Positions 1 to 64,000 of a stretch of DNA of 64,000 nt are shown here, one piece after another. The translations under genes and the position numbers were made by a program. Position 1 is the first letter of the stretch. Each line of letters begins with the position of its first letter. The notes under the pieces were generated by a model, which was not told the DNA's origin, did no database searches, and saw only the letters and a list, made by a program, of their open reading frames with translations. Source of the DNA: Flavobacteriaceae bacterium (GTDB taxonomy: Bacteria; Bacteroidota; Bacteroidia; Flavobacteriales; Flavobacteriaceae); contig OZ238267.1 of assembly GCA_965178585.1 (NCBI GenBank), forward strand, positions 2,355,313 through 2,419,312. The letters are read 5' to 3'.

Positions 1-1
1 T

Positions 2-247
2 CCTGAAATGATATTTGAGTTTGGCAAACCCATTAAAGCAATAACAAAAAACAATGCTGTTATAATACCTGAAAAGGAAAGCTTTGGTGTTTTAGTTTCA
101 TTAAATCAAAAAGAAAAATTTGAGAATACTTTTAAAAACTATTCAATTGAAAAAATTGAAAGATACGATATGAACCAAGGAAAACCAGGAAGCAGATCAC
201 ATAGACCGAGGCTGTGGAGAGATTTTTATTTAGTTACTAAAAAATAA
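2..247 (+). CDS. 3' end of an unidentified protein-coding gene. The frame is open to the left edge of the window.
   Basis: The reading frame continues without a stop from base 2 and ends at the stop at 245-247. I do not recognise a family for it. Confidence 0.3.
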   Translation, partial: PEMIFEFGKPIKAITKNNAVIIPEKESFGVLVSLNQKEKFENTFKNYSIEKIERYDMNQGKPGSRSHRPRLWRDFYLVTKK

Positions 248-252
248 AAATA

Positions 253-819
253 TTATTTTATAAATTTTCTTTGAAGTATTAAGTTTAATCTATAGAATAA
301 CCAACCTATAATTCCTCCAAAAAACATTCCAGTAATAACATCTAAAGGATAATGTACACCAACATAAATTCTACTATATCCTACCATAAAAGCCCAAAAT
401 AATAGAATAAAAATCAGGTTTTTATATTTCTTAATTAAAATTAACCCTAAGAATACTGCCGTTGCCATAGAGTTTACAGCATGACCAGAAAAATACCCAT
501 AACGTCCACAATTTTTAACTACATGCCTCAAAAATTCTTGTAATTCCTCTTCTTGGCAAGGTCTTGGTCTTTTTAGTCCGTATTTAAAAAGATTTGCAAG
601 TTGATCAGCAAAAGTTATCATTAATGCAGCTGAAACTATAATTATCAACATTCGCTTAAAACCAAAATTTTTATAAACTAAATATAAAAGAAAAGCGTAT
701 AAAGGAATAAATGTAAATTTATTTGTTATTACTTGCCAAAGTAAATCCCAAGGCTCACTTCCTAGACTATTTAAATAAACAAATAGTTCTGTATCATATT
801 TTAATAATTCTTCAATCAT
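253..819 (-). CDS. PAP2-family phosphatase (membrane lipid phosphatase).
   Basis: All three PAP2 motifs are present: KYGLKRPRP, SGH and SRIYVGVHYPLD. The protein is multi-pass hydrophobic. Confidence 0.8.
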   Translation of the reverse strand: MIEELLKYDTELFVYLNSLGSEPWDLLWQVITNKFTFIPLYAFLLYLVYKNFGFKRMLIIIVSAALMITFADQLANLFKYGLKRPRPCQEEELQEFLRHVVKNCGRYGYFSGHAVNSMATAVFLGLILIKKYKNLIFILLFWAFMVGYSRIYVGVHYPLDVITGMFFGGIIGWLFYRLNLILQRKFIK

Positions 820-1042
820 TCTCGTACGTATCTACTTCTCTATCATAGAATTCACTTGCTTCTTTAATAGCATTTTCGGTTTCTTTTTCTAATTCTAATT
901 GATCATCTTTATCAAATTCTTCTAACCATTCTACCTCATCATCTTGAAGATTTATAATAAAACGAGGAAATTCAGTATGGATAACAAATATTGCTTCTGG
1001 ATAATCAGTGTTATCTCCTAATATGAATTTTGGAAGTGTCAT
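812..1042 (-). CDS. Small acidic hypothetical protein (76 aa).
   Basis: The ORF is wedged between yhhN-like and PAP2 genes with overlapping stop/start codons (ATGA at 1039-1042, 8-nt overlap at 812-819). Confidence 0.45.
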   Translation of the reverse strand: MTLPKFILGDNTDYPEAIFVIHTEFPRFIINLQDDEVEWLEEFDKDDQLELEKETENAIKEASEFYDREVDTYEND

Positions 1043-1692
1043 GATTCTTGATTTAATTTAAGCACAAATCTACAAATTAAATATTGAGCAAAAACATAAG
1101 TCATCATAATCATTAATGGATAAAATGATTGTTTTTTATGAAATAAATTTAACGCCAGGATGGTATCAGATGAAATAAATATTAGAACACCTACAACTAA
1201 TAATAAAGAGTTCTTTGTTTTAGATTGCAAAAACAAAATCAGGGAAACTACACCAAAAGATGAAATAGTTAAAGCATATACTATAACAGGAATGCGCATA
1301 GAGCCAAGTCCATCATATAAAACATTCATTAAAACAAAGAATAAAGTAATAAAGGGAACACTAGCTATAATTAATTCTTTTGGCCTTATTTTTTTAATAA
1401 TTTTTAGTACCATAATTATGTAAAAAATATGCGCAATTAAAAAACAGATTAAGCCTAATATAAAATATAATTCTCCAGTTCCCAATAAAAAAACATCACC
1501 TAAAAAACTGAATAATAACCCTAAAACAAAATGCCTATTGAGTTTTTTAGTATTTGAATAATAATACCAAAACAAAGTCACCATTAACATTGGCTTTGCA
1601 AAATTAATCATTGTTTGCTTTTCTAAATAAATTCCAAAAAAATCTATTAAACAAAACAAGATAAAAGCAATAAGAGGTACTATTTTATTCAT
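1039..1692 (-). CDS. YhhN-family (lysoplasmalogenase-like) membrane protein.
   Basis: The protein is polytopic with the FLGDVFLL motif typical of YhhN. The ORF track starts at 1716, but the Met at 1692 removes the overlap with the MATE gene. Confidence 0.7.
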   Translation of the reverse strand: MNKIVPLIAFILFCLIDFFGIYLEKQTMINFAKPMLMVTLFWYYYSNTKKLNRHFVLGLLFSFLGDVFLLGTGELYFILGLICFLIAHIFYIIMVLKIIKKIRPKELIIASVPFITLFFVLMNVLYDGLGSMRIPVIVYALTISSFGVVSLILFLQSKTKNSLLLVVGVLIFISSDTILALNLFHKKQSFYPLMIMMTYVFAQYLICRFVLKLNQES

Positions 1693-3076
1693 TTTGAATT
1701 GAAGTATTTTGAACAATTAATTTATTGGATAAGTAATTAAACCTTATAAATAGAAGTATTCCTGAAGCTGTAAGCCCAGCCAAGAGTCCTATCCATATAC
1801 CAGCACTTTTATAATCGGTATATAAACTCAAATAATAAGAAATAGGAAAACCAATGACCCAATAGGAAATAAAAGTAATAAACGTAGGGATTTTAACATC
1901 TTGCATTCCTCTTAATGCACCTAGAGCAACCACTTGAATGGTATCTGAAATTTGAAAAACAGCCGCAATCAGCAATAGTTTTGTAGCAATACTAACAACT
2001 TCATAATTATCAACCATTTTTGTTGGGTCATTAAAATCTAAATACATTTTAGGGAAGACTCCACTAAAAACAAAAAATGAAATTGCAAAAATTACTGCAA
2101 ATATAGTTGACATTAAAAAAATTGAAAATGCAATTCTTCTTAATTCTATAAATCGTTTTAATCCTTTTTGGTTTCCAACTCTAATCATAGCTGCCACACT
2201 TAAGCCCATTGCTACCATAAACGTCATTGAAGATAGGTTTAAAGCTATTTGATTCGCTGCTTGTGGGTTTTTACCTAAAATTCCAGAAAGCCAAATTGCA
2301 GCAGTAAAAATACCTACTTCAAAAAACATTTGCATTGCTGATGGAAATCCTAAGTTGTACAACTTTTTAATCATTTTCTTAGACAAGACAAATATCTTAA
2401 TGTTTAAAACATATTCTCTTGTTTTATGATGTTGAGATAATAAATACCACAAATAGATAACCATTACCACCCTTGATACTAATGTCCCAATTGCTGCTCC
2501 AACTATTCCCAGTTCTGGGAAACCAAATTTTCCAAAAATGAATAAATAATTGAGTACTATATTAATAACATTAGCTATCAAGGTAGCATACATAGGATAT
2601 TTTGTCATTGACATACCATCACTAAATTGCTTAAAAGCCTGAAAAACAACTAAGGGTATTAAAGAAGCAGCTACTAAATTTAAATATGGAATTGCTAATT
2701 CAACAACTTCTTCTGGTTGTTTCATTAAATGCAAAATTGGTTCTGCTAAAAAGACTCCTAAAAATAAAAGGATACTTATTACGGTACAAAGAAAAAGGCC
2801 ATGCTTAAAAGTAGATTTACCAGCTTCAAAATTTCCTTCTCCATCTGCTTCTGCTATTAATGGAGTTATTGCCGTTGAGAAACCTATACCTAATGACATA
2901 GCAATGAACATAAAACTATTTGCTAGAGAAACAGCTGCTAATTCAGCTGTCCCTAATTGCCCCACCATAACATTATCTACAAAAGAAACCAAGGTATGAC
3001 CTAACATTCCTAAAATTACAGGATATGCTAATTTTAAGTTATAGTTAAATTCTTTTGTATAATCTGTTAAAGTCAA
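1685..3076 (-). CDS. MATE-family multidrug/toxin efflux transporter.
   Basis: It is 463 aa with about 12 TM segments and a NorM/DinF-like N-terminus (YPVILGMLGHTLVSFVDNVMVGQLG). Confidence 0.85.
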   Translation of the reverse strand: MTLTDYTKEFNYNLKLAYPVILGMLGHTLVSFVDNVMVGQLGTAELAAVSLANSFMFIAMSLGIGFSTAITPLIAEADGEGNFEAGKSTFKHGLFLCTVISILLFLGVFLAEPILHLMKQPEEVVELAIPYLNLVAASLIPLVVFQAFKQFSDGMSMTKYPMYATLIANVINIVLNYLFIFGKFGFPELGIVGAAIGTLVSRVVMVIYLWYLLSQHHKTREYVLNIKIFVLSKKMIKKLYNLGFPSAMQMFFEVGIFTAAIWLSGILGKNPQAANQIALNLSSMTFMVAMGLSVAAMIRVGNQKGLKRFIELRRIAFSIFLMSTIFAVIFAISFFVFSGVFPKMYLDFNDPTKMVDNYEVVSIATKLLLIAAVFQISDTIQVVALGALRGMQDVKIPTFITFISYWVIGFPISYYLSLYTDYKSAGIWIGLLAGLTASGILLFIRFNYLSNKLIVQNTSIQNE

Positions 3077-3161
3077 ATAACAATATTTAGCTGGCTAAGG
3101 TAAAAAACACATTTAATATAAAAGAAAATGTTTTCTATATTTAGGCATTAAATAATATAGT

Positions 3162-3617
3162 ATGAAATATAAAGCTAATACAGTTGAAGAATATATAGCT
3201 CAATTACCAGAGGAAAGAATTATTCCATTTAATAAACTACGAAAAACAATCATAGATAATCTACCCGAAGGATTTGAGGAGGGTTTGGGATATGGTATGC
3301 CTGCCTATTTTGTACCTCATTCAAAATATCCTGATGGTTATCATTGTGATCCAAAATTGCCACTACCGTTTATTAATATTGCTTCTCAAAAGAATTTTAT
3401 AGCATTATATCATTCCGGAATTTATAGTGATCCAAATTTATTAGATTGGTTCACAACAGAATACCCCAAACATGTAAAGACAAAATTAGATATAGGTAAA
3501 AGTTGTATTCGATTTAAAAAAATAGATCAAATCCCATTTGATTTATTAGGTGAATTGGTTACCAAAATGACAGCAGATCAATGGATAGAAATATATGAAA
3601 GAAATATTAAAAACTAA
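3162..3617 (+). CDS. DUF1801 (YdhG-like) domain protein.
   Basis: Size of 151 aa and a GYGMPAY-type core match the family. Recognition is from memory only. Confidence 0.55.
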   Translation: MKYKANTVEEYIAQLPEERIIPFNKLRKTIIDNLPEGFEEGLGYGMPAYFVPHSKYPDGYHCDPKLPLPFINIASQKNFIALYHSGIYSDPNLLDWFTTEYPKHVKTKLDIGKSCIRFKKIDQIPFDLLGELVTKMTADQWIEIYERNIKN

Positions 3618-3820
3618 AGATATCTAAAATTAGAAGCCTTTAATCATAACATAACAACTATCATTAATCTTATTAATTAATAGTTTTTAAAACAACCAAT
3701 AAAAGTTTCAATAAATTGAGAGCTTATTCTTAACAAAACAACTTTTATTTATGATGAAACAAAAATTAAGAATACTTATTAAAACTTAATTATTGATTGC
3801 GATATAAATAAACAAAAGAT

Positions 3821-3880
3821 TATGAACATCAAAGTTAACACCCATAATCACTTATCACTCCCGATTAAAAATTACTCACA
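3821..3880 (+). repeat. Copy A of a ~60-bp intergenic direct repeat (partner at 9191-9250).
   Basis: tatgaaCatcaaagttaacacccataatca aligns with tatgaaTatcaaTagttaacacccataatca with 1 mismatch and 1 indel. The next ~30 nt are about 65% identical. Confidence 0.8.
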
Positions 3881-3888
3881 ATAAAAAA

Positions 3889-3921
3889 GGCCATTTAGAA
3901 TTAATTCTAAATGGCCTTTTT
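3889..3921. terminator. Bidirectional intrinsic terminator.
   Basis: A perfect 28-nt palindrome (ggccatttagaatt/aattctaaatggcc) is flanked by an A-run (3883-3888) and a T-run (3917-3921). It lies between convergent genes. Confidence 0.8.
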
Positions 3922-3946
3922 GGCAGATTAATTTAATTATTATTTA

Positions 3947-4384
3947 TTAATCGTTAGTTTTCAACGCTATATTCATTCTTTGACCAGAAGCTATTTCTGA
4001 AGTTGATTCAAAAGCTAAAACTAAAGGAACATATTCGTTAGTAAGATTAATATTTAACGCTGTAAATACTAATACTCCAGAACGTTCATTTGCTGGTATA
4101 ACAACTGATGCATCAAATGAATAACTCTCAGGAGAAAGTTCAGATTCCTCTTCTACAACTATTACTTGAAATGTTCTTTCAGATGAAGAAGCATTTGAAA
4201 CATAATATGTCAAAGGAAAATTAATCTCAGGATTACTTGCTGATAATGGCAACTCTAAAGTAGCCGCTATTGTGAATCCAATTACATCTTTATGATCAGC
4301 ATTAATATCATCATAATTAGTTGAACAAGATGCTACAACTATTATAGTAAATATTAATGTAACTATTTTATATATTTTTTTCAT
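3947..4384 (-). CDS. Small lipoprotein, third gene of the SusC/SusD locus. Function unknown.
   Basis: It has a lipobox (VVASC) and sits 15 bp downstream of susD in the same orientation. Confidence 0.5.
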   Translation of the reverse strand: MKKIYKIVTLIFTIIVVASCSTNYDDINADHKDVIGFTIAATLELPLSASNPEINFPLTYYVSNASSSERTFQVIVVEEESELSPESYSFDASVVIPANERSGVLVFTALNINLTNEYVPLVLAFESTSEIASGQRMNIALKTND

Positions 4385-4399
4385 ATTTCAAATTTTAAA

Positions 4400-5815
4400 T
4401 TAATAACCTGCATTTTGCTGCAAGTTTGGATTTACATCTAATGATTCTTGAGCAATTGGAAGTTGGAATAAAAGACTTCCAGATTGTAACGTTAGTACAT
4501 CAGAAGGAGTTCCAGAACCATCTGCAATATCTCCAGCAATAGTCCTATTTATAGTAAGCCCCCATCTTTTAAGATCGAAAAAACGTTGGTATTCAAAAGC
4601 AAACTCTAATCTTCTCTCTAGACGTATAGCATCTCTTAAAGCAATACCTGTTTCACCATTAGGAGGTGTAAGGTATCTATTTTCTCTAACCATATTTAAT
4701 GCTGCTCTAGCTGGTATATCATTTCCTAAATTATAATATGCTTCCGCTTTATTTAAATATGCTTCAGCAGCTCGGAAAATCTTATAATCTACTTCACCAT
4801 TAAATACACCAGGTCTACCAAATAGTTTTTTTATACCATTATATTGTGTTCCTCCGTTTGATCCTTCAAATGTATATGCTTCTTTTCTTATATCATCATC
4901 TGCAAATAAATTATATAATTGAAATGAAGTTACATATTCAGGTATTATTGATGTCATAGGCCCTTGACTCCATGTAACACCAATACTATTACCTAGAATT
5001 GGATCTACATTTGGGATATACATAAGTAACCCATCTTGGCTCGTATCTTCCCATACTCCTACTACATTATCTCTAGAAGCTACACTTATAGTAACATCAT
5101 TAGCAGCATTAATAGCATTTTGCCATTGTCCCATATAAAGATAAACTCTAGATAATAAAACATTAACAGCATCTGCTCCCATTCTTCCTACAGGGTTTGA
5201 ATCATTAATTTTAGATTTTGCATCTACTAAATCATCTAATATCAAATTATAAGATTCACCTACAGAAAGCCGTGCTGGCTCAATATTAGGATCTGGTTCT
5301 AAAACATAGGCAACTCCAAGGCTTGAATTAGCATCACTAGATTGTGTTGGAATTTGCCCAAAATAAGTTACTAGGTTAAAATGTGCTAATGCTCTCAAAG
5401 CTTTTGCTTCAGCTATGATATTATCTTTACTTTCACCTTCAAAATTCTGAACATAGTACAAAATTTGATTTGCTCTAAATATAAGTTCGTAAGCATTATT
5501 ATAAGTTCCTAATAACGTTGAATTAGAATTGTACTCATAATCATGTAAAGTTCGTTTTGTAAAACGACCTGCTTGACATAAGGTCACATTATCAGAAAGT
5601 ACGTCTGGGACACTTAATGAAGTATCTCCATATAATCCCCCTAAAGTTAGTGCAGAATAAACTCCACGTATACCGTTTTCAAAATCTTGAGCAGTTACAT
5701 ATGCGTTTTCAGTAGCGAATTCATCATATGGTAACTGATCTAATTCATCTTGACAGGATACAAACAATCCTGTAAAGAAAACTATGATTATTATTATTTT
5801 AAAGTATTTTTTCAT
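4400..5815 (-). CDS. susD: RagB/SusD-family nutrient-binding outer-membrane lipoprotein.
   Basis: It has a lipobox (LFVSC), a TPR-like SusD fold signature and the conserved C-terminal region (RLERRLEFAFEYQRFFDLKRW). It lies directly downstream of susC. Confidence 0.9.
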   Translation of the reverse strand: MKKYFKIIIIIVFFTGLFVSCQDELDQLPYDEFATENAYVTAQDFENGIRGVYSALTLGGLYGDTSLSVPDVLSDNVTLCQAGRFTKRTLHDYEYNSNSTLLGTYNNAYELIFRANQILYYVQNFEGESKDNIIAEAKALRALAHFNLVTYFGQIPTQSSDANSSLGVAYVLEPDPNIEPARLSVGESYNLILDDLVDAKSKINDSNPVGRMGADAVNVLLSRVYLYMGQWQNAINAANDVTISVASRDNVVGVWEDTSQDGLLMYIPNVDPILGNSIGVTWSQGPMTSIIPEYVTSFQLYNLFADDDIRKEAYTFEGSNGGTQYNGIKKLFGRPGVFNGEVDYKIFRAAEAYLNKAEAYYNLGNDIPARAALNMVRENRYLTPPNGETGIALRDAIRLERRLEFAFEYQRFFDLKRWGLTINRTIAGDIADGSGTPSDVLTLQSGSLLFQLPIAQESLDVNPNLQQNAGY

Positions 5816-5832
5816 TTTTCTTATTTTTTTGA

Positions 5833-8800
5833 TTAGAAACTTAAATCTACTCCAAATGAAACAGATTTTGTATTTGGATAACTATATAGAGTTGCCTCTC
5901 CTGGAGCAACGGTACTTGCGAAATTAATGGTTTCACCCGATGAAATACCTACTTCAGGATCTCCATAAAACTCTGTAAAAGTCAATAAATTTTGTCCTTG
6001 AAGATATAGTCTTAGATTAGTAAAAGGTATTCTACTTAACGATTCGCTAGGGAATGTGTAAGAAAAAGTAAGGTTTCTCATTCTAATATAATCACCTTTT
6101 TCTAAGAATCTATCAGAATTTACTGAATTAGCTTCATTTTGATAAATTGGACTTGGCTGTACATCCGTATCTCCTGGGTTTTGCCAATAATTAAAAGCAG
6201 AAATTGCTTGATTATCATCAATATTAATACCATCTGAGTTTAAGTTTGAACGCACAAAGTTGTTAATCCAGTTTCCAGATTTAAAAATAAAATCGGCTCT
6301 TAATCCCCAACCTTTATAAGTTAAATCTGTAAAGAATCCTCCTTCTTTATCTGCTATGGTAGATTTTCCTTGTAAGACTCTATTTTCTCCTTCAGGAAGA
6401 TCATCTGCTCTGTAAACTTCACCGTCAGCTCCATAATACAATGGCGCTCCATTGGATGGATCTACACCAGCATATCGAACTAAATAATGCTCATTAATCA
6501 ATGCTCCTTCTCTAAATAAAATATTAAATGCATTACCAGGAATTACATCTTCACCATCTGGTAATGAAACAATTTCATGATCTAGGAAGAATATGTTTCC
6601 TCCAAGTGTCCATTTCCAATTTTCGTTTCTGATAACGTCTCCTTGTAATGAAAGTTCAAAACCTTTATTTTGAATTTCACCTAAATTTCCAAATACGGAC
6701 CCTACTCCAGATTCACCGGATGCTGGTATAGCAAATAAAAGGTCTGTTGTATTTCTAATAAAATAATCGGCAACACCTCTTAATCTATTATCGAACATAT
6801 TAAATTCTAATCCAAAGTTAGCTGTAGCGGTAGTTTCCCATTTAAGCTCTGGATTTCCAATATTAGATGGGATAGTTGCAGATCCACCAGGATACGAACC
6901 AAAAGCTACATTATCCTGTGCAGCATAACGGGATATACCATCGCGATTACCAACTGTACCATAAGATACTCTTGGCTTTAAAAGATTTATAAAATCTGCA
7001 TTGAAGAAATCTTCTTTAGCTATATTCCAACCTAAACTTCCACTATAAAATAGTCCCCAACGATTATCTTTACCAAAATTTGAAGAACCGTCATAACGAA
7101 CTGATGCTGATGCTAAATATTTTTCTTTAAAATCATAATCTGCAAATAATCCATACGATACTAATGTTAATACATTTTTAGTCGTACTACCTGCTGTAAC
7201 TTGAGCAGCATTACTTTGAGTAGTTAATAATTCTGATGGGAATCCTATACTTCTTACTGAATAGCCATTATTTTCATTATAATTATATTCAAATAATCCC
7301 ATAACATTTAAATTATTCGTGTCTGTTGAAAGATTATAATTTAGTCGATTACTCATAGTCATGTCAAATCGATAAGCTCCTGTATCCAATTTATTACCTG
7401 GATTATTTGGATCTCCAATAAGTGCATCTAATATTCCACCAGGTTTTGAATAACTTTCATTTCTTTGATTTAGACTGTTAATAGAAGTATTAAATCCATA
7501 ACTCCAATTGTCTGAAAACAGTATCTCTGCATCGACACTTGATAATAAGTTATTTTTAATTTCCTCTGCTGGTTCAGATAATAAAGCTCCCCTTACATTA
7601 AATGATGTGTGGGTTGGACTATAAATTGGATCACCATTTTCGTCTAATTCTGGGTTTCCATTTTCATCTAATACAAATTCTGTCTCGTAAGGGTTATAAT
7701 CGTACATTGCTCTAAAAGGATTTTGCACATTATTTCTATCACGAGGTTCGTCACTTGTAGATCTTGAATAACCAACATTTACTCCTAGTTTTAACCAATC
7801 TTTTGCATCAAAATTTAAGTTCAGTCTTGTATTAATTCTTTCAAAACCATCAATTTGATCAATAATTCCTGTATTTCTATCATATCCTACAGAAAAGAAA
7901 TAATCCATTTTTTCTAAACCACCAGAGAATGATAAATTATTATTTTGCACGTAACCTTGCTTTAACATAAGGTCTTGCCAATCAGTTTCATTATCTAATA
8001 GAAATTGTCTTTCTGGGCTTCCGGGTTGAGTTGTAACTCCAGGTAAACTATTCGCAGCAGAAATTCCTAAGGCAGATAATTCTGCTTCATATTGCATTTT
8101 CTGTTGAGCATTCATCACATCGAAATTAGGGTTTATCCTTTCAGTAAAACCAAATCGAGAGCTAAATCTTACCTGAGCGTCCTTATTTCTATCACCAGAT
8201 TTCGTTGTTATAACAACAACACCATTTGCACCTCTTGAACCGTACCTTGAAGTAGTAGCTGCATCTTTAAGTATCGATAAATTTGCAATATCTTGATTAG
8301 ATATAGTTCCTAAATCTTCTTCTCGTACCACTGCTCCATCAACTATATATAATGGTGAAGATGCGCCGGAACTTAATGAACCCACACCTCTAATTCTTAC
8401 AAAGGCTCCTTCTCCAGGCTTACCATTTGCTGCAGTTACTTGTACCCCTGCTGCTTTACCTTGTATTAAATTATCAATACTGGTAGACGGAGCAAGTTGT
8501 GCAATTTCCTCAGCAGAAATAGAAACAACGGCAGAAGTTTGAACAGTTTTGTTCCTTCTTGAATAACCAGTAATTACTACTTCTTCAAGTACTGCTGTAT
8601 CTTCTTGCATTTGAATACTTAAACTTGTCATGTTAGCTAAAACTGTTCGTTCAATAGTTTGATATCCAACAAAACTAAATACAATAATTTTTGTTGCTTC
8701 TACATCTAGACTAAACATTCCGTCAAAATCTGTTTGTGTACCATTAGTTGTGCCTTTTTCAATAATGTTCACTCCCATTAGAACTTCACCTGAAGTATCT

Positions 8801-8892
8801 GTTACAACTCCCGAAATTGGGTTTTCTTGAGCCATCAGAATAGTGACATTAAAAAACATAAGCATTAACCATTTTAAATAGGTTTTTTTCAT
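5833..8892 (-). CDS. susC: SusC/RagA-family TonB-dependent outer-membrane transporter.
   Basis: It is 1019 aa with an N-terminal carboxypeptidase-regulatory-like domain, a plug motif (ILKDAATTSRYGSRGANGVVVITTK) and a C-terminal beta-barrel ending in F. Confidence 0.92.
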   Translation of the reverse strand: MKKTYLKWLMLMFFNVTILMAQENPISGVVTDTSGEVLMGVNIIEKGTTNGTQTDFDGMFSLDVEATKIIVFSFVGYQTIERTVLANMTSLSIQMQEDTAVLEEVVITGYSRRNKTVQTSAVVSISAEEIAQLAPSTSIDNLIQGKAAGVQVTAANGKPGEGAFVRIRGVGSLSSGASSPLYIVDGAVVREEDLGTISNQDIANLSILKDAATTSRYGSRGANGVVVITTKSGDRNKDAQVRFSSRFGFTERINPNFDVMNAQQKMQYEAELSALGISAANSLPGVTTQPGSPERQFLLDNETDWQDLMLKQGYVQNNNLSFSGGLEKMDYFFSVGYDRNTGIIDQIDGFERINTRLNLNFDAKDWLKLGVNVGYSRSTSDEPRDRNNVQNPFRAMYDYNPYETEFVLDENGNPELDENGDPIYSPTHTSFNVRGALLSEPAEEIKNNLLSSVDAEILFSDNWSYGFNTSINSLNQRNESYSKPGGILDALIGDPNNPGNKLDTGAYRFDMTMSNRLNYNLSTDTNNLNVMGLFEYNYNENNGYSVRSIGFPSELLTTQSNAAQVTAGSTTKNVLTLVSYGLFADYDFKEKYLASASVRYDGSSNFGKDNRWGLFYSGSLGWNIAKEDFFNADFINLLKPRVSYGTVGNRDGISRYAAQDNVAFGSYPGGSATIPSNIGNPELKWETTATANFGLEFNMFDNRLRGVADYFIRNTTDLLFAIPASGESGVGSVFGNLGEIQNKGFELSLQGDVIRNENWKWTLGGNIFFLDHEIVSLPDGEDVIPGNAFNILFREGALINEHYLVRYAGVDPSNGAPLYYGADGEVYRADDLPEGENRVLQGKSTIADKEGGFFTDLTYKGWGLRADFIFKSGNWINNFVRSNLNSDGINIDDNQAISAFNYWQNPGDTDVQPSPIYQNEANSVNSDRFLEKGDYIRMRNLTFSYTFPSESLSRIPFTNLRLYLQGQNLLTFTEFYGDPEVGISSGETINFASTVAPGEATLYSYPNTKSVSFGVDLSF

Positions 8893-9190
8893 ATTAAATA
8901 ATTTAAGTTATTACATTTTTAGATTTATAATTTATTTAAAAACATCAAAAAAAGCCAGAAGCAAAAGTTTAGGCTAATTCAAAAAAAATTTAGTTCAATT
9001 AATAACAAAGCTAAAGGGTATTCCAAAAAAATTACTTCCAGCTGTTTTTAAATGCTAATTAATTGTTAAAAATACAACAAAATATTTTTTTAAAGTTATG
9101 ATAATTATGATTTTTCTCGTTTTATACAAAAAAAAAAAAAAAGCCATTAGAACATCTTAAATATTTGATTGTACTCTAAGAAAATAAATA

Positions 9191-9250
9191 TATGAATATC
9201 AATAGTTAACACCCATAATCATTAACTAAACCGATGAATACTTACTGAAT
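9191..9250 (+). repeat. Copy B of the ~60-bp intergenic direct repeat (partner at 3821-3880).
   Basis: See copy A for the alignment. This copy lies directly after the araC-type gene stop and about 300 bp upstream of the susC ATG. Confidence 0.8.
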
Positions 9251-9252
9251 AT

Positions 9253-10767
9253 TTACTCGCTTAAGGACGCTATATATTGAGAAGGAGTCTGTGAAAGCAG
9301 CTTTTTAAAAGATTTATTAAAAGTTACCTTATTATTAAAGCCCACTTCGTAAGCAATATCGATGATATTCATATTCTTATTTGTATCCCTTTTAATTATA
9401 TCTAAAGCCTCTTCTATTCTGTATTTATTAATTAATTCGAAAAAGTTTAAATTGAAATGCTCATTAATTACTTGAGAAGTATTGTGACGGTTGGTATCTA
9501 ACTTTTGAGACAACAATTCTAAACTAATATTATTTTGTCTATAAATTTTTTCGCTTTCTAAAAGCCAAATTAATTGATCCTTTAGATCACTAGAAAAACT
9601 TGATGTTAAACCAGACTTTTTATATTTATTATTAACCTCATCAAAAAATCCTTGAGCAAACAATTTAGGTGTGAGATATGCTTTGTATCCCACATATAAA
9701 ACCATTAATGCCATTGCAATAATTTGTAAGTGAAAAAGAAATTCAATTCTAGGAATGCTGTCATAAGCAATAATTAATCCATATATACAATAAAAAACCA
9801 CATAAGATGAAACTAAATAAGCAATTCCTTTTAACCATTTATACTTGTCAATTAATATTTTATTATCCTTTCTTATCTTAAAAAGATATATTCTCACTAT
9901 TAGAGTTGCATATATTAATAATGATGCAAATTTAAATATGATGGTAAAATCATGAATTTTTTTTAATGACAATGAACTAACATCAAGCATTATTTTTAGT
10001 TTTTCTTCTCCAGAAATGAAATAATAGGGTAAGACATTAAAAACTATTATTACAGTTGGAATTAAATGCAATAAATCTATTTTTCTAAACCTATAATTAA
10101 GAGCAATTTTTTTATAATAAAAATATATTAAAGGTCCATAAAGAAAGGAAAATGTAATTGACAATAAATAGATATGTGGATAGCTATATCTAAGGTTTGT
10201 TAAAAAGAAGAATAAATCTAAAATAAAAATAGAATGCATCAATACAAATAAACTTATTAATAAAGTTGAAGCATTATTACTTTTACTTTTTAGGATTAAT
10301 ACAGAAAAAATGAAAAACCCTATTAATGAAGTAAATAAATAAAATAGGTTGATAAAATTAAAATTTACTTTGTATTTAGATTGCAGCTCTTTATATTCTT
10401 TAGAATCAGCAATTTTTTCAAAAACATCATTATTTACGAAACCTACATGAAGTGATGATTTTATATATTTTTCAATAAATAAAGTTGAGTTTTCTACATC
10501 ACCCTTTTGAGCATAATCAATTGCTTTCCATCTAAAGATCTGTATAGAATCATTGGAAAAAGATTGTTGTGTTATACTTTTATTGATAATAGTTGAGTAA
10601 ATGGAAAGCTCTTCATTATTAAATGAATGCAAATTCCCGACACTTTCTTCCTTAAATTCCAGTAAACTTTCTTCGGCAAAAATGCTGTTGAAATTTGTAT
10701 TTATCACCAAAACTATAAACAAGAAAGCTAATCGAAGTTTTATCGATATTTTAAATAGTGCTCTCAA
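9253..10767 (-). CDS. Membrane-embedded AraC-family transcriptional regulator.
   Basis: It has a signal peptide, a ~130-aa external domain, about 7 TM helices and a C-terminal AraC HTH (IIDIAYEVGFNNKVTFNKSFKKLLSQTPSQY). Confidence 0.8.
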   Translation of the reverse strand: MRALFKISIKLRLAFLFIVLVINTNFNSIFAEESLLEFKEESVGNLHSFNNEELSIYSTIINKSITQQSFSNDSIQIFRWKAIDYAQKGDVENSTLFIEKYIKSSLHVGFVNNDVFEKIADSKEYKELQSKYKVNFNFINLFYLFTSLIGFFIFSVLILKSKSNNASTLLISLFVLMHSIFILDLFFFLTNLRYSYPHIYLLSITFSFLYGPLIYFYYKKIALNYRFRKIDLLHLIPTVIIVFNVLPYYFISGEEKLKIMLDVSSLSLKKIHDFTIIFKFASLLIYATLIVRIYLFKIRKDNKILIDKYKWLKGIAYLVSSYVVFYCIYGLIIAYDSIPRIEFLFHLQIIAMALMVLYVGYKAYLTPKLFAQGFFDEVNNKYKKSGLTSSFSSDLKDQLIWLLESEKIYRQNNISLELLSQKLDTNRHNTSQVINEHFNLNFFELINKYRIEEALDIIKRDTNKNMNIIDIAYEVGFNNKVTFNKSFKKLLSQTPSQYIASLSE

Positions 10768-11074
10768 TTCTATTGTTAAATTTTATTAAATATACAATCA
10801 ATACACTTATAAAAAAAAGAAAACAGTAGCACCCGATAAAAGTTTACTCCTATAATTATGAATAACTTGCAAAGTAAAACACATTAAGAAACATTAACTT
10901 TTCAACATTTACAAGCCTTTAAAACAATGATTTAGTTAATAATTGTGATTAATCTATTGAATTTATTCAATACAAAAAAACACATTAAAAGATTAAATTC
11001 ATTATATGGTATATCTGAATTAACTTTCTATTAATAAAACCTAGAAGTGATTATTAATAAAAAAAAGCTCTTAA

Positions 11075-12469
11075 TTACTTTGCCCCGTATTTATCCATTA
11101 AATAAATAAGACTTGTCATTGCAGCGGCACCTAATTCTAATTCACGTTTATTAACTTTATCAAAGGTATCATTAGATGCATGATGATAATCAAAATAGCG
11201 TTGCGAGTCTGGGCTTAGTCCAGCCAAAACTTTAATGACTCCTTCTTTTTTCAAAGGACCAATATCAGCACCACTCCCACCTTTTACAAATCTATTTGTT
11301 AAATAAGGCTCAAATAATTTATCCCAGGTTTTAATAAGATTAAAGTTTTCATCACTAGCATCAAAAGAGAAACCTCTAGGAGTAAATCCACCAGCATCAC
11401 TTTCCAAAGCAAAAACATGCTGTTCGTTTTTACGTTTTGCTTCAGATGCATATTTATTACCTCCTCTCAATCCATTTTCTTCATTCATAAACATAACTGC
11501 TCTAATGGTATGCTTAGGTTGATAACCTATTTTCTTCAATATTCGTAAAACTTCCATAGACTGAACACAACCAGCTCCATCATCGTGTGAGCCATCACCC
11601 ATATCCCAAGAATCTAGATGACCACCAACTACAATATATTCATTTGGTTTTTCACTCCCAGTGATTTCACCAATTACATTATAAGATTGAACATCAGGAT
11701 ATGTTTTACAATTTTGATTGTAGTAAAACAATAAATTAGGTTGTAATTTCAAAGTTGCACTTAAATAGTTTGCTCCATTAGTACTAATTGCACAGGCTGG
11801 AATACGTAGATGTTCTGGTGTATCTCCATAACTCATAGCTCCTGTATGAGGAAAATCATCTTGACGCAAACTCATAGATCTCACAACTACACCAACAGCA
11901 CCATATTTTGCAGCCTCTGCAGCACCTGAATATCTTTGACCTACAGCTCCACCATAAGCACGCATAGTATGTATTAAGTTATCTTGCATAGGACGATTAA
12001 AGAAAACTATTTTTCCTTCAATTTTTTCTCTACCTAAACTTTCTAATTCCTCAAAACTTTTAACCTCAACCACCTGTTTTTTTAAACCTCCATAAGGAGT
12101 TGGAACCGAACCTCCTAACGCACAAATATCTGCTAATGAAGTAACACCTGGTGACGTTTCTATATATGAATACTCCTTAGCTCCTCGAGTCCATTTTGGA
12201 ACCATAACTGGTTGTAACCACACTTTGTCTACTCCTAGTTCCTCCATTTGTTCTTTAGTATAGGTGACCGCTAATTCTGCACCTAATGAACCTGAAAGCC
12301 TACTTCCTATATTATTAGACATATAATCAAGCCAATCATAACTAGCGCCATCAGATAAGGATGTATTAAATATTTGTTTAATTAGAATTGAATCTTTCTT
12401 ATTAACATTTTGAGAAAAACCTATGGTAGTAATAGAAATCAATAAAATAATTAGAAATAATTTTTTCAT
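11075..12469 (-). CDS. M28-family aminopeptidase with PA domain.
   Basis: It has a signal peptide and M28 metal-ligand motifs (GGHLDSWDMGDGSHDDGAG, NEENGLRG). Confidence 0.85.
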   Translation of the reverse strand: MKKLFLIILLISITTIGFSQNVNKKDSILIKQIFNTSLSDGASYDWLDYMSNNIGSRLSGSLGAELAVTYTKEQMEELGVDKVWLQPVMVPKWTRGAKEYSYIETSPGVTSLADICALGGSVPTPYGGLKKQVVEVKSFEELESLGREKIEGKIVFFNRPMQDNLIHTMRAYGGAVGQRYSGAAEAAKYGAVGVVVRSMSLRQDDFPHTGAMSYGDTPEHLRIPACAISTNGANYLSATLKLQPNLLFYYNQNCKTYPDVQSYNVIGEITGSEKPNEYIVVGGHLDSWDMGDGSHDDGAGCVQSMEVLRILKKIGYQPKHTIRAVMFMNEENGLRGGNKYASEAKRKNEQHVFALESDAGGFTPRGFSFDASDENFNLIKTWDKLFEPYLTNRFVKGGSGADIGPLKKEGVIKVLAGLSPDSQRYFDYHHASNDTFDKVNKRELELGAAAMTSLIYLMDKYGAK

Positions 12470-12486
12470 AGAGTAGTTTTTAATCG

Positions 12487-13366
12487 TTATTCGTTTTCAA
12501 GTTGCTTTCTGTATTCCGAAATATTAGCTTCAACTTTAGGGGCTAATTCTGGTTCTTTAATATCTTTATATTCTTTTAGTTCTTTATATAAAATTGATGC
12601 AACTATTAAACGAGCTGCAGGTTTATTATCTGCTGGAACAATATACCAAGGCGCATGCTTTTTTGAGGTACGGTTTATTGCATCTTGATAACAAACCATA
12701 TAATTATCCCAAAGTTTTCTTTCTTTTAAATCACCTGCAGAAAATTTCCAATTTTTATTAGGTAGGTCCAATCTTCTTAATAATCGTCTTTTTTGTTCTT
12801 CTTTAGAAAGATTCAAATAAAACTTAAAAAATAAGTGTTCCATTATCAGATAGTGTTTTTTCAAATGCATTAATTTGATCAAAACGTCTATCCCAAAACG
12901 CTTCATTTACATCTTCTAAATTATTAATACCAGGTAATTTTTCTCCTAGTATATAACTAGGATGAACTCGAGTTACCAAAACATTTTCATAATGAGTCCT
13001 GTTAAAAACACCAAATTTTCCTCTTGCAGGAAGTGCTATATAATGCCTCCATAAATAGTCATGATTCTTTTCTAATTCTGTAGGTACTTTAAAACTAATT
13101 ACATCTACTCCACTTACATTAAAATCTTTAAAGACCTCTCTAATCAAACTATCTTTCCCAGAAGTATCCATTCCCTGTAAACAAACTAGTACTGAATATT
13201 TCCCGTGAGCGTAAAGTGTATTTTGAAGCTTCCCTAATTTTTCTCTTCTCTTCTCAAGAGATTTTTCTATTTTTTTTTCTGGAGAATTAAAATCTTCAAA
13301 AGTATTTTTATTTCGAATTGAAATTGGCTGTTCTACCTTATAATCTGAAATCTGAATCTCTTCCAT
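12487..13366 (-). pseudogene. Polyphosphate kinase 2 (PPK2) family gene split by a +1 frameshift.
   Basis: The N-terminal ORF (12824-13366) has a PPK2 P-loop (GMDTSGKD) and ends in GTLIF*. The C-terminal ORF continues KFYLNLSKEEQKRRL...APWYIVPADNK. Removing one A from the A6 run at 12826-12831 restores GTLIFKFYLNLSKEEQ. Confidence 0.8.
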
Positions 13367-13371
13367 AGATA

Positions 13372-14535
13372 TTATTTACTAGCGAATAATTTTACATCAT
13401 TTTCGGAAACTTCTTCCCCTCCCAATATAATTAATCTTTCAATTACATTTCTAAGTTCTCGAATATTTCCTGTCCAATCATAATTTTGAAGCAATACAAT
13501 TGCTTTTTTTGAAAATTCCTTATGGACTGTACCTTGCTCTTCTGCTATTTTTTTACTAAAGTGTTCAATTAATTGTGGTATATCTTCCCTTCTATCATTT
13601 AATGCGGGGACTTGTATCAAAATAACTGCCAATCTATGGTATAAATCTTCTCTAAAATTCCCTTCTGCAATTTCCTTTTTTAAGTTTTTATTTGTGGCAG
13701 CTAAGACTCTAACGTTTACCTTAATATCTTGATCACTACCTACCCTACTTATTTTGTTTTCCTGCAATGCCCTTAAAACTTTTGCTTGTGCAGACAAACT
13801 CATATCACCTATTTCATCTAGAAAAATAGTTCCATTGTTTGCTGCTTCAAATTTTCCAGCCCTGTCTTTTGCAGCTCCAGTAAAGCTTCCTTTTTTATGA
13901 CCAAACAATTCACTTTCTATAAGCTCACTTGGGATTGCTGCACAATTCACTTCAACCATAGACCCTTTTGCACGATCGCTTTTTTCATGAAGCCAATGAG
14001 CAACTAACTCTTTTCCTGTTCCATTAGCCCCAGTAATTAATACTCGAGCTTCACTAGGAGCAACTTTTTCTATCATTTCTTTAATATGATTGATGGAATG
14101 TGAATCTCCAATCATCTCATATTTTTTGCTAACTTTTTTCTTTAAGCGTTTATTCTCTACCACCAATTCTTTACTGTCTAAAGCAATACGAACTGTATTT
14201 AATAATCTATTTAAATCGGGTGGTTTTGAAATATAATCGAATGCGCCTAATCTCATTGCATTAACTGCAGTATCTAAATCTCCATGTCCAGATATCATTA
14301 CGATAGGTATTTCTGGCTTTATTTTTTTTGAAGCCGTTAATACTTCGATACCATCCATTTTAGGCATTTTAATGTCACATAAAATTAAATCAAAATCTTC
14401 TTTTTTAATTAATTCGATTCCTTGAAGTCCATCTTCAGATTCTGAAACCTTATATTTTGAATTTTCTTCAGAAAGTATTTTTACTAATACTCTTCTAATT
14501 GCCGCTTCATCTTCAATGATTAATATTTTTGACAT
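13372..14535 (-). CDS. Sigma-54-dependent response regulator (REC + AAA+ domains) with no C-terminal HTH.
   Basis: It has a REC domain (LILCDIKMPKMDG), Walker A (GANGTGKE), a GSFTGA sigma-54 contact loop and GNIRELRN. The protein ends about 30 aa after that motif. Confidence 0.85.
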   Translation of the reverse strand: MSKILIIEDEAAIRRVLVKILSEENSKYKVSESEDGLQGIELIKKEDFDLILCDIKMPKMDGIEVLTASKKIKPEIPIVMISGHGDLDTAVNAMRLGAFDYISKPPDLNRLLNTVRIALDSKELVVENKRLKKKVSKKYEMIGDSHSINHIKEMIEKVAPSEARVLITGANGTGKELVAHWLHEKSDRAKGSMVEVNCAAIPSELIESELFGHKKGSFTGAAKDRAGKFEAANNGTIFLDEIGDMSLSAQAKVLRALQENKISRVGSDQDIKVNVRVLAATNKNLKKEIAEGNFREDLYHRLAVILIQVPALNDRREDIPQLIEHFSKKIAEEQGTVHKEFSKKAIVLLQNYDWTGNIRELRNVIERLIILGGEEVSENDVKLFASK

Positions 14536-14559
14536 ATTTGAATTATAACGTGGGTTTAA

Positions 14560-15489
14560 TTAAGATTTTTTATTAGTTTGATAAAGATGAACATCTCTTT
14601 GAGGAAAAGGAATAGTAATATTATTTTCCTTAAATATTTCATCAATATTAAATCTTATATCACTTTTGGTTCTAGGTGAATTAAAACTTTCATTAATGAA
14701 AAAATTAAGTTTAAAAATTAATGCAGAATCACCAAAGTCATCAAAAGCTACAAAAGCTGCTGGTTTTTTTAAAACGTTAGAATTTGAATTTGCACATTTT
14801 AATAATAATTCTTCTACTTTTCGGGTATTGCTACCATAAGCAACTCCAATATTTATAGATTCTCTTGTGGTATTACCGTTTTGAGTATAATTATAAATTG
14901 AGTTTCTAATTAATATATGGTTAGGAATAATTATAATTTTATCATCTCTAGTTATTGCCCTTGTTGTACGCAATTTAATTTCAATAACTCTTCCTACTTT
15001 ATCGTCAACTTCAATTATATCACCTACTAATAAAGATTTATCTAAAATAATAAAGATTCCTCCTATAACATCCTGAAAAAGATCTTGCAGCGCCAATCCT
15101 AACCCTACTAGTAATGCTGCCGAAGCTGCTAATACTGGTGTTATATTTACACCTGAATGACTTAAAATAAAAAAGAAAACAATTATATAAGTTACATATC
15201 TAATAAATCTAAAAACACTAACAAACTTATTCTTATCGGATTCGTCCATTCTTCGGGTCGAAAACTTTCTTATCCACTGTAATATATACTTGGCTAGAAC
15301 TAAAGAAATTACTAAAGCTAATATTAACCCAACCGTTAAATGAATTTTGTTTTCGCCATCTCCAAAATGAAATCCAAGATCTAAAAACTTTTGAATTGCG
15401 CCCCAAATATTTTCTGTAACAACTTCCTCTACCTCATTAGCTACCTCAACAGCTGTTTCTTCAATTTTATCTACTACTTCTTCTTGCAT
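14560..15489 (-). CDS. Mechanosensitive ion channel (MscS family).
   Basis: It has TM helices followed by the MscS beta-domain motif (LLVGDIIEVDDKVGRVIEIKLRTTRAITRDDKIIIIPN). Confidence 0.8.
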   Translation of the reverse strand: MQEEVVDKIEETAVEVANEVEEVVTENIWGAIQKFLDLGFHFGDGENKIHLTVGLILALVISLVLAKYILQWIRKFSTRRMDESDKNKFVSVFRFIRYVTYIIVFFFILSHSGVNITPVLAASAALLVGLGLALQDLFQDVIGGIFIILDKSLLVGDIIEVDDKVGRVIEIKLRTTRAITRDDKIIIIPNHILIRNSIYNYTQNGNTTRESINIGVAYGSNTRKVEELLLKCANSNSNVLKKPAAFVAFDDFGDSALIFKLNFFINESFNSPRTKSDIRFNIDEIFKENNITIPFPQRDVHLYQTNKKS

Positions 15490-15491
15490 AA

Positions 15492-16796
15492 TTAATACTT
15501 AAGCCACTTTATAATCTCTCTATAACTTGCTTTTTTACCATACATTAATATTCCTACTCTATAAATTTTTGAAGCAAACCATACTGTTGCCATAAATGTA
15601 CCAAATAAAATCACTAATGAAAGAATTTGTTGCCATAAAGGTACTCCAAAGGGTATTCGCATTAACATAACAACTGGAGAAGTAAATGGAATATATGAAA
15701 AAACCTGCGAAACCATTCCATGTGGATTATCTATAACAGTAAAAAAACCAACATACATACCCAATATTAAAGGCATTAAAATTGGCAACATAAATTGTTG
15801 TGTATCTGTTTCACTATCTACTGCCGCGCCAATTGCAGCATAAAGTGAACTATATAATAAGTAACCTCCTATAAAAAAGAAGACAAACATAATTATTAAA
15901 TTACCAATGGGTAAGTTGTTTAACTCCATAAAAACTTCTGTAATCATTTTTTGGGAACCAGAACTTTGACTTATAACTTCTTGTTGTTGAGATGATATTG
16001 CAGAAGTATCGATTCCAAAAATTGAAGAAATTACAGAACTTAATACTAACATTAGAACAATCCAAACCGCAAATTGTGTAACCCCTGCTAGTGTTGTCCC
16101 AAATATTTTACCCAATAATAATTTCATTGGTTTTACTGATGATATTATAACTTCAATGATTCTACTTGTTTTTTCTTCAATAACACTTCGCATAATCATA
16201 TTACCATAAATAATGATAAACATAAACAGCAAATATCCAGCAATGCCACCAAATGCTAACTTTAAGCCCGACCCTAATTTTGAGGTTTTCTTACCTTCAA
16301 AAGTTTCTAATTTAGCATCGATATCGATTCTTAATTCTTCAATTTGTTTAGCATCAATTCCAGATTGATCTAATTTCAAAACATTTACTTTATCCTCAAT
16401 TCTATTTTCAATACCTCTCATAATACTAATAGATGGAGAATCTTCAGAATAAAAAGTAATCGTTTCAGATAGATCATCTAATTCATTTGTTTTTGGAATA
16501 TGCAAAAGCCCATATACCTCAGAGTTTTCAGTTAGCGTTTTAGCTTCATCCAATGAAACAAGTTTCAAGTTAGAATAATTTAAGGATTCAGAATCTTCAA
16601 AATAATCAGTAAATAATCCACTTTCATCAAGAATGTTGATGGTGTTAACGGTATCGTTATTTAGTTGAGATAAATATGCTACTAACGTAAAAATCCCAAC
16701 CATAATAATAGGACTTAAAAAAGTCATTATGATAAACGATTTATTACGCACTTTATTTAGATATTCTCTTTTTATTATTATAGGAAGGTGATTCAT
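15492..16796 (-). CDS. ABC-2 type transporter permease (NatB-like).
   Basis: It has one N-terminal TM helix, a large external loop and 5 C-terminal TM helices. It is adjacent to the cognate ATPase. Confidence 0.75.
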   Translation of the reverse strand: MNHLPIIIKREYLNKVRNKSFIIMTFLSPIIMVGIFTLVAYLSQLNNDTVNTINILDESGLFTDYFEDSESLNYSNLKLVSLDEAKTLTENSEVYGLLHIPKTNELDDLSETITFYSEDSPSISIMRGIENRIEDKVNVLKLDQSGIDAKQIEELRIDIDAKLETFEGKKTSKLGSGLKLAFGGIAGYLLFMFIIIYGNMIMRSVIEEKTSRIIEVIISSVKPMKLLLGKIFGTTLAGVTQFAVWIVLMLVLSSVISSIFGIDTSAISSQQQEVISQSSGSQKMITEVFMELNNLPIGNLIIMFVFFFIGGYLLYSSLYAAIGAAVDSETDTQQFMLPILMPLILGMYVGFFTVIDNPHGMVSQVFSYIPFTSPVVMLMRIPFGVPLWQQILSLVILFGTFMATVWFASKIYRVGILMYGKKASYREIIKWLKY

Positions 16797-16804
16797 AACG
16801 TAGC

Positions 16805-17731
16805 TTAATTATTTTGAATAGTTTCAATAAAAATATCACTTGCTGAAGGTATTACTTCCTCAAAATGTGTAAGTTGACCTAATGACGTTAGGTATGTCAC
16901 CAATTCATTAATTGAATTAGAACTAGGTGTTTTTATATTAAACTGCATCTCATTATTGATACTTTTAAAATAAGTAGGTACTGCTTCAAATTTCTCGTTC
17001 AATACTTCCTGAATATTTTCAGGTTGATTAGCAATAACCCCAACTTTAAATGTATTTGATTTATATTCTCTTTTAATATCGATTAATTTTCCTTCTAATA
17101 TTTTATTAGATTTATGAATCAATGCAATGTGATCACACATTTCTTCGACAGATTCCATACGGTGGGTAGAGAAAATAACTGTTGCTCCTTCGTCTTTTAA
17201 ACGTAAGATTTCATCTTTTATCAAATTTGCATTAATAGGATCAAATCCACTAAAAGGCTCATCAAAAATTAGCAATTTTGGCTGATGCAATACTGTAACC
17301 ACAAATTGTATTTTTTGAGCCATTCCTTTTGATAATTCTTGTATTTTTTTATTCCACCATCCATCTATCTCTAATCTTTCAAACCAGAATTTAAGTCTTT
17401 CTTTTGCTTCTGTTTTAGAAAGTCCTTTTAATTGTGCTAAATACATTGCTTGCTCACCAACTTTCATGGATTTATACAAACCTCTTTCCTCAGGTAAATA
17501 ACCAATATTTTGTATATCATTGGGTTGCAATGGCTGTCCATCTAAAAGTACTTTACCAGAATCAGGCATGGTAATTTGATTGATAATCCTTATTAAAGTT
17601 GTTTTACCAGCACCGTTAGGACCTAACAATCCAAATACGCTCCCTTTAGGAACCTCAATACTTACATTATTTAATGCTTTAAATGCTCCAAAAGATTTTG
17701 AAACATCTTCAGCTACTAATAGGTTATTCAT
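16805..17731 (-). CDS. ABC transporter ATP-binding protein (NatA-like).
   Basis: It has Walker A (GPNGAGKTT), the signature LSKGMAQK and Walker B (LLIFDEP). The ORF track starts at 17770, but the Met at 17731 (MNNLLVAEDVSKSF) matches typical N-termini. Confidence 0.88.
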   Translation of the reverse strand: MNNLLVAEDVSKSFGAFKALNNVSIEVPKGSVFGLLGPNGAGKTTLIRIINQITMPDSGKVLLDGQPLQPNDIQNIGYLPEERGLYKSMKVGEQAMYLAQLKGLSKTEAKERLKFWFERLEIDGWWNKKIQELSKGMAQKIQFVVTVLHQPKLLIFDEPFSGFDPINANLIKDEILRLKDEGATVIFSTHRMESVEEMCDHIALIHKSNKILEGKLIDIKREYKSNTFKVGVIANQPENIQEVLNEKFEAVPTYFKSINNEMQFNIKTPSSNSINELVTYLTSLGQLTHFEEVIPSASDIFIETIQNN

Positions 17732-17868
17732 AGTTTTAGTTTCGAATTGGTAAATATATTGATTTGTCAATTAAGCTAATTAGCTATTAAGATTTATTTA
17801 AAAGGTTTGTTGAATATTCCATCGATTTGTTACAAGGAATCATATCATAAATTAATTGAAAGTGTCCT

Positions 17869-17907
17869 AAAAAACAAAACCCACCCTTTAAACTAATAAA
17901 GGATGGG
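17869..17907 (-). terminator. Intrinsic terminator downstream of dnaJ.
   Basis: On the minus strand: cccatccttta-ttagtt-taaagggtggg (11-bp stem with one G-U pair), followed by ttttgtttttt. Confidence 0.8.
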
Positions 17908-17992
17908 AAAAAATTGCTATGAAAAAGAAAAATATCACTACTAATTTAATAGTGATTCTCAAATATAATAAAATTTTTTAATTAACATAAGT

Positions 17993-19114
17993 TTATGAAA
18001 ACATATCTTTCACCTTTTCAAAAAAAGATTTGTCTTCTTTTTCTGGGTTTGGCTGAAAATTACCATCCTCACTCATTTTCTTAAAAAATTCTTTTTGCTC
18101 TTTATTTAATTCTTTTGGAGTCCAAACATTAATATGTACCAATAGATCTCCTGTTCCGTAACTATTAATACTTGGAATACCTTTATTACGAAGTCTCAGT
18201 ATCTTACCACTTTGAACGCCTTGCTCAATTTTAATCCTCACTTTACCATTTACTGTATCAATTTCTTTTGAACTTCCTAAAACAGCATCCGAAATACTTA
18301 TATATAAGTCATGATGCAGATTATCCCCTTCTCTTTGTAATGTAGGATGTGGCAATTCTTCAATTGCAACTAATAAATCACCAGAAATCCCATTTCCTGG
18401 AGCTTCATTTCCTTTACCAGATACCTTTAGCTGCATTCCTTCTACAACACCTGCAGGTATTTTAATAGAGACCGTTTCCTCTGATTGCAACAATCCATGA
18501 GCATCAGCATTTGTTGGTTTTTTATCTATTGTTTGCCCAGAACCACTACAAACACTACAAGGTGCAGAAGTTTGCATTCTACCTAAAATTGTGTTTTGTA
18601 TTCTGGTAACTTGACCACTTCCATTACATGATGTACAGGTTTTATAGGTAGTCCCTTTTGCTACTTTTTTACGTTTTACTTTTATCTTTTTCTCAACACC
18701 GTTAGCGATTTCTTCCAGTGTTAGTTTAACTCTAATTCTTAAGTTACTACCTTTAACTTGAGCTCTTCTACCTCCGCCACCGAAACCACCAAAGCCGCCA
18801 CCGCCGCCAAAAATATCTCCAAACTGACTGAATATATCATCCATATTCATGCCACCTCCGCCAAAACCTCCAAAGCCTCCGCCACCTCCACCTTCAAAGG
18901 CTTGGTGACCAAAACGATCGTATTTGGCTTTTTTGTCAGGATCACTTAAAATTTCGTAAGCCTCAGCAGCTTTCTTAAAATTCTCTTCAGCTTTTGCGTC
19001 TCCAGGATTTTTATCGGGATGAAATTCTATTGCTTTTTTACGATAAGCTTTTTTTATTTCTGAAGCAGAAGCTTCTTTTGAAACTTCTAATATTTTGTAA
19101 AAATCTTCTTTCAC
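17993..19114 (-). CDS. dnaJ: Molecular chaperone DnaJ.
   Basis: It has a J domain with HPD (FHPDKNP), a G/F-rich region, CxxCxGxG motifs and a conserved C-terminal domain. Confidence 0.95.
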   Translation of the reverse strand: MKEDFYKILEVSKEASASEIKKAYRKKAIEFHPDKNPGDAKAEENFKKAAEAYEILSDPDKKAKYDRFGHQAFEGGGGGGFGGFGGGGMNMDDIFSQFGDIFGGGGGFGGFGGGGRRAQVKGSNLRIRVKLTLEEIANGVEKKIKVKRKKVAKGTTYKTCTSCNGSGQVTRIQNTILGRMQTSAPCSVCSGSGQTIDKKPTNADAHGLLQSEETVSIKIPAGVVEGMQLKVSGKGNEAPGNGISGDLLVAIEELPHPTLQREGDNLHHDLYISISDAVLGSSKEIDTVNGKVRIKIEQGVQSGKILRLRNKGIPSINSYGTGDLLVHINVWTPKELNKEQKEFFKKMSEDGNFQPNPEKEDKSFFEKVKDMFS

Positions 19115-19148
19115 GTGATTTTGCTATTTGATAATTTAATTCTTTGGA

Positions 19149-19694
19149 TTATTGTCCAATTACTACTTTAGGAAAACGAATTATTTTATCGCCTAAAGAA
19201 TATCCCTTTTCAACAACATCAATCACTTTTCCTTTTAAATCGTTACTAGGGGCAGGAATTTGAGTAATTGCCTCATGGATATCTGCGTCAAAAGCATCAC
19301 CTTGTTTGGTTTCAATAACTTTTAATCCTTTAGATTTTAAAGCTTCACGTAGTTTGTTATTTATTAAAACAATACCTTCTAAATTACCTGTGTCTTCAGA
19401 TTTTTCTATTTCTAAAAGAGCTCTGTCAAAATCATCTAATACTGGAAGTAAAGAGGTCATTACACCTTCACTTGCAGTAGAAAACAATTCTATTCGTTCT
19501 TTACTAGTACGCTTTCTAAAATTTTCAAATTCTGCAAAAAGGCGTAAATTTCTATCTTTCTCTTTATCTAACTCCAATTGCAAAACCTCTAAAGGATCTT
19601 TACCTTCAGTCTCTTCTACATTCGCTGTTTCATTATCTGCAGTCAATATTTCATCTTCAACTACTTCCTTTTCTATTTTATTTTTATCGCTCAT
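19149..19694 (-). CDS. grpE: Nucleotide exchange factor GrpE.
   Basis: It has the conserved core (RLFAEFENFRKRTSKE) and C-terminal beta-domain (GYSLGDKIIRFPKVVI). It lies upstream of dnaJ. Confidence 0.93.
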   Translation of the reverse strand: MSDKNKIEKEVVEDEILTADNETANVEETEGKDPLEVLQLELDKEKDRNLRLFAEFENFRKRTSKERIELFSTASEGVMTSLLPVLDDFDRALLEIEKSEDTGNLEGIVLINNKLREALKSKGLKVIETKQGDAFDADIHEAITQIPAPSNDLKGKVIDVVEKGYSLGDKIIRFPKVVIGQ

Positions 19695-19740
19695 AAATGA
19701 TGAGTTTTTAATGTTTATAAATTTCTGATTTTATAGTTTG

Positions 19741-19748
19741 CAAAAGTA
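19741..19748 (-). promoter_or_regulatory. Candidate Bacteroidota -7 promoter box (TActTTTG) for grpE-dnaJ.
   Basis: The minus strand reads tacttttg, 47 nt upstream of the grpE ATG. This matches the TAnnTTTG consensus. Confidence 0.45.
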
Positions 19749-19816
19749 CTGCCATTTATTATTAAATGTCATAATGTCATTAAAAATTGGTATTAAAATT
19801 TTATACCTTTTTTAAA

Positions 19817-20013
19817 GCTCTCAGCATTTGAGAAAAACTCTCGAATGCTTTAAACTTTACTAGCTCTCAGCATTTGAGGAAAACTCTCGAATGCTTCAAA
19901 CTTTACTAGCTCTCAGCATTTGAGGAAAACACTCGAATGCTTCAAACTTTACTAGCTCTCAGCATTTGAGGAAAACTCTCGAATGCTTCAAACTTTACTA
20001 GCTCTCAGCATTT
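19817..20013. repeat. Tandem repeat with a 46-bp unit: 4 full copies plus a 13-bp partial copy.
   Basis: The unit is gctctcagcatttgaggaaaactctcgaatgcttcaaactttacta, with copies starting at 19817, 19863, 19909, 19955 and 20001. There are 0-2 substitutions per copy. Confidence 0.95.
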
Positions 20014-20656
20014 CTCTTTTTCCAGGAGGACCAGGAAGTTTTTCAACAATAAAGCCAACAGATTGCATTGCACGACGTACACTTCCTTTTGCAGAATAGG
20101 TAACCAATACTCCATTTTTTTTTAATGCTTTAAACATTGTTTTAAAAATTTGCTCTGTCCATAACTCTGGTTGAACTCTTGCTCCAAAAGCGTCAAAATA
20201 AATAACATGAAACTTATTTTGATCTTTAATTTCTGAAAAGAATTGTTTCCTTTTTAAAATTGAAAAATGATTGGAAATTTTTGAAAGTTTATCCCATTCA
20301 CTTAAATGCAATTCATTAAAATATTCCTCAGAACTATTTAACTGAAAAGGATAGTTTAATTTTTCAATTTCTGAAGAAGACACAGGATATGCTTCAACCC
20401 CAGTATAATTAACTGGCTGTTTCAATTTTTCAGCTTCTATTAAACTTATAAACGCATTAAGACCTGTACCAAATCCAATTTCTAATATTTCTAAAGGATT
20501 TGGCTGTTGCTGATTAAGAAAATAAGCGAAACCTGTATCAATAAAAACATGATAAGCTTCTTGAATAGCACCATGTGTTGAATGGTACTGCTCATTCCAT
20601 TCTGGAATATGAATGGTAGTTGAACCATCATCCGTGATGATAATTTCGCGTTTCAA
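19988..20656 (-). CDS. MnmD-like SAM-dependent methyltransferase (the tRNA mnm5s2U methyltransferase domain of MnmC).
   Basis: The N-terminus (DDGSTTIHIPEWNEQYHSTHGAIQEAYHVF) and the SAM motif (ILEIGFGTGLN) are typical of stand-alone MnmC-C/MnmD proteins. Confidence 0.7.
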   Translation of the reverse strand: MKREIIITDDGSTTIHIPEWNEQYHSTHGAIQEAYHVFIDTGFAYFLNQQQPNPLEILEIGFGTGLNAFISLIEAEKLKQPVNYTGVEAYPVSSSEIEKLNYPFQLNSSEEYFNELHLSEWDKLSKISNHFSILKRKQFFSEIKDQNKFHVIYFDAFGARVQPELWTEQIFKTMFKALKKNGVLVTYSAKGSVRRAMQSVGFIVEKLPGPPGKREMLRASKV

Positions 20657-20660
20657 AAAA

Positions 20661-21110
20661 CTAATCTATTAATAACTTTTTAATTCTTGGAATTGGTCCT
20701 ACACATTCAGTAGTATGACACGAAATACAAGAATTTATAGCATTATTATAACGTTTTTCTATAGGTATGGTACTTGTAGTATCATAGATTGCTCTAACAT
20801 TATCTATATACACTTTTGAATACGCTATAAAAGTATCGTTATAAGGTTTATTGTCTGTAAGTTTTGCTTTGAATATGTTTAGGAAGTCTTTTGGGAATTT
20901 ATCAGGTGTATTTCCAGCAACTATAGTTTTTTTAATTTCCTCATTAACTTCATACATAGATCTCATAAGTAACGTCATTTCAGATGCTTCATACATATCA
21001 GGAACAAACTTTTCAGTTTTACTCTCTTTAGAATTAATATCTGATTCTGTAGTATCTGATGAATTACATGAAATCAAAAACGCCAAACAAATTATAATTA
21101 AATATCGCAT
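20661..21110 (-). CDS. Lipoprotein with a single CxxCH haem-c motif.
   Basis: It has a lipobox (FLISC) and a CISCH motif near the C-terminus. Confidence 0.5.
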   Translation of the reverse strand: MRYLIIICLAFLISCNSSDTTESDINSKESKTEKFVPDMYEASEMTLLMRSMYEVNEEIKKTIVAGNTPDKFPKDFLNIFKAKLTDNKPYNDTFIAYSKVYIDNVRAIYDTTSTIPIEKRYNNAINSCISCHTTECVGPIPRIKKLLID

Positions 21111-21112
21111 CT

Positions 21113-21625
21113 TTATTCTATTAATAGAACACCATCTGCTTCAAATGACAATGTTTTTTCAACTTCAGTAATCGCTGCTATTTCCTCTTCACTTTTACCA
21201 GCATCTTCTGCATAATGACGTTGTTCTTCAACTGAAACTTCAGAAACAAATGCTTTACCGTGAATAATCACTTCTTTTTCAGCAATATTTTTAGGCATAA
21301 AGAAACCGTAATCTTTAAACTTAACCATTACCTCATCGTCTTCTAAATCTAAACGCATCCAACATCCTTTAGTTTGACAAACTTCGTTCACTTTTGTAGT
21401 GAATTTCACAATAGCTGTATCTCCCGCTTTTAAAGTATTGAAAGTTTCAATTATTTCTTTTTTTGAAAGTACATTTTCATCTGTAATTTTCTCTCCAAAT
21501 GAAGAATATGTTACTTCAACTTCAGTTTTAACTTCTGCTGCACCAGCATTTTTAGCTTCTTTATCTTCAGATTTACAAGCAAATAAAACAAAAGGAATAC
21601 TAAGTAATAAGATTAGTTTTTTCAT
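21113..21625 (-). CDS. DUF4920-like lipoprotein.
   Basis: It has a lipobox (LFAC) and the CQTKGCWM motif characteristic of the family, as I recall it. Confidence 0.55.
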   Translation of the reverse strand: MKKLILLLSIPFVLFACKSEDKEAKNAGAAEVKTEVEVTYSSFGEKITDENVLSKKEIIETFNTLKAGDTAIVKFTTKVNEVCQTKGCWMRLDLEDDEVMVKFKDYGFFMPKNIAEKEVIIHGKAFVSEVSVEEQRHYAEDAGKSEEEIAAITEVEKTLSFEADGVLLIE

Positions 21626-21690
21626 AATAAATTGGTTTTTAATTTTTGCGAAATTAATGAATTTTTAAGTAAAAATAACCATGTTTTAAC

Positions 21691-21698
21691 TACTTTTG
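21691..21698 (+). promoter_or_regulatory. Candidate -7 box (TActTTTG) for ilvE.
   Basis: tacttttg ends 21 nt upstream of the ilvE ATG. Confidence 0.4.
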
Positions 21699-21718
21699 CA
21701 TAACGATAAATCACACTT

Positions 21719-22789
21719 ATGAACACAAAAACTGATCACTTAATTTCAATTGAAAACATTGAAAAATCTCGCGTAAATCAAGTAGATTTTAACAATCTAG
21801 TATTTGGAAAAGAATTTACAGATTATATGTTTGAGTGTGATTATAAAAACGGTTCTTGGGAAAATCCTATTATAAAACCATTTGGAAATTTATCAATATC
21901 TCCAGCAGCCAAAGTTTTTCATTACGGGCAAGCAGTATTTGAAGGAATGAAAGCTTACAAAGATGATCAAGGGAAAATATGGCTATTTAGACCTGAAGAT
22001 AATTTTAATAGAATCAATAAATCTTCAAAAAGATTAGCAATTCCTGAATTTCCAAAAGATATATTTTTTGAAGCTTTAGAGCGTATGCTTTTATTAGATA
22101 AAGAATGGATCAAACCTGGTTTTGGAAACTCACTTTATATCCGTCCGTTTGTAATTGCTTCTCAAGCAGGAGTTTCAGCTTCTCCATCAGATGAATATAA
22201 ATTTATGATTTTATTTTCACCTGCTCAATCCTATTATACGGGTGATGTAAAAGTGGTTATTGCAGAACATTTTAGTAGAGCTGCAGATGGTGGTGTTGGA
22301 GCTGCAAAAGCTGCCGGTAATTATGGTGCTCAATTTTACCCAACAAATCTTGCTAAAGAAAAAGGATTTCAACAAGTAATCTGGACAGATTCTAATGAGC
22401 ATAAATATTTAGAAGAAGCTGGAACCATGAATGTTTTTTTTAGAATAAACGATACCTTACTTACAGCACCAGTTAGTGACAGGATTCTTGATGGGATAAC
22501 TAGAAAAAGTATCATTGCATTAGCAGAAAGAGACGGTATAAAAACTGAGGTTAGAAAAATAAAAGTAACCGAATTAATTGAAGCTGCTAATAATGGAAGT
22601 TTAAAAGAAATATTTGGTGCAGGAACAGCAGCAGTTATAAGTCCAGTTAGTGATTTTAGTCACAAACAAAAAATATATCAATTACCAAAGATAACCGATG
22701 GTTTTGCTAGTATGTTTAAAACTAAATTAATGGAAATACAGTATAATAAATCTGAAGACACATTTGGTTGGAGATATGCCGTTGAATAG
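21719..22789 (+). CDS. ilvE: Branched-chain amino acid aminotransferase.
   Basis: It is 356 aa with class IV aminotransferase motifs (FEGMKAY, GAAKAAGNYG, EEAGTMNVFF, LDGITR). Confidence 0.9.
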   Translation: MNTKTDHLISIENIEKSRVNQVDFNNLVFGKEFTDYMFECDYKNGSWENPIIKPFGNLSISPAAKVFHYGQAVFEGMKAYKDDQGKIWLFRPEDNFNRINKSSKRLAIPEFPKDIFFEALERMLLLDKEWIKPGFGNSLYIRPFVIASQAGVSASPSDEYKFMILFSPAQSYYTGDVKVVIAEHFSRAADGGVGAAKAAGNYGAQFYPTNLAKEKGFQQVIWTDSNEHKYLEEAGTMNVFFRINDTLLTAPVSDRILDGITRKSIIALAERDGIKTEVRKIKVTELIEAANNGSLKEIFGAGTAAVISPVSDFSHKQKIYQLPKITDGFASMFKTKLMEIQYNKSEDTFGWRYAVE

Positions 22790-22803
22790 TATTGATTTAA
22801 CTA

Positions 22804-23190
22804 TTATTTATCTAAAATAGATTGAATATCTGGTTTAAAGTAATTAGGCCCTTTTAGTACCTTACCATCTTCCCTATAAATTGGTTTTCCGTCAGCACCT
22901 AATTTACTCATATTACTTTTTTGAATTTCATTGAAGACTTCTTCAATTTTATGTTGCATACCATGTTCGATAATGGTTCCGCATAAAATATAAAGCATAT
23001 CTCCAAGGGCATCTGCTACTTCTACTAGGTCTTTATTATTAGCTGCATCTAAGTATTCTTCATTTTCTTCACGCATTAATTTATAACGCAATAAATTTTT
23101 ATTAGCATCTAAATTTGCAGTTGGTGAGTCTTTCATTCCTAATCCAAAAGCTTCATGAAAAGCTTGTACAGCGGCAATTTTATTTTTCAT
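22804..23190 (-). CDS. MazG-like nucleoside triphosphate pyrophosphohydrolase family protein.
   Basis: Its all-alpha fold has acidic metal-binding motifs (REENEEYLDA...EVADALGDMLY). Confidence 0.6.
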   Translation of the reverse strand: MKNKIAAVQAFHEAFGLGMKDSPTANLDANKNLLRYKLMREENEEYLDAANNKDLVEVADALGDMLYILCGTIIEHGMQHKIEEVFNEIQKSNMSKLGADGKPIYREDGKVLKGPNYFKPDIQSILDK

Positions 23191-23331
23191 ATGTATTTCC
23201 CGAAAAGTCGGTTAACTTATTAATTAATATTGTTCTTTACTATGCTAATTGTTCAATAATAAAAGAGATTCTAAAAATAATATAATAACTAAATTTAATG
23301 ATTATTTTTACGCCTATAAATCTACATAATT

Positions 23332-23520
23332 ATGTTTAGTTCTGGCCAATGGACTTTTGTTATTTTTTTTGTTATTGCATTTGTAATTGTGATATTCTTC
23401 AGTTACAGAAAAGATAAAGTATTACATAAAAAACATTACAAAGGAAGTTTATGGATATTGGTTGGATTTATTGCCTTTATCGTTTTCCTTTTCTATTTAA
23501 AAGATTGGATAAAGCAATAA
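23332..23520 (+). CDS. Small two-TM membrane protein (62 aa), hypothetical.
   Basis: It has two hydrophobic helices, its own terminator and no antisense gene. Confidence 0.35.
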   Translation: MFSSGQWTFVIFFVIAFVIVIFFSYRKDKVLHKKHYKGSLWILVGFIAFIVFLFYLKDWIKQ

Positions 23521-23553
23521 AAAAAGCTTTTTGATTTAACAAAAAGCCTTTTT
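23521..23553. terminator. Bidirectional intrinsic terminator.
   Basis: gctttttg-atttaa-caaaaagc is flanked by an A-run and a T-run. It lies between convergent genes. Confidence 0.65.
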
Positions 23554-23572
23554 AATTAAAAAATTTATTTTT

Positions 23573-25618
23573 TTAATTTACTTCTGGTAAGAAATTATAT
23601 TGTTTAGAATAATTTACCATTTGCTCTTTAAAAGTAGTAGGTTGCTCAATAGTAAAACCTACTATTTCTCCAGCATCATTCAACTTAGGAACAATTACAG
23701 GATTTACAAAACCACTATATGGAGCTGATGTAAACTGCTCATTGCGCTGTAATACCTCTTTATGTAATTCTTGATCTACTTTTACTCCGTAACCTTCTAC
23801 TAAAGCTTCAACTGCACCAAAATCACCTTCAGATTTAATTCGTTGAGTTTCAAGTAATAATTGACCAAATATTTCGTGAAGTTTATCATAATCATTTATC
23901 TTGAAGTAAGTTTTTCCATCACGAGTCACTTTTTCAATAACATTATCTGGTGCCCCTTTTTCAAAAGCCCAAGCAGAAACCCATTGTCTGTTACGCATAT
24001 GAGCTTCTTCAACATCATCACCTAAGTTTAGACGAATTAATTGTGTCATTAACCCATTACGAATATAACCATCATAAGCTGCCATACCTACACTTTTCCA
24101 ATCGTCAACCAATCCTAATTCTTGTAACTTTGGGCTATATAAATAATATAATCCAACTAAATCTGCACGACCTTCTTCTAAAGTAGATGCATAGTTTTTA
24201 AGCGTTTCTTTAGTTTCACCAACACCGGGATTTAATTGTCCAGATGCATGACCAATAACTTCGTGTAATGCTGTATGTAATTTATCTGCTTTTTGTCCAT
24301 ATTCTTTTTCTAATTCATATTCCTCATCATCATGAACATATTCTTTTAAACGCCCTGTACTTCCAGCATTATTATATGCATGAATTATATTTCCCAATGA
24401 AACAGATTTAGATCCAACCTCAGCACGAATCCAGTTTGCATTTGGTAGGTTAACACCTATTGGAGTACTTGGCGAAGCATCACCTGCTTCTCCGGCTACA
24501 TTTACAACTTTATAGGTAACCCCCACTACGTTTTTCTTTTTATGCTCTTCCATTAATGGTGAGTTATCTTCAAACCACTGAGCATTTTCAGATAATACAG
24601 CCATTTTTTCAGACATATCAAAATCTTTAATCTGAACAATAGTTTCATAAGAACCTTTGTAACCTAAAGGGTCATTATAAACTTCAATAAAGCTGTTAAT
24701 ATAATCGATATTTCCATCTGTTGCTCCTGTCCAAGCTACATTATAATCATCCCAAGTTTGTAGGTCTCCCGTTTTATAATAATCGATTAATAAACCTAAA
24801 GCTTTACCTTGAGCCTCATTTTCGGAAACATCTTTAGCTAATTCTAACCATTTTATAATTTCATCGATAGCTGATCCATATAATCCTCCAGATTTATAAA
24901 TTCTTTCTTTTACTACACCATCTACTTTTATTAACTGTGTGTTTAAACCATAGGATAAAGGTTTTAATGAATCAGGTGATTTTAAGTTTCCATAAAAAAG
25001 GCCAACATCATAATTAGTTACATTAGGTCCGTAAAAATTAACAGCACTTTGAGAAACATTATCAGTATCTTTTGCTTGATTAACTTTTTTAGCATCTTTA
25101 TCGTTAAAAATAACTTCAATAGCTTCACCTTCTAATATCGTATTAGTTGCAGTTAATAATTCATTTAAATAATCGGCTGAAAAGTTAGCTGGTAATTTTG
25201 CATTTGAATAATGGTGGTGTATTCCATTAGAAAACCAAACTCTTTTTAAATAAATCTCAAAATTTTTCCAATCCTCAGTAGATTTATCACCTTGATAGTT
25301 TGTATAAACATTTTCTAATGCTTTACGAATCGTTAAATTATGACGATAATTTTGATCCCAAATAATATCACGACCCGATAAACCAGCTTCTGTTAAATAG
25401 TATACTAATTTTTGCTCTTTTAAAGTTAAATCATCCCAACTTGGTATTTGATAACGCAAAACTTTAATATCTGCAAATTGCTCTACATTGTAATTAAAAT
25501 CCTTTGCTTTTTTTACTTCTTTAGTTTCCGATGCAACTTCTGATTTTTTCTTTTCATCTGCGCATGAAAATAATAATACGGCTGCAACAAGCAAACCCAT
25601 AAAATATTTAGTTTTCAT
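23573..25618 (-). CDS. M49-family (dipeptidyl-peptidase III-like) metallopeptidase lipoprotein.
   Basis: It has a lipobox (LFSC) and zinc motifs HEVIGH and EEGRADL, which correspond to the HExxGH / EExxAxL motifs of M49. Confidence 0.8.
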   Translation of the reverse strand: MKTKYFMGLLVAAVLLFSCADEKKKSEVASETKEVKKAKDFNYNVEQFADIKVLRYQIPSWDDLTLKEQKLVYYLTEAGLSGRDIIWDQNYRHNLTIRKALENVYTNYQGDKSTEDWKNFEIYLKRVWFSNGIHHHYSNAKLPANFSADYLNELLTATNTILEGEAIEVIFNDKDAKKVNQAKDTDNVSQSAVNFYGPNVTNYDVGLFYGNLKSPDSLKPLSYGLNTQLIKVDGVVKERIYKSGGLYGSAIDEIIKWLELAKDVSENEAQGKALGLLIDYYKTGDLQTWDDYNVAWTGATDGNIDYINSFIEVYNDPLGYKGSYETIVQIKDFDMSEKMAVLSENAQWFEDNSPLMEEHKKKNVVGVTYKVVNVAGEAGDASPSTPIGVNLPNANWIRAEVGSKSVSLGNIIHAYNNAGSTGRLKEYVHDDEEYELEKEYGQKADKLHTALHEVIGHASGQLNPGVGETKETLKNYASTLEEGRADLVGLYYLYSPKLQELGLVDDWKSVGMAAYDGYIRNGLMTQLIRLNLGDDVEEAHMRNRQWVSAWAFEKGAPDNVIEKVTRDGKTYFKINDYDKLHEIFGQLLLETQRIKSEGDFGAVEALVEGYGVKVDQELHKEVLQRNEQFTSAPYSGFVNPVIVPKLNDAGEIVGFTIEQPTTFKEQMVNYSKQYNFLPEVN

Positions 25619-25799
25619 ATTGATAGTTTTTTATTTGAAGTTTACAAAAATAACAAATAATACTTAATATTTAGCACTAAACAAGTAAACAAAAGCCTAT
25701 CAAACAAGCACTTATTTACCTAACTTATAACCACTTACTCATTACATTAATTATTTATTTTCAGTATATTAGCCTAATAATCAACAAAATCCCTAAATC

Positions 25800-26831
25800 A
25801 TGAAAATTATAAAATACTTGCTAATTATTATTGTAGTACTTCTCATTGGTAGTTGGGCATATGTCGTTACACAACCCAATAGTTATGATGTAAAACGATT
25901 TAAAGTCATAAAAGCCCCAGCTAGTGTTATCTTCAAAAATTTAAATGATTTTAAAAATTGGGAAGAATGGGGACCCTGGCTGGAAGAAGATTCAACTATT
26001 GTTGCCACCTATTCAGAAATTACTAGTGGAGTTGGAGCATCTTATTCTTGGACAAGTAAAGATGGCCCAGGGAATATGAAAACCATTGCTTTGGTTGAAA
26101 ATCAATCAATAGATCAAAAAATTCAGTTTGGTGATTACGAACCTACTGAAGTTTATTGGACTCTTGAAGAAGTAGAAGAAGGCACTAAGGTAACTTGGGG
26201 AATGAAAGCAGAAAAAACTCCATTTATGTTTAAGCTTTTTGCTGCTATTTCAGGAGGAATGGATGGAATGCTGGGACCTATGGAAGAAAAAGGATTAGAA
26301 AACTTAGATTATGTAATTATGAAAGAATTACCCAACTTACCTCCTAGCAATAACAACTATACCATTGGAGTGATCAGTCAAAAAGAAAATCCTGCACAAA
26401 CATTTATAGGCTACTTCATTAAAGATAAAATTGAAAACTTACCTGCATTATTTGCTGAGTATATGCCACAAGCTGGCATGTATGCTGTTGAACAAAAATT
26501 AGCATATACAGATTATACACCAGGTGCAGTGTATACAAAATTTGATGAAGTAAAAGGAGAAACCGAACTTTATATTGGATTAATGCTTTCTAAAAAAATT
26601 GCTCCTAAAGAAGGTATGGATAGTATTGATATACCAGAAGGTGGTGTTGTAACAATATCCAAATTCGGAAATTATGGAGAAGGTGATATGGAAGCTCATA
26701 CTAATATTGCAAATTATTTTAAAAACGAAAACTTAGAATATGGGGATCTAGTATGGGAATTATATGTTAATGATCCTACTACCGTAAAACCTGAAGAAAT
26801 ACAAACAGACATTTATTATCAAATAAAATAA
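25800..26831 (+). CDS. Membrane-anchored SRPBCC/START-like plus GyrI-like domain protein.
   Basis: It has an N-terminal TM helix and an SRPBCC-like first half (NDFKNWEEWGPW). The C-terminal half resembles GyrI-like effector-binding domains. Confidence 0.5.
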   Translation: MKIIKYLLIIIVVLLIGSWAYVVTQPNSYDVKRFKVIKAPASVIFKNLNDFKNWEEWGPWLEEDSTIVATYSEITSGVGASYSWTSKDGPGNMKTIALVENQSIDQKIQFGDYEPTEVYWTLEEVEEGTKVTWGMKAEKTPFMFKLFAAISGGMDGMLGPMEEKGLENLDYVIMKELPNLPPSNNNYTIGVISQKENPAQTFIGYFIKDKIENLPALFAEYMPQAGMYAVEQKLAYTDYTPGAVYTKFDEVKGETELYIGLMLSKKIAPKEGMDSIDIPEGGVVTISKFGNYGEGDMEAHTNIANYFKNENLEYGDLVWELYVNDPTTVKPEEIQTDIYYQIK

Positions 26832-26851
26832 ATTATACTAACCATCAATTT

Positions 26852-26888
26852 AAAAATCCTCAGGGTAGCTTACTCGTGAGGATTTTTT
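26852..26888 (+). terminator. Intrinsic terminator of the preceding gene.
   Basis: The stem atcctca(ggg)...(ctc g)tgaggat is followed by T6 (26883-26888). Confidence 0.8.
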
Positions 26889-26899
26889 ATATTAGCTAT

Positions 26900-27271
26900 A
26901 TGAAACAATTGTTACTCGTTTTTTTAGGTGGAGGTATTGGAAGCTCTCTCCGTTATTGGATTGGCACTTTCCTTAATAGTGATAAAACGGGTATTCCTTA
27001 CGGCACTTTTGCAGCAAATATTTTAGGAAGTTTACTTATTGGGATTATCTTGGGACTTGCCGTAAAAAATGAATCTCTTTCACAAAATACAATATTGTTT
27101 TTAGCTACTGGATTTTGTGGTGGATTTACCACATTTTCAGCTTTTGCTTACGAAAATCATATTTTTCTAAAATCGGGTGACTTTATGAGTTTTGCCCTCT
27201 ATACGATTGCAAGTTTTATTCTTGGTTTTGCTGCAGTATTTTTTGGTATGTGGTTGGTGAAATTTTTTTAA
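26900..27271 (+). CDS. crcB: Fluoride efflux channel CrcB/FluC.
   Basis: The sequence MKQLLLVFLGGGIGSSLRYW...GFCGGFTTFSAF is typical of CrcB. The ORF-track start at 26876 lies inside the upstream terminator, so the Met at 26900 is preferred. Confidence 0.85.
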   Translation: MKQLLLVFLGGGIGSSLRYWIGTFLNSDKTGIPYGTFAANILGSLLIGIILGLAVKNESLSQNTILFLATGFCGGFTTFSAFAYENHIFLKSGDFMSFALYTIASFILGFAAVFFGMWLVKFF

Positions 27272-27873
27272 TGCTTACCATAATCTTTTACTCCAGCCTC
27301 TACCCTAACTAACAAATCATTTTCTTTTGGAGGAACAGGGCAGGAATATCTATGGCTATAAGAACAATAAGGGTTATAAGCCATGTTAAAATCTATAATC
27401 ATAGTCTCTCCTTCAGGTACATCTAATTCTAAGTACCTTCCTCCTCCATACGATCCATCACCACTTGTTAAGTCTGTAAAAGGCAAGAAAACATAATCAT
27501 CTTCTGGTTCTTCTACGGGTCTTGTACTTTTATAAATATTCAGTTTTAAATCTTTCCCAGAGATTGTAAACTCAGCAATTGCATATTGCACGTATTCAGG
27601 TAACCTATCTGTAGATGTTTTCATTAAGAAAGGTTTTGCATTTGGAGTTCTTGTTAATTTTGCTTCAACACGGTATTGTAAATCTATTTCGTAAAACTCT
27701 AAAGATGTAAATGTTAAAAGATCTAACGAATCCAAAATAGTTGTTTCTTTATTTCTGAATTTTTCATTTTCATCAGCTTGATATTTTTTAATACTTTCAA
27801 TAATTTCTTCATTAGTTTGAGCAAATCCAATCACAGTAATCAACAAGAAAAAAGTAATATTTAAAAACTTCAT
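27268..27873 (-). CDS. DUF1684 domain protein (secreted).
   Basis: It has a signal peptide and the DUF1684-type C-terminus (GGRYLELD...AYNPYCSYS). Confidence 0.65.
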   Translation of the reverse strand: MKFLNITFFLLITVIGFAQTNEEIIESIKKYQADENEKFRNKETTILDSLDLLTFTSLEFYEIDLQYRVEAKLTRTPNAKPFLMKTSTDRLPEYVQYAIAEFTISGKDLKLNIYKSTRPVEEPEDDYVFLPFTDLTSGDGSYGGGRYLELDVPEGETMIIDFNMAYNPYCSYSHRYSCPVPPKENDLLVRVEAGVKDYGKH

Positions 27874-27939
27874 AAGTATAATTTTCAGTAAAGATAAGAA
27901 TTGAATGTAATTATAAAATGAGTATTTTAAAAAGAATTG

Positions 27940-28100
27940 TAGATTTGCAACTTATAAAATGAAAAACAACAATACAAATAAATGTCAAAAAACTGTCATT
28001 TCTTCACAGAAATATCAGAGGCGTGTGTATTGATTATATCTAAATAAATAAAAACAATATTAAAACGTCTCGATAATTATCGAGACGTTTTATTTTTATA
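27940..28100 (+). promoter_or_regulatory. Candidate leader/attenuator made of a -7 box, a 24-codon sORF and an intrinsic terminator, directly upstream of the MFS gene.
   Basis: TAgaTTTG lies at 27940-27947. The sORF at 27959-28033 encodes MKNNNTNKCQKTVISSQKYQRRVY. A perfect 30-nt palindrome at 28062-28091 (aaaacgtctcgataa/ttatcgagacgtttt) is followed by a T-rich tract. The MFS ATG is at 28113. Confidence 0.5.
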
Positions 28101-28112
28101 ACAATTTCAATT

Positions 28113-29354
28113 ATGAAAAACATATACTATAACTATATAAGTTCCTTCAAAGGACTCTCCAAAGAAATTTGGTTTCTAGCATTTGTTACTTTTATTAACA
28201 GAGCTGGTACTATGATACTTCCTTTTTTAAGTAGGTACCTAAATGAGGAATTATCATTTAATCTTGAAGATGTTGGTATAATACTTTCATTTTTTGGAAT
28301 TGGATCCCTTGTCGGACATTACTTAGGTGGAAAATTAACCGATAAAATAGGGTTTTATAATGTAATGGCTAGAAGCCTATTTACAACAGGAATTCTATTT
28401 ATTGGACTTCAGTTTATAACCTCATTTTGGGCCTTATGTTTTAGTGTGTTTTTTATAATGAGTATTGCAGATATGTTTAGACCTGCATTATTTGTTTCAC
28501 TTAAAGCCTATAGTAAGCCAGAAAATCAAACCCGTTCCTTAGCTTTGATAAGATTAGCGATCAATCTTGGTTTTATTTTCGGACCTATAGTTGGTGGTTT
28601 TTTAATCGTAAAAACAGGGTATGATACCTTATTTTGGATAGATGGAATTACTTGTATATTGTCTACAGTTTTATTTTTGTTTCTGGTAAAAAAGAAAGAA
28701 CTACACAGTCATAAAGAGAAAAAAGAAGTATCAGATAGTAATTCTAAATTCAGATTAATCAGCGATAAACCTTATTTAGTATTCTTAGGAATTAGCTTTT
28801 TAATGGGAATGGTTTTTATGCAATTGTTTTTTACTATGCCAACTTATCATTATAAACAATTTGGATTATCTGAAGACTATACAGGCTTATTAATGCTATT
28901 TAATGGAATTTTAATTGTTCTATTTGAAATGCCACTAGTAAGTTGGATTGAAAATAAAAATACTTCTAAGCCAAAATTGTTTCTATATAGTTCATTTTTG
29001 ATGGGCATTAGTTTTGTTTTTTTATTTTATGATATGTATTGGCAAGTATTGATATTGCATATGATCTTAATTACTTTTGGAGAAATGATATCGTTTCCCT
29101 TTACAAATTCATTTGCTATGGATAGAGCAAAAAAAGGGTATGAAGGAACTTATATGGCCTGGTATTCTATTTCATTTTCATTTGCACATATACTTTGTCC
29201 GATATTAAGTTTTAAAATTATCGAATTATTTGGGTATAAAACCAACTGGGCCTTAACTGCAATTTATGGACTTTTAGCAATGGGTTTATCTTACTGGTTA
29301 TATCGTATTTTAAAAAAATCAACTAATTTTAAAACTTCTAAACCACAGATATGA
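28113..29354 (+). CDS. MFS transporter.
   Basis: It is 413 aa with about 12 TM helices and an MFS loop 2-3 motif (GGKLTDKIG). Confidence 0.8.
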   Translation: MKNIYYNYISSFKGLSKEIWFLAFVTFINRAGTMILPFLSRYLNEELSFNLEDVGIILSFFGIGSLVGHYLGGKLTDKIGFYNVMARSLFTTGILFIGLQFITSFWALCFSVFFIMSIADMFRPALFVSLKAYSKPENQTRSLALIRLAINLGFIFGPIVGGFLIVKTGYDTLFWIDGITCILSTVLFLFLVKKKELHSHKEKKEVSDSNSKFRLISDKPYLVFLGISFLMGMVFMQLFFTMPTYHYKQFGLSEDYTGLLMLFNGILIVLFEMPLVSWIENKNTSKPKLFLYSSFLMGISFVFLFYDMYWQVLILHMILITFGEMISFPFTNSFAMDRAKKGYEGTYMAWYSISFSFAHILCPILSFKIIELFGYKTNWALTAIYGLLAMGLSYWLYRILKKSTNFKTSKPQI

Positions 29355-30112
29355 AATACTTAGCAATACTATTTTTGACTTTAAGTTTGAATTCTTGTTT
29401 AAATAATTCTGAAGAAAAAACAAAAGCAACACCCAAAACCTTAAATACTGAATTGAAAGTTAAAAAGTTTCCAAAATTAGATAGCACTAGATATAATGTT
29501 GGATTTCTTATTATGGACGGAACTTTTAACACAGAACTTACTGCTCCTTTCGATATTTTTCAGCATACCATTTTCAGGAAAAACATAAAAGCCATGAATG
29601 TTTTTACCGTGGCAAATACAGATGAAGCTGTTACTACTTTTGAAGGAATGAAAATAATACCTGACTATAATTATTTAAAAGATTCAATACCTAAAATTGA
29701 TATTCTGGTAGTTCCAAGTGCAGAACACCATTTAAATACCGATTTAGATGACGAAGAAATGATTCAATTTGTTAAGATGACGTCATCAAAAGCTTTGTTT
29801 ACTACTTCACATTGCGATGGCGCTTTTGTATTAGCTAAAGCAGATTTATTAGACCAAACTGTATCGACGACTTTCCCAAGTGATATTGATCAAATGCGAG
29901 AAATGTTTCCAAATTTAGATATAAGGAAAGATGTATTATTTGTACATGACGGCAAATTTATAACTTCTGCAGGTGGAGCTAAAAGCTTCGAAGCAGCTCT
30001 TTATCTATGCGAATATTTGTATGGAAAAAAAATTGCTGAAGAATTAGCAGGTGGATTAGTAATCGATTGGGATTTAAATAAAATACCTCATATTGTTATT
30101 AACGATAAGTAG
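29351..30112 (+). CDS. DJ-1/PfpI-family lipoprotein.
   Basis: It has a lipobox (SLNSC) and a nucleophile elbow (SHCDGAFVLA). It overlaps the MFS gene stop by 4 nt. Confidence 0.75.
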   Translation: MKYLAILFLTLSLNSCLNNSEEKTKATPKTLNTELKVKKFPKLDSTRYNVGFLIMDGTFNTELTAPFDIFQHTIFRKNIKAMNVFTVANTDEAVTTFEGMKIIPDYNYLKDSIPKIDILVVPSAEHHLNTDLDDEEMIQFVKMTSSKALFTTSHCDGAFVLAKADLLDQTVSTTFPSDIDQMREMFPNLDIRKDVLFVHDGKFITSAGGAKSFEAALYLCEYLYGKKIAEELAGGLVIDWDLNKIPHIVINDK

Positions 30113-30144
30113 AAAATATGAAGGATTTGTAATATCTTTATACT

Positions 30145-30822
30145 ATGAAAATAGATAATATCTGGTTTTTTGAAAAAGTTAATCTTTTTAATATGCTTTG
30201 TCCTCACAAATTCAAATCATATAAAAAATCTCATGAATTTAATAGTTATAAAAAACAAGAATATATTTATTTTGAAGAGGATAGTGCCAATAAAGTTTAT
30301 TTAATAGAAAAAGGAAAAGTGAAAATTGGTTATTACACCGAAGCGGGTGATGAAGTAATAAAAGCAATTCTCGCAAAAGGCGAGTTATTTGGTGAAAAAG
30401 CTATTTTAGGTGAAGAACGAAGAGAAGAATTTGCTAAATCTGTAGATAACAGTACTTCAATTTGCCCTGTAGATGTTGATACGATGCTAGATCTAATGCG
30501 CGACAACAAACCTTTCAGCTTTAAAACTTATAAGCTTATAGGGTTTAGAATCAAACGACTTGAACGCAGGTTAGAATTAATCATGTTTAAAGATACTAAA
30601 ACTCGATTATTAGAATTTTTAGATGAATTATGCGAAGATTACGGTTATGATTGTGAAGAAACTGGAAATAAAATAATTGATCACCCATATACTCAAAAAG
30701 AAATAGCTTCTTTAATTGGTACCTCAAGGCCTACTTTAAATGTCACTTTAAATGAACTTAAAGAAGAAAAGAAAATAGATTTCAACCGCAATCAAATCAC
30801 TATTTTTAAAAATATTGCCTAA
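30145..30822 (+). CDS. Crp/Fnr-family transcriptional regulator.
   Basis: It has a cNMP-binding beta-barrel (GELFGEKAILG) and a C-terminal HTH (TQKEIASLIGTSRPTLNVTLNELK). Confidence 0.8.
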   Translation: MKIDNIWFFEKVNLFNMLCPHKFKSYKKSHEFNSYKKQEYIYFEEDSANKVYLIEKGKVKIGYYTEAGDEVIKAILAKGELFGEKAILGEERREEFAKSVDNSTSICPVDVDTMLDLMRDNKPFSFKTYKLIGFRIKRLERRLELIMFKDTKTRLLEFLDELCEDYGYDCEETGNKIIDHPYTQKEIASLIGTSRPTLNVTLNELKEEKKIDFNRNQITIFKNIA

Positions 30823-30840
30823 TGTTAGCTAGCTAACATT
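30821..30840 (+). promoter_or_regulatory. Perfect 20-bp palindrome with a TGTTA-N6-TAACA core. It is a candidate Crp/Fnr-type operator, or alternatively a weak terminator.
   Basis: aatgttagctagctaacatt overlaps the crp-like stop codon. Its centre is about 30 bp upstream of the -7 box at 30860-30867. Confidence 0.4.
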
Positions 30841-30859
30841 TTAAAACATTACCATCATG

Positions 30860-30867
30860 TAGTTTTG
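30860..30867 (+). promoter_or_regulatory. Candidate -7 box (TAgtTTTG) for the 292-aa lipoprotein gene.
   Basis: tagttttg ends 27 nt upstream of the ATG at 30894. Confidence 0.4.
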
Positions 30868-30893
30868 TTGTATAATTTACTTTAAACAATAAA

Positions 30894-31772
30894 ATGATGA
30901 TTAGAAAAATGTTTTTTACCTTATTAACTATTGGCATATTCGCAACCTCTTGTAGTAGTGATGATGATAATTCAACAACTACAGCAAATTTGACACTTAA
31001 CTTGAATGGTTTAGAAGAACTAGGAGATGATTTTGTATATGAAGGATGGATTATAGTAGATGGAAGTCCAGTTTCTACAGGTACTTTCTCAAGTGTAAAC
31101 TTCCCTCAATCATTTTCTGTAAATTCAACTCAATTAAATGAAGCAACAACTTTCGTTTTATCAATTGAGCCAGCAATAGATCCTGATCCAGCACCAGCAG
31201 CTACAAAAATTTTAGCAGGTGATTTTTCTGGAAACTCTGCTACAGTAAATTCTAATGGATTAGTTGGTGATTTTAGTGCCTCAACCGGAAAATATATCCT
31301 TGCAACTCCTACTGATGGAAATGGAGATATAGATGAATCAAGCGGGGTTTGGTTTATAGATAATTCTTCAGGAAGTGCTATTGCAGGACTAGATTTACCT
31401 ACTTTAGATGATGGTTGGAAATATGAAGGATGGGCAGTAATAGACGGCCAACCTGTTAGTACAGGAACTTTCAGTTCAACTTCAAGTGAAGATGATAATG
31501 CTAGTACATCCCCTTATAAAGGTGATGTAAATAATGGGCCTCCATTTCCAGGAGAAGATTATTTACAAAATGCCCCAAGTGGATTAACATTCCCTACAGA
31601 TTTAAAAGGGATGACTATTGTAATATCTGTAGAACCTAATCCAGATAACAGCCCACTACCATTTACATTCAAACCTTTAGCTCATCAAGTTCCTACAAAT
31701 GCTGAAAATCATACCGTAATAAATATGGGAACAGGCCCTGTTTCTAGTTTAACATGTACGGTTACAAAATAA
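30894..31772 (+). CDS. Lipoprotein with two internally duplicated modules. Function unknown; the core motif weakly resembles an RskA-like one.
   Basis: It has a lipobox (FATSC). YEGWIIVDGSPVSTGTFSS (residues 49-67) is repeated as YEGWAVIDGQPVSTGTFSS (residues 177-195). Confidence 0.5.
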   Translation: MMIRKMFFTLLTIGIFATSCSSDDDNSTTTANLTLNLNGLEELGDDFVYEGWIIVDGSPVSTGTFSSVNFPQSFSVNSTQLNEATTFVLSIEPAIDPDPAPAATKILAGDFSGNSATVNSNGLVGDFSASTGKYILATPTDGNGDIDESSGVWFIDNSSGSAIAGLDLPTLDDGWKYEGWAVIDGQPVSTGTFSSTSSEDDNASTSPYKGDVNNGPPFPGEDYLQNAPSGLTFPTDLKGMTIVISVEPNPDNSPLPFTFKPLAHQVPTNAENHTVINMGTGPVSSLTCTVTK

Positions 31773-31843
31773 TAATTCATATTTATATTTATTTGAACAA
31801 AATAATTGGTGTAGTTTTTATCTATGAAAAAGACTGCGCCATT

Positions 31844-32287
31844 TTATTTTGTTTTAGTTACAGCAGCATCCTCAATTACATTAGAAAGTACAATTTGAGT
31901 TTTAGTTTCTCCATAGCTTATTAATTGATCTATAAATTGTTCTAAGTGTTTTTGATTTTTTAACATTACTTCCATTACTATATTTTCATTTCCAGTAATC
32001 CGATAGCAATTTAAAACCTCATCAAATGTTTTAACTTTAGCTAAAAAAGGCTTCAATTTCCCCATAAAAGCCCTTAAAGTTATAAAAGCTTTTAATTGAT
32101 AACCTACTTCATAAGGAGAAACCATCGTTTTATACCCATTAATAATTCCAACATCTTCCATTTTTTTTATTCTTTCAGATATTGCTGGAGAACTAATACC
32201 TACAACCCTTCCTATTTCAGCATTGGATTGTCTAGCATTTGCCTGTAAGCATTTTAATATTTTCCAATTTAAAGCATCCATTAACAT
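31844..32287 (-). CDS. Lrp/AsnC-family transcriptional regulator.
   Basis: It has an N-terminal HTH (NARQSNAEIGRVVGISSPAISERIKKME) and a RAM/AsnC_trans_reg domain. Confidence 0.88.
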   Translation of the reverse strand: MLMDALNWKILKCLQANARQSNAEIGRVVGISSPAISERIKKMEDVGIINGYKTMVSPYEVGYQLKAFITLRAFMGKLKPFLAKVKTFDEVLNCYRITGNENIVMEVMLKNQKHLEQFIDQLISYGETKTQIVLSNVIEDAAVTKTK

Positions 32288-32378
32288 ATTAAAGTGTTTT
32301 AACTAAAATAACATTTTATTTAAAGCAAATATACATAATTGCTTTAAATATTAAAGTGCAAAAATATGTGTTCTTAAT

Positions 32379-32386
32379 TAATTTTG
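32379..32386 (+). promoter_or_regulatory. Candidate -7 box (TAatTTTG) for the 32415 gene.
   Basis: taattttg ends 29 nt upstream of the ATG at 32415. Confidence 0.35.
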
Positions 32387-32414
32387 TAAGAAACATTGTT
32401 ATAATAAATTGAAA

Positions 32415-32810
32415 ATGAACCCTGTTACCCCAAATAACAATCATATTTCGCCTATTCACAAAAAGGCTTTAGATATATTTACGCTTTCAAATCAGATTTC
32501 AAAATATCTAGTTCCTGATTTAGCAAAATTACAGCCTGATGGGTTTGAAGATCCTTATATTTATTTTACAGGAGATATTGTTCAACAATCAAATTCATTA
32601 GTTCCAGAAATTGTTCAAGCAGAAAGTAAAACCTTTTCGGAAGAAAGGCACCAACATATTTTATCACTTTCTCATTTAACTAACGTATTAGATAAGAACT
32701 GCGAACGATTGGAACGAATTAATAGTAACGGAAAGGAATTTTTACCTCTTTTACGAAAAGAACTTAAAAAATTCAGAAAATTACAGCACATTTGGATGTT
32801 GACACTTTAA
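32415..32810 (+). CDS. Hypothetical protein (131 aa from the first ATG).
   Basis: The ORF is divergent from lrp and I recognise no family. The ORF-track start at 32409 is a TTG two codons upstream. Confidence 0.4.
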   Translation: MNPVTPNNNHISPIHKKALDIFTLSNQISKYLVPDLAKLQPDGFEDPYIYFTGDIVQQSNSLVPEIVQAESKTFSEERHQHILSLSHLTNVLDKNCERLERINSNGKEFLPLLRKELKKFRKLQHIWMLTL

Positions 32811-32825
32811 AAACACCTAACAGCT

Positions 32826-34232
32826 TTATAGTTCATTTATAAATAATTTAAATTTTTCAAAATTCATATATTTCTGAAACTCTTTAGTATTTAGCAATAA
32901 TTCTTTATCATTAAACCCTTTTTCTTTAGCAAACTGAAGGTTTCTAATTAACTCTTCTTTATTATTAAGCATTGCATAATCTTTAGCTATTAAAAAATAT
33001 ATAAAAGCACTATTTGGCAACATAATTGCAACAATTTCATGACAATAAAGAGCTTTATTAAAATTTTCTTTTCTTAATTGAGAATACGATGATTCTATTG
33101 CCATAGCATACAAAGCATAATTAATTCGCTTTCTCATTTTTATATAACTACTATCATTAGAATTTTTATTCTCGTCATTAAACTTTTTTAATTCTTTATT
33201 CCACCATTTATAGTTAACTCTAATGTTCTTCGAATCTAATTCATTATTAAATCTTTCAATAAATTTTTTTCGAATTTTTGATTCTTCATTTTTTATGAAT
33301 TGATATTGATTTTTCTCGGTAGTATATTCTCTTCTATTTTTTATCTGAATGTTCTTTTTTTTAATACTATCCAAATCAAAATATCTAGAAAAATTTCTAA
33401 CTATTCTTTCATTTTCCCATACAGAATAAACTAATTGATTTTTAACTTCTAAATTTTTAGCAACATTATATGAATCTAAATAAAATTCATTTATTATCGA
33501 ATCATTCTTTTGTCTAAACTGTTTCTTATATAATTGCAGTTCTAACCAAAAAAAAGCTTTAAGTATTTGTTTTGAGGGAGGCCATCTATGGTCATCTTCA
33601 TAAATATATAGTTCATTATCAATTTGGAATTTATTTAACCATTCTCTTACCTTTAACATTTCTTGATAATTCATATCCCTATCACCTATTAATCCAACAT
33701 ATGAAAAATTTTCTTTGGTAATTGGAATATGTGGATTATTTGGTGAAAAGCCTGCTCCACATGCTATAACTCCTTGAATTTGCTTCGTTAAAACAGCAAC
33801 AGTTGTTGCTAATCTTGATCCACCTGAAAAACCTGCGGTGTAAACTAAATTTTTATCAATATTAAAAGAATCAAATACTGAATCAAACAATCTATTTATT
33901 ATTTTGAAATTATTCTCTAATGGTCCATTTCTATTATTATTGGAACAAATTAAAATATGATTAAACTTTTCTGAAGATTCAATAAATGGTTGAATACCTA
34001 TTTTACCTCTTGCTGCTGGTTCAAAAATAAAAACTATAGAAGATAACTTATTCTTACCAAATTTTTCAGGAAGATATAATGCGTAGGTCTCATTAGTATT
34101 TAAGACCTCAACTGAATCAATAATAACTCCTTTTGTATAAATATGATTTTGACTAAAAGAACTAAAACATATTGCAAATAAAAGCAACGTTAATCTGTGA
34201 ATTAAAAATTTCACTTTTCCTTTTTTAGTCAT
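32826..34232 (-). CDS. Secreted alpha/beta-hydrolase-like protein with a helical (TPR-like) C-terminal half.
   Basis: It has a signal peptide and a GFSGGS nucleophile-elbow-like motif in the N-terminal ~220 aa. The K/N/I-rich composition looks more AT-rich than the neighbouring genes. Confidence 0.45.
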   Translation of the reverse strand: MTKKGKVKFLIHRLTLLLFAICFSSFSQNHIYTKGVIIDSVEVLNTNETYALYLPEKFGKNKLSSIVFIFEPAARGKIGIQPFIESSEKFNHILICSNNNRNGPLENNFKIINRLFDSVFDSFNIDKNLVYTAGFSGGSRLATTVAVLTKQIQGVIACGAGFSPNNPHIPITKENFSYVGLIGDRDMNYQEMLKVREWLNKFQIDNELYIYEDDHRWPPSKQILKAFFWLELQLYKKQFRQKNDSIINEFYLDSYNVAKNLEVKNQLVYSVWENERIVRNFSRYFDLDSIKKKNIQIKNRREYTTEKNQYQFIKNEESKIRKKFIERFNNELDSKNIRVNYKWWNKELKKFNDENKNSNDSSYIKMRKRINYALYAMAIESSYSQLRKENFNKALYCHEIVAIMLPNSAFIYFLIAKDYAMLNNKEELIRNLQFAKEKGFNDKELLLNTKEFQKYMNFEKFKLFINEL

Positions 34233-34270
34233 TTGTAATTTATAATCAATTACAATAAAGGTACAAAAAG

Positions 34271-37200
34271 TTACATATTTCTTCGATACTGACCTCCCAC
34301 TTCAAATAAAGCCTTTGTAATTTCACCTAAAGTACAAGTTTTACAAACTTCCATTAAAGCTTCAAAAATATTTTCATTATGAATGGCTCTATTTTGTAAA
34401 TCAGCTAATATTATTGCAGATTCTTTTTTATTAGATTTATGTAAGTCATCAATAACACTTATTTGATATTGTTTTTCTTCTTCGGTAGCTCTAATTACTT
34501 CTCCTGGAATAACAGTTGGAGAACCTTTACTACTTAAAAAAGTATTTACACCAATAATTGGAAACTCTCCATTGTGCTTTAAAGTTTCATAATACAGACT
34601 TTCTTCTTGTATCATACTACGTTGGTACATCGTTTCCATGGCACCTAATACTCCACCCCTTTCGGTAATTCTATCAAACTCATTTAAAACTGCTTCCTCA
34701 ACTAGATCGGTAAGTTCTTCTATAATAAATGAACCTTGAATTGGATTTTCGTTTTTTGTCAACCCTAATTCTTTATTGATTATTAATTGAATTGCCATAG
34801 CTCTACGAACACTTTCTTCGGTAGGAGTTGTTATTGCTTCATCATAAGCGTTGGTGTGCAATGAGTTACAGTTATCATTGATAGCATATAGTGCTTGAAG
34901 AGTGGTTCTAATGTCATTAAAATCAATCTCTTGAGCGTGTAATGATCTTCCTGAAGTCTGAATATGATACTTCAACATTTGAGCTCTAGGATTTGCACCG
35001 TATTTAAGTTTTAATGCTTTCGACCAAATTTTACGAGCGACACGACCAATTACTGAATATTCAGGGTCAATACCGTTACTAAAAAAGAATGATAGATTCG
35101 GACCAAACTTATTAATGTCCATACCTCTTGAAAGATAATACTCTACATAAGTAAAACCATTTGCTAAAGTAAATGCTAATTGAGTTATTGGATTAGCTCC
35201 TGCCTCAGCAATATGATACCCTGAAATAGAAACTGAATAAAAATTACGTACTTCTTTTTCAATAAAATATTCCTGAACATCACCCATTAATCGAAGTGCA
35301 AACTCAGTTGAAAAAATACAGGTATTTTGTGCTTGATCTTCTTTTAATATATCTGCTTGTACCGTTCCTCTAACTTGTTTAAGTGTTTCGTATTTAATTT
35401 TAGTATAAACGTTTTCGGGCAACACTTGATCTCCGGTAACACCTAATAGCATCAACCCTAAACCATCATTCCCTTTAGGAATCTCACCTTGATAACTTGG
35501 TTGTTTGATTCCTTTTTCTTTATATATTTCTTTTATTTTCTTTTCAACCTCTTCTTCAAGATTATTCTCTTTTATGTACTTCTCACAATTCTGATCAATA
35601 GCAGCATTCATAAAAAACCCTAGAAGCATAGGTGCTGGTCCATTGATTGTCATACTAACCGAAGTCATAGCATGACTTAAATCGAAACCAGAATATAGTT
35701 TCTTTGCATCGTCTAAACAACAAATTGAAACTCCTGCATTACCAATTTTACCATAAATATCTGGGCGTTTATCAGGATCGTTCCCATAAAGAGTAACACT
35801 ATCAAATGCCGTTGAAAGTCTTTTAGCAGGCATTCCTAAACTTACATAATGAAAACGTCTATTCGTTCTTTCTGGACCTCCTTCACCGGCAAACATTCTT
35901 GTTGGATCTTCTCCAGTTCTTTTAAAAGGATATAATCCTGAAGTATAAGGAAATTCACCTGGAACATTTTCTTGTAATACCCATTTTAAGATATCTCCCC
36001 AAGCTTCATATTTTGGCAATGCTACTTTTGGAATTTGCAAATGAGATAAAGACTCTGTATGCGTTTGAATATTGATTTCTTTATCTCTTACTTTAAAAGA
36101 ATATACAGGCTCTTTATAACGATTTACCTTTTCTGACCATCCCAAAATCACTTCCCAATTATAGGGATCGAAATCCATTTTAATTTTGTCAAATTCTTTT
36201 ATAAGTAACTCTAATAAAATAATATTACTTTCATTGGTAATACTAGTTTTTAATTCTTCTTCGTTTAATCCATTTTTAGTAAAATGCGATTGTTTTATAT
36301 TACAACCAATTACAGAAGTTATAGTTTTATAAATTCCGTATAGTTTCTGTGCTACTTCAACTTGATCTAAAACTTTAGCATCATAATTTCTATTATTCTC
36401 TGAAATTTCAGATAAATATCGAACTCTAGAAGGAGGAATTACAAATATTTTTTCAGACATTTCTTCTGAAATCTCATACTTTGAAATTAACTTTGTATTT
36501 GTTTTCTTCACCAACTCATCCATGATTGCTTTATAAAGCTTGTTCATTCCTGGGTCGTTAAATTGTGAAGCTATGGTTCCATATACAGGCAAATCTTCTT
36601 GAGATATATCCCACAAGTTATTATTACGCATGTATTGTTTTTTAACATCACGTAAAGCATCTAAAGCCCCTCTTTTATCAAATTTATTGATGGCGACTAA
36701 ATCGGCAAAATCTAACATGTCAATTTTTTCTAACTGAGTAGCTGCACCAAATTCTGGAGTCATTACATATAATGAAACATCACTATGTTCTATTATTTCA
36801 GTATCACTTTGTCCAATTCCAGAAGTTTCTAAAATTATAATATCATACTCTGAAGCCTTTAAAACTTCAATAGCTTGAGAAACATATTTTGATAAAGCTA
36901 AATTACTTTGACGAGTTGCTAAAGAACGCATATAAACACGATCTGAATTAATTGCATTCATTCGAATACGATCACCCAGTAAAGCACCTCCAGTTTTTCT
37001 TTTTGAAGGATCTACAGATATAATTCCAATAGTTTTTTCTGGAAAATCTATTAAGAATCGTCTAACCAATTCGTCTACTAAAGAAGATTTTCCTGCACCA
37101 CCTGTACCGGTAATTCCTAATACAGGAATTTTTGAGGTTTTATTTTTTTTATGAATAGCTTCTAGGGCTTCTTTTGCAATTTCAGGGAAATTTTCGGCAG

Positions 37201-37714
37201 CTGAAATAACTCTTGCAATTGCTCCCGGTTTCTTTTCTGACAGCAATGAAACTTCATTTGTTAATGTGTTTCCAATAGGAAAATCAGATCTTTTAACCAA
37301 ATCATTGATCATTCCTTGAAGCCCCATTTCTCTTCCATCATCTGGAGAATAAATTCTTTCAATACCATAATTTTGTAATTCCTCAATTTCTGAAGGAAGA
37401 ATTACACCTCCACCTCCACCAAAAATCTTTATTTGGGAAGCTCCTCTTTCTTTAAGTAAATCATACATATACTTAAAATACTCATTGTGCCCTCCTTGGT
37501 AAGAAGTTAAAGCAATGGCATTTGCATCTTCTTGTATAGCGGTATTAACAACTTCTTCTACGCTTCTATCGTGACCTAAATGGATTACCTCAACACCTGT
37601 TGCTTGTATAATTCGACGCATAATATTTATAGAAGCATCATGACCATCAAATAATGAAGCGGCAGTTACTATTCGAACTTTATTTTTAGGTTGATATATC
37701 GGTGTTTGTTGCAT
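34271..37714 (-). CDS. icmF: Fused isobutyryl-CoA mutase IcmF (B12-binding domain, MeaB-like GTPase and mutase catalytic domain).
   Basis: It is 1147 aa. The N-terminal B12 domain has [14 protein letters not shown], the central P-loop is [13 protein letters not shown], and the C-terminal region is a methylmalonyl-CoA-mutase-like TIM barrel. Confidence 0.9.
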
Positions 37715-37740
37715 GAAATTATTGTATTGTTTTCAGGCTG

Positions 37741-37748
37741 CAAATTTA
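37741..37748 (-). promoter_or_regulatory. Candidate -7 box (TAaaTTTG) for icmF.
   Basis: The minus strand reads taaatttg, ending 27 nt upstream of the ATG at 37714. Confidence 0.4.
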
Positions 37749-37865
37749 CAAAAAAGCGCGTACATATTTCAGATATATTATTTCATTAAAAAATCATTGA
37801 TTAAAAGATGCTTATGCCTATTTTTTCTTTTAAATAATTTACATCTTTGCAAAAAATAAACTACT

Positions 37866-38573
37866 ATGTATTTTAAAAAACTATCATTAATTTGCTTATC
37901 TATATTTACCATTTCTTGTGCAGAATTACAAGATGTAGTTAATTCTTTACCTACCGATACTACTAACGGAACCCTAGACATAGCTGGAGGTTTACGTCAA
38001 GCATTGGATTTGGGAATTGATAAACAAGTAACTAAACTAACTCAAAAAGATGGTTTTTATAAAAACAATTTAGTTAAAATTGTAATGCCTGATGAACTTA
38101 AAAAAGTAGACGAAGCATTACGAGCTATTGGTTTAGGAAGTTTAGCAGATGAAGGAATTAAAGCCTTAAATCGTACTGCAGAAGATGCTGTAAAAGAAGC
38201 AACACCTATTTTTGTAAGCGCTGTAAAAGACATTACTTTTACAGATGCTAAAAACATTTTATTAGGCTCAGACAATGCCGCTACCAATTATTTACAAGCA
38301 AAAACAAATAGTGCTCTTTATAATAAATTTCACCCTGTGATTAATAATTCGTTTGCAAAAGTAGGTGCAGATCAAATCTGGACAAACCTTATAACTAAGT
38401 ACAATACAATTCCTTTTGTAAACAAAGTAAACCCTGATCTAACAGATTACGTAACAACTGAAGCATTAAAAGGAGTTTACAAAATGATTTCTGTTGAAGA
38501 AAAAGAAATTAGAACCAATATTAGTTCTAGAACTACTTCACTACTGCAACAAGTATTTGCTTTGCAAGATTAA
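37866..38573 (+). CDS. DUF4197-like lipoprotein.
   Basis: It has a lipobox (FTISC) and is a helical protein with a GGLRQALDLGI motif. Family recognition is from memory. Confidence 0.55.
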   Translation: MYFKKLSLICLSIFTISCAELQDVVNSLPTDTTNGTLDIAGGLRQALDLGIDKQVTKLTQKDGFYKNNLVKIVMPDELKKVDEALRAIGLGSLADEGIKALNRTAEDAVKEATPIFVSAVKDITFTDAKNILLGSDNAATNYLQAKTNSALYNKFHPVINNSFAKVGADQIWTNLITKYNTIPFVNKVNPDLTDYVTTEALKGVYKMISVEEKEIRTNISSRTTSLLQQVFALQD

Positions 38574-38574
38574 T

Positions 38575-39393
38575 TTATTGGTTGTTTAAAACAACCTCCA
38601 TTTGTTGTTGAATATTTTTAGCTTCTAGAGCTGAAGCTTCTGCAAAATCAGAATGATTAGATGCATAAATAATCCCTCTTGAAGAATTAATTAGTAATCC
38701 AACATTATCATTCATTCCATATTTACAAACATCTTGTAGGTTTCCACCCTGAGCACCTACCCCAGGAACTAAAAGAAAACTATTAGGGACAATCTCTCTA
38801 ATTTCTTTAAAGTATTCAGCTTTTGTAGCACCTACAACATACATTAACTGATCACTATTCTTCCAAGATTTCGATATTTTTAAAACTTTTTTATAAAGCT
38901 CTTCTTCTTTAATTATTTGTGTTTGAAAATCGAAAGCTCCTAAATTAGAGGTTAATGCTAATAAAATAGTGTGTTTATCTTTAAAAGTTAAAAAAGGCTC
39001 TACTGAATCTTTCCCCATATAAGGGGCAACAGTTACAGAATTAAAACCTAAGTCTTCTAGAAAAGCTTTCGCATACATACTAGAAGTATTTCCGATATCT
39101 CCCCTTTTTGCATCAGCAATAGTAAAAATCTCAGGGTGATTTTGGTTTAAGTAGTTGATCGTTTTTTCTAAAGCTTCCCAACCTTTAATACCATATGCTT
39201 CGTAGAAAGCAGTATTGGGTTTATAAGCAACAGCCAAATGATGAGTGGCATCTATAATTGCTTTATTAAAAGCAAAAATAGGATCTTCTTCTTTTAATAA
39301 ATGCTTTGGAATTTTATTTAAATCAACATCCAAACCTATACAAAGGAAGGATTTCTTATTATAGATTTGAGTAGTTAATTGCTCCGTCGTCAT
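38575..39393 (-). CDS. pyrF: Orotidine-5'-phosphate decarboxylase (type 2).
   Basis: Catalytic motifs are present: [18 protein letters not shown] and VPGVGAQGG. Confidence 0.88.
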
Positions 39394-39394
39394 T

Positions 39395-40471
39395 TTAAAA
39401 AGTATCGCCTGATTCTTTAAGTTTTTCGGTATTGTTTACCAACTGTAATTCATCAATAATTTTCTGAATATCACCATTTATAATATTACTTAAATCATAT
39501 AATGTTAAATTAATTCTATGGTCGGTAACTCTTCCTTGTGAATAATTATAGGTTCTAATTTTAGCACTTCGGTCACCACTAGTAACCATAGATCCTCTTT
39601 TTAAAGCATCTTCAGCTTGTTTTTTAGCCAATTCTAAATCGTATAATCTAGATCGTAAAACTTTAAAAGCCTTCTCTTTATTTTTATGCTGAGATTTTTG
39701 ATCTTGACATTGTGCAACCAATCCGGTTGGAACGTGTGTTAAACGTACAGCAGAATAGGTCGTGTTTACAGATTGACCACCTGGTCCTGAAGAACAGAAG
39801 TAATCAATGCGAACATCTTTCATTTCTATTTGCACATCAAATTCTTCTGCTTCTGGAAATACCATAACGGTTGCAGCACTCGTATGAACCCTACCCTGTG
39901 TTTCTGTTTGTGGTACTCTTTGTACACGATGAACACCTGCTTCAAATTTTAAAACTCCATAAACATCGTCACCTGTTATTTCAAATTGAATTTCCTTAAA
40001 ACCACCACTGGTTCCTTCACTAAAGTCTACTACACTTGTTTTCCATCCTCTACCTTCACAATATTTAGTATACATTCTAAAAAGATCTCCTGCAAAGATA
40101 CTAGCCTCATCTCCACCAGTACCTGCTCTAATTTCCATCACTGCATTTTTTGCATCTTCTGGATCTTTAGGAATCAATAAAAATTTAATTTCTTCTTCTA
40201 ATAACGGAATTCTTGTTTTAGCTTCATCCATTTCCATTTTAGCCATTTCAACCATTTCGGCATCACTTCCGTCAGAAATAATTTCTTCAGCTTCAGTTAT
40301 GTTATCAGTTAAAGAAAGGTATTCCCCACGCTTATCCATTAATAATCTTAGATCCTTATATTCTTTATTTAACTGAACATACCTTTTTTGATCTGTAATA
40401 ATATCTGGCTGAATGATTAAATCACTCACCTCATCAAAGCGCTGTTTTACTATTTGAAGTTTTTCTAGCAT
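39395..40471 (-). CDS. prfA: Peptide chain release factor 1.
   Basis: It has the GGQ motif ([11 protein letters not shown]), an RF1-type recognition loop ([14 protein letters not shown]) and is 358 aa. Confidence 0.93.
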
Positions 40472-40539
40472 AAAATTTTATTGTCGAACAAATTTACAAT
40501 CTTTATAATTAATCAGTAAGTAGAAATGAAAAAACTGAA

Positions 40540-41718
40540 TTAATAATGAAATTCTCCAAATTCACTTTTAATCGTTAATTTTTTATCATCTGAGGCCTCT
40601 ACGCTACCAATAATTTGAGCATTCACATTAAAAGATTTTGAAATTTCTATAATATCATTTGCAATTTCTTTAGGAACATAAATTTCCATACGATGTCCCA
40701 TATTAAACACTTGGTACATTTCTTTCCAATCGGTATTACTTTCTTTTTGAATTAATTTAAACAAAGGTGGTACTTCAAATAAATTATCCTTAATAATATG
40801 AAGCCCTTTTACAAAATGAAGAATTTTAGTTTGAGCCCCACCACTACAATGAACCATTCCATGAATATCTTTATTTGTATATTTTGAAAGAATTTTTTTA
40901 ATAATAGGAGCATAGGTCCTTGTTGGTGACAACACCAATTTTCCTGCATCCAATTCAGTATTTTTAACTAAATCTGTCAATTTCTTTGACCCAGAATACA
41001 CCAATTCATCAGGCACTTCTTGATCAAAACTTTCTGGGTATTTTTCAGCTAAATATTTTTCAAAAACATCGTGACGAGCAGAAGTAAGACCATTACTTCC
41101 CATACCTCCATTGTATTCAGTTTCATAGGAAGCTTGTCCAAATGATTCCAACCCAACTATTACATCTCCTGTTTTTATATTAGAATTATCAATAACATCA
41201 CTTCGTTTTATTCGAGCAGTTACTGTAGAATCTACAATAATGGTTCGTACCAAATCACCAACGTCAGCGGTTTCTCCTCCAGTTGAATGTATGGTGACGC
41301 CAAACGAATTTAAATCTTTAAGCAATTCTTCAGATCCATTTATTATTGCCGAAATAACTTCTCCTGGAATTTTATTTTTATTACGACCAATGGTAGAAGA
41401 CAACATAATATTATCTGTAGCACCTACACATAATAAATCGTCAATATTCATTATCAAAGCATCTTGAGCTATTCCTTTCCAAACAGATAAATCTCCTGTT
41501 TCCTTCCAATACATATAGGCTAAGGAAGATTTTGTTCCTGCACCATCTGCATGCATTACTAAGCAATAATCATTATCTCCAGTAAGGTAATCGGGAACTA
41601 TTTTACAAAATGCTTGAGGAAACAATCCTTTATCTACATTTTTAATAGCATTGTGTACATCTTCTTTTGAAGCAGAAACACCTCTTTGGGCATATCTTTT
41701 TGAAATTTCTTGATCCAT
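40540..41718 (-). CDS. purM: Phosphoribosylformylglycinamidine cyclo-ligase (AIR synthase), long Bacteroidota form.
   Basis: It has the AIR-synthase N and C domains (MHADGAGTKS, DDLLCVGA, GGETADVGD, HCSGGAQTK). Confidence 0.85.
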   Translation of the reverse strand: MDQEISKRYAQRGVSASKEDVHNAIKNVDKGLFPQAFCKIVPDYLTGDNDYCLVMHADGAGTKSSLAYMYWKETGDLSVWKGIAQDALIMNIDDLLCVGATDNIMLSSTIGRNKNKIPGEVISAIINGSEELLKDLNSFGVTIHSTGGETADVGDLVRTIIVDSTVTARIKRSDVIDNSNIKTGDVIVGLESFGQASYETEYNGGMGSNGLTSARHDVFEKYLAEKYPESFDQEVPDELVYSGSKKLTDLVKNTELDAGKLVLSPTRTYAPIIKKILSKYTNKDIHGMVHCSGGAQTKILHFVKGLHIIKDNLFEVPPLFKLIQKESNTDWKEMYQVFNMGHRMEIYVPKEIANDIIEISKSFNVNAQIIGSVEASDDKKLTIKSEFGEFHY

Positions 41719-41797
41719 TCTATTAGCTTAGTTTGCAAAAGTAAGCAATAAAAAAAGCTCACAAAAGTGAGCTTTTAAGTATTTGTATAATTTTTAT

Positions 41798-43318
41798 TTA
41801 TTTCCAGTCTGGCATAAAAGCTTCATTAAAGAGTAATTTATCAATAGTCCCTTGATCAAAATCAACTTTAAATATTTTTGGAATTGCACCATTATTAGAT
41901 CCTACTCTTGTAAAAATAACCCCTCCCTCAGAAGGTGAGAACTTAACATCAATATCATTTTCACCTAATACAACTTCTGTTTCAACTTCTTCCAAAGTAT
42001 CATCTGGAATGTTATACATAAATATTCTATTTTCAAACCTCCTATAGTCAGTGTTTTGAGAGCCAGAAAGATCTTTTGTATACAATACTTTATCTGCATT
42101 TGCTGAAAAACTAATACCTCCAGACGCTCCTAACTCGCCTTCATGAACAATAGTTACTTCGCTACCACTAAGTAATTTCACTGTATATATCCTAGTGTTA
42201 TATCCTTGACTATTGTTTGTTTTTAACAATACCAAATTAGAATCATAATCTGCAACATCCATTTCAGATATTATCGATCCGTCAAGTGTTTCATATAATA
42301 AGGTAGCTCCTCCACCATCAGGGTTTATAGAATACAATCTATCAAAATTTGCATAATAAATTAATTGCCCATTATTAGCCCAGGTTATGTCTAATTCGTC
42401 ATTTCTAAAACCTGCAACAGGAATACTAGAGGTAACTTGTGCAACATCCGTACCATCCAAATTCATTGTAAATATTTGAACATCTCCTCCAACTGTTCTT
42501 AAAAAAGCAACTTTATTAACAACACTATTTCTTCTTGGTCTAAAACTGTTTGTATTTTCGTCGGTTATTTGCAACAGATTAATATCTGGTTCTCCATCTG
42601 GGTTAAAATCTTCATTTCCAGAAAAAATAACATTATTGCCATTAATCTTTTTTACTAGTAAATATGGATTATCTGGTGAAGTCATGGTTCTAAAATCACT
42701 TAAAGAAGAGCTTATTGAATCATTAACTCCATCAGTAACGGTAACTTGCCAAAAATAATTAGTTGCTAATTGAAGATTACTTACTGTATATGTTGTGTCT
42801 TGACCAACTTCAAAAAATAAAATCTCATTAGTTGAACCATTTCTAACATCTAGTGTATAGGATAAATCGTCTCCATTTGCATCTGATGATGACCATATAA
42901 ATTCAACTTCTAGCGACACATCTTCAGAACCGTTTTCCGGAAAAATCAATACAGGAGTTGAAGGCGGAACATTTATTACATCTGATAGTTCAATCTCTAA
43001 AGCTACAGTAGATGTTAAACCTTCTAATACCGTGACAGACTCAAAACCTGTAGTATAATCATCTAGATCTGCTTGTACCGAATAGTCATCTACCAATATA
43101 TTTGAAAGCAAAAATTCTCCCAATGCATCTGTAAATACTGTACTAGACCCTGGGTTCGTGGTTATCTTAGCATTTTCTAATGGGTCACCTGTCTCTTTAT
43201 CAATAACGGTCCCAGATATGGAACCTGTAACAGGTACACTTACGGTATCTTCGCTACAACTCCCTAATGCAATTAAAATAAATAAAATTGCTAATATTTT
43301 AAAATTTTTCATTTTCAA
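41798..43318 (-). CDS. Lipoprotein with a carboxypeptidase-regulatory-like domain, an FN3-like domain and a TolB/PD40-like beta-propeller.
   Basis: It has a lipobox (ALGSC). An ISGTVIDKETGDPLENAKI Ig-like domain is followed by an FN3-like segment (YFWQVTVTDG). Repeated propeller-like blades fill the C-terminal ~290 aa. It starts 12 bp downstream of the csgG-like gene. Confidence 0.6.
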   Translation of the reverse strand: MKMKNFKILAILFILIALGSCSEDTVSVPVTGSISGTVIDKETGDPLENAKITTNPGSSTVFTDALGEFLLSNILVDDYSVQADLDDYTTGFESVTVLEGLTSTVALEIELSDVINVPPSTPVLIFPENGSEDVSLEVEFIWSSSDANGDDLSYTLDVRNGSTNEILFFEVGQDTTYTVSNLQLATNYFWQVTVTDGVNDSISSSLSDFRTMTSPDNPYLLVKKINGNNVIFSGNEDFNPDGEPDINLLQITDENTNSFRPRRNSVVNKVAFLRTVGGDVQIFTMNLDGTDVAQVTSSIPVAGFRNDELDITWANNGQLIYYANFDRLYSINPDGGGATLLYETLDGSIISEMDVADYDSNLVLLKTNNSQGYNTRIYTVKLLSGSEVTIVHEGELGASGGISFSANADKVLYTKDLSGSQNTDYRRFENRIFMYNIPDDTLEEVETEVVLGENDIDVKFSPSEGGVIFTRVGSNNGAIPKIFKVDFDQGTIDKLLFNEAFMPDWK

Positions 43319-43330
43319 AATTGTTAAATG

Positions 43331-44704
43331 TTATTGTTTTTTAAAATTAAAATAATAATTAATACCTATACCAAAATTATAATATTGATCATCTCTTTTT
43401 CCATTAACTAGATAATCTACATCATCACTAAAAACAAAGTCGTATTCAGCAAAAGCCTTTAATCCCCATCGTTTTGAAATAAAATACAATACTCCTGCAC
43501 CTATTTGAGCTTTAAAAAAAGTGTCATTATTACCTTCATTTGAATTTCTATATATCGCTCCTGGTCCAAAATAAACATATGGTGAGACTTCATCATTAGG
43601 CAATATATTAAAGCTACCATTTAAATCTACTCCTATAAATGATTCATTGAATACTTCACCATTATTAAGTTTAAAATAGGAGCCTGAAATCCCTACTTTA
43701 AACGAAGGTGTTATTTTTCTTTGATATTGCAGGCTAGTAAAGTAATCCCAATTAGATTGAGTATAATCACCCATTATTTGTCCAATAGCACCAGTTGCAT
43801 TTAAACTATTCTTAAACTCTCTGGTAACAAATTTTCTATCATACAATTCTGTATTCTCATCTTCTTCTTTAATTCTTAAATATTCTGCAACCATTTCTTT
43901 ATCCTTTTCAGCTCCTTCTGCAGTTCCCCAATATTGATCTTTAACACCTTCAATTATAAGGTCATGAACTGCTTTTTCTATCGCATCTTTCACTGCTAAT
44001 TGCATCGGCTCATTTTGCGTAATTCCCATTTCAACCTCTAATAATCTTTGAAATTTCACAAAACGGAATAAACTAGCATCAAGCGCTTGAGATAAAATTG
44101 TTTTTGAAACATAAACGGTTTTCAAAATTTGTCCATTGCTTGTTGAGACTGCACGCAAATAAACAGTTATTCTATCTTGTCTATATTGAGTAGAGCCTCC
44201 AATTCCAAAATATCTAGCTCCAACACCGCCAGTTATTATATTGGTATCGTATGAAATAATTCCACCCTCTAGTAATAAACCAGCATAAAGTAATGGTGGT
44301 AATGGTGGTTCATTTGGATTTAAATTTTTAATATATTCTTGTTTTGTATTTCTAATAATATTTCGTTCTGTAGAAAGGTTACTTAAATTTTCCCTTTCAA
44401 TGGGTATAAACCAGCCAGAATCTTCTAATGCCTTAATTAATATGGTAGTTGCTCCTTGTGACACAGCAGTACTAAAGGTACTACCATTTTCAACAGCCTT
44501 ATATTGTCCAGTTTGATCACTAAAATTATAAACAGCAACTTCAACTGGGCTTTGTGCTTTAGGTAAATCTAATAGTATTTTTGTTGACGGGGCTAACTCA
44601 CCAGTTTGAGAAGGCTTTTGTTTAATAGGCTGGTTAAACATTCCAGCACAAGAGCCTAAAATCAATATAGGAATAACTAATAATAATTTGTAAAATATCT
44701 GCAT
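43331..44704 (-). CDS. csgG: CsgG-like curli secretion channel lipoprotein fused to a C-terminal OMP beta-barrel domain.
   Basis: It has a lipobox (ILGSC). Residues ~45-285 align with E. coli CsgG (VAVYNFSDQTGQYK, STFSTAVSQGATTILIKALEDSGWFIPIERENLSNLSTERNIIR, GGVGARYFGIG, FRFVKFQRLLE). An extra ~170 aa has alternating beta-strand patterns ending GIGINYYF. Confidence 0.8.
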   Translation of the reverse strand: MQIFYKLLLVIPILILGSCAGMFNQPIKQKPSQTGELAPSTKILLDLPKAQSPVEVAVYNFSDQTGQYKAVENGSTFSTAVSQGATTILIKALEDSGWFIPIERENLSNLSTERNIIRNTKQEYIKNLNPNEPPLPPLLYAGLLLEGGIISYDTNIITGGVGARYFGIGGSTQYRQDRITVYLRAVSTSNGQILKTVYVSKTILSQALDASLFRFVKFQRLLEVEMGITQNEPMQLAVKDAIEKAVHDLIIEGVKDQYWGTAEGAEKDKEMVAEYLRIKEEDENTELYDRKFVTREFKNSLNATGAIGQIMGDYTQSNWDYFTSLQYQRKITPSFKVGISGSYFKLNNGEVFNESFIGVDLNGSFNILPNDEVSPYVYFGPGAIYRNSNEGNNDTFFKAQIGAGVLYFISKRWGLKAFAEYDFVFSDDVDYLVNGKRDDQYYNFGIGINYYFNFKKQ

Positions 44705-44713
44705 GATTTTTTT

Positions 44714-45118
44714 TTAATTTGGAACAATTATTTGAGTTTGTTCTCCATTTGAAGTATCTAAAATATTAATAATTAACCCTTCACCTGTTTCTGTAATTTC
44801 AATGTTTAAGGATCCATAAACAAAAGAACCTTCTTGGGTAAAATCAAAATCACCTAGTTGTTGTTCTAACAATGCTCTGGAAATTTGACTCAATATCTGG
44901 CTGTTAATATTTTCTCCAAATCGATCTAGGTCTGTTTCTTCTTCTCTTGCATCACGATCTGCAGTAAAAGAGTTTTGTGCAGTTGCAGAGCTTAGTAGCC
45001 AGTTATAATTAAATGTGTTTCCTCCAAAAGCAGGGTTTTTAGGTTGATAACTAAATTGTTGAGCATAACAACTTGAACCAAAAATAAATATCACTGCTAT
45101 AAAAAATATCTTTTTCAT
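44714..45118 (-). CDS. csgF: CsgF-like curli assembly component.
   Basis: A signal peptide is followed by FSYQPKNPAFGGNTFNYNWLLSSATAQNSF, which matches the E. coli CsgF N-terminus [27 protein letters not shown]. Confidence 0.75.
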   Translation of the reverse strand: MKKIFFIAVIFIFGSSCYAQQFSYQPKNPAFGGNTFNYNWLLSSATAQNSFTADRDAREEETDLDRFGENINSQILSQISRALLEQQLGDFDFTQEGSFVYGSLNIEITETGEGLIINILDTSNGEQTQIIVPN

Positions 45119-45119
45119 C

Positions 45120-45530
45120 TTAATAATGTATAAAATTATCTTTTTGTTTTTCTATTTGTTGAAGCTTTGCTATTGAGCGATACAAAGCAGTACTTGCCAT
45201 TTTTTTTAAAAAATCTTTTCTAGGTTGAGCAAAAAACTGCCATACTAATTGATTATCTACTTTTACAGAAATTTTAGAGCTACGCACACTAAAACCCGCT
45301 AGCACTTCTTCTACTAAAATATTTTTATCTGTTTTTATTTGTTTATTTCTATACTCTGTATAAAAATACCTATAAAAATCTCGTCCGACTTTAGTTATCG
45401 TGTTTTCTATAACTAAGCCATTTATTTCATACCCATCTTGAGGTTTTGATTGATCAGATTCTACAATTCTTATGGTTTCGGGATTATATAATGCAAAAAG
45501 TCGTTCAACTACAGTTAAACGACCTTTTAT
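45120..45530 (-). CDS. csgE: CsgE-like protein. The start is unresolved and it may be a 5'-truncated pseudogene.
   Basis: The open frame IKGRL...INGLVIENTITKVGRDFYRYF...ISVKVDNQLVWQFFAQPRKDFLKK aligns with E. coli CsgE (GHDFYRAF...[24 protein letters not shown]). No ATG, GTG or TTG occurs before the GTG at 45305, and no signal peptide is encoded. Confidence 0.55.
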   Translation of the reverse strand: MKGRLTVVERLFALYNPETIRIVESDQSKPQDGYEINGLVIENTITKVGRDFYRYFYTEYRNKQIKTDKNILVEEVLAGFSVRSSKISVKVDNQLVWQFFAQPRKDFLKKMASTALYRSIAKLQQIEKQKDNFIHY

Positions 45531-45555
45531 TTAAAATGTTAAAGTTTTGTTAAAT

Positions 45556-47742
45556 TTATTTCAGCATAATCATTTCACGATATTTTGAAAGTGGCCAAAG
45601 TTCATCATCAACTAACAATTCTAATTTGTCACAATGATATCTAATCTCATCAAAATAAGGCTTAACCTTGTTACAGTAAGCTGTAGCGCGTTTTTCTGCT
45701 GAACTAATCTTATTAGCTTTTTTACGTTCATCAATCATATCGGTAATTCCTAAATTAATTTTTTCAATATGTTCAGATATTTTTTCAATTAACTTCAATT
45801 GCTCTTTTGACAGTTTTTTAAAGCCACTGCCATAAATATCCTTTAATCCTTGAACATTTTTAATCAACCTATTTTGATATTTAATAGCTGTAGGAATTAC
45901 ATGGTTTCTTGCAATATCACCCAATACTCTTCCTTCAATTTGAATACGCATCGTATACTCTTCCACTTTAATTTCATATCGAGCTTCTATTTCTACTCTA
46001 CTCATGATATTAAGCTCTTCATATAAAGCAATTGTTTTTTCAGCAACTTTTGCTTTTAAAGCTTCTGGAGTACTTTTATTGTTACTAAGTCCTCTCTTTT
46101 TTGCTTCTTTTTCCCAAGCTTCACCGTAACCATCCCCTTCAAATCGAATACGTTTAGAGTCTTTAACATACTCTCTTAGAATATTAAATATAGCATCGTC
46201 TTTTTTCATTTTCTTTTCTTCAATCAAAGAATCCACACTTTTCTTAAATTCAATTAACTGTTTTGCAACAATAGAATTTAAAACGGTCATGGGTGTTGCA
46301 CAATTTGCTGTTGATCCTACTGCTCTAAATTCAAATTTATTTCCAGTAAAAGCAAAAGGTGAAGTTCTATTACGATCTGTATTATCTAACAAAATCTCAG
46401 GGATTTTCCCTACAACATTTAGCTTAAGGTCGGTCTTTTCTTCTGGAGATAATTTTCCGTTGGTAACTTTCTCTAATTCATCTAAAGCTTTAGTAAGTTG
46501 AGAACCTATAAATACTGAAATAATTGCAGGTGGAGCTTCATTAGCACCTAAACGATGATCGTTATTAGCACTTGCAATAGATGAACGCATTAATTCTTCA
46601 TAATCATTAACTGCTTTTATAGTATTTACAAAGAAGGTTAAAAACTGAAGGTTGCGTTTTGGAGTTTTACTAGGACTTAATAAATTAATTCCAGTATTAG
46701 TGCTTAATGACCAGTTATTATGCTTACCGCTTCCATTAATTCCTTTAAATGGTTTTTCATGAAACAACACTTTAAAGTGATGTCTTTCAGCAACTTTTTC
46801 CATAATATCCATTAATAAGGAATTATGATCTACTGCTAAGTTTGCTTCTTCAAAAATAGGTGCCAACTCAAACTGATTGGGCGCCACCTCATTATGACGT
46901 GTTTTAACTGGAATACCTAATAACATACATTCAGTTTCTAAATCACGCATATAATCCAATGCTCTTGTAGGAATGGATCCAAAGTAATGATCATCTAATT
47001 GCTGTCCTTTTGCTACTTCATGACCTAAAAGGGTTCTTCCAGTTAAGGTAATGTCTGGTCTTGATGCAGCTAAAGCTTTATCAACTAAAAAATACTCTTG
47101 TTCCCAACCCAATGTTGCAATTGTTTTTGTTACATTTTTATCAAAATATTTTGCTACTGAAGTTGCTGCATTATCTAATACTTGAAGAGATCTTAATAAT
47201 GGCGTTTTATTGTCTAAAGCCTCGCCTGTATAAGAAACAAATACTGTTGGAATACAAAGTGTAGTACCATAAATAAAAGCTGGAGAAGTTGGGTCCCAAG
47301 CAGTATATCCTCTTGCTTCAAAAGTATTCCTAATTCCTCCATTTGGAAAACTTGAAGCATCTGGTTCTTGCTGTACTAATTGTCCACCTCCAAACTTTTC
47401 GATTGCACTTCCGTCACTAGTTGTTTCAAAAAAAGCATCATGCTTTTCAGCAGTAGATCCTGTTAAAGGTTGAAACCAGTGTGTATAGTGAGTAGCTCCA
47501 TTGTTGATAGCCCATTCTTTCATTCCTGTTGAAATATGATCGGCTATATTTCGGTTAATTTTTGAACCATTAATAGTGGCATCAACTACACTATTATAAG
47601 ATTCTTTTGTTAAATACTGACGCATTGCTGCCTCATTAAAAACGTTTTTACCAAAAATAGTAGAACGTCTAGCTGGCTCTTCTACTGAGATTGGTTTTCT
47701 ACTTAATGTTTCTTTGATTGCTTCAAATCTAAGGGTAGACAT
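45556..47742 (-). CDS. glnA: Glutamine synthetase type III (GlnN).
   Basis: It is 728 aa with the Bacteroidota GSIII N-terminus (FGKNVFNEAAMRQYLTKE) and catalytic motifs (NGSGKHNNWS, HNEVAPNQFE). Confidence 0.92.
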   Translation of the reverse strand: MSTLRFEAIKETLSRKPISVEEPARRSTIFGKNVFNEAAMRQYLTKESYNSVVDATINGSKINRNIADHISTGMKEWAINNGATHYTHWFQPLTGSTAEKHDAFFETTSDGSAIEKFGGGQLVQQEPDASSFPNGGIRNTFEARGYTAWDPTSPAFIYGTTLCIPTVFVSYTGEALDNKTPLLRSLQVLDNAATSVAKYFDKNVTKTIATLGWEQEYFLVDKALAASRPDITLTGRTLLGHEVAKGQQLDDHYFGSIPTRALDYMRDLETECMLLGIPVKTRHNEVAPNQFELAPIFEEANLAVDHNSLLMDIMEKVAERHHFKVLFHEKPFKGINGSGKHNNWSLSTNTGINLLSPSKTPKRNLQFLTFFVNTIKAVNDYEELMRSSIASANNDHRLGANEAPPAIISVFIGSQLTKALDELEKVTNGKLSPEEKTDLKLNVVGKIPEILLDNTDRNRTSPFAFTGNKFEFRAVGSTANCATPMTVLNSIVAKQLIEFKKSVDSLIEEKKMKKDDAIFNILREYVKDSKRIRFEGDGYGEAWEKEAKKRGLSNNKSTPEALKAKVAEKTIALYEELNIMSRVEIEARYEIKVEEYTMRIQIEGRVLGDIARNHVIPTAIKYQNRLIKNVQGLKDIYGSGFKKLSKEQLKLIEKISEHIEKINLGITDMIDERKKANKISSAEKRATAYCNKVKPYFDEIRYHCDKLELLVDDELWPLSKYREMIMLK

Positions 47743-47776
47743 AATAATGTGCTTTAAATTAATAAAATTAAAGTCA

Positions 47777-47784
47777 CAAAATTA
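47777..47784 (-). promoter_or_regulatory. Candidate -7 box (TAatTTTG) for glnA.
   Basis: The minus strand reads taattttg, ending 35 nt upstream of the ATG at 47742. Confidence 0.4.
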
Positions 47785-47893
47785 ACTATATTTTAATTTA
47801 CCCCCTATTTTTTTTATAACTTAATTAAATAAAAGTATATTTCTTATCAACAACCCCCTTAAAAAAAGTTAATAACCTAAAATAAATATTAAT

Positions 47894-48859
47894 TTATTCG
47901 AAATTTACAAAAATCAATCCCATGAAAATTGCATAAGCCACAAAGAGGATAATTCCTTTATATCTAGTTAAGATAAAACGTTTTGGCAAATGAGCTAAAA
48001 TATAAATAGCTGCAGAAAAACCTAACATCCAAATAACATCAGTTAAAACAACAGATATACTAGATTCCATAACAGAAATTGGGTGTATTATTGCTGTGAT
48101 TCCTAAAACCGATGCAATATTAAAAATATTAGATCCTATAATATTTCCTATTAATAAAGCTTTTTCTTGCCTTAAAGCCGCAACAACAGATGCCGCTAAC
48201 TCAGGTACACTAGTACCAATAGCAATCATAGTAACCGCAATAACTCTATTACTCACTTCAAAATATCGAGCAACATTAACTGCTCCTTTAACTAATAACT
48301 CACTTCCTCCCCACAAAGCAGCACCACCAATCAATAACCAAACTAGTATTTTAAAATTTGATGTTATTTCAGTATCTATCTGAATTGGATCCTTAGCTTT
48401 TTTTATTTTTCTGTTTTTTTGAGCTTTTTTTATTAATATCCATAAATAAACAAACAATGCTAATACTAAACAGAAACCTTCTAAACTACCTATATCACTA
48501 CCAAATTTCAAGAAAAAATATAAGGCTCCAGAAAACAACATCATTACAGGCCAGTTAAATTTATAAAAATCTCTGTCCAGAAAAAGCGGAGATATAATTG
48601 CTGTCACCCCTAGCACCAATCCAATATTAGCTATGTTGGAACCAATTACATTTCCTAAAGCAATAAAAGGATAACCATCGATTGCTGCTTGAACACTTAC
48701 AAAAAGTTCTGGAGCAGAAGTAGCAAAGGACACCACTGTTAAACCAATTACCATTCTTGACAGGTGAAATTTTAAGGAAAGTGCTACAGAGGAACGAACC
48801 AAAAACTCACCTCCTACTACTAACAATGTCAATCCTAACAAGATGAAAACAATATCCAT
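47894..48859 (-). CDS. Ca2+/Na+ antiporter (CaCA/YrbG family).
   Basis: It has two alpha-repeat motifs (GTSAPELFVS and GTSVPELAAS; GNVIGSNIANI and GNIIGSNIFNI). Confidence 0.85.
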   Translation of the reverse strand: MDIVFILLGLTLLVVGGEFLVRSSVALSLKFHLSRMVIGLTVVSFATSAPELFVSVQAAIDGYPFIALGNVIGSNIANIGLVLGVTAIISPLFLDRDFYKFNWPVMMLFSGALYFFLKFGSDIGSLEGFCLVLALFVYLWILIKKAQKNRKIKKAKDPIQIDTEITSNFKILVWLLIGGAALWGGSELLVKGAVNVARYFEVSNRVIAVTMIAIGTSVPELAASVVAALRQEKALLIGNIIGSNIFNIASVLGITAIIHPISVMESSISVVLTDVIWMLGFSAAIYILAHLPKRFILTRYKGIILFVAYAIFMGLIFVNFE

Positions 48860-48971
48860 ATACCTTACTATTAAGTTGCGAAGATACTATTTTATACACA
48901 TTTTAAGATTCTTGCTCCTTTATATAATTTTCACATTTTATTAACTAAAACTACTTTTTTAGTTAAATTAC

Positions 48972-49013
48972 TACAAATATAGTTGTATAACTATTTTTAT
49001 AGTTATATGTTTG
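48972..49013 (+). promoter_or_regulatory. Candidate BlaI-type operator dyads overlapping a -7 box.
   Basis: TACAAaTATAgTTGTA lies at 48972-48987. tataactat-tttt-atagttata lies at 48986-49007. TAtgTTTG lies at 49006-49013, and the blaI-like ATG is at 49049. Confidence 0.5.
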
Positions 49014-49048
49014 TTGAGAGTTACAAATCATTTAAATATAAATTATAA

Positions 49049-49405
49049 ATGGAAAGAATTACCAACAAAGAAGAAGAAGTAATGCAAGCACTTTGGGACC
49101 TAAAAAAATGTTTTATAAAAGATATACTTGCTAAACTTCCTGAGGGTAATCACTATAACACAGTTTCTACAATTGTTAGAAATCTAGAAGACAAGGGCTA
49201 TGTTTCTCATCAAGCCTTTGGAAAAACTCACCAATACTTCCCTATTATAACTAAAGAAGCCTACAGCAAACAATTTATGAATATAGCTTCACAACGATTC
49301 TTTAATAATAGTTATAAGAACATGGTTTCTTTTTTTGCTAAAGAAGAAAAAATTAGCGCTAAAGAATTACGTGAAATTTTAGAACTAATTGAAAATAAAA
49401 AATAA
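49049..49405 (+). CDS. BlaI/MecI/CopY-family transcriptional repressor.
   Basis: It is a 118-aa winged helix protein (EEEVMQALWD...YNTVSTIVRNLEDKGYV). Confidence 0.85.
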   Translation: MERITNKEEEVMQALWDLKKCFIKDILAKLPEGNHYNTVSTIVRNLEDKGYVSHQAFGKTHQYFPIITKEAYSKQFMNIASQRFFNNSYKNMVSFFAKEEKISAKELREILELIENKK

Positions 49406-49406
49406 T

Positions 49407-51287
49407 ATGGAAACTTATATATTAAAATCTGCGGCTATTCTTACTTTATTCTATTTTGTTTATTTATTAGTATTAAGGAAGGACACTTTTTTTTCAGCAA
49501 ATAGACATTATTTATTTGGAGGAATTATAGCATCAATAGTTTTACCATTTGTAATTTTTACGAATACTATTTATATAGATGCTCCATTAATTAATGAATT
49601 ATCTAAAAGCCCTAATGAATCTGTTATAATTCCTATGGTTAATACAAACACCAATTCTATAGATTGGTTAACCATCATAACTATAATCTATTTATTAGGA
49701 ATCTTGATAATGAGTATACGGTTTCTCAAACAATTCATTTCTTTATATTTATTAATTGCAAATCATCCTCAAAAAAAGTCAAATGGTTTTAGATTCGTTA
49801 AAGTAACTGAAAACATTACCCCTTTTTCATTTTTTAAATACATTGTTTATAACCCTAAAAAGCATACCGAAAGTGATTTAAAAATGATATTAAAACATGA
49901 GCAATCTCATGCTTCACAACATCATTCAGTTGACATTTTACTTTCTAATCTATTACTTATTGTACAATGGATGAATCCAGTTGCTTGGCTTTACAAAAAA
50001 AGTATAGAAGAAAACTTAGAGTTTATAGCAGATAGTGAAACAGTACAACAAATACCAAAAACAGAATACCAACTCACTTTATTGAAAACTATTTCAATAG
50101 ATAGTTTACAACCCATATTAGCAAATAACTTTTATCAATCATTAATTAAAAAACGAATTATTATGTTACACAAAAATCAATCATCAAGTAAAAAACAATG
50201 GAAATTATTAATCATTTTACCATTATTAGGAGTCTTTCTTTGGAGTTTTAATATAGAAGAAGAAATTAAATACAATGATTATTCTACTTCAGAAAATTTG
50301 GAAACTGTATCTTCTACTGTAAATATTACAAAAGAGGAAAAACCAATATTAGATATCTCTGAAAACAGTTTTTCAAAAAAAGTAAAATCTGAAAACCCAA
50401 AATCTGGTTCTAATGTTATTTCTAAAAAGAATGAAAAAGCAATTATAGACAACAAAATAACTGTTACTGTCGACAAAAACACAACCGATGAAGAATTAGA
50501 GAGCCTTAAAAAAATGTTTAAGGATGTTTATAAGGTAACCTTAAATTTCACAAATGTAAATAGAAATAGTTCTGGAGAAATTACTTCAATAAATGTAACT
50601 ATGACTTCTAAAAAATCCAATGCAAATTTTAATCAAAATGATGCGGAGGGAATTCACGAATTTATGATTTCCTATGATCAAAAGAAAGGGTCCATTGAAA
50701 TTGGAAATTTCAAATCTCACGACATACATTACAAAACTAAAAGTGGAAATGAAGTTATTTACGAATTTGAGGATAACAACGGAGAAGTAAGTACTTGGAC
50801 CTCTAAAGATGGAAAAACTGTAAAAAAAGGTAAAGGCAATTATGTTATCCATGAAGAGCATAGTGATGGTGAAGGAAATCATGAAATTAGAGTAATTTCT
50901 AGTTCTAATTCAGATTCAAATGTATGGGTTACGGATGAAGGAAATGTGATAAAGAAAGGATCTAAAACTATAATAGTTGAAAGAGATGAAGATCATGATG
51001 GAGACCAGGATGAAGAAAGCATGCTATTTATTAACAGGAATGCTGATCCAGATAAAGATTCTATTTTTATAGTAAAGGAATCTGAAGACTCTATATTTCT
51101 TTCGGGTGATAAAGATAAAAAGCCAATAATTTTTATTGATGGAAAAAAATCTAACAGTAAAAAAATGGAAAAATTAGGAGGTAATTCCATTGAAAAAGTC
51201 GAAATAATTAAAGGTGACAAAGCCATTGAGAAATATGGTGAAAAAGCAAAAAATGGTGTTATTTTAATTACAACAAAGAAGAATTAA
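49407..51287 (+). CDS. M56-family (BlaR1-like) membrane metalloprotease/signal transducer with a non-canonical C-terminal domain.
   Basis: It has N-terminal TM helices and an HEQSH zinc motif. Its long K/E/D-rich extracytoplasmic tail ends in IEKVEIIKGDKAIEKYGEKAKNGVILITTKK. The start Met at 49407 lies 1 nt after the blaI-like stop. Confidence 0.8.
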   Translation: METYILKSAAILTLFYFVYLLVLRKDTFFSANRHYLFGGIIASIVLPFVIFTNTIYIDAPLINELSKSPNESVIIPMVNTNTNSIDWLTIITIIYLLGILIMSIRFLKQFISLYLLIANHPQKKSNGFRFVKVTENITPFSFFKYIVYNPKKHTESDLKMILKHEQSHASQHHSVDILLSNLLLIVQWMNPVAWLYKKSIEENLEFIADSETVQQIPKTEYQLTLLKTISIDSLQPILANNFYQSLIKKRIIMLHKNQSSSKKQWKLLIILPLLGVFLWSFNIEEEIKYNDYSTSENLETVSSTVNITKEEKPILDISENSFSKKVKSENPKSGSNVISKKNEKAIIDNKITVTVDKNTTDEELESLKKMFKDVYKVTLNFTNVNRNSSGEITSINVTMTSKKSNANFNQNDAEGIHEFMISYDQKKGSIEIGNFKSHDIHYKTKSGNEVIYEFEDNNGEVSTWTSKDGKTVKKGKGNYVIHEEHSDGEGNHEIRVISSSNSDSNVWVTDEGNVIKKGSKTIIVERDEDHDGDQDEESMLFINRNADPDKDSIFIVKESEDSIFLSGDKDKKPIIFIDGKKSNSKKMEKLGGNSIEKVEIIKGDKAIEKYGEKAKNGVILITTKKN

Positions 51288-51306
51288 CACAACCAAAATT
51301 AGAAAA

Positions 51307-51342
51307 GTCTCATTCTTTATTTATTAGAATGGGACTTTTTTT
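51307..51342 (+). terminator. Intrinsic terminator after the blaR1-like gene.
   Basis: gtctcattct-ttatttatt-agaatgggac (10-bp stem with one G-U pair) is followed by T7. Confidence 0.75.
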
Positions 51343-51359
51343 ATTTGTATTTTTAAAAA

Positions 51360-51515
51360 ATGAAATCATTTTACAAATCTTTAGCTAAAATCAACAAGGC
51401 AATACTTCCTAGCTTTACCAAACAACGATTGGATTTAAGTAAAGCAAAAAAATGGCAAATGGCTTTATTTGGCTATCGCATTTGGGTTACTAAAAGAGCT
51501 TTGGATTGCAAATAA
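51360..51515 (+). CDS. Candidate small basic protein (51 aa). It falls below the ORF-track length cutoff.
   Basis: The ATG at 51360 follows the terminator. The ORF encodes MKSFYKSLAKINKAILPSFTKQRLDLSKAKKWQMALFGYRIWVTKRALDCK and occupies an otherwise empty 259-bp gap. Confidence 0.3.
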   Translation: MKSFYKSLAKINKAILPSFTKQRLDLSKAKKWQMALFGYRIWVTKRALDCK

Positions 51516-51546
51516 TTTTTTATTTTTACCAAAAAAATATTAAACA

Positions 51547-52098
51547 ATGAACAAGAATTTAATATTATTATTATTACCCATATTTCTAATTGGATGTAAA
51601 CAAAAGGAAGAAAAGCCGAATAATACTAGTGATGTTACAATAAACAATAAATCATTATTTACAATTGATTCTACTACTTCAAATAACTCATATAATTATG
51701 ATGAAATTATGAGCATTAACAAATTAGTATATCTTAAAAAAGATTCAACTTTAGTTACTGGAAAAATAAATAATTATTATGATAATGGTCAAGTTAAACA
51801 ATTAAAAACTTTCAAGGATGGAAAATTAGATGGGCTTCGCAAAGTATGGTATGAAAATGGACAATTAATGCAAGAAGGAACATTTAAAAATGGGAAAATT
51901 GAAGGAACAAGAAGCCTCTGGTTCGATACTGGTGAATTAAAAGCAGAAGGAACCTATAAGGATGGTAATTTAGATGGCTACAAAAAACAATGGTATAAAA
52001 ACGGTCAACTAAAGTCTGAAACTAACTACAAACAAGGTAAGCTTAACGGTGTTACCAAACAATATACTGAAGACGGTCAATTAAAAGAAGAAAAATAA
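51547..52098 (+). CDS. MORN-variant repeat lipoprotein (YwqK-like).
   Basis: It has a lipobox (LIGC) and five or more tandem ~23-aa repeats of the form GxLxGxxKxWYxNGQLxxExxFKxGK. Confidence 0.7.
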   Translation: MNKNLILLLLPIFLIGCKQKEEKPNNTSDVTINNKSLFTIDSTTSNNSYNYDEIMSINKLVYLKKDSTLVTGKINNYYDNGQVKQLKTFKDGKLDGLRKVWYENGQLMQEGTFKNGKIEGTRSLWFDTGELKAEGTYKDGNLDGYKKQWYKNGQLKSETNYKQGKLNGVTKQYTEDGQLKEEK

Positions 52099-52151
52099 AA
52101 TAAAAAAACGGTAAAATCATTAATATTGATTTATTCTTCTAATTCCAAAAT

Positions 52152-52185
52152 AAAAAAAGGAGTTACATAAATGTAACTCCTTTTT
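52152..52185. terminator. Bidirectional intrinsic terminator.
   Basis: ggagttacat/atgtaactcc is flanked by A7 and T5. It lies between the + strand MORN gene and the - strand tRNA. Confidence 0.75.
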
Positions 52186-52192
52186 GTTAATG

Positions 52193-52266
52193 TGACCACG
52201 GCAGGATTCAAACCTGCAACCTCCTGAGCCGTAATCAGGTGCGCTATTCAGTTGCGCCACGTGGCC
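52193..52266 (-). tRNA. tRNA-Arg (anticodon ACG).
   Basis: The 74-nt cloverleaf was folded by hand. The acceptor is GGCCACG/CGTGGTC, the D-stem GCGC/GCGC, the anticodon arm CCTGA-TTACGGC-TCAGG and the T-arm GCAGG-TTTGAAT-CCTGC. The discriminator is A and no CCA is encoded. Confidence 0.9.
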
Positions 52267-52338
52267 GTTATTGGGCTGCAAATATAAAAATATATTGTTG
52301 ATAATCTAATTAAAAAACTTAAAATTTTACTTTAGAAA

Positions 52339-52614
52339 TTAGACAATTTCAGCACTTAAATCTGCTTGAAGTAATTGAGTACACCGTGGTTTTAAATCTT
52401 CGTATGAACCAGTTTTAACAGTACACTTTCCTTTATAGTGCACTATTATCGAACATTGTTCAGCTTGCTCTAAAGTATGACCACAAACATGTATTAATGT
52501 TTCTACTACATGATCAAAGGTATTTACGTCGTCGTTAAAGAGAACTATTTGATGTTCGTTAGCTTCCTTTTCAGCAACATCTGTTTCTTCTTGTATTTTT
52601 TCTTTTATTCCCAT
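52339..52614 (-). CDS. clpS: ATP-dependent Clp protease adaptor ClpS.
   Basis: It has the ClpS core (VLFNDDVNTFDHVVETLIHVCGHTLEQAEQCSIIVHYKGKCTV). The Met at 52614 avoids overlap with prmA; the ORF track extends to 52686. Confidence 0.88.
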   Translation of the reverse strand: MGIKEKIQEETDVAEKEANEHQIVLFNDDVNTFDHVVETLIHVCGHTLEQAEQCSIIVHYKGKCTVKTGSYEDLKPRCTQLLQADLSAEIV

Positions 52615-52636
52615 AAAAAATAAACCTTCTTCTATT

Positions 52637-53470
52637 TTATTTTCTAAATTTTGCCGCAATCCAGTTATTGCGTTCTTTATTTTCAACGAAAGTTAATCCC
52701 AAATTATTACAAGTATCGGTTATTAAATGCAAATCTTCTTTATAAAACCCACTTAAATATAAGGTTCCATTTTCATTTAAGCTATTTGAATAAATTTCCA
52801 TATCCTGCAACAGAATATTCCTATTGATATTTGCAATGATAACATCGTATGTTTTTCCATCAAAAAATGAAGCATCTCCTTTATAAACTGAAATATTTTC
52901 ACATTGGTTTCGCTCTACATTTTCTACTGAATTTTCATAACACCATTCATCGATATCAACTGCGTCCAAATTTTCAGCTCCATTCATTTCAGCTAAAATT
53001 GCTAAAACTGCTGTACCACAGCCCATATCCATTACCGATTTACCTTTAAAATCATTCTCTAATATATACTGAAGCATCATAAAAGTAGTTTCATGATGGC
53101 CTGTTCCAAAAGACATTTTTGGTTCTATTATAATTTCATATTTCACATTAAAAGGTGGGTGAAATGGAGCTCGTAAAGCACACTCTCCATTAACTTCAAT
53201 AGGGTTAAAATTCTTTTCCCATTCTGAATTCCAATTCACTTGTGGAATTTCAGTAACGACATATGTAATTTTAAATTCTGAAGAATTTAATATTTGAACC
53301 TCATCTATTAATTTTGAATTGAGTTCTTCTTTTTGAATATATGCTTTTAGTCCAGTATCCGTTTCTGTAAAACTTTCAAAATTTAATTCCCCTAATTGCG
53401 CTATTAAAATTTCGGAAGCGGGTTGTAAAGGTGTTATCGTAAAGTGATATTCGATATAAATTTGTGACAT
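52637..53470 (-). CDS. prmA: Ribosomal protein L11 methyltransferase.
   Basis: It has PrmA motifs (FGTGHHETT, VMDMGCGTAVLAI). Confidence 0.88.
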   Translation of the reverse strand: MSQIYIEYHFTITPLQPASEILIAQLGELNFESFTETDTGLKAYIQKEELNSKLIDEVQILNSSEFKITYVVTEIPQVNWNSEWEKNFNPIEVNGECALRAPFHPPFNVKYEIIIEPKMSFGTGHHETTFMMLQYILENDFKGKSVMDMGCGTAVLAILAEMNGAENLDAVDIDEWCYENSVENVERNQCENISVYKGDASFFDGKTYDVIIANINRNILLQDMEIYSNSLNENGTLYLSGFYKEDLHLITDTCNNLGLTFVENKERNNWIAAKFRK

Positions 53471-53471
53471 A

Positions 53472-54221
53472 TTAAAACGCGTTCACTATTGCCATAAAAT
53501 TATCTGCATTTAAAGCAGCTCCTCCAATTAGTCCTCCATCTACATCTTTCTTTCCAAATATCTCTTTAGCATTATCAGGCTTTACACTTCCTCCATAAAG
53601 GATTGACACTTCTTCTGAAATAAATGAGTTGTAATGTTTTTCAACCAACCCACGGATAAAAGCATGCATTTCTTGTGCTTGTTCTGGACTTGCTGTTTGT
53701 CCTGTGCCTATTGCCCAAACAGGCTCGTAAGCTAAAACCATTGTATTCCAATTCTCTTTTTCTAAATGAAACAATGCATTTTTTATCTGTCTTTCAACTA
53801 CCTTAAAATGATTATCAGTACTTCTATCTTCCCATTTTTCGCCAAAGCAAAAAATTATTCTCATATTCACTTCTAAAGCCTTATCAACTTTTTGTTTTAA
53901 TAATTCATCATCTTCATTAAAATATTCACGGCGTTCACTATGTCCTAAAATTACCGTATTAACTCCTACACTCTTTAACATTGCTGCCGAAATCTCACCT
54001 GTATATGCTCCATCATCTGCAAAATGCATGTTTTGAGCGGCCACTTTAATACTGGATTCTTTTAATAATTTTGATGCTTCCAACAAATTAACAAATGTAG
54101 GAGCAACTATTACCTCAGCACTCGAGGTTTGTTTCTTTTCTATTAGTTCGGTAATCAATGTCTTTGTTGCTGCCAAATCATTGTTCATTTTCCAATTTCC
54201 CGCTACTATATTTTTTCTCAT
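53472..54221 (-). CDS. tpiA: Triose-phosphate isomerase.
   Basis: Catalytic motifs are present: AGNWKMN, ILGHSERR, AYEPVWAIGTG and GGSV. Confidence 0.95.
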   Translation of the reverse strand: MRKNIVAGNWKMNNDLAATKTLITELIEKKQTSSAEVIVAPTFVNLLEASKLLKESSIKVAAQNMHFADDGAYTGEISAAMLKSVGVNTVILGHSERREYFNEDDELLKQKVDKALEVNMRIIFCFGEKWEDRSTDNHFKVVERQIKNALFHLEKENWNTMVLAYEPVWAIGTGQTASPEQAQEMHAFIRGLVEKHYNSFISEEVSILYGGSVKPDNAKEIFGKKDVDGGLIGGAALNADNFMAIVNAF

Positions 54222-54257
54222 ATTTATTTTTCTTATATGATTTTAATAAAATTTAAA

Positions 54258-55331
54258 TCAAACTCTAATTTTTGGATCTAGCCATCCATAAATAACATCT
54301 ACAAAAATATTAATTATAATAAATAACGAAGCTATTACAATTACAGCTCCCATTATTACAGGTAAATCTAATGTATTTAAAGCATCTACAATTTCTTTCC
54401 CTAAACCGTTCCATCCAAAAATAAACTCTACGAAAACTGCACCAGCAAGCATCGAAGCAAACCATCCAGACACCGCTGTCACTACTGGATTCATTGCATT
54501 TTTTAAGGCATGTTTTCTAATAATTGTGAACTCACTTAATCCCTTTGCTTTTGCAGTTCTAATATAATCGGTACTTAAAACTTCTAATAACGAGTTTCTC
54601 ATTAACTGACTCACTACAGCTAAGGGTCTAATTCCTAAAACCACAGCTGGAAGTATTAAATTTTTCCATTGAATATAGGCCCCATTACCAAAATCATCAA
54701 CTTCATATAAACTTCCTGTCATATTTAATCCCGTGTAATTATGAAGTAAAAAACCAAATATCCATGCAAACAAAATTGCACTAAAAAAGGAAGGGACACT
54801 CATCCCAAAAGTACTTATTAATTGTATTAATTTATCAATCCAAGTATCTTTATATTTTGCAGAAATGATTCCTAAAAAAATTCCAAAAACCATAGCAATA
54901 GTTATGGATGAAACTGCTAATACAAATGTATTGGGTAACGTTTCTGAAATTACAGTACTCACCTTCTTTCCGTTTTTCTGAAAAGATTCTCTTAAATAGG
55001 GTGCTTTTAAAACTATTTTTCTTTCTGAAACAGTGAACAAAACAATTCCATTATATTTTTTTTCTGAATAAAATGTATAATCATCTTCGTTTACACTATG
55101 TATCGACAAAGGAGAAAGGTCATTTAAATAATAAACATATTGTTTCCCAAGTGGCTGATCAAAACCATATTTCTTTTTTACAATAGCAACTTGTTCTGCG
55201 GTTTCATTTTGACCTAACATCATTCTGGCTGGATCACCAGGTAGGATATTAAACAATAAAAAAATAACAGTTACAACTCCAAAAAGTGTAAGAAAAGCAT
55301 ATCCTATTTTTTGAAGCAAATAACCAATCAC
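54258..55331 (-). CDS. ABC transporter permease (DppB/OppB-like, BPD_transp_1).
   Basis: It has the N-terminal LLFNILPGDPARMMLG motif and the EAA-loop region (TDYIRTAKAKGLSEFTIIRKHALKNA). Confidence 0.8.
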   Translation of the reverse strand: MIGYLLQKIGYAFLTLFGVVTVIFLLFNILPGDPARMMLGQNETAEQVAIVKKKYGFDQPLGKQYVYYLNDLSPLSIHSVNEDDYTFYSEKKYNGIVLFTVSERKIVLKAPYLRESFQKNGKKVSTVISETLPNTFVLAVSSITIAMVFGIFLGIISAKYKDTWIDKLIQLISTFGMSVPSFFSAILFAWIFGFLLHNYTGLNMTGSLYEVDDFGNGAYIQWKNLILPAVVLGIRPLAVVSQLMRNSLLEVLSTDYIRTAKAKGLSEFTIIRKHALKNAMNPVVTAVSGWFASMLAGAVFVEFIFGWNGLGKEIVDALNTLDLPVIMGAVIVIASLFIIINIFVDVIYGWLDPKIRV

Positions 55332-56434
55332 TATTTATTATTTGTTAGCTTTAAATTAGATGCATCGTTCCAATGCAGTTTTTGCATGACAGTTCCACTT
55401 TGTAACTCCATTAATGATGGATTGCTACGTATAATTGTTTTCAAGGCAGTTTCATCACAAAAGTAGAAATCAAAATTAAGATTATGTTCTTTTGTAAGAG
55501 CTTCAGTTACTTCTGGACTAGAAGCTGAAAGACCAATAACCTTATAACCGTTTTCTAAAGCCTTATCTGTAGCGGTTTTAATATTTGCAAACCCTTCTGT
55601 TTCAGAATTACTAATACTATATGCTACTACTACAATAAGGTTTTTTTCATTTAAAAGGTCTGAAGAAAAATCCTCTCCATCGCGTTCCATAGTAAAATCA
55701 TGGATTGGAGGTTCATACCCTTCTTGAATCATTATAGTCTCTACCGTATACTCACCTTCTTCCTTAGGGAAATCTCCATTAGTCACTACTACTTTTTCAG
55801 CTCCATTATGTGTAAAAGTCCAATGGTATTCAAAAATAGGCTGTGCAGCATTTGGTGGATAAGACATACCTTCTGTAATATTAGCACCTATTTTATAAGG
55901 TCTAAAATCTACAACTGGCAAGTGTTGTAACACATAATAACCAAACGCCATACAAGCTATAAAAGAAGCGTATACTACTATTTTACGGCCGTTTGAGGTA
56001 AAAATGGGTTTTATATAATCTCTTCCAAAATATATTACCGCCAAAAATACTAATAACACGATATCTTTTGTAAATGATCCCCAAGGTGTTAGTTTAATAG
56101 CGTCTCCAAAACAACCACAATCGGTTACTTTATTAAAATATGCAGAATAAAAAGTTAAGAATGTAAAAAAGACGATCATTAATATAGAACTCCAAATTGT
56201 AAACCTTTTTGCATATCCTAGAAGAAGCATCACTCCTAGCATTACTTCAAATATTACAACAAAAATGGCAATTAATAAAGCAAATGGAATAAACACTTCA
56301 AGGTTTAAAACATCTGGAGCAAAGTAATCTTTAAGTTTAAACGAAAAACCAACGGGGTCATTAAGTTTTATTAATCCACTAATAATAAATAATACACCTA
56401 CTAAAATCCTGGAAAGGTTGACTATTTGTTTCAT
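55331..56434 (-). CDS. DoxX/MauE-like membrane protein with a C-terminal soluble domain.
   Basis: The N-terminal ~170 aa have 4-5 TM helices (ILVGVLFIISGLIKLNDPVGF). A CGCFG motif is present, and the C-terminal ~190 aa are soluble. Confidence 0.55.
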   Translation of the reverse strand: MKQIVNLSRILVGVLFIISGLIKLNDPVGFSFKLKDYFAPDVLNLEVFIPFALLIAIFVVIFEVMLGVMLLLGYAKRFTIWSSILMIVFFTFLTFYSAYFNKVTDCGCFGDAIKLTPWGSFTKDIVLLVFLAVIYFGRDYIKPIFTSNGRKIVVYASFIACMAFGYYVLQHLPVVDFRPYKIGANITEGMSYPPNAAQPIFEYHWTFTHNGAEKVVVTNGDFPKEEGEYTVETIMIQEGYEPPIHDFTMERDGEDFSSDLLNEKNLIVVVAYSISNSETEGFANIKTATDKALENGYKVIGLSASSPEVTEALTKEHNLNFDFYFCDETALKTIIRSNPSLMELQSGTVMQKLHWNDASNLKLTNNK

Positions 56435-56455
56435 AATTTATTTTTTTTATCAGCT

Positions 56456-56998
56456 TTATTTTTCTTCCTCTAAAAGTATTAGAGCAAAAATTGCATAATT
56501 AATCATATCCTGATAATTGGCATCAATACCTTCAGATACTAATGTTTTTCCCATATTATCTTCAATCTGTTTTACTCTTAGCAGTTTTTGTAAAATTAAA
56601 TCGGTAAGAGAACTTACCCTCATATCTCTCCAAGCCTCGCCATAATCATGGTTTTTATCCATCATTAATTGCTTGGTTATATTCACGTTTTTATCATATT
56701 CTTCAACAGATTGTTCCAAATTAATATCTGGTTGTTCTACAACGCCTAATTCTAATTGAATCAATGCCATTATAGAATAGTTAATTATACCAATAAACTC
56801 ACTTACCTGGCCTTCATCTACTTTTTGCACCTCATTTTGCTGTAATCCTCTAATCCGTTGTGTTTTAATAAATATTTGATCGGTTAAAGATGGCAAACGA
56901 AGTATTCTCCAAGCACTACCGTAGTCTTTCATTTTATTGATAAACAAGCTTCTACAAGTTTCTATAATTTTATCGTATTGTTTTGATGTATCTGCCAT
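56456..56998 (-). CDS. DUF1599 domain protein (two tandem repeats).
   Basis: KDYGSAWRILRLPSLTDQIFIKTQRIR in the first half is repeated as HDYGEAWRDMRVSSLTDLILQKLLRVK in the second half. Confidence 0.65.
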   Translation of the reverse strand: MADTSKQYDKIIETCRSLFINKMKDYGSAWRILRLPSLTDQIFIKTQRIRGLQQNEVQKVDEGQVSEFIGIINYSIMALIQLELGVVEQPDINLEQSVEEYDKNVNITKQLMMDKNHDYGEAWRDMRVSSLTDLILQKLLRVKQIEDNMGKTLVSEGIDANYQDMINYAIFALILLEEEK

Positions 56999-57050
56999 TA
57001 GGTCTGTAAGATTTTCCGTAAATTTCGCTTAAATAAATCAATTTAAAAAA

Positions 57051-57881
57051 TTGAAAACAATTAATTGTAAAGGAAACCTCATCGATTTATCAACACCCAA
57101 AGTAATGGGTATTATAAATTTAACTCCAGATTCGTTTTATGACGGTGGAAAATTAACTTCAGAAAAACAAATGCTACAACAAGCTGAAAAAATGCTTACC
57201 GATGGCGCAACGTTTTTAGATTTAGGCGGATACAGCTCCAGACCAGGCGCTAAATTTGTTTCTACTAAAGAAGAATTAGATCGAGTATTACCCGTAGTCT
57301 CAATTTTAATGAAGGAGTTTCCTAAAGCACTTTTATCTATTGACACTTTTAGAAGTGAAGTAGCAAATGAATGTATAAATGCTGGAGCTTCAATAATTAA
57401 TGATATCTCTGCTGGAAAATTGGACGAGCAGATGTTTAAAATTATTGCTCATCATCAAGTTCCTTACATTATGATGCATATGCGAGGAACTCCTGAAACT
57501 ATGATGCAAGACACTCATTACAATAATTTAACAAAAGAAATTATTTATTATTTTTCTGAAAGAATTGCAGAAGCTAGATCTTTTGGAATTAACGATGTAA
57601 TTGTTGATCCTGGTTTTGGATTTTCAAAAACGATGGAACAAAATTATGAGCTATTTAACGATTTAGATTTTTTAAAAACCTTAAACTTTCCATTTTTAGT
57701 TGGAATATCTAGAAAGTCGATGATTCAGAAAAAATTACAAGTCTCAGCTGAAGATTCATTAAACGGATCCACAGCATTGCATGCAATAGCCATTCAAAAA
57801 GGAGCATCCATACTTCGTGTACATGATGTAAAAGAAGCTTTTGAGACGATTAGTCTATTACAAAATTTGAAGTTTCATTAA
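57051..57881 (+). CDS. folP: Dihydropteroate synthase.
   Basis: It has the motifs MGIINLTPDSFYDGG, DLGGYSSRPGA, INDISAG and DPGFGFSK. The start is either TTG at 57051 or ATG at 57102. Confidence 0.9.
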   Translation: MKTINCKGNLIDLSTPKVMGIINLTPDSFYDGGKLTSEKQMLQQAEKMLTDGATFLDLGGYSSRPGAKFVSTKEELDRVLPVVSILMKEFPKALLSIDTFRSEVANECINAGASIINDISAGKLDEQMFKIIAHHQVPYIMMHMRGTPETMMQDTHYNNLTKEIIYYFSERIAEARSFGINDVIVDPGFGFSKTMEQNYELFNDLDFLKTLNFPFLVGISRKSMIQKKLQVSAEDSLNGSTALHAIAIQKGASILRVHDVKEAFETISLLQNLKFH

Positions 57882-57913
57882 TTAAAACTATTTTTACAAA
57901 AAGCACAAACCCA

Positions 57914-58687
57914 TTGGAATTATTAGACATTAGAATCATAGACATCGTTGATATTGTCCTCGTTGCATTTCTTTTATATTACACCTACAAATTAATAAAA
58001 GGAACCGTTGCCATTAATATTTTTATTGGAATTGTAATAATTTATGCCATCTGGAAGGTTACTGAACTTTTAGAAATGGAAATGCTAAGTAAAATCCTAG
58101 GAGGTTTTCTAGGAGTTGGAATGGTAGCTTTGGTGGTGGTTTTTCAACAAGAAATCAGACGGTTTCTATTAATGTTAGGGTCAACAAATTTTAGAGCTCG
58201 AAAAAAATTCTTCAAACAATTTCGAAATTCTACCGATTCAAAATTAATACCAACTATTGAGGCGGTTACACTTGCTTGTAAAAGAATGAGTAAAACCAAA
58301 ACAGGAGCTCTAATTGTTTTTAAAAGAAATAATAGCTTGGATTTTGTTAAAAGTACTGGTGATGTAATGAATATTGAAGTAAACCAACCCATTATAGAAA
58401 GTATTTTTTATAAAAACAGTCCATTGCATGATGGCGCTACATTAATAGAAGAAAATATTATTACTGCCACTCGAGTAGTTTTACCAGTAACTAATGACAA
58501 CGATATTCCTGAGCGATTTGGTCTAAGACATAGAGCTGCCGTAAGCATCACAGAAAAAACCGATGCCGTTTGTATTACTGTTTCTGAAGAAAGTGGTCAA
58601 ATTTCATATATAAAAGATGGAAACTTTGTATTGTTTGATGACACAGAAGATTTAAATGAATTACTAGAAAAGGACTTACACGACTAA
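57914..58687 (+). CDS. cdaA: Diadenylate cyclase CdaA (membrane-anchored DAC domain).
   Basis: It has three N-terminal TM helices and DAC motifs (GALIVF, PLHDGA, GLRHRAA, VSEESG). The start is a TTG. There is no in-frame ATG between the upstream stop at 57851 and residue ~54. Confidence 0.85.
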   Translation: MELLDIRIIDIVDIVLVAFLLYYTYKLIKGTVAINIFIGIVIIYAIWKVTELLEMEMLSKILGGFLGVGMVALVVVFQQEIRRFLLMLGSTNFRARKKFFKQFRNSTDSKLIPTIEAVTLACKRMSKTKTGALIVFKRNNSLDFVKSTGDVMNIEVNQPIIESIFYKNSPLHDGATLIEENIITATRVVLPVTNDNDIPERFGLRHRAAVSITEKTDAVCITVSEESGQISYIKDGNFVLFDDTEDLNELLEKDLHD

Positions 58688-60447
58688 ATAACTTCTTTAT
58701 CTAAAAACTGAACTTCATAAAGGTTTTTATAATGTCCATTTTCTTTTAAAATTAATTCTTTATGTGAACCTATTTCAACTATTTTACCAGCTTCCATTAC
58801 AATTATTTTATCAGCTTTTTTAATGGTCGCCAATCGGTGAGCAATAATAATTGAAGTTCTTCCTTTGGTGATTTTTCCTGTAGCTACTTGTATCATTTCT
58901 TCTGAATATGAATCTACAGAAGAGGTTGCTTCATCTAAAATTAAAATACTCGGATTGCTAACATATGCTCTTAAAAATGCTAGCAACTGTCTTTGCCCTG
59001 AGGACAACATTACTCCTCTTTCTTTGACATTATAATGGTAACCATCTGGCAAAGAATTAATAAACTTATCTACTCCTATTTCTTTTGCAGCATTAATAAC
59101 GTCTTCTTCAGTAATATCATTATCGTTTAAAGTAATGTTATTTAAAATAGAATCTGCAAACAAGAAAACATCTTGTAACACCACAGCAATGTGGCTCCTT
59201 AATGATTTTAAAGTATAATCTTTAATCGATTTATTATCCACTAAAATCTCCCCACTATTGATTTCATAAAAACGAGACAATAAATTTATAATTGTTGATT
59301 TTCCAGCACCAGTTGCCCCTACAATTGCAACGGTTTCACCGGGAGCAACTTTAAACGAAATATCTTTAATTACTTCTTCTTCATCTATATAACTAAATCG
59401 AACGTTTTTAAATTCAATAGAACCATTTGTGTCTGCTAATAATAGAGTCCCTGAATCATCTATTTGAGATTTAGTATCTAACACGTCAAACACTCTACGA
59501 GCAGCAACCATACCCATTTGCAAGGTATTAAATTTATCAGCTATTTGACGTAATGGTCTAAACAACATTTGTGATAATTCGATAAAAGCAACAATTACAC
59601 CTAGCGTAATAACTCCACCTTCAGCAGCATTAAGTCCACCATACCATACTACTAAACCTATTGCTACCGATGATGCCATTTCAGCAATTGGAAAAAATAT
59701 TGAATTATACCAAACCGTTTTTATCCATGCCTTTTTATGTTTTTCATTAATTTCTTTAAACTCCTTATATTCTGTTTTTTCACGAGTAAATACCTGAACG
59801 ATTTTCATTCCTGTAATTCGTTCTTGAACAAAGGAATTTAAATTAGCAACTTGAGCTCTCACTTCTTCAAAAGCAACTTTCATTGCCCTTTGAAAAACTC
59901 GAGTCGCATATAATATTATTGGTAATATTGAAAATACTATAAGTGTTAATTGCCAGCTTTTATAAAGCATAACTCCTAGAATAACTCCCATTTTAAGCAA
60001 GTCACTTATAATCATAAATAATCCTTGACTAAAAATACTAGATATGGTTTCTATATCATTAACCGCCCTCGTAGTCAATCTTCCAACAGCACTGGTATCA
60101 TAATATTTAAGTTTAAAACTTAGCATTAATTTAAAAAGATTTTTACGAATATCCCTTATAACACTTTGACCTAACCAATTGGTATAAAATATAAATGTTA
60201 GCATAAAAATGACTTCTAACATTAAAACCCCAATCATTAATGAAATATAAAAGACAAGGTTTTCGATATCCTTAGGAACGATAGATTCGTCAATCGTTTT
60301 TTGCATAATCAATGGCCGAACTACACCTAAAACAGACATCAATATTGCCGCCAATCCTACATAAAGGAAAGTTCCTCGATAGTTATTGGTGTATCCCAAT
60401 AATCGTTTAAATAGTTTTAAATCGAATGCTTTACCCGAATCTGCCAT
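58684..60447 (-). CDS. ABC exporter with fused permease and ATPase domains (MsbA/multidrug type).
   Basis: It has six N-terminal TM helices, Walker A (GATGAGKST), the signature LSSGQRQ and Walker B (ILILDEATS). Confidence 0.88.
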   Translation of the reverse strand: MADSGKAFDLKLFKRLLGYTNNYRGTFLYVGLAAILMSVLGVVRPLIMQKTIDESIVPKDIENLVFYISLMIGVLMLEVIFMLTFIFYTNWLGQSVIRDIRKNLFKLMLSFKLKYYDTSAVGRLTTRAVNDIETISSIFSQGLFMIISDLLKMGVILGVMLYKSWQLTLIVFSILPIILYATRVFQRAMKVAFEEVRAQVANLNSFVQERITGMKIVQVFTREKTEYKEFKEINEKHKKAWIKTVWYNSIFFPIAEMASSVAIGLVVWYGGLNAAEGGVITLGVIVAFIELSQMLFRPLRQIADKFNTLQMGMVAARRVFDVLDTKSQIDDSGTLLLADTNGSIEFKNVRFSYIDEEEVIKDISFKVAPGETVAIVGATGAGKSTIINLLSRFYEINSGEILVDNKSIKDYTLKSLRSHIAVVLQDVFLFADSILNNITLNDNDITEEDVINAAKEIGVDKFINSLPDGYHYNVKERGVMLSSGQRQLLAFLRAYVSNPSILILDEATSSVDSYSEEMIQVATGKITKGRTSIIIAHRLATIKKADKIIVMEAGKIVEIGSHKELILKENGHYKNLYEVQFLDKEVI

Positions 60448-60472
60448 AAATTATTCTGCTTAACAGAAATTT

Positions 60473-61270
60473 TTAATTAATTTTTATCCCTTTAGGATAT
60501 ATGACCTTTGTTAAATATAACCCTTTTGCTGGAGCAGAAGAGCCTGCTTCACTCCTATCTTTACTTTTTAATATTTCATGAAATTGTGAAATAGTTGTCT
60601 TTTCAAACCCAACATCCAATAAAGTCCCAACGATTGCTCTTACCATATTTCTTAAAAAACGATCTGCTTTTATGGTAAATTTCAATTGTGAATCTTTAAT
60701 CTCCCAATACGCTTCTTTAACATCACAATAATACGTTTTTACATCGGAGTTAGTCCTTGAAAAGCATTGAAAATCTTTATAGTTCAATAACTCGTTTGCA
60801 GCTTCATTCATTAAATTGATATTAGGCTTATAATGAATTAGATGTGAAAAATCATCTGTAAATGGGTTTTTTCGAAATGAAATTAAATATTCATATTCTC
60901 TTTCAGTGGCATCAAAACGAGCATGAGTATTTTCTTCTACTAAAAAAAGATCCTGTATAGAAATATCTTTAGGTAAAAAAGAATTTAATTTAAAAATCAA
61001 GTCAGGAATTGAATCAATCGATTGAAAATCAAAATGAGCAAATAATTGCTTTGCGTGAACACCAGCATCTGTTCTTCCCGCACCCATGACTTGAATTTTT
61101 GAACGCAAAATAACAGACAGAGCGCTCTCTAAAACTTCTTGTACGGTAATAGCATCCGGTTGTTGTTGCCAACCATGATAGTTTTTCCCATTATATGCAA
61201 GCTCAATAAAATATCTCAAGGATTCTTGTATTTTTGAAAAATCAAAGATACATAAAGTCATAACTTTCAA
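60473..61270 (-). CDS. truA: tRNA pseudouridine(38-40) synthase TruA.
   Basis: It has RYFIELAYNGKNYHGWQ and the catalytic GAGRTDAGVHA motif. The true start may be the TTG at 61219 (LRYFIEL), which matches the usual MRYF N-terminus. Confidence 0.88.
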   Translation of the reverse strand: MKVMTLCIFDFSKIQESLRYFIELAYNGKNYHGWQQQPDAITVQEVLESALSVILRSKIQVMGAGRTDAGVHAKQLFAHFDFQSIDSIPDLIFKLNSFLPKDISIQDLFLVEENTHARFDATEREYEYLISFRKNPFTDDFSHLIHYKPNINLMNEAANELLNYKDFQCFSRTNSDVKTYYCDVKEAYWEIKDSQLKFTIKADRFLRNMVRAIVGTLLDVGFEKTTISQFHEILKSKDRSEAGSSAPAKGLYLTKVIYPKGIKIN

Positions 61271-61313
61271 GCTTACGTTTAGCTTCTCTTAACATTATTA
61301 TTTTAATAATTGA

Positions 61314-61805
61314 ATGAAAAAAATTCTTTTACTTTCCGATACTCATAGTTATCTGGATGAAACTATTTTAAAATATGTAAAACAAGCAGATGAAATCTGG
61401 CATGCTGGAGACATAGGAGATTTAAAAGTAACCGACACTTTAAAAAGTCTTAAACCTTTAAGAGCCGTTTATGGTAATATTGATAACGCAAATGCTCGTA
61501 CAGAATTTCCATTACATAATCGGTTTATGTGTGAAAAAGTAGATGTTTGGATAACTCACATTGGCGGATATCCTGGTAGATATAATCCAAGTATTAAAGA
61601 AGAAATAAATAACAATCCACCATCTTTATTTATTACTGGGCATTCTCATATTTTAAAAGTAATGAATGATAAAAAACTAGGAATCTTACATATGAATCCT
61701 GGTGCCATAGGAACTCATGGCTTTCACAAAGTAAGAACTATGCTGCGTTTTGAAATTGAAGGAGATAAAATTCAAAACTTAGAAGTAATAGAAATTAAAC
61801 GTTAA
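61314..61805 (+). CDS. YfcE/MJ0936-type metallophosphoesterase.
   Basis: Motifs are present: LSDTH, HAGD, GNID and GHSH. Confidence 0.8.
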   Translation: MKKILLLSDTHSYLDETILKYVKQADEIWHAGDIGDLKVTDTLKSLKPLRAVYGNIDNANARTEFPLHNRFMCEKVDVWITHIGGYPGRYNPSIKEEINNNPPSLFITGHSHILKVMNDKKLGILHMNPGAIGTHGFHKVRTMLRFEIEGDKIQNLEVIEIKR

Positions 61806-61835
61806 GCAATATCGTACCAATTTAATAAAAAAACA

Positions 61836-61869
61836 AAAACCCTAAAAGATGGCATTCTTTTAGGGTTTT
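61836..61869. terminator. Bidirectional intrinsic terminator.
   Basis: A perfect 13-bp stem (aaaaccctaaaag/cttttagggtttt) has an 8-nt loop. It lies between convergent genes. Confidence 0.8.
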
Positions 61870-61894
61870 GCACTAATATACTAAGATTTGCGGT

Positions 61895-62305
61895 TTAGCG
61901 TAACCGATCCACAGATTTTACGAGGTCTTCATCCTTTTTTATGGCCTTATTGGCCATGACTAAAAAAACGATAGAAATGATAGGAAGTAAAACCCCAATA
62001 CCCTTCTCAGAAACTAATGTTTCTCCGGATAGCGTTAGTGATCTGTAAACGAAAACTCCCAGTAATAAAAAATTTAATATGATATTTAAACGATTAATCA
62101 CAAATTGTAATTGACGTTTTTTAAAATTGAAAATGGAAATCAAAGCCATTAAAATTGACCCAAATATAAGTCCCATAATTAAAGGCTCGCTGTTACTAAT
62201 AATTTCCAAACCGTCTTCAGATTTAATTACCGGAAACCATACATACAGGCCTCCCATAATTAAAGCAGAAATTAATAAATAAACGGTTTGAATCCTTTGT
62301 AACAT
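61895..62305 (-). CDS. DUF4293-like small membrane protein.
   Basis: It has four TM helices and an N-terminus (MLQRIQTVYLLISA) typical of the family, as I recall it. Confidence 0.5.
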   Translation of the reverse strand: MLQRIQTVYLLISALIMGGLYVWFPVIKSEDGLEIISNSEPLIMGLIFGSILMALISIFNFKKRQLQFVINRLNIILNFLLLGVFVYRSLTLSGETLVSEKGIGVLLPIISIVFLVMANKAIKKDEDLVKSVDRLR

Positions 62306-62503
62306 AAATTTAATCTAAAATCGAATGCAAAAATACACTATCTTTTTATAAAAATTAAACGCAATTACTAAATTATTGTTGTATAATTGCAATATCAATA
62401 CGTAACCAATTCAATAGAGGTTACTTAGTCTTCGATAAAATTTTCAAAAAAAATTACTTCAAGTAATACTCAATAGTATCAAATAAATCATATAAATTTT
62501 TAA

Positions 62504-64000
62504 ATGTTTGAAATTTCAGAATTAAAAGCAAAGAAATTACCTGAACTTCAGGAAATTGCTAAAGCTTCAGGAGTACCAAAATTCCGTAGCTTAAAAAAAT
62601 TAGATTTGGTGTATAAAATATTAGACCACCAAGCCGCAAATCCTTCAGCAGTCAAAGCTGTTATAAAAGAAGTGAAATCTGAAGCTCCTGCTCCAAAACA
62701 GGTTACTCCAGAAAAAAAAGAAACTGCCAATACTAAACAAGAGCAAAAACCAAGAGCTCCTCAAAAAAGGGAATCTAGACCTCGTACTCCAAGAGACGAT
62801 AGTCGTAATCAAAAAAATCAAGCTCAAAAACCTAATCACCCACAGCAAAATAATCCTGCTGAAGATGATAAGCGAAAAACAAATGAGCAGAAACCAAGAC
62901 ATCCTCAACAAAATAAAAATACGGAAGGTGATAAGCTTCAAAAAACTGAGCAAAAGCCAAGACACCCTCAACAAAACAAAAAAACTGAGGGAGACAAGTC
63001 GCAAAGACCAGAACATAAACCAAGGCATCCTCAGCAAAATAAAAGAGATAACAACAACCCTAATCAACACCGAGGAAAAGACGGAAATAAAGACACCCGT
63101 AATAGGTATAAACAACCCGATTTTGAATTTGATGGTATCATAGAAAGTGAAGGTGTTTTAGACATCATGCAAGATGGATATGGTTTTTTACGTTCTAGTG
63201 ATTATAATTATTTATCATCTCCTGATGATATTTATGTTTCACAATCTCAAATTAGATTATTTGGTTTAAAAACTGGAGATACTGTCTTAGGACAAGTAAG
63301 ACCTCCTAAAGAAGGTGAAAAATATTTTCCACTTATTAAAGTGAATAAAATTAATGGTCAAAGTCCAAATGTAGTTCGTGATCGAGTTGCCTTTGAACAT
63401 CTAACTCCACTTTTTCCTCAAGAAAAATTTAATTTAGCAGATAGACAATCGAGTATTTCGACTCGTATTATCGATATGTTTGCTCCTATTGGTAAAGGTC
63501 AACGTGGTATGATTGTATCACAACCGAAAACTGGTAAGACCATGTTGTTAAAGGATGTTGCCAATGCAATAGCAGCAAATCATCCTGAAGTCTATCAAAT
63601 AATACTTTTAATTGACGAACGTCCTGAAGAGGTAACAGATATGCAACGTAATGTTCGTGGTGAAGTAGTTGCATCAACTTTTGATAAAGAAGCTACAGAA
63701 CACGTTAGAATTGCAAATCTTGTTCTAGAAAAAGCAAAACGATTGGTGGAATGCGGACATGATGTTGTTATTTTATTAGACTCAATTACACGTTTAGCTA
63801 GAGCATACAATACTGTACAACCTGCTAGTGGTAAAATATTAAGTGGTGGTGTAGATGCTAATGCATTACACAAACCTAAACGTTTCTTTGGAGCAGCTCG
63901 TAATATTGAAAACGGTGGTTCTTTAAGTATCATTGCAACGGCACTTACAGAAACAGGTTCTAAAATGGATGAAGTAATTTTTGAAGAATTCAAAGGAACT
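62504..64000 (+). CDS. rho: Transcription termination factor Rho (3' end beyond the window) with a ~160-aa disordered insertion.
   Basis: It is absent from the ORF track because no stop is reached. I translated 499 codons by hand. It has a Rho_N helix bundle ([24 protein letters not shown]), an OB-fold ([14 protein letters not shown]), a P-loop (PKTGKTMLL) and [13 protein letters not shown]. Confidence 0.93.
62858..63046 (+). repeat. Three imperfect 63-bp (21-aa) tandem coding repeats inside the Rho insertion.
   Basis: The three units are [42 protein letters not shown] and [21 protein letters not shown]. Confidence 0.8.

Follow-up and report, generated by a model that had tools for sequence, protein, structure and literature searches.

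The window, a 64,000-nt stretch of the genome of a Flavobacteriaceae bacterium, carries a cluster of csg genes on its minus strand (Table 1). Its central gene encodes a CsgG-type protein with a long C-terminal extension and is referred to here as the fusion gene. An intact csgF and a remnant of csgE lie directly upstream of it, and a gene for a lipoprotein adjoins it on the other side. The adjacency of csgE and csgF is common to this locus and E. coli. The operon differs from that of E. coli in having the additional lipoprotein gene and in having neither csgC nor csgD. The csgE remnant matched positions 1–93 of the PF10627 profile (E 5.5e-19) but encodes no signal peptide and has no usable start before position 45305. 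The CsgE proteins of relatives comprise 240–275 residues; the remnant aligned with residues 148–265 of CsgE from the relative designated L015.

Table 1. Features of the csg locus, numbered from the first nucleotide of the window.
Feature	Positions	Strand	Remarks
Operon lipoprotein, 506 aa	41798..43318	-	CarboxypepD_reg, fn3 and TolB-like propeller (Pfam, NCBIfam)
Fusion gene (csgG::barrel)	43331..44704	-	457 aa plus stop codon; from the ORF list
Tail NFKKQ after the last strand	43334..43348	-	Tail length 0–65 residues among homologues
Predicted 8-stranded outer-membrane β-barrel, residues 299–452	43349..43810	-	AlphaFold, Foldseek, PF13505
Acidic β7–β8 loop (SDDVDYLVNGKRDD), residues 425–439	43388..43432	-	Extracellular loop 4 by predicted topology
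Helical, charged spacer, residues 265–298	43811..43912	-	AlphaFold helix 265–284; fixed length
CsgG-homologous part, residues 6–279	43868..44689	-	Equivalent to whole E. coli CsgG, including the C-terminal helix
Signal peptide and lipobox (LGSC, Cys19)	44648..44704	-	Cys19 invariant
csgF, 134 aa, intact	44714..45118	-	PF10614, E 1.2e-35; present in 79/79 related loci
csgE remnant	45120..45530	-	C-terminal CsgE domain only; open frame of 136 aa
Junction of 2.9-kb deletion	45470..45482	.	13 nt common to contigs from both sides

Comparison with L015, which is 80% identical, and with the synteny of 79 loci shows a 2.9-kb deletion in this strain. More specifically, window positions 45900–45495 correspond to L015 positions 2914–3319, and 45459–44713 to 6251–6997. 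The deletion took csgA, csgB and ∼150 codons (the 5′ half) of csgE. Metagenome contigs show breaks with loose ends at positions 45470 and 45482, and csgA, csgB and full-length csgE appear to be kept in near-identical marine strains. As relatives possess the full csg gene set (csgE, csgF and the curlin subunits), the operon context of the family is that of a curli system, even though the locus of this strain is broken.

The fusion protein begins with a lipoprotein signal, and Cys19 was invariant in 39/39 aligned sequences. The operon lipoprotein starts with C-SEDT, resembling the lipoprotein export signal defined previously (PMC5080379), and at least two acidic residues occurred at positions +2 to +5 in 88% of its homologues. 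Judging from this signal, the operon lipoprotein is probably surface-exposed. By contrast, positions +2 to +5 after the cysteine were free of acidic residues in all 74 CsgG homologues. Because acidic residues are missing after Cys19, the lipid anchor of the fusion protein is expected on the periplasmic side of the membrane. The lipoprotein gene adjoined the fusion gene in 73 of the 79 Flavobacteriaceae loci and likewise at 8/8 loci from other families, with which the N-terminal domain alone was shared.

The N-terminal portion of the fusion protein was assigned to CsgG. According to Pfam, residues 48–260 matched the CsgG family PF03783 (3.2e-66; 223.1 bits against a cut-off of 20.8). The first-pass annotation had placed the end of the CsgG homology at ...DQYWG, around residue 260. 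This boundary proved too early: in a phmmer search against the PDB, residues 6–279 aligned with residues 3–272 of the CsgG chains in 6lqh, 3x2r and 4uv3 (E 2.5e-63), so that the homology continues through the C-terminal helix. The NCBIfam equivalog NF011731 scored 230 bits, under its strict cut-off of 505, indicating that the protein is not an equivalog of enterobacterial CsgG. In a Foldseek search with the whole-protein model, the top matches were CsgG chains (4uv2, 4uv3 and 6si7), followed by OmpA, NspA and Ail. The transmembrane hairpins of the CsgG domain were of low confidence in the AlphaFold monomer model. The lipobox and its cysteine are shared with E. coli and Salmonella CsgG (4uv3, 6si7, 6l7a, 7brm), and identity to the E. 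coli protein is 42–46% over the aligned part, which is the whole of that protein with its C-terminal helix. In the constriction loop, the equivalent of the aromatic F56 is kept, whereas Y51 and N55 are replaced by V and T, respectively. In addition, E. coli CsgG lacks the ∼178 C-terminal residues, which comprise a spacer of fixed length and the predicted 8-stranded barrel.

The first-pass annotation had proposed that a CsgG-like channel carries a fused OmpX/OmpA-like barrel. Profile searches, structure prediction and fold searches all supported this. AlphaFold modelled the C-terminal domain alone as an 8-stranded barrel with a pLDDT of 90.9 and a pTM of 0.84; in the full-length model, the pLDDT of the barrel was 84–97. 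Eight antiparallel, amphipathic strands are thus predicted to close a barrel, with hydrophobic and polar faces alternating in strands β4–β8. All six peptides originally cited as strands (e.g., YVYFGPGAIY and AQIGAGVLYFI) lie on strands β3 to β8 of the model. The extension had been estimated at ∼170 residues; its barrel-like nature was upheld and its size corrected to ∼178 residues, 154 of which belong to the barrel. Similarly, YNFGIGINYYF does form the last strand, as suggested, but does not close the protein since NFKKQ follows. The suggested comparison with the OMP_b-brl profile (PF13505) gave a mixed result: residues 302–452 scored 25.8 bits in the whole protein, just below the cut-off of 28.7, and the C-terminal part alone scored 29.8 bits, just above it. 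A precomputed PF13505 match was present in many homologues. The PorG model NF052316 (NCBIfam) reached 25.1 bits against a cut-off of 130, over residues 370–445 only (1.3e-5).

The closest structural matches to the barrel model in Foldseek were OmpA-TM, NspA (TM 0.71/0.79, rmsd 3.2), Ail, OprF-N, OmpX, OmpW and PagL; all of the top matches were small 8-stranded outer-membrane barrels. TM scores of the predicted fold, normalised by target length, were 0.63–0.79 for OmpA, NspA and OprF-N and 0.54–0.61 for Ail and OmpX, with an rmsd of 3.2–6.1 Å over ∼160–180 columns. The barrel shares with these proteins its amphipathic strands, a terminal aromatic strand and a weak PF13505 match, while sequence identity is 12–18%. 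It differs from them in that its extracellular loops are very short except for one conserved acidic loop. Moreover, it is not free-standing but makes up the C-terminal domain of a channel subunit that is a lipoprotein. Unlike OmpA, it has no peptidoglycan-binding C-domain: the whole protein gave no match to PF00691 in Pfam and ends five residues past the barrel. The last strand ends in F452, which is F in 64 of 88 sequences and L, I, V or Y in 23 more, and is followed by the variable tail. Stand-alone proteins related to the barrel possess signal peptides, in some cases together with an OmpA C-terminal domain. One weak stand-alone paralogue (208 aa) is encoded elsewhere in this genome, beside dTDP-sugar genes that give no hint of its function.

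The spacer between the two domains contains a conserved motif, L287-Y288-x-R290. The distance from W259 to D313 was 53 residues in 80/88 homologues (range 52–56), at a median identity of just 36%. That the length is constant despite this divergence suggests a fixed position for the barrel and not a loose tether. The most conserved features of the barrel are R290 and the β7–β8 loop, in which D427, G435 and D439 were invariant and D430 and R437 were at least 85% conserved among 88 sequences. Both features recur in stand-alone barrels outside curli loci and may thus reflect folding within the barrel family and not a pore-specific function.

To establish how widespread the fusion is, as the first-pass annotation had proposed, we surveyed Bacteroidota loci. 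The barrel was present on CsgG at 79/79 Flavobacteriaceae loci and at all of the curli loci retrieved with long frames (8/8), which came from seven families, that of the window among them. It thus occurred in every curli locus fetched. Hosts include Dokdonia, Aequorivita, Flavobacterium, Hymenobacter, Algoriphagus, Sphingobacterium and a metagenome-assembled genome of Balneolia. Among 401 genomes sampled from the phylum, we defined curli-type CsgG by the presence of csgE/csgF beside csgG; every curli-type CsgG in this sample carried the barrel. Outside the Chlorobium family, all 24 strong PF03783 matches that were not cut by a contig end lay in frames of 455–552 aa. High-scoring PF03783 matches of 219–285 aa within that family were considered as unfused CsgG and rejected as CsgG/LpoB-like paralogues: they have no lipobox cysteine, no csgE or csgF neighbours and no BLAST similarity to the CsgG domain of the window. 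No fused form from another phylum was found in the ESM Atlas, where the near neighbours were Bacteroidota clusters only, a library that cannot show absence.

The two domains have diverged to different extents. Median identity was 36% for the barrel and 75% for the pore, and dN/dS was 0.15 and 0.05 for the barrel and the core, respectively. By these sequence measures, the barrel is evolving faster than the pore, yet is under purifying selection. Fast evolution fits a scaffold, but it equally fits a role of lesser importance.

Together, these data support the assignment of the fusion protein as a lipoprotein in which a true curli CsgG is joined to a small, predicted 8-stranded outer-membrane barrel. 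We propose that, as in E. coli, the N-terminal lipid anchor and the complete CsgG domain (1–279) would form a nonameric pore of 36 strands. On the periplasmic side, the helical spacer of fixed length would lead into the OmpA/NspA-like barrel (299–452), which bears its own terminal strand resembling a β-signal. The BAM machinery would insert this barrel into the outer membrane beside the pore, providing a second, protein anchor and an assembly handle, and nine small barrels would encircle the mature channel at a set distance. We assign this reading a probability of roughly 0.55; its BAM insertion, nonameric stoichiometry, ring geometry and anchoring role are elements that we infer. In E. coli structures, the C-terminus of CsgG is periplasmic and peripheral, and an 8-stranded barrel likewise has its two termini in the periplasm. 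From standard barrel dimensions, nine barrel centres would lie ∼42–50 Å from the pore axis, leaving an arc of 30–35 Å per protomer for a barrel ∼25 Å wide. Nine barrels around the pore are geometrically plausible, and the fixed 53-residue spacing is consistent with such a ring. Proteobacterial CsgG reportedly works without BamA or TamA. As it functions in the absence of such a barrel, the CsgG fold itself does not require one.

Two systems of the same phylum resemble the proposed arrangement. In type 9 secretion (the T9SS), the PorK lipoprotein ring is tethered at the outer membrane through a disulfide to PorG, an 8-stranded barrel (PMC12365241). As proposed for the fusion protein, a lipoprotein ring under the outer membrane is covalently tied to small 8-stranded barrels. 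The PorG–PorK link, however, joins the products of two genes by a disulfide, with a low stoichiometry, as opposed to a peptide bond at 1:1, and PorKN is itself no membrane pore, unlike CsgG. TamL of Bacteroidota is described in a preprint (10.1101/2024.10.17.618404) as a lipidated TamA-like barrel; like the fusion protein, it unites in one polypeptide a lipid anchor at the N-terminus and a BAM-type barrel. The phylum thus makes proteins with dual lipid and barrel anchors. TamL differs in its 16-stranded Omp85 barrel and unrelated function, and has no sequence relation to the fusion protein.

CsgG is among the best-studied outer-membrane channels, and its pore is used in commercial nanopore sequencing. 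To our knowledge, all structural and mechanistic work on CsgG concerns the enterobacterial form. We found no description of a C-terminal barrel on CsgG in the papers searched on curli and CsgG: it is unmentioned in Dueholm et al. 2012 (PMC3521004), where CsgG size is stated not to vary, in Sleutel 2023, in reviews of 2025–26 and in a paper on the Bacteroidota BAM. A phylum-wide CsgG with a barrel on every subunit raises the question of how such a hybrid is targeted, with Lol, BAM or the two together as options. The fusion also raises the questions of how oligomeric pores are held in place and kept stable in the outer membrane of Bacteroidota, and of whether the barrel and the surface lipoprotein constitute a layer new to the curli machine.

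Other explanations of the extension were weighed against the preferred reading of a pore ringed by anchoring barrels. The extension could be an artefact in which a downstream gene was merged with csgG, or its fold could be misread, the domain being a soluble periplasmic β domain. The whole-protein PF13505 score, which falls short of the Pfam cut-off, agrees with such an error. However, residues 1 to ∼455 lie in one frame at 79/79 of the best Flavobacteriaceae genome loci, each from an independent genome, and the fused frame is uninterrupted in each of the best 120 protein matches listed. Full-length homologues comprise 433–479 aa at 60–89% identity, and an independent assembly of the source run was identical over the stretch. 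The merged gene or frameshift that the first-pass annotation had allowed for was looked for and is contradicted by these data: conservation of the fusion across genomes rules out a sequencing error. Against a misread fold, the confident 8-stranded model matched outer-membrane barrels only, and the signal peptides and OmpA C-terminal domains of the stand-alone relatives are typical of outer-membrane proteins. We consider either error very improbable. Alternatively, the acidic loop (425–439) might dock a surface partner, anchoring of the pore being secondary. The partner could be the operon lipoprotein, with its CarboxypepD_reg, fn3 and propeller domains, or the outer part of CsgF or CsgB. Conservation within the barrel is highest in the β7–β8 loop; barrel and CarboxypepD_reg lipoprotein co-occur in the Bacteroidota curli loci examined, as counted above; the C-SEDT-like export start is typical of the lipoprotein and never seen in CsgG; and CsgG of E. 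coli, the sole proteobacterial system compared, has no barrel. Nevertheless, docking as the main role seems unlikely: the loop motif is also conserved in stand-alone relatives without a CsgG part, and co-occurrence within one phylum represents a single evolutionary event, not repeated association. A composite machine, in which nine BAM-inserted barrels would form a near-closed palisade round the 36-stranded channel, assembly would depend on BAM, unlike in E. coli, and the acidic loops would couple the pore to a surface lipoprotein handling the emerging fibre, is a speculative and unlikely extension of these ideas.

Whatever the barrel does elsewhere, the channel gene of this strain may be an idle relic, intact but without a substrate and awaiting decay. 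The loss of csgA, csgB and a functional csgE would leave the channel nothing to export here. Consistent with this reading, Curlin_rpt had no match anywhere in the complete 3.18-Mb genome, csgA and csgB being absent, and the csgE remnant lacks a start codon and signal peptide. In addition, the promoter region upstream of csgA, csgB and csgE is lost, and the glnA terminator hairpin abuts the remnant. On the other hand, no stops interrupt csgF, the fusion gene or the lipoprotein gene, each of which is intact, and the channel could export another substrate. The deletion may also be very recent, as metagenome contigs that are 99% alike still diverge at the junction, in which case the intactness of the genes says little either way. 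We consider the arguments for and against a relic evenly balanced. With its fibre genes deleted, the strain is a poor model of the fused channel, and it provides a natural control in the form of a channel without substrate.

The minus-strand gene csgG::barrel encodes a protein that belongs to the CsgG family by its N-terminal part, without being an NCBI equivalog of the enterobacterial protein. In Pfam searches with the window protein, the CsgG domain (PF03783) spanned residues 48–260 (3.2e-66). In a comparison with proteins of solved structure, residues 6–279 aligned end to end with residues 3–272 of the 285-residue E. coli CsgG chain (E 2.5e-63). CsgG homology therefore continues about 20 residues beyond ...DQYWG, where the first-pass annotation had ended it, through the C-terminal helix. 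The C-terminal extension of about 170 residues noted there is present, the extension proper comprising about 178. The OMP_b-brl profile (PF13505) matched residues 302–452 of the whole 457-residue protein with 25.8 bits, under the cut-off of 28.7, and the C-terminal 174 residues alone with 29.8 bits, narrowly over it.

A full-length AlphaFold2 model, built from 39 aligned fused homologues, placed a helix at 265–284 ahead of eight strands (299–311, 318–330, 335–347, 353–366, 373–387, 395–408, 413–424 and 440–452; block pLDDT 84–97). The barrel modelled alone, with an alignment that included stand-alone relatives, gave the same eight strands (pLDDT 90.9, pTM 0.84). The strand peptides quoted in the first-pass annotation are all real and coincide with these predicted strands, of which β4–β8 have the hydrophobic/polar alternation typical of membrane barrels. 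In Foldseek searches of the PDB, the N-terminal part retrieved CsgG and the C-terminal part retrieved small outer-membrane barrels only: the OmpA transmembrane domain, NspA (TM 0.71/0.79, rmsd 3.2 Å), Ail, the OprF N-domain, OmpX, OmpW and PagL. The C-terminal part is thus predicted to have an OmpA/OmpX/NspA-class fold; profile, model and structural matches bear out the initial proposal of a small OmpX/OmpA-like barrel. It is neither OmpA, as it lacks the OmpA C-domain (PF00691), nor the T9SS barrel PorG, for which it scored 25 bits against a cut-off of 130. As to the terminal signature YNFGIGINYYF, Phe is the final residue of the last strand in 64 of 88 homologues, but this strand does not always close the protein: tails of 0–65 residues follow.

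The C-terminus of CsgG is periplasmic, and small barrels of this type begin and end in the periplasm. The barrel would thus have both ends in the periplasm, which would put loops 312–317, 348–352, 388–394 and 425–439 outside the cell. Three of these four predicted outer loops are very short; the fourth, 425–439 (SDDVDYLVNGKRDD), shows the highest conservation within the barrel domain. Positions conserved in the extension are R290, G312-D313, L368-P369, P375, G380, G382, K398, Q400, G402, G404, Y407, D427, D430, G435, R437, D439 and G447. The near-invariant residues W259 and D313 are separated by 53 residues in 80 of 88 fused sequences (range 52–56). Constant length in a spacer whose sequence drifts suggests that the barrel must occupy a set position with respect to the pore. 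In a Nei-Gojobori comparison with an 80%-identical related locus, L015, dN/dS was 0.05 (core), 0.06 (spacer) and 0.15 (barrel) at a dS of ~1.4, near saturation. The barrel is thus under purifying selection, looser than that on the pore.

Features of the curli locus (window positions) and of the CsgG::barrel protein (residues; identity is the median relative to the window protein in an alignment of 88 fused proteins)
Feature	Position	Strand	Remarks
Lipoprotein	41798–43318	-	506 aa; CarboxypepD_reg + fn3 + TolB-like propeller; conserved in Bacteroidota curli operons
csgG::barrel ORF	43331..44704	-	457 aa
Deletion region	45459–45556		junction 45470–45482
glnA	45556..47742		terminator hairpin adjoins csgE remnant
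Pore domain	residues 40–262		median identity 75%
Spacer	residues 263–298		median identity 36%
Barrel	residues 299–452		median identity 36%

A protein search found 4816 relatives of the window protein, the best 120 of which were all 433–479 aa long with query coverage of 93–100%. A genome scan with one genome per species confirmed at least 598 stretches. The best 79 of these loci were all from Flavobacteriaceae (Aequorivita, Dokdonia, Salegentibacter, Aquimarina, Olleya, Lacinutrix, Leeuwenhoekiella and others), and in all 79 residues 1 to ~455 were matched in a single frame. Together with the full-length proteins, this rules out a sequencing error that merged two genes. In an evenly drawn sample of 401 genomes of the phylum, 133 had a PF03783 match. 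Strong matches (above 185 bits) comprised 24 open frames of 455–552 aa from at least 10 families and about 24 of 219–285 aa, nearly all from one family. The order csgE-csgF-csgG::barrel occurred in all eight long-frame loci fetched. Exact look-up named Hymenobacter, Algoriphagus, Flavobacterium and a Balneolia MAG as hosts; the representative of another cluster was Sphingobacterium, and the nearest ESM Atlas clusters were all from Bacteroidota. Every curli-type CsgG of Bacteroidota among those sampled carries the barrel; the fusion is not an artefact and, as sampled, is the rule in the phylum. Databases already list it as co-occurrence of PF03783 and PF13505, and the papers searched and read do not describe it; Dueholm et al. 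2012 (PMC3521004) give CsgG size as unaffected across taxa.

Four of the short strong matches were fetched (L010–L013; genomes G125, G097, G257 and G165) and rejected as curli CsgG. They are Chlorobium CsgG/LpoB-like proteins of 240–270 aa, called LpoB in some databases, that score >200 bits on Pfam CsgG and lack a lipobox Cys, csgE/F neighbours and BLAST similarity to the window CsgG. Profile-only surveys could easily miscount them.

Searching 1.84 billion representatives with residues 262–457 found only 153 proteins: fused CsgGs and their fragments, stand-alone proteins of ~210–235 aa with a signal peptide, and a few barrels fused to the OmpA C-domain or TPR repeats. R290 and the acidic β7–β8 loop also occur in the stand-alone proteins, so both are traits of the barrel family, not specific to the CsgG fusion. 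The window's genome has one weak stand-alone paralogue (L095:1468–2094; G000:C1, about 2722608–2723120) of the barrel, which has 208 aa and a signal peptide, matches the barrel profile at E 6.8e-8 and adjoins dTDP-glucose dehydratase and glucose-1-phosphate thymidylyltransferase genes.

We propose, as an inference, that the barrel serves as a second, protein membrane anchor and assembly handle. Its own β-signal-like strand would deliver it to BAM, and it would keep every CsgG protomer anchored in the outer membrane next to the composite pore, with nine barrels ringing the nonamer. Standard barrel dimensions give an estimated radius of 42–50 Å for the ring of barrel centres, or 30–35 Å of arc per protomer; with barrels ~25 Å wide, nine would fit in a nearly closed ring. 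E. coli CsgG, in 2015 work by Dunstan and co-workers, reportedly assembles without need for BamA or TamA, so a BAM-type barrel would mean a different assembly route in Bacteroidota. The same phylum offers precedents: the T9SS PorK lipoprotein ring is linked to the 8-stranded barrel PorG, there by disulfide (PMC12365241), and TamL is reported in a preprint (10.1101/2024.10.17.618404) to be a barrel with a lipid anchor.

Alternatively, the barrel could provide a docking site at the cell surface. In relatives the gene order is glnA, csgA (1–3 copies), csgB, csgE, csgF, csgG::barrel, a ~500-aa lipoprotein gene and purM, with gaps in the gene-order table due to contig ends. Every examined locus encodes the lipoprotein, all versions of which have only the N-terminal CarboxypepD_reg domain in common. 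The Bacteroidota lipoprotein export signal (PMC5080379) consists of one polar and then two acidic residues. The mature end C-S-E-D/E-... of 88% of the lipoprotein homologues fits this signal, and CsgG never has such residues at its mature end. As the 506-aa window protein starts C-SEDT, it is probably surface-exposed.

The window's curli locus is a damaged example of the csgG::barrel architecture. Window 45900–45495 corresponds to L015 2914–3319 and window 45459–44713 to L015 6251–6997; ~2.9 kb has thus been lost, taking with it csgA, csgB and ~150 codons from the start of csgE. The remaining csgE frame has no signal peptide and no start before 45305. The complete genome contains only one CsgG and no curlin repeat. 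The deletion is not a mistake in the deposited assembly, since the Logan contig assembled from the source run reads identically across the junction. In two marine metagenome studies, contigs that are mostly 99% alike cease to fit at 45470 and 45482, and the loose end past 45482 continues in the csgE frame (GEQLEIETST; GDQLEVEV in L015 CsgE). The undeleted locus thus appears to persist in near-identical wild strains, and the loss looks strain-specific and recent. The two sides of the junction have 13 nt in common (minus strand, CCCGAAACCATAA), which, judged from the contig ends, suggests microhomology at the deletion ends.

E. coli CsgE has ~130 aa in total. Flavobacteriaceae CsgE proteins have 240–275 aa, with ~130–150 extra N-terminal residues before the Pfam CsgE domain (L014:7583–8314, L015:5793–6590 and other related loci). 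In the Flavobacteriaceae genome RhTr2, a second csgA/csgB/csgE-like set apparently lies downstream of the first curli locus (L068:10436–14433, 3653–5844).
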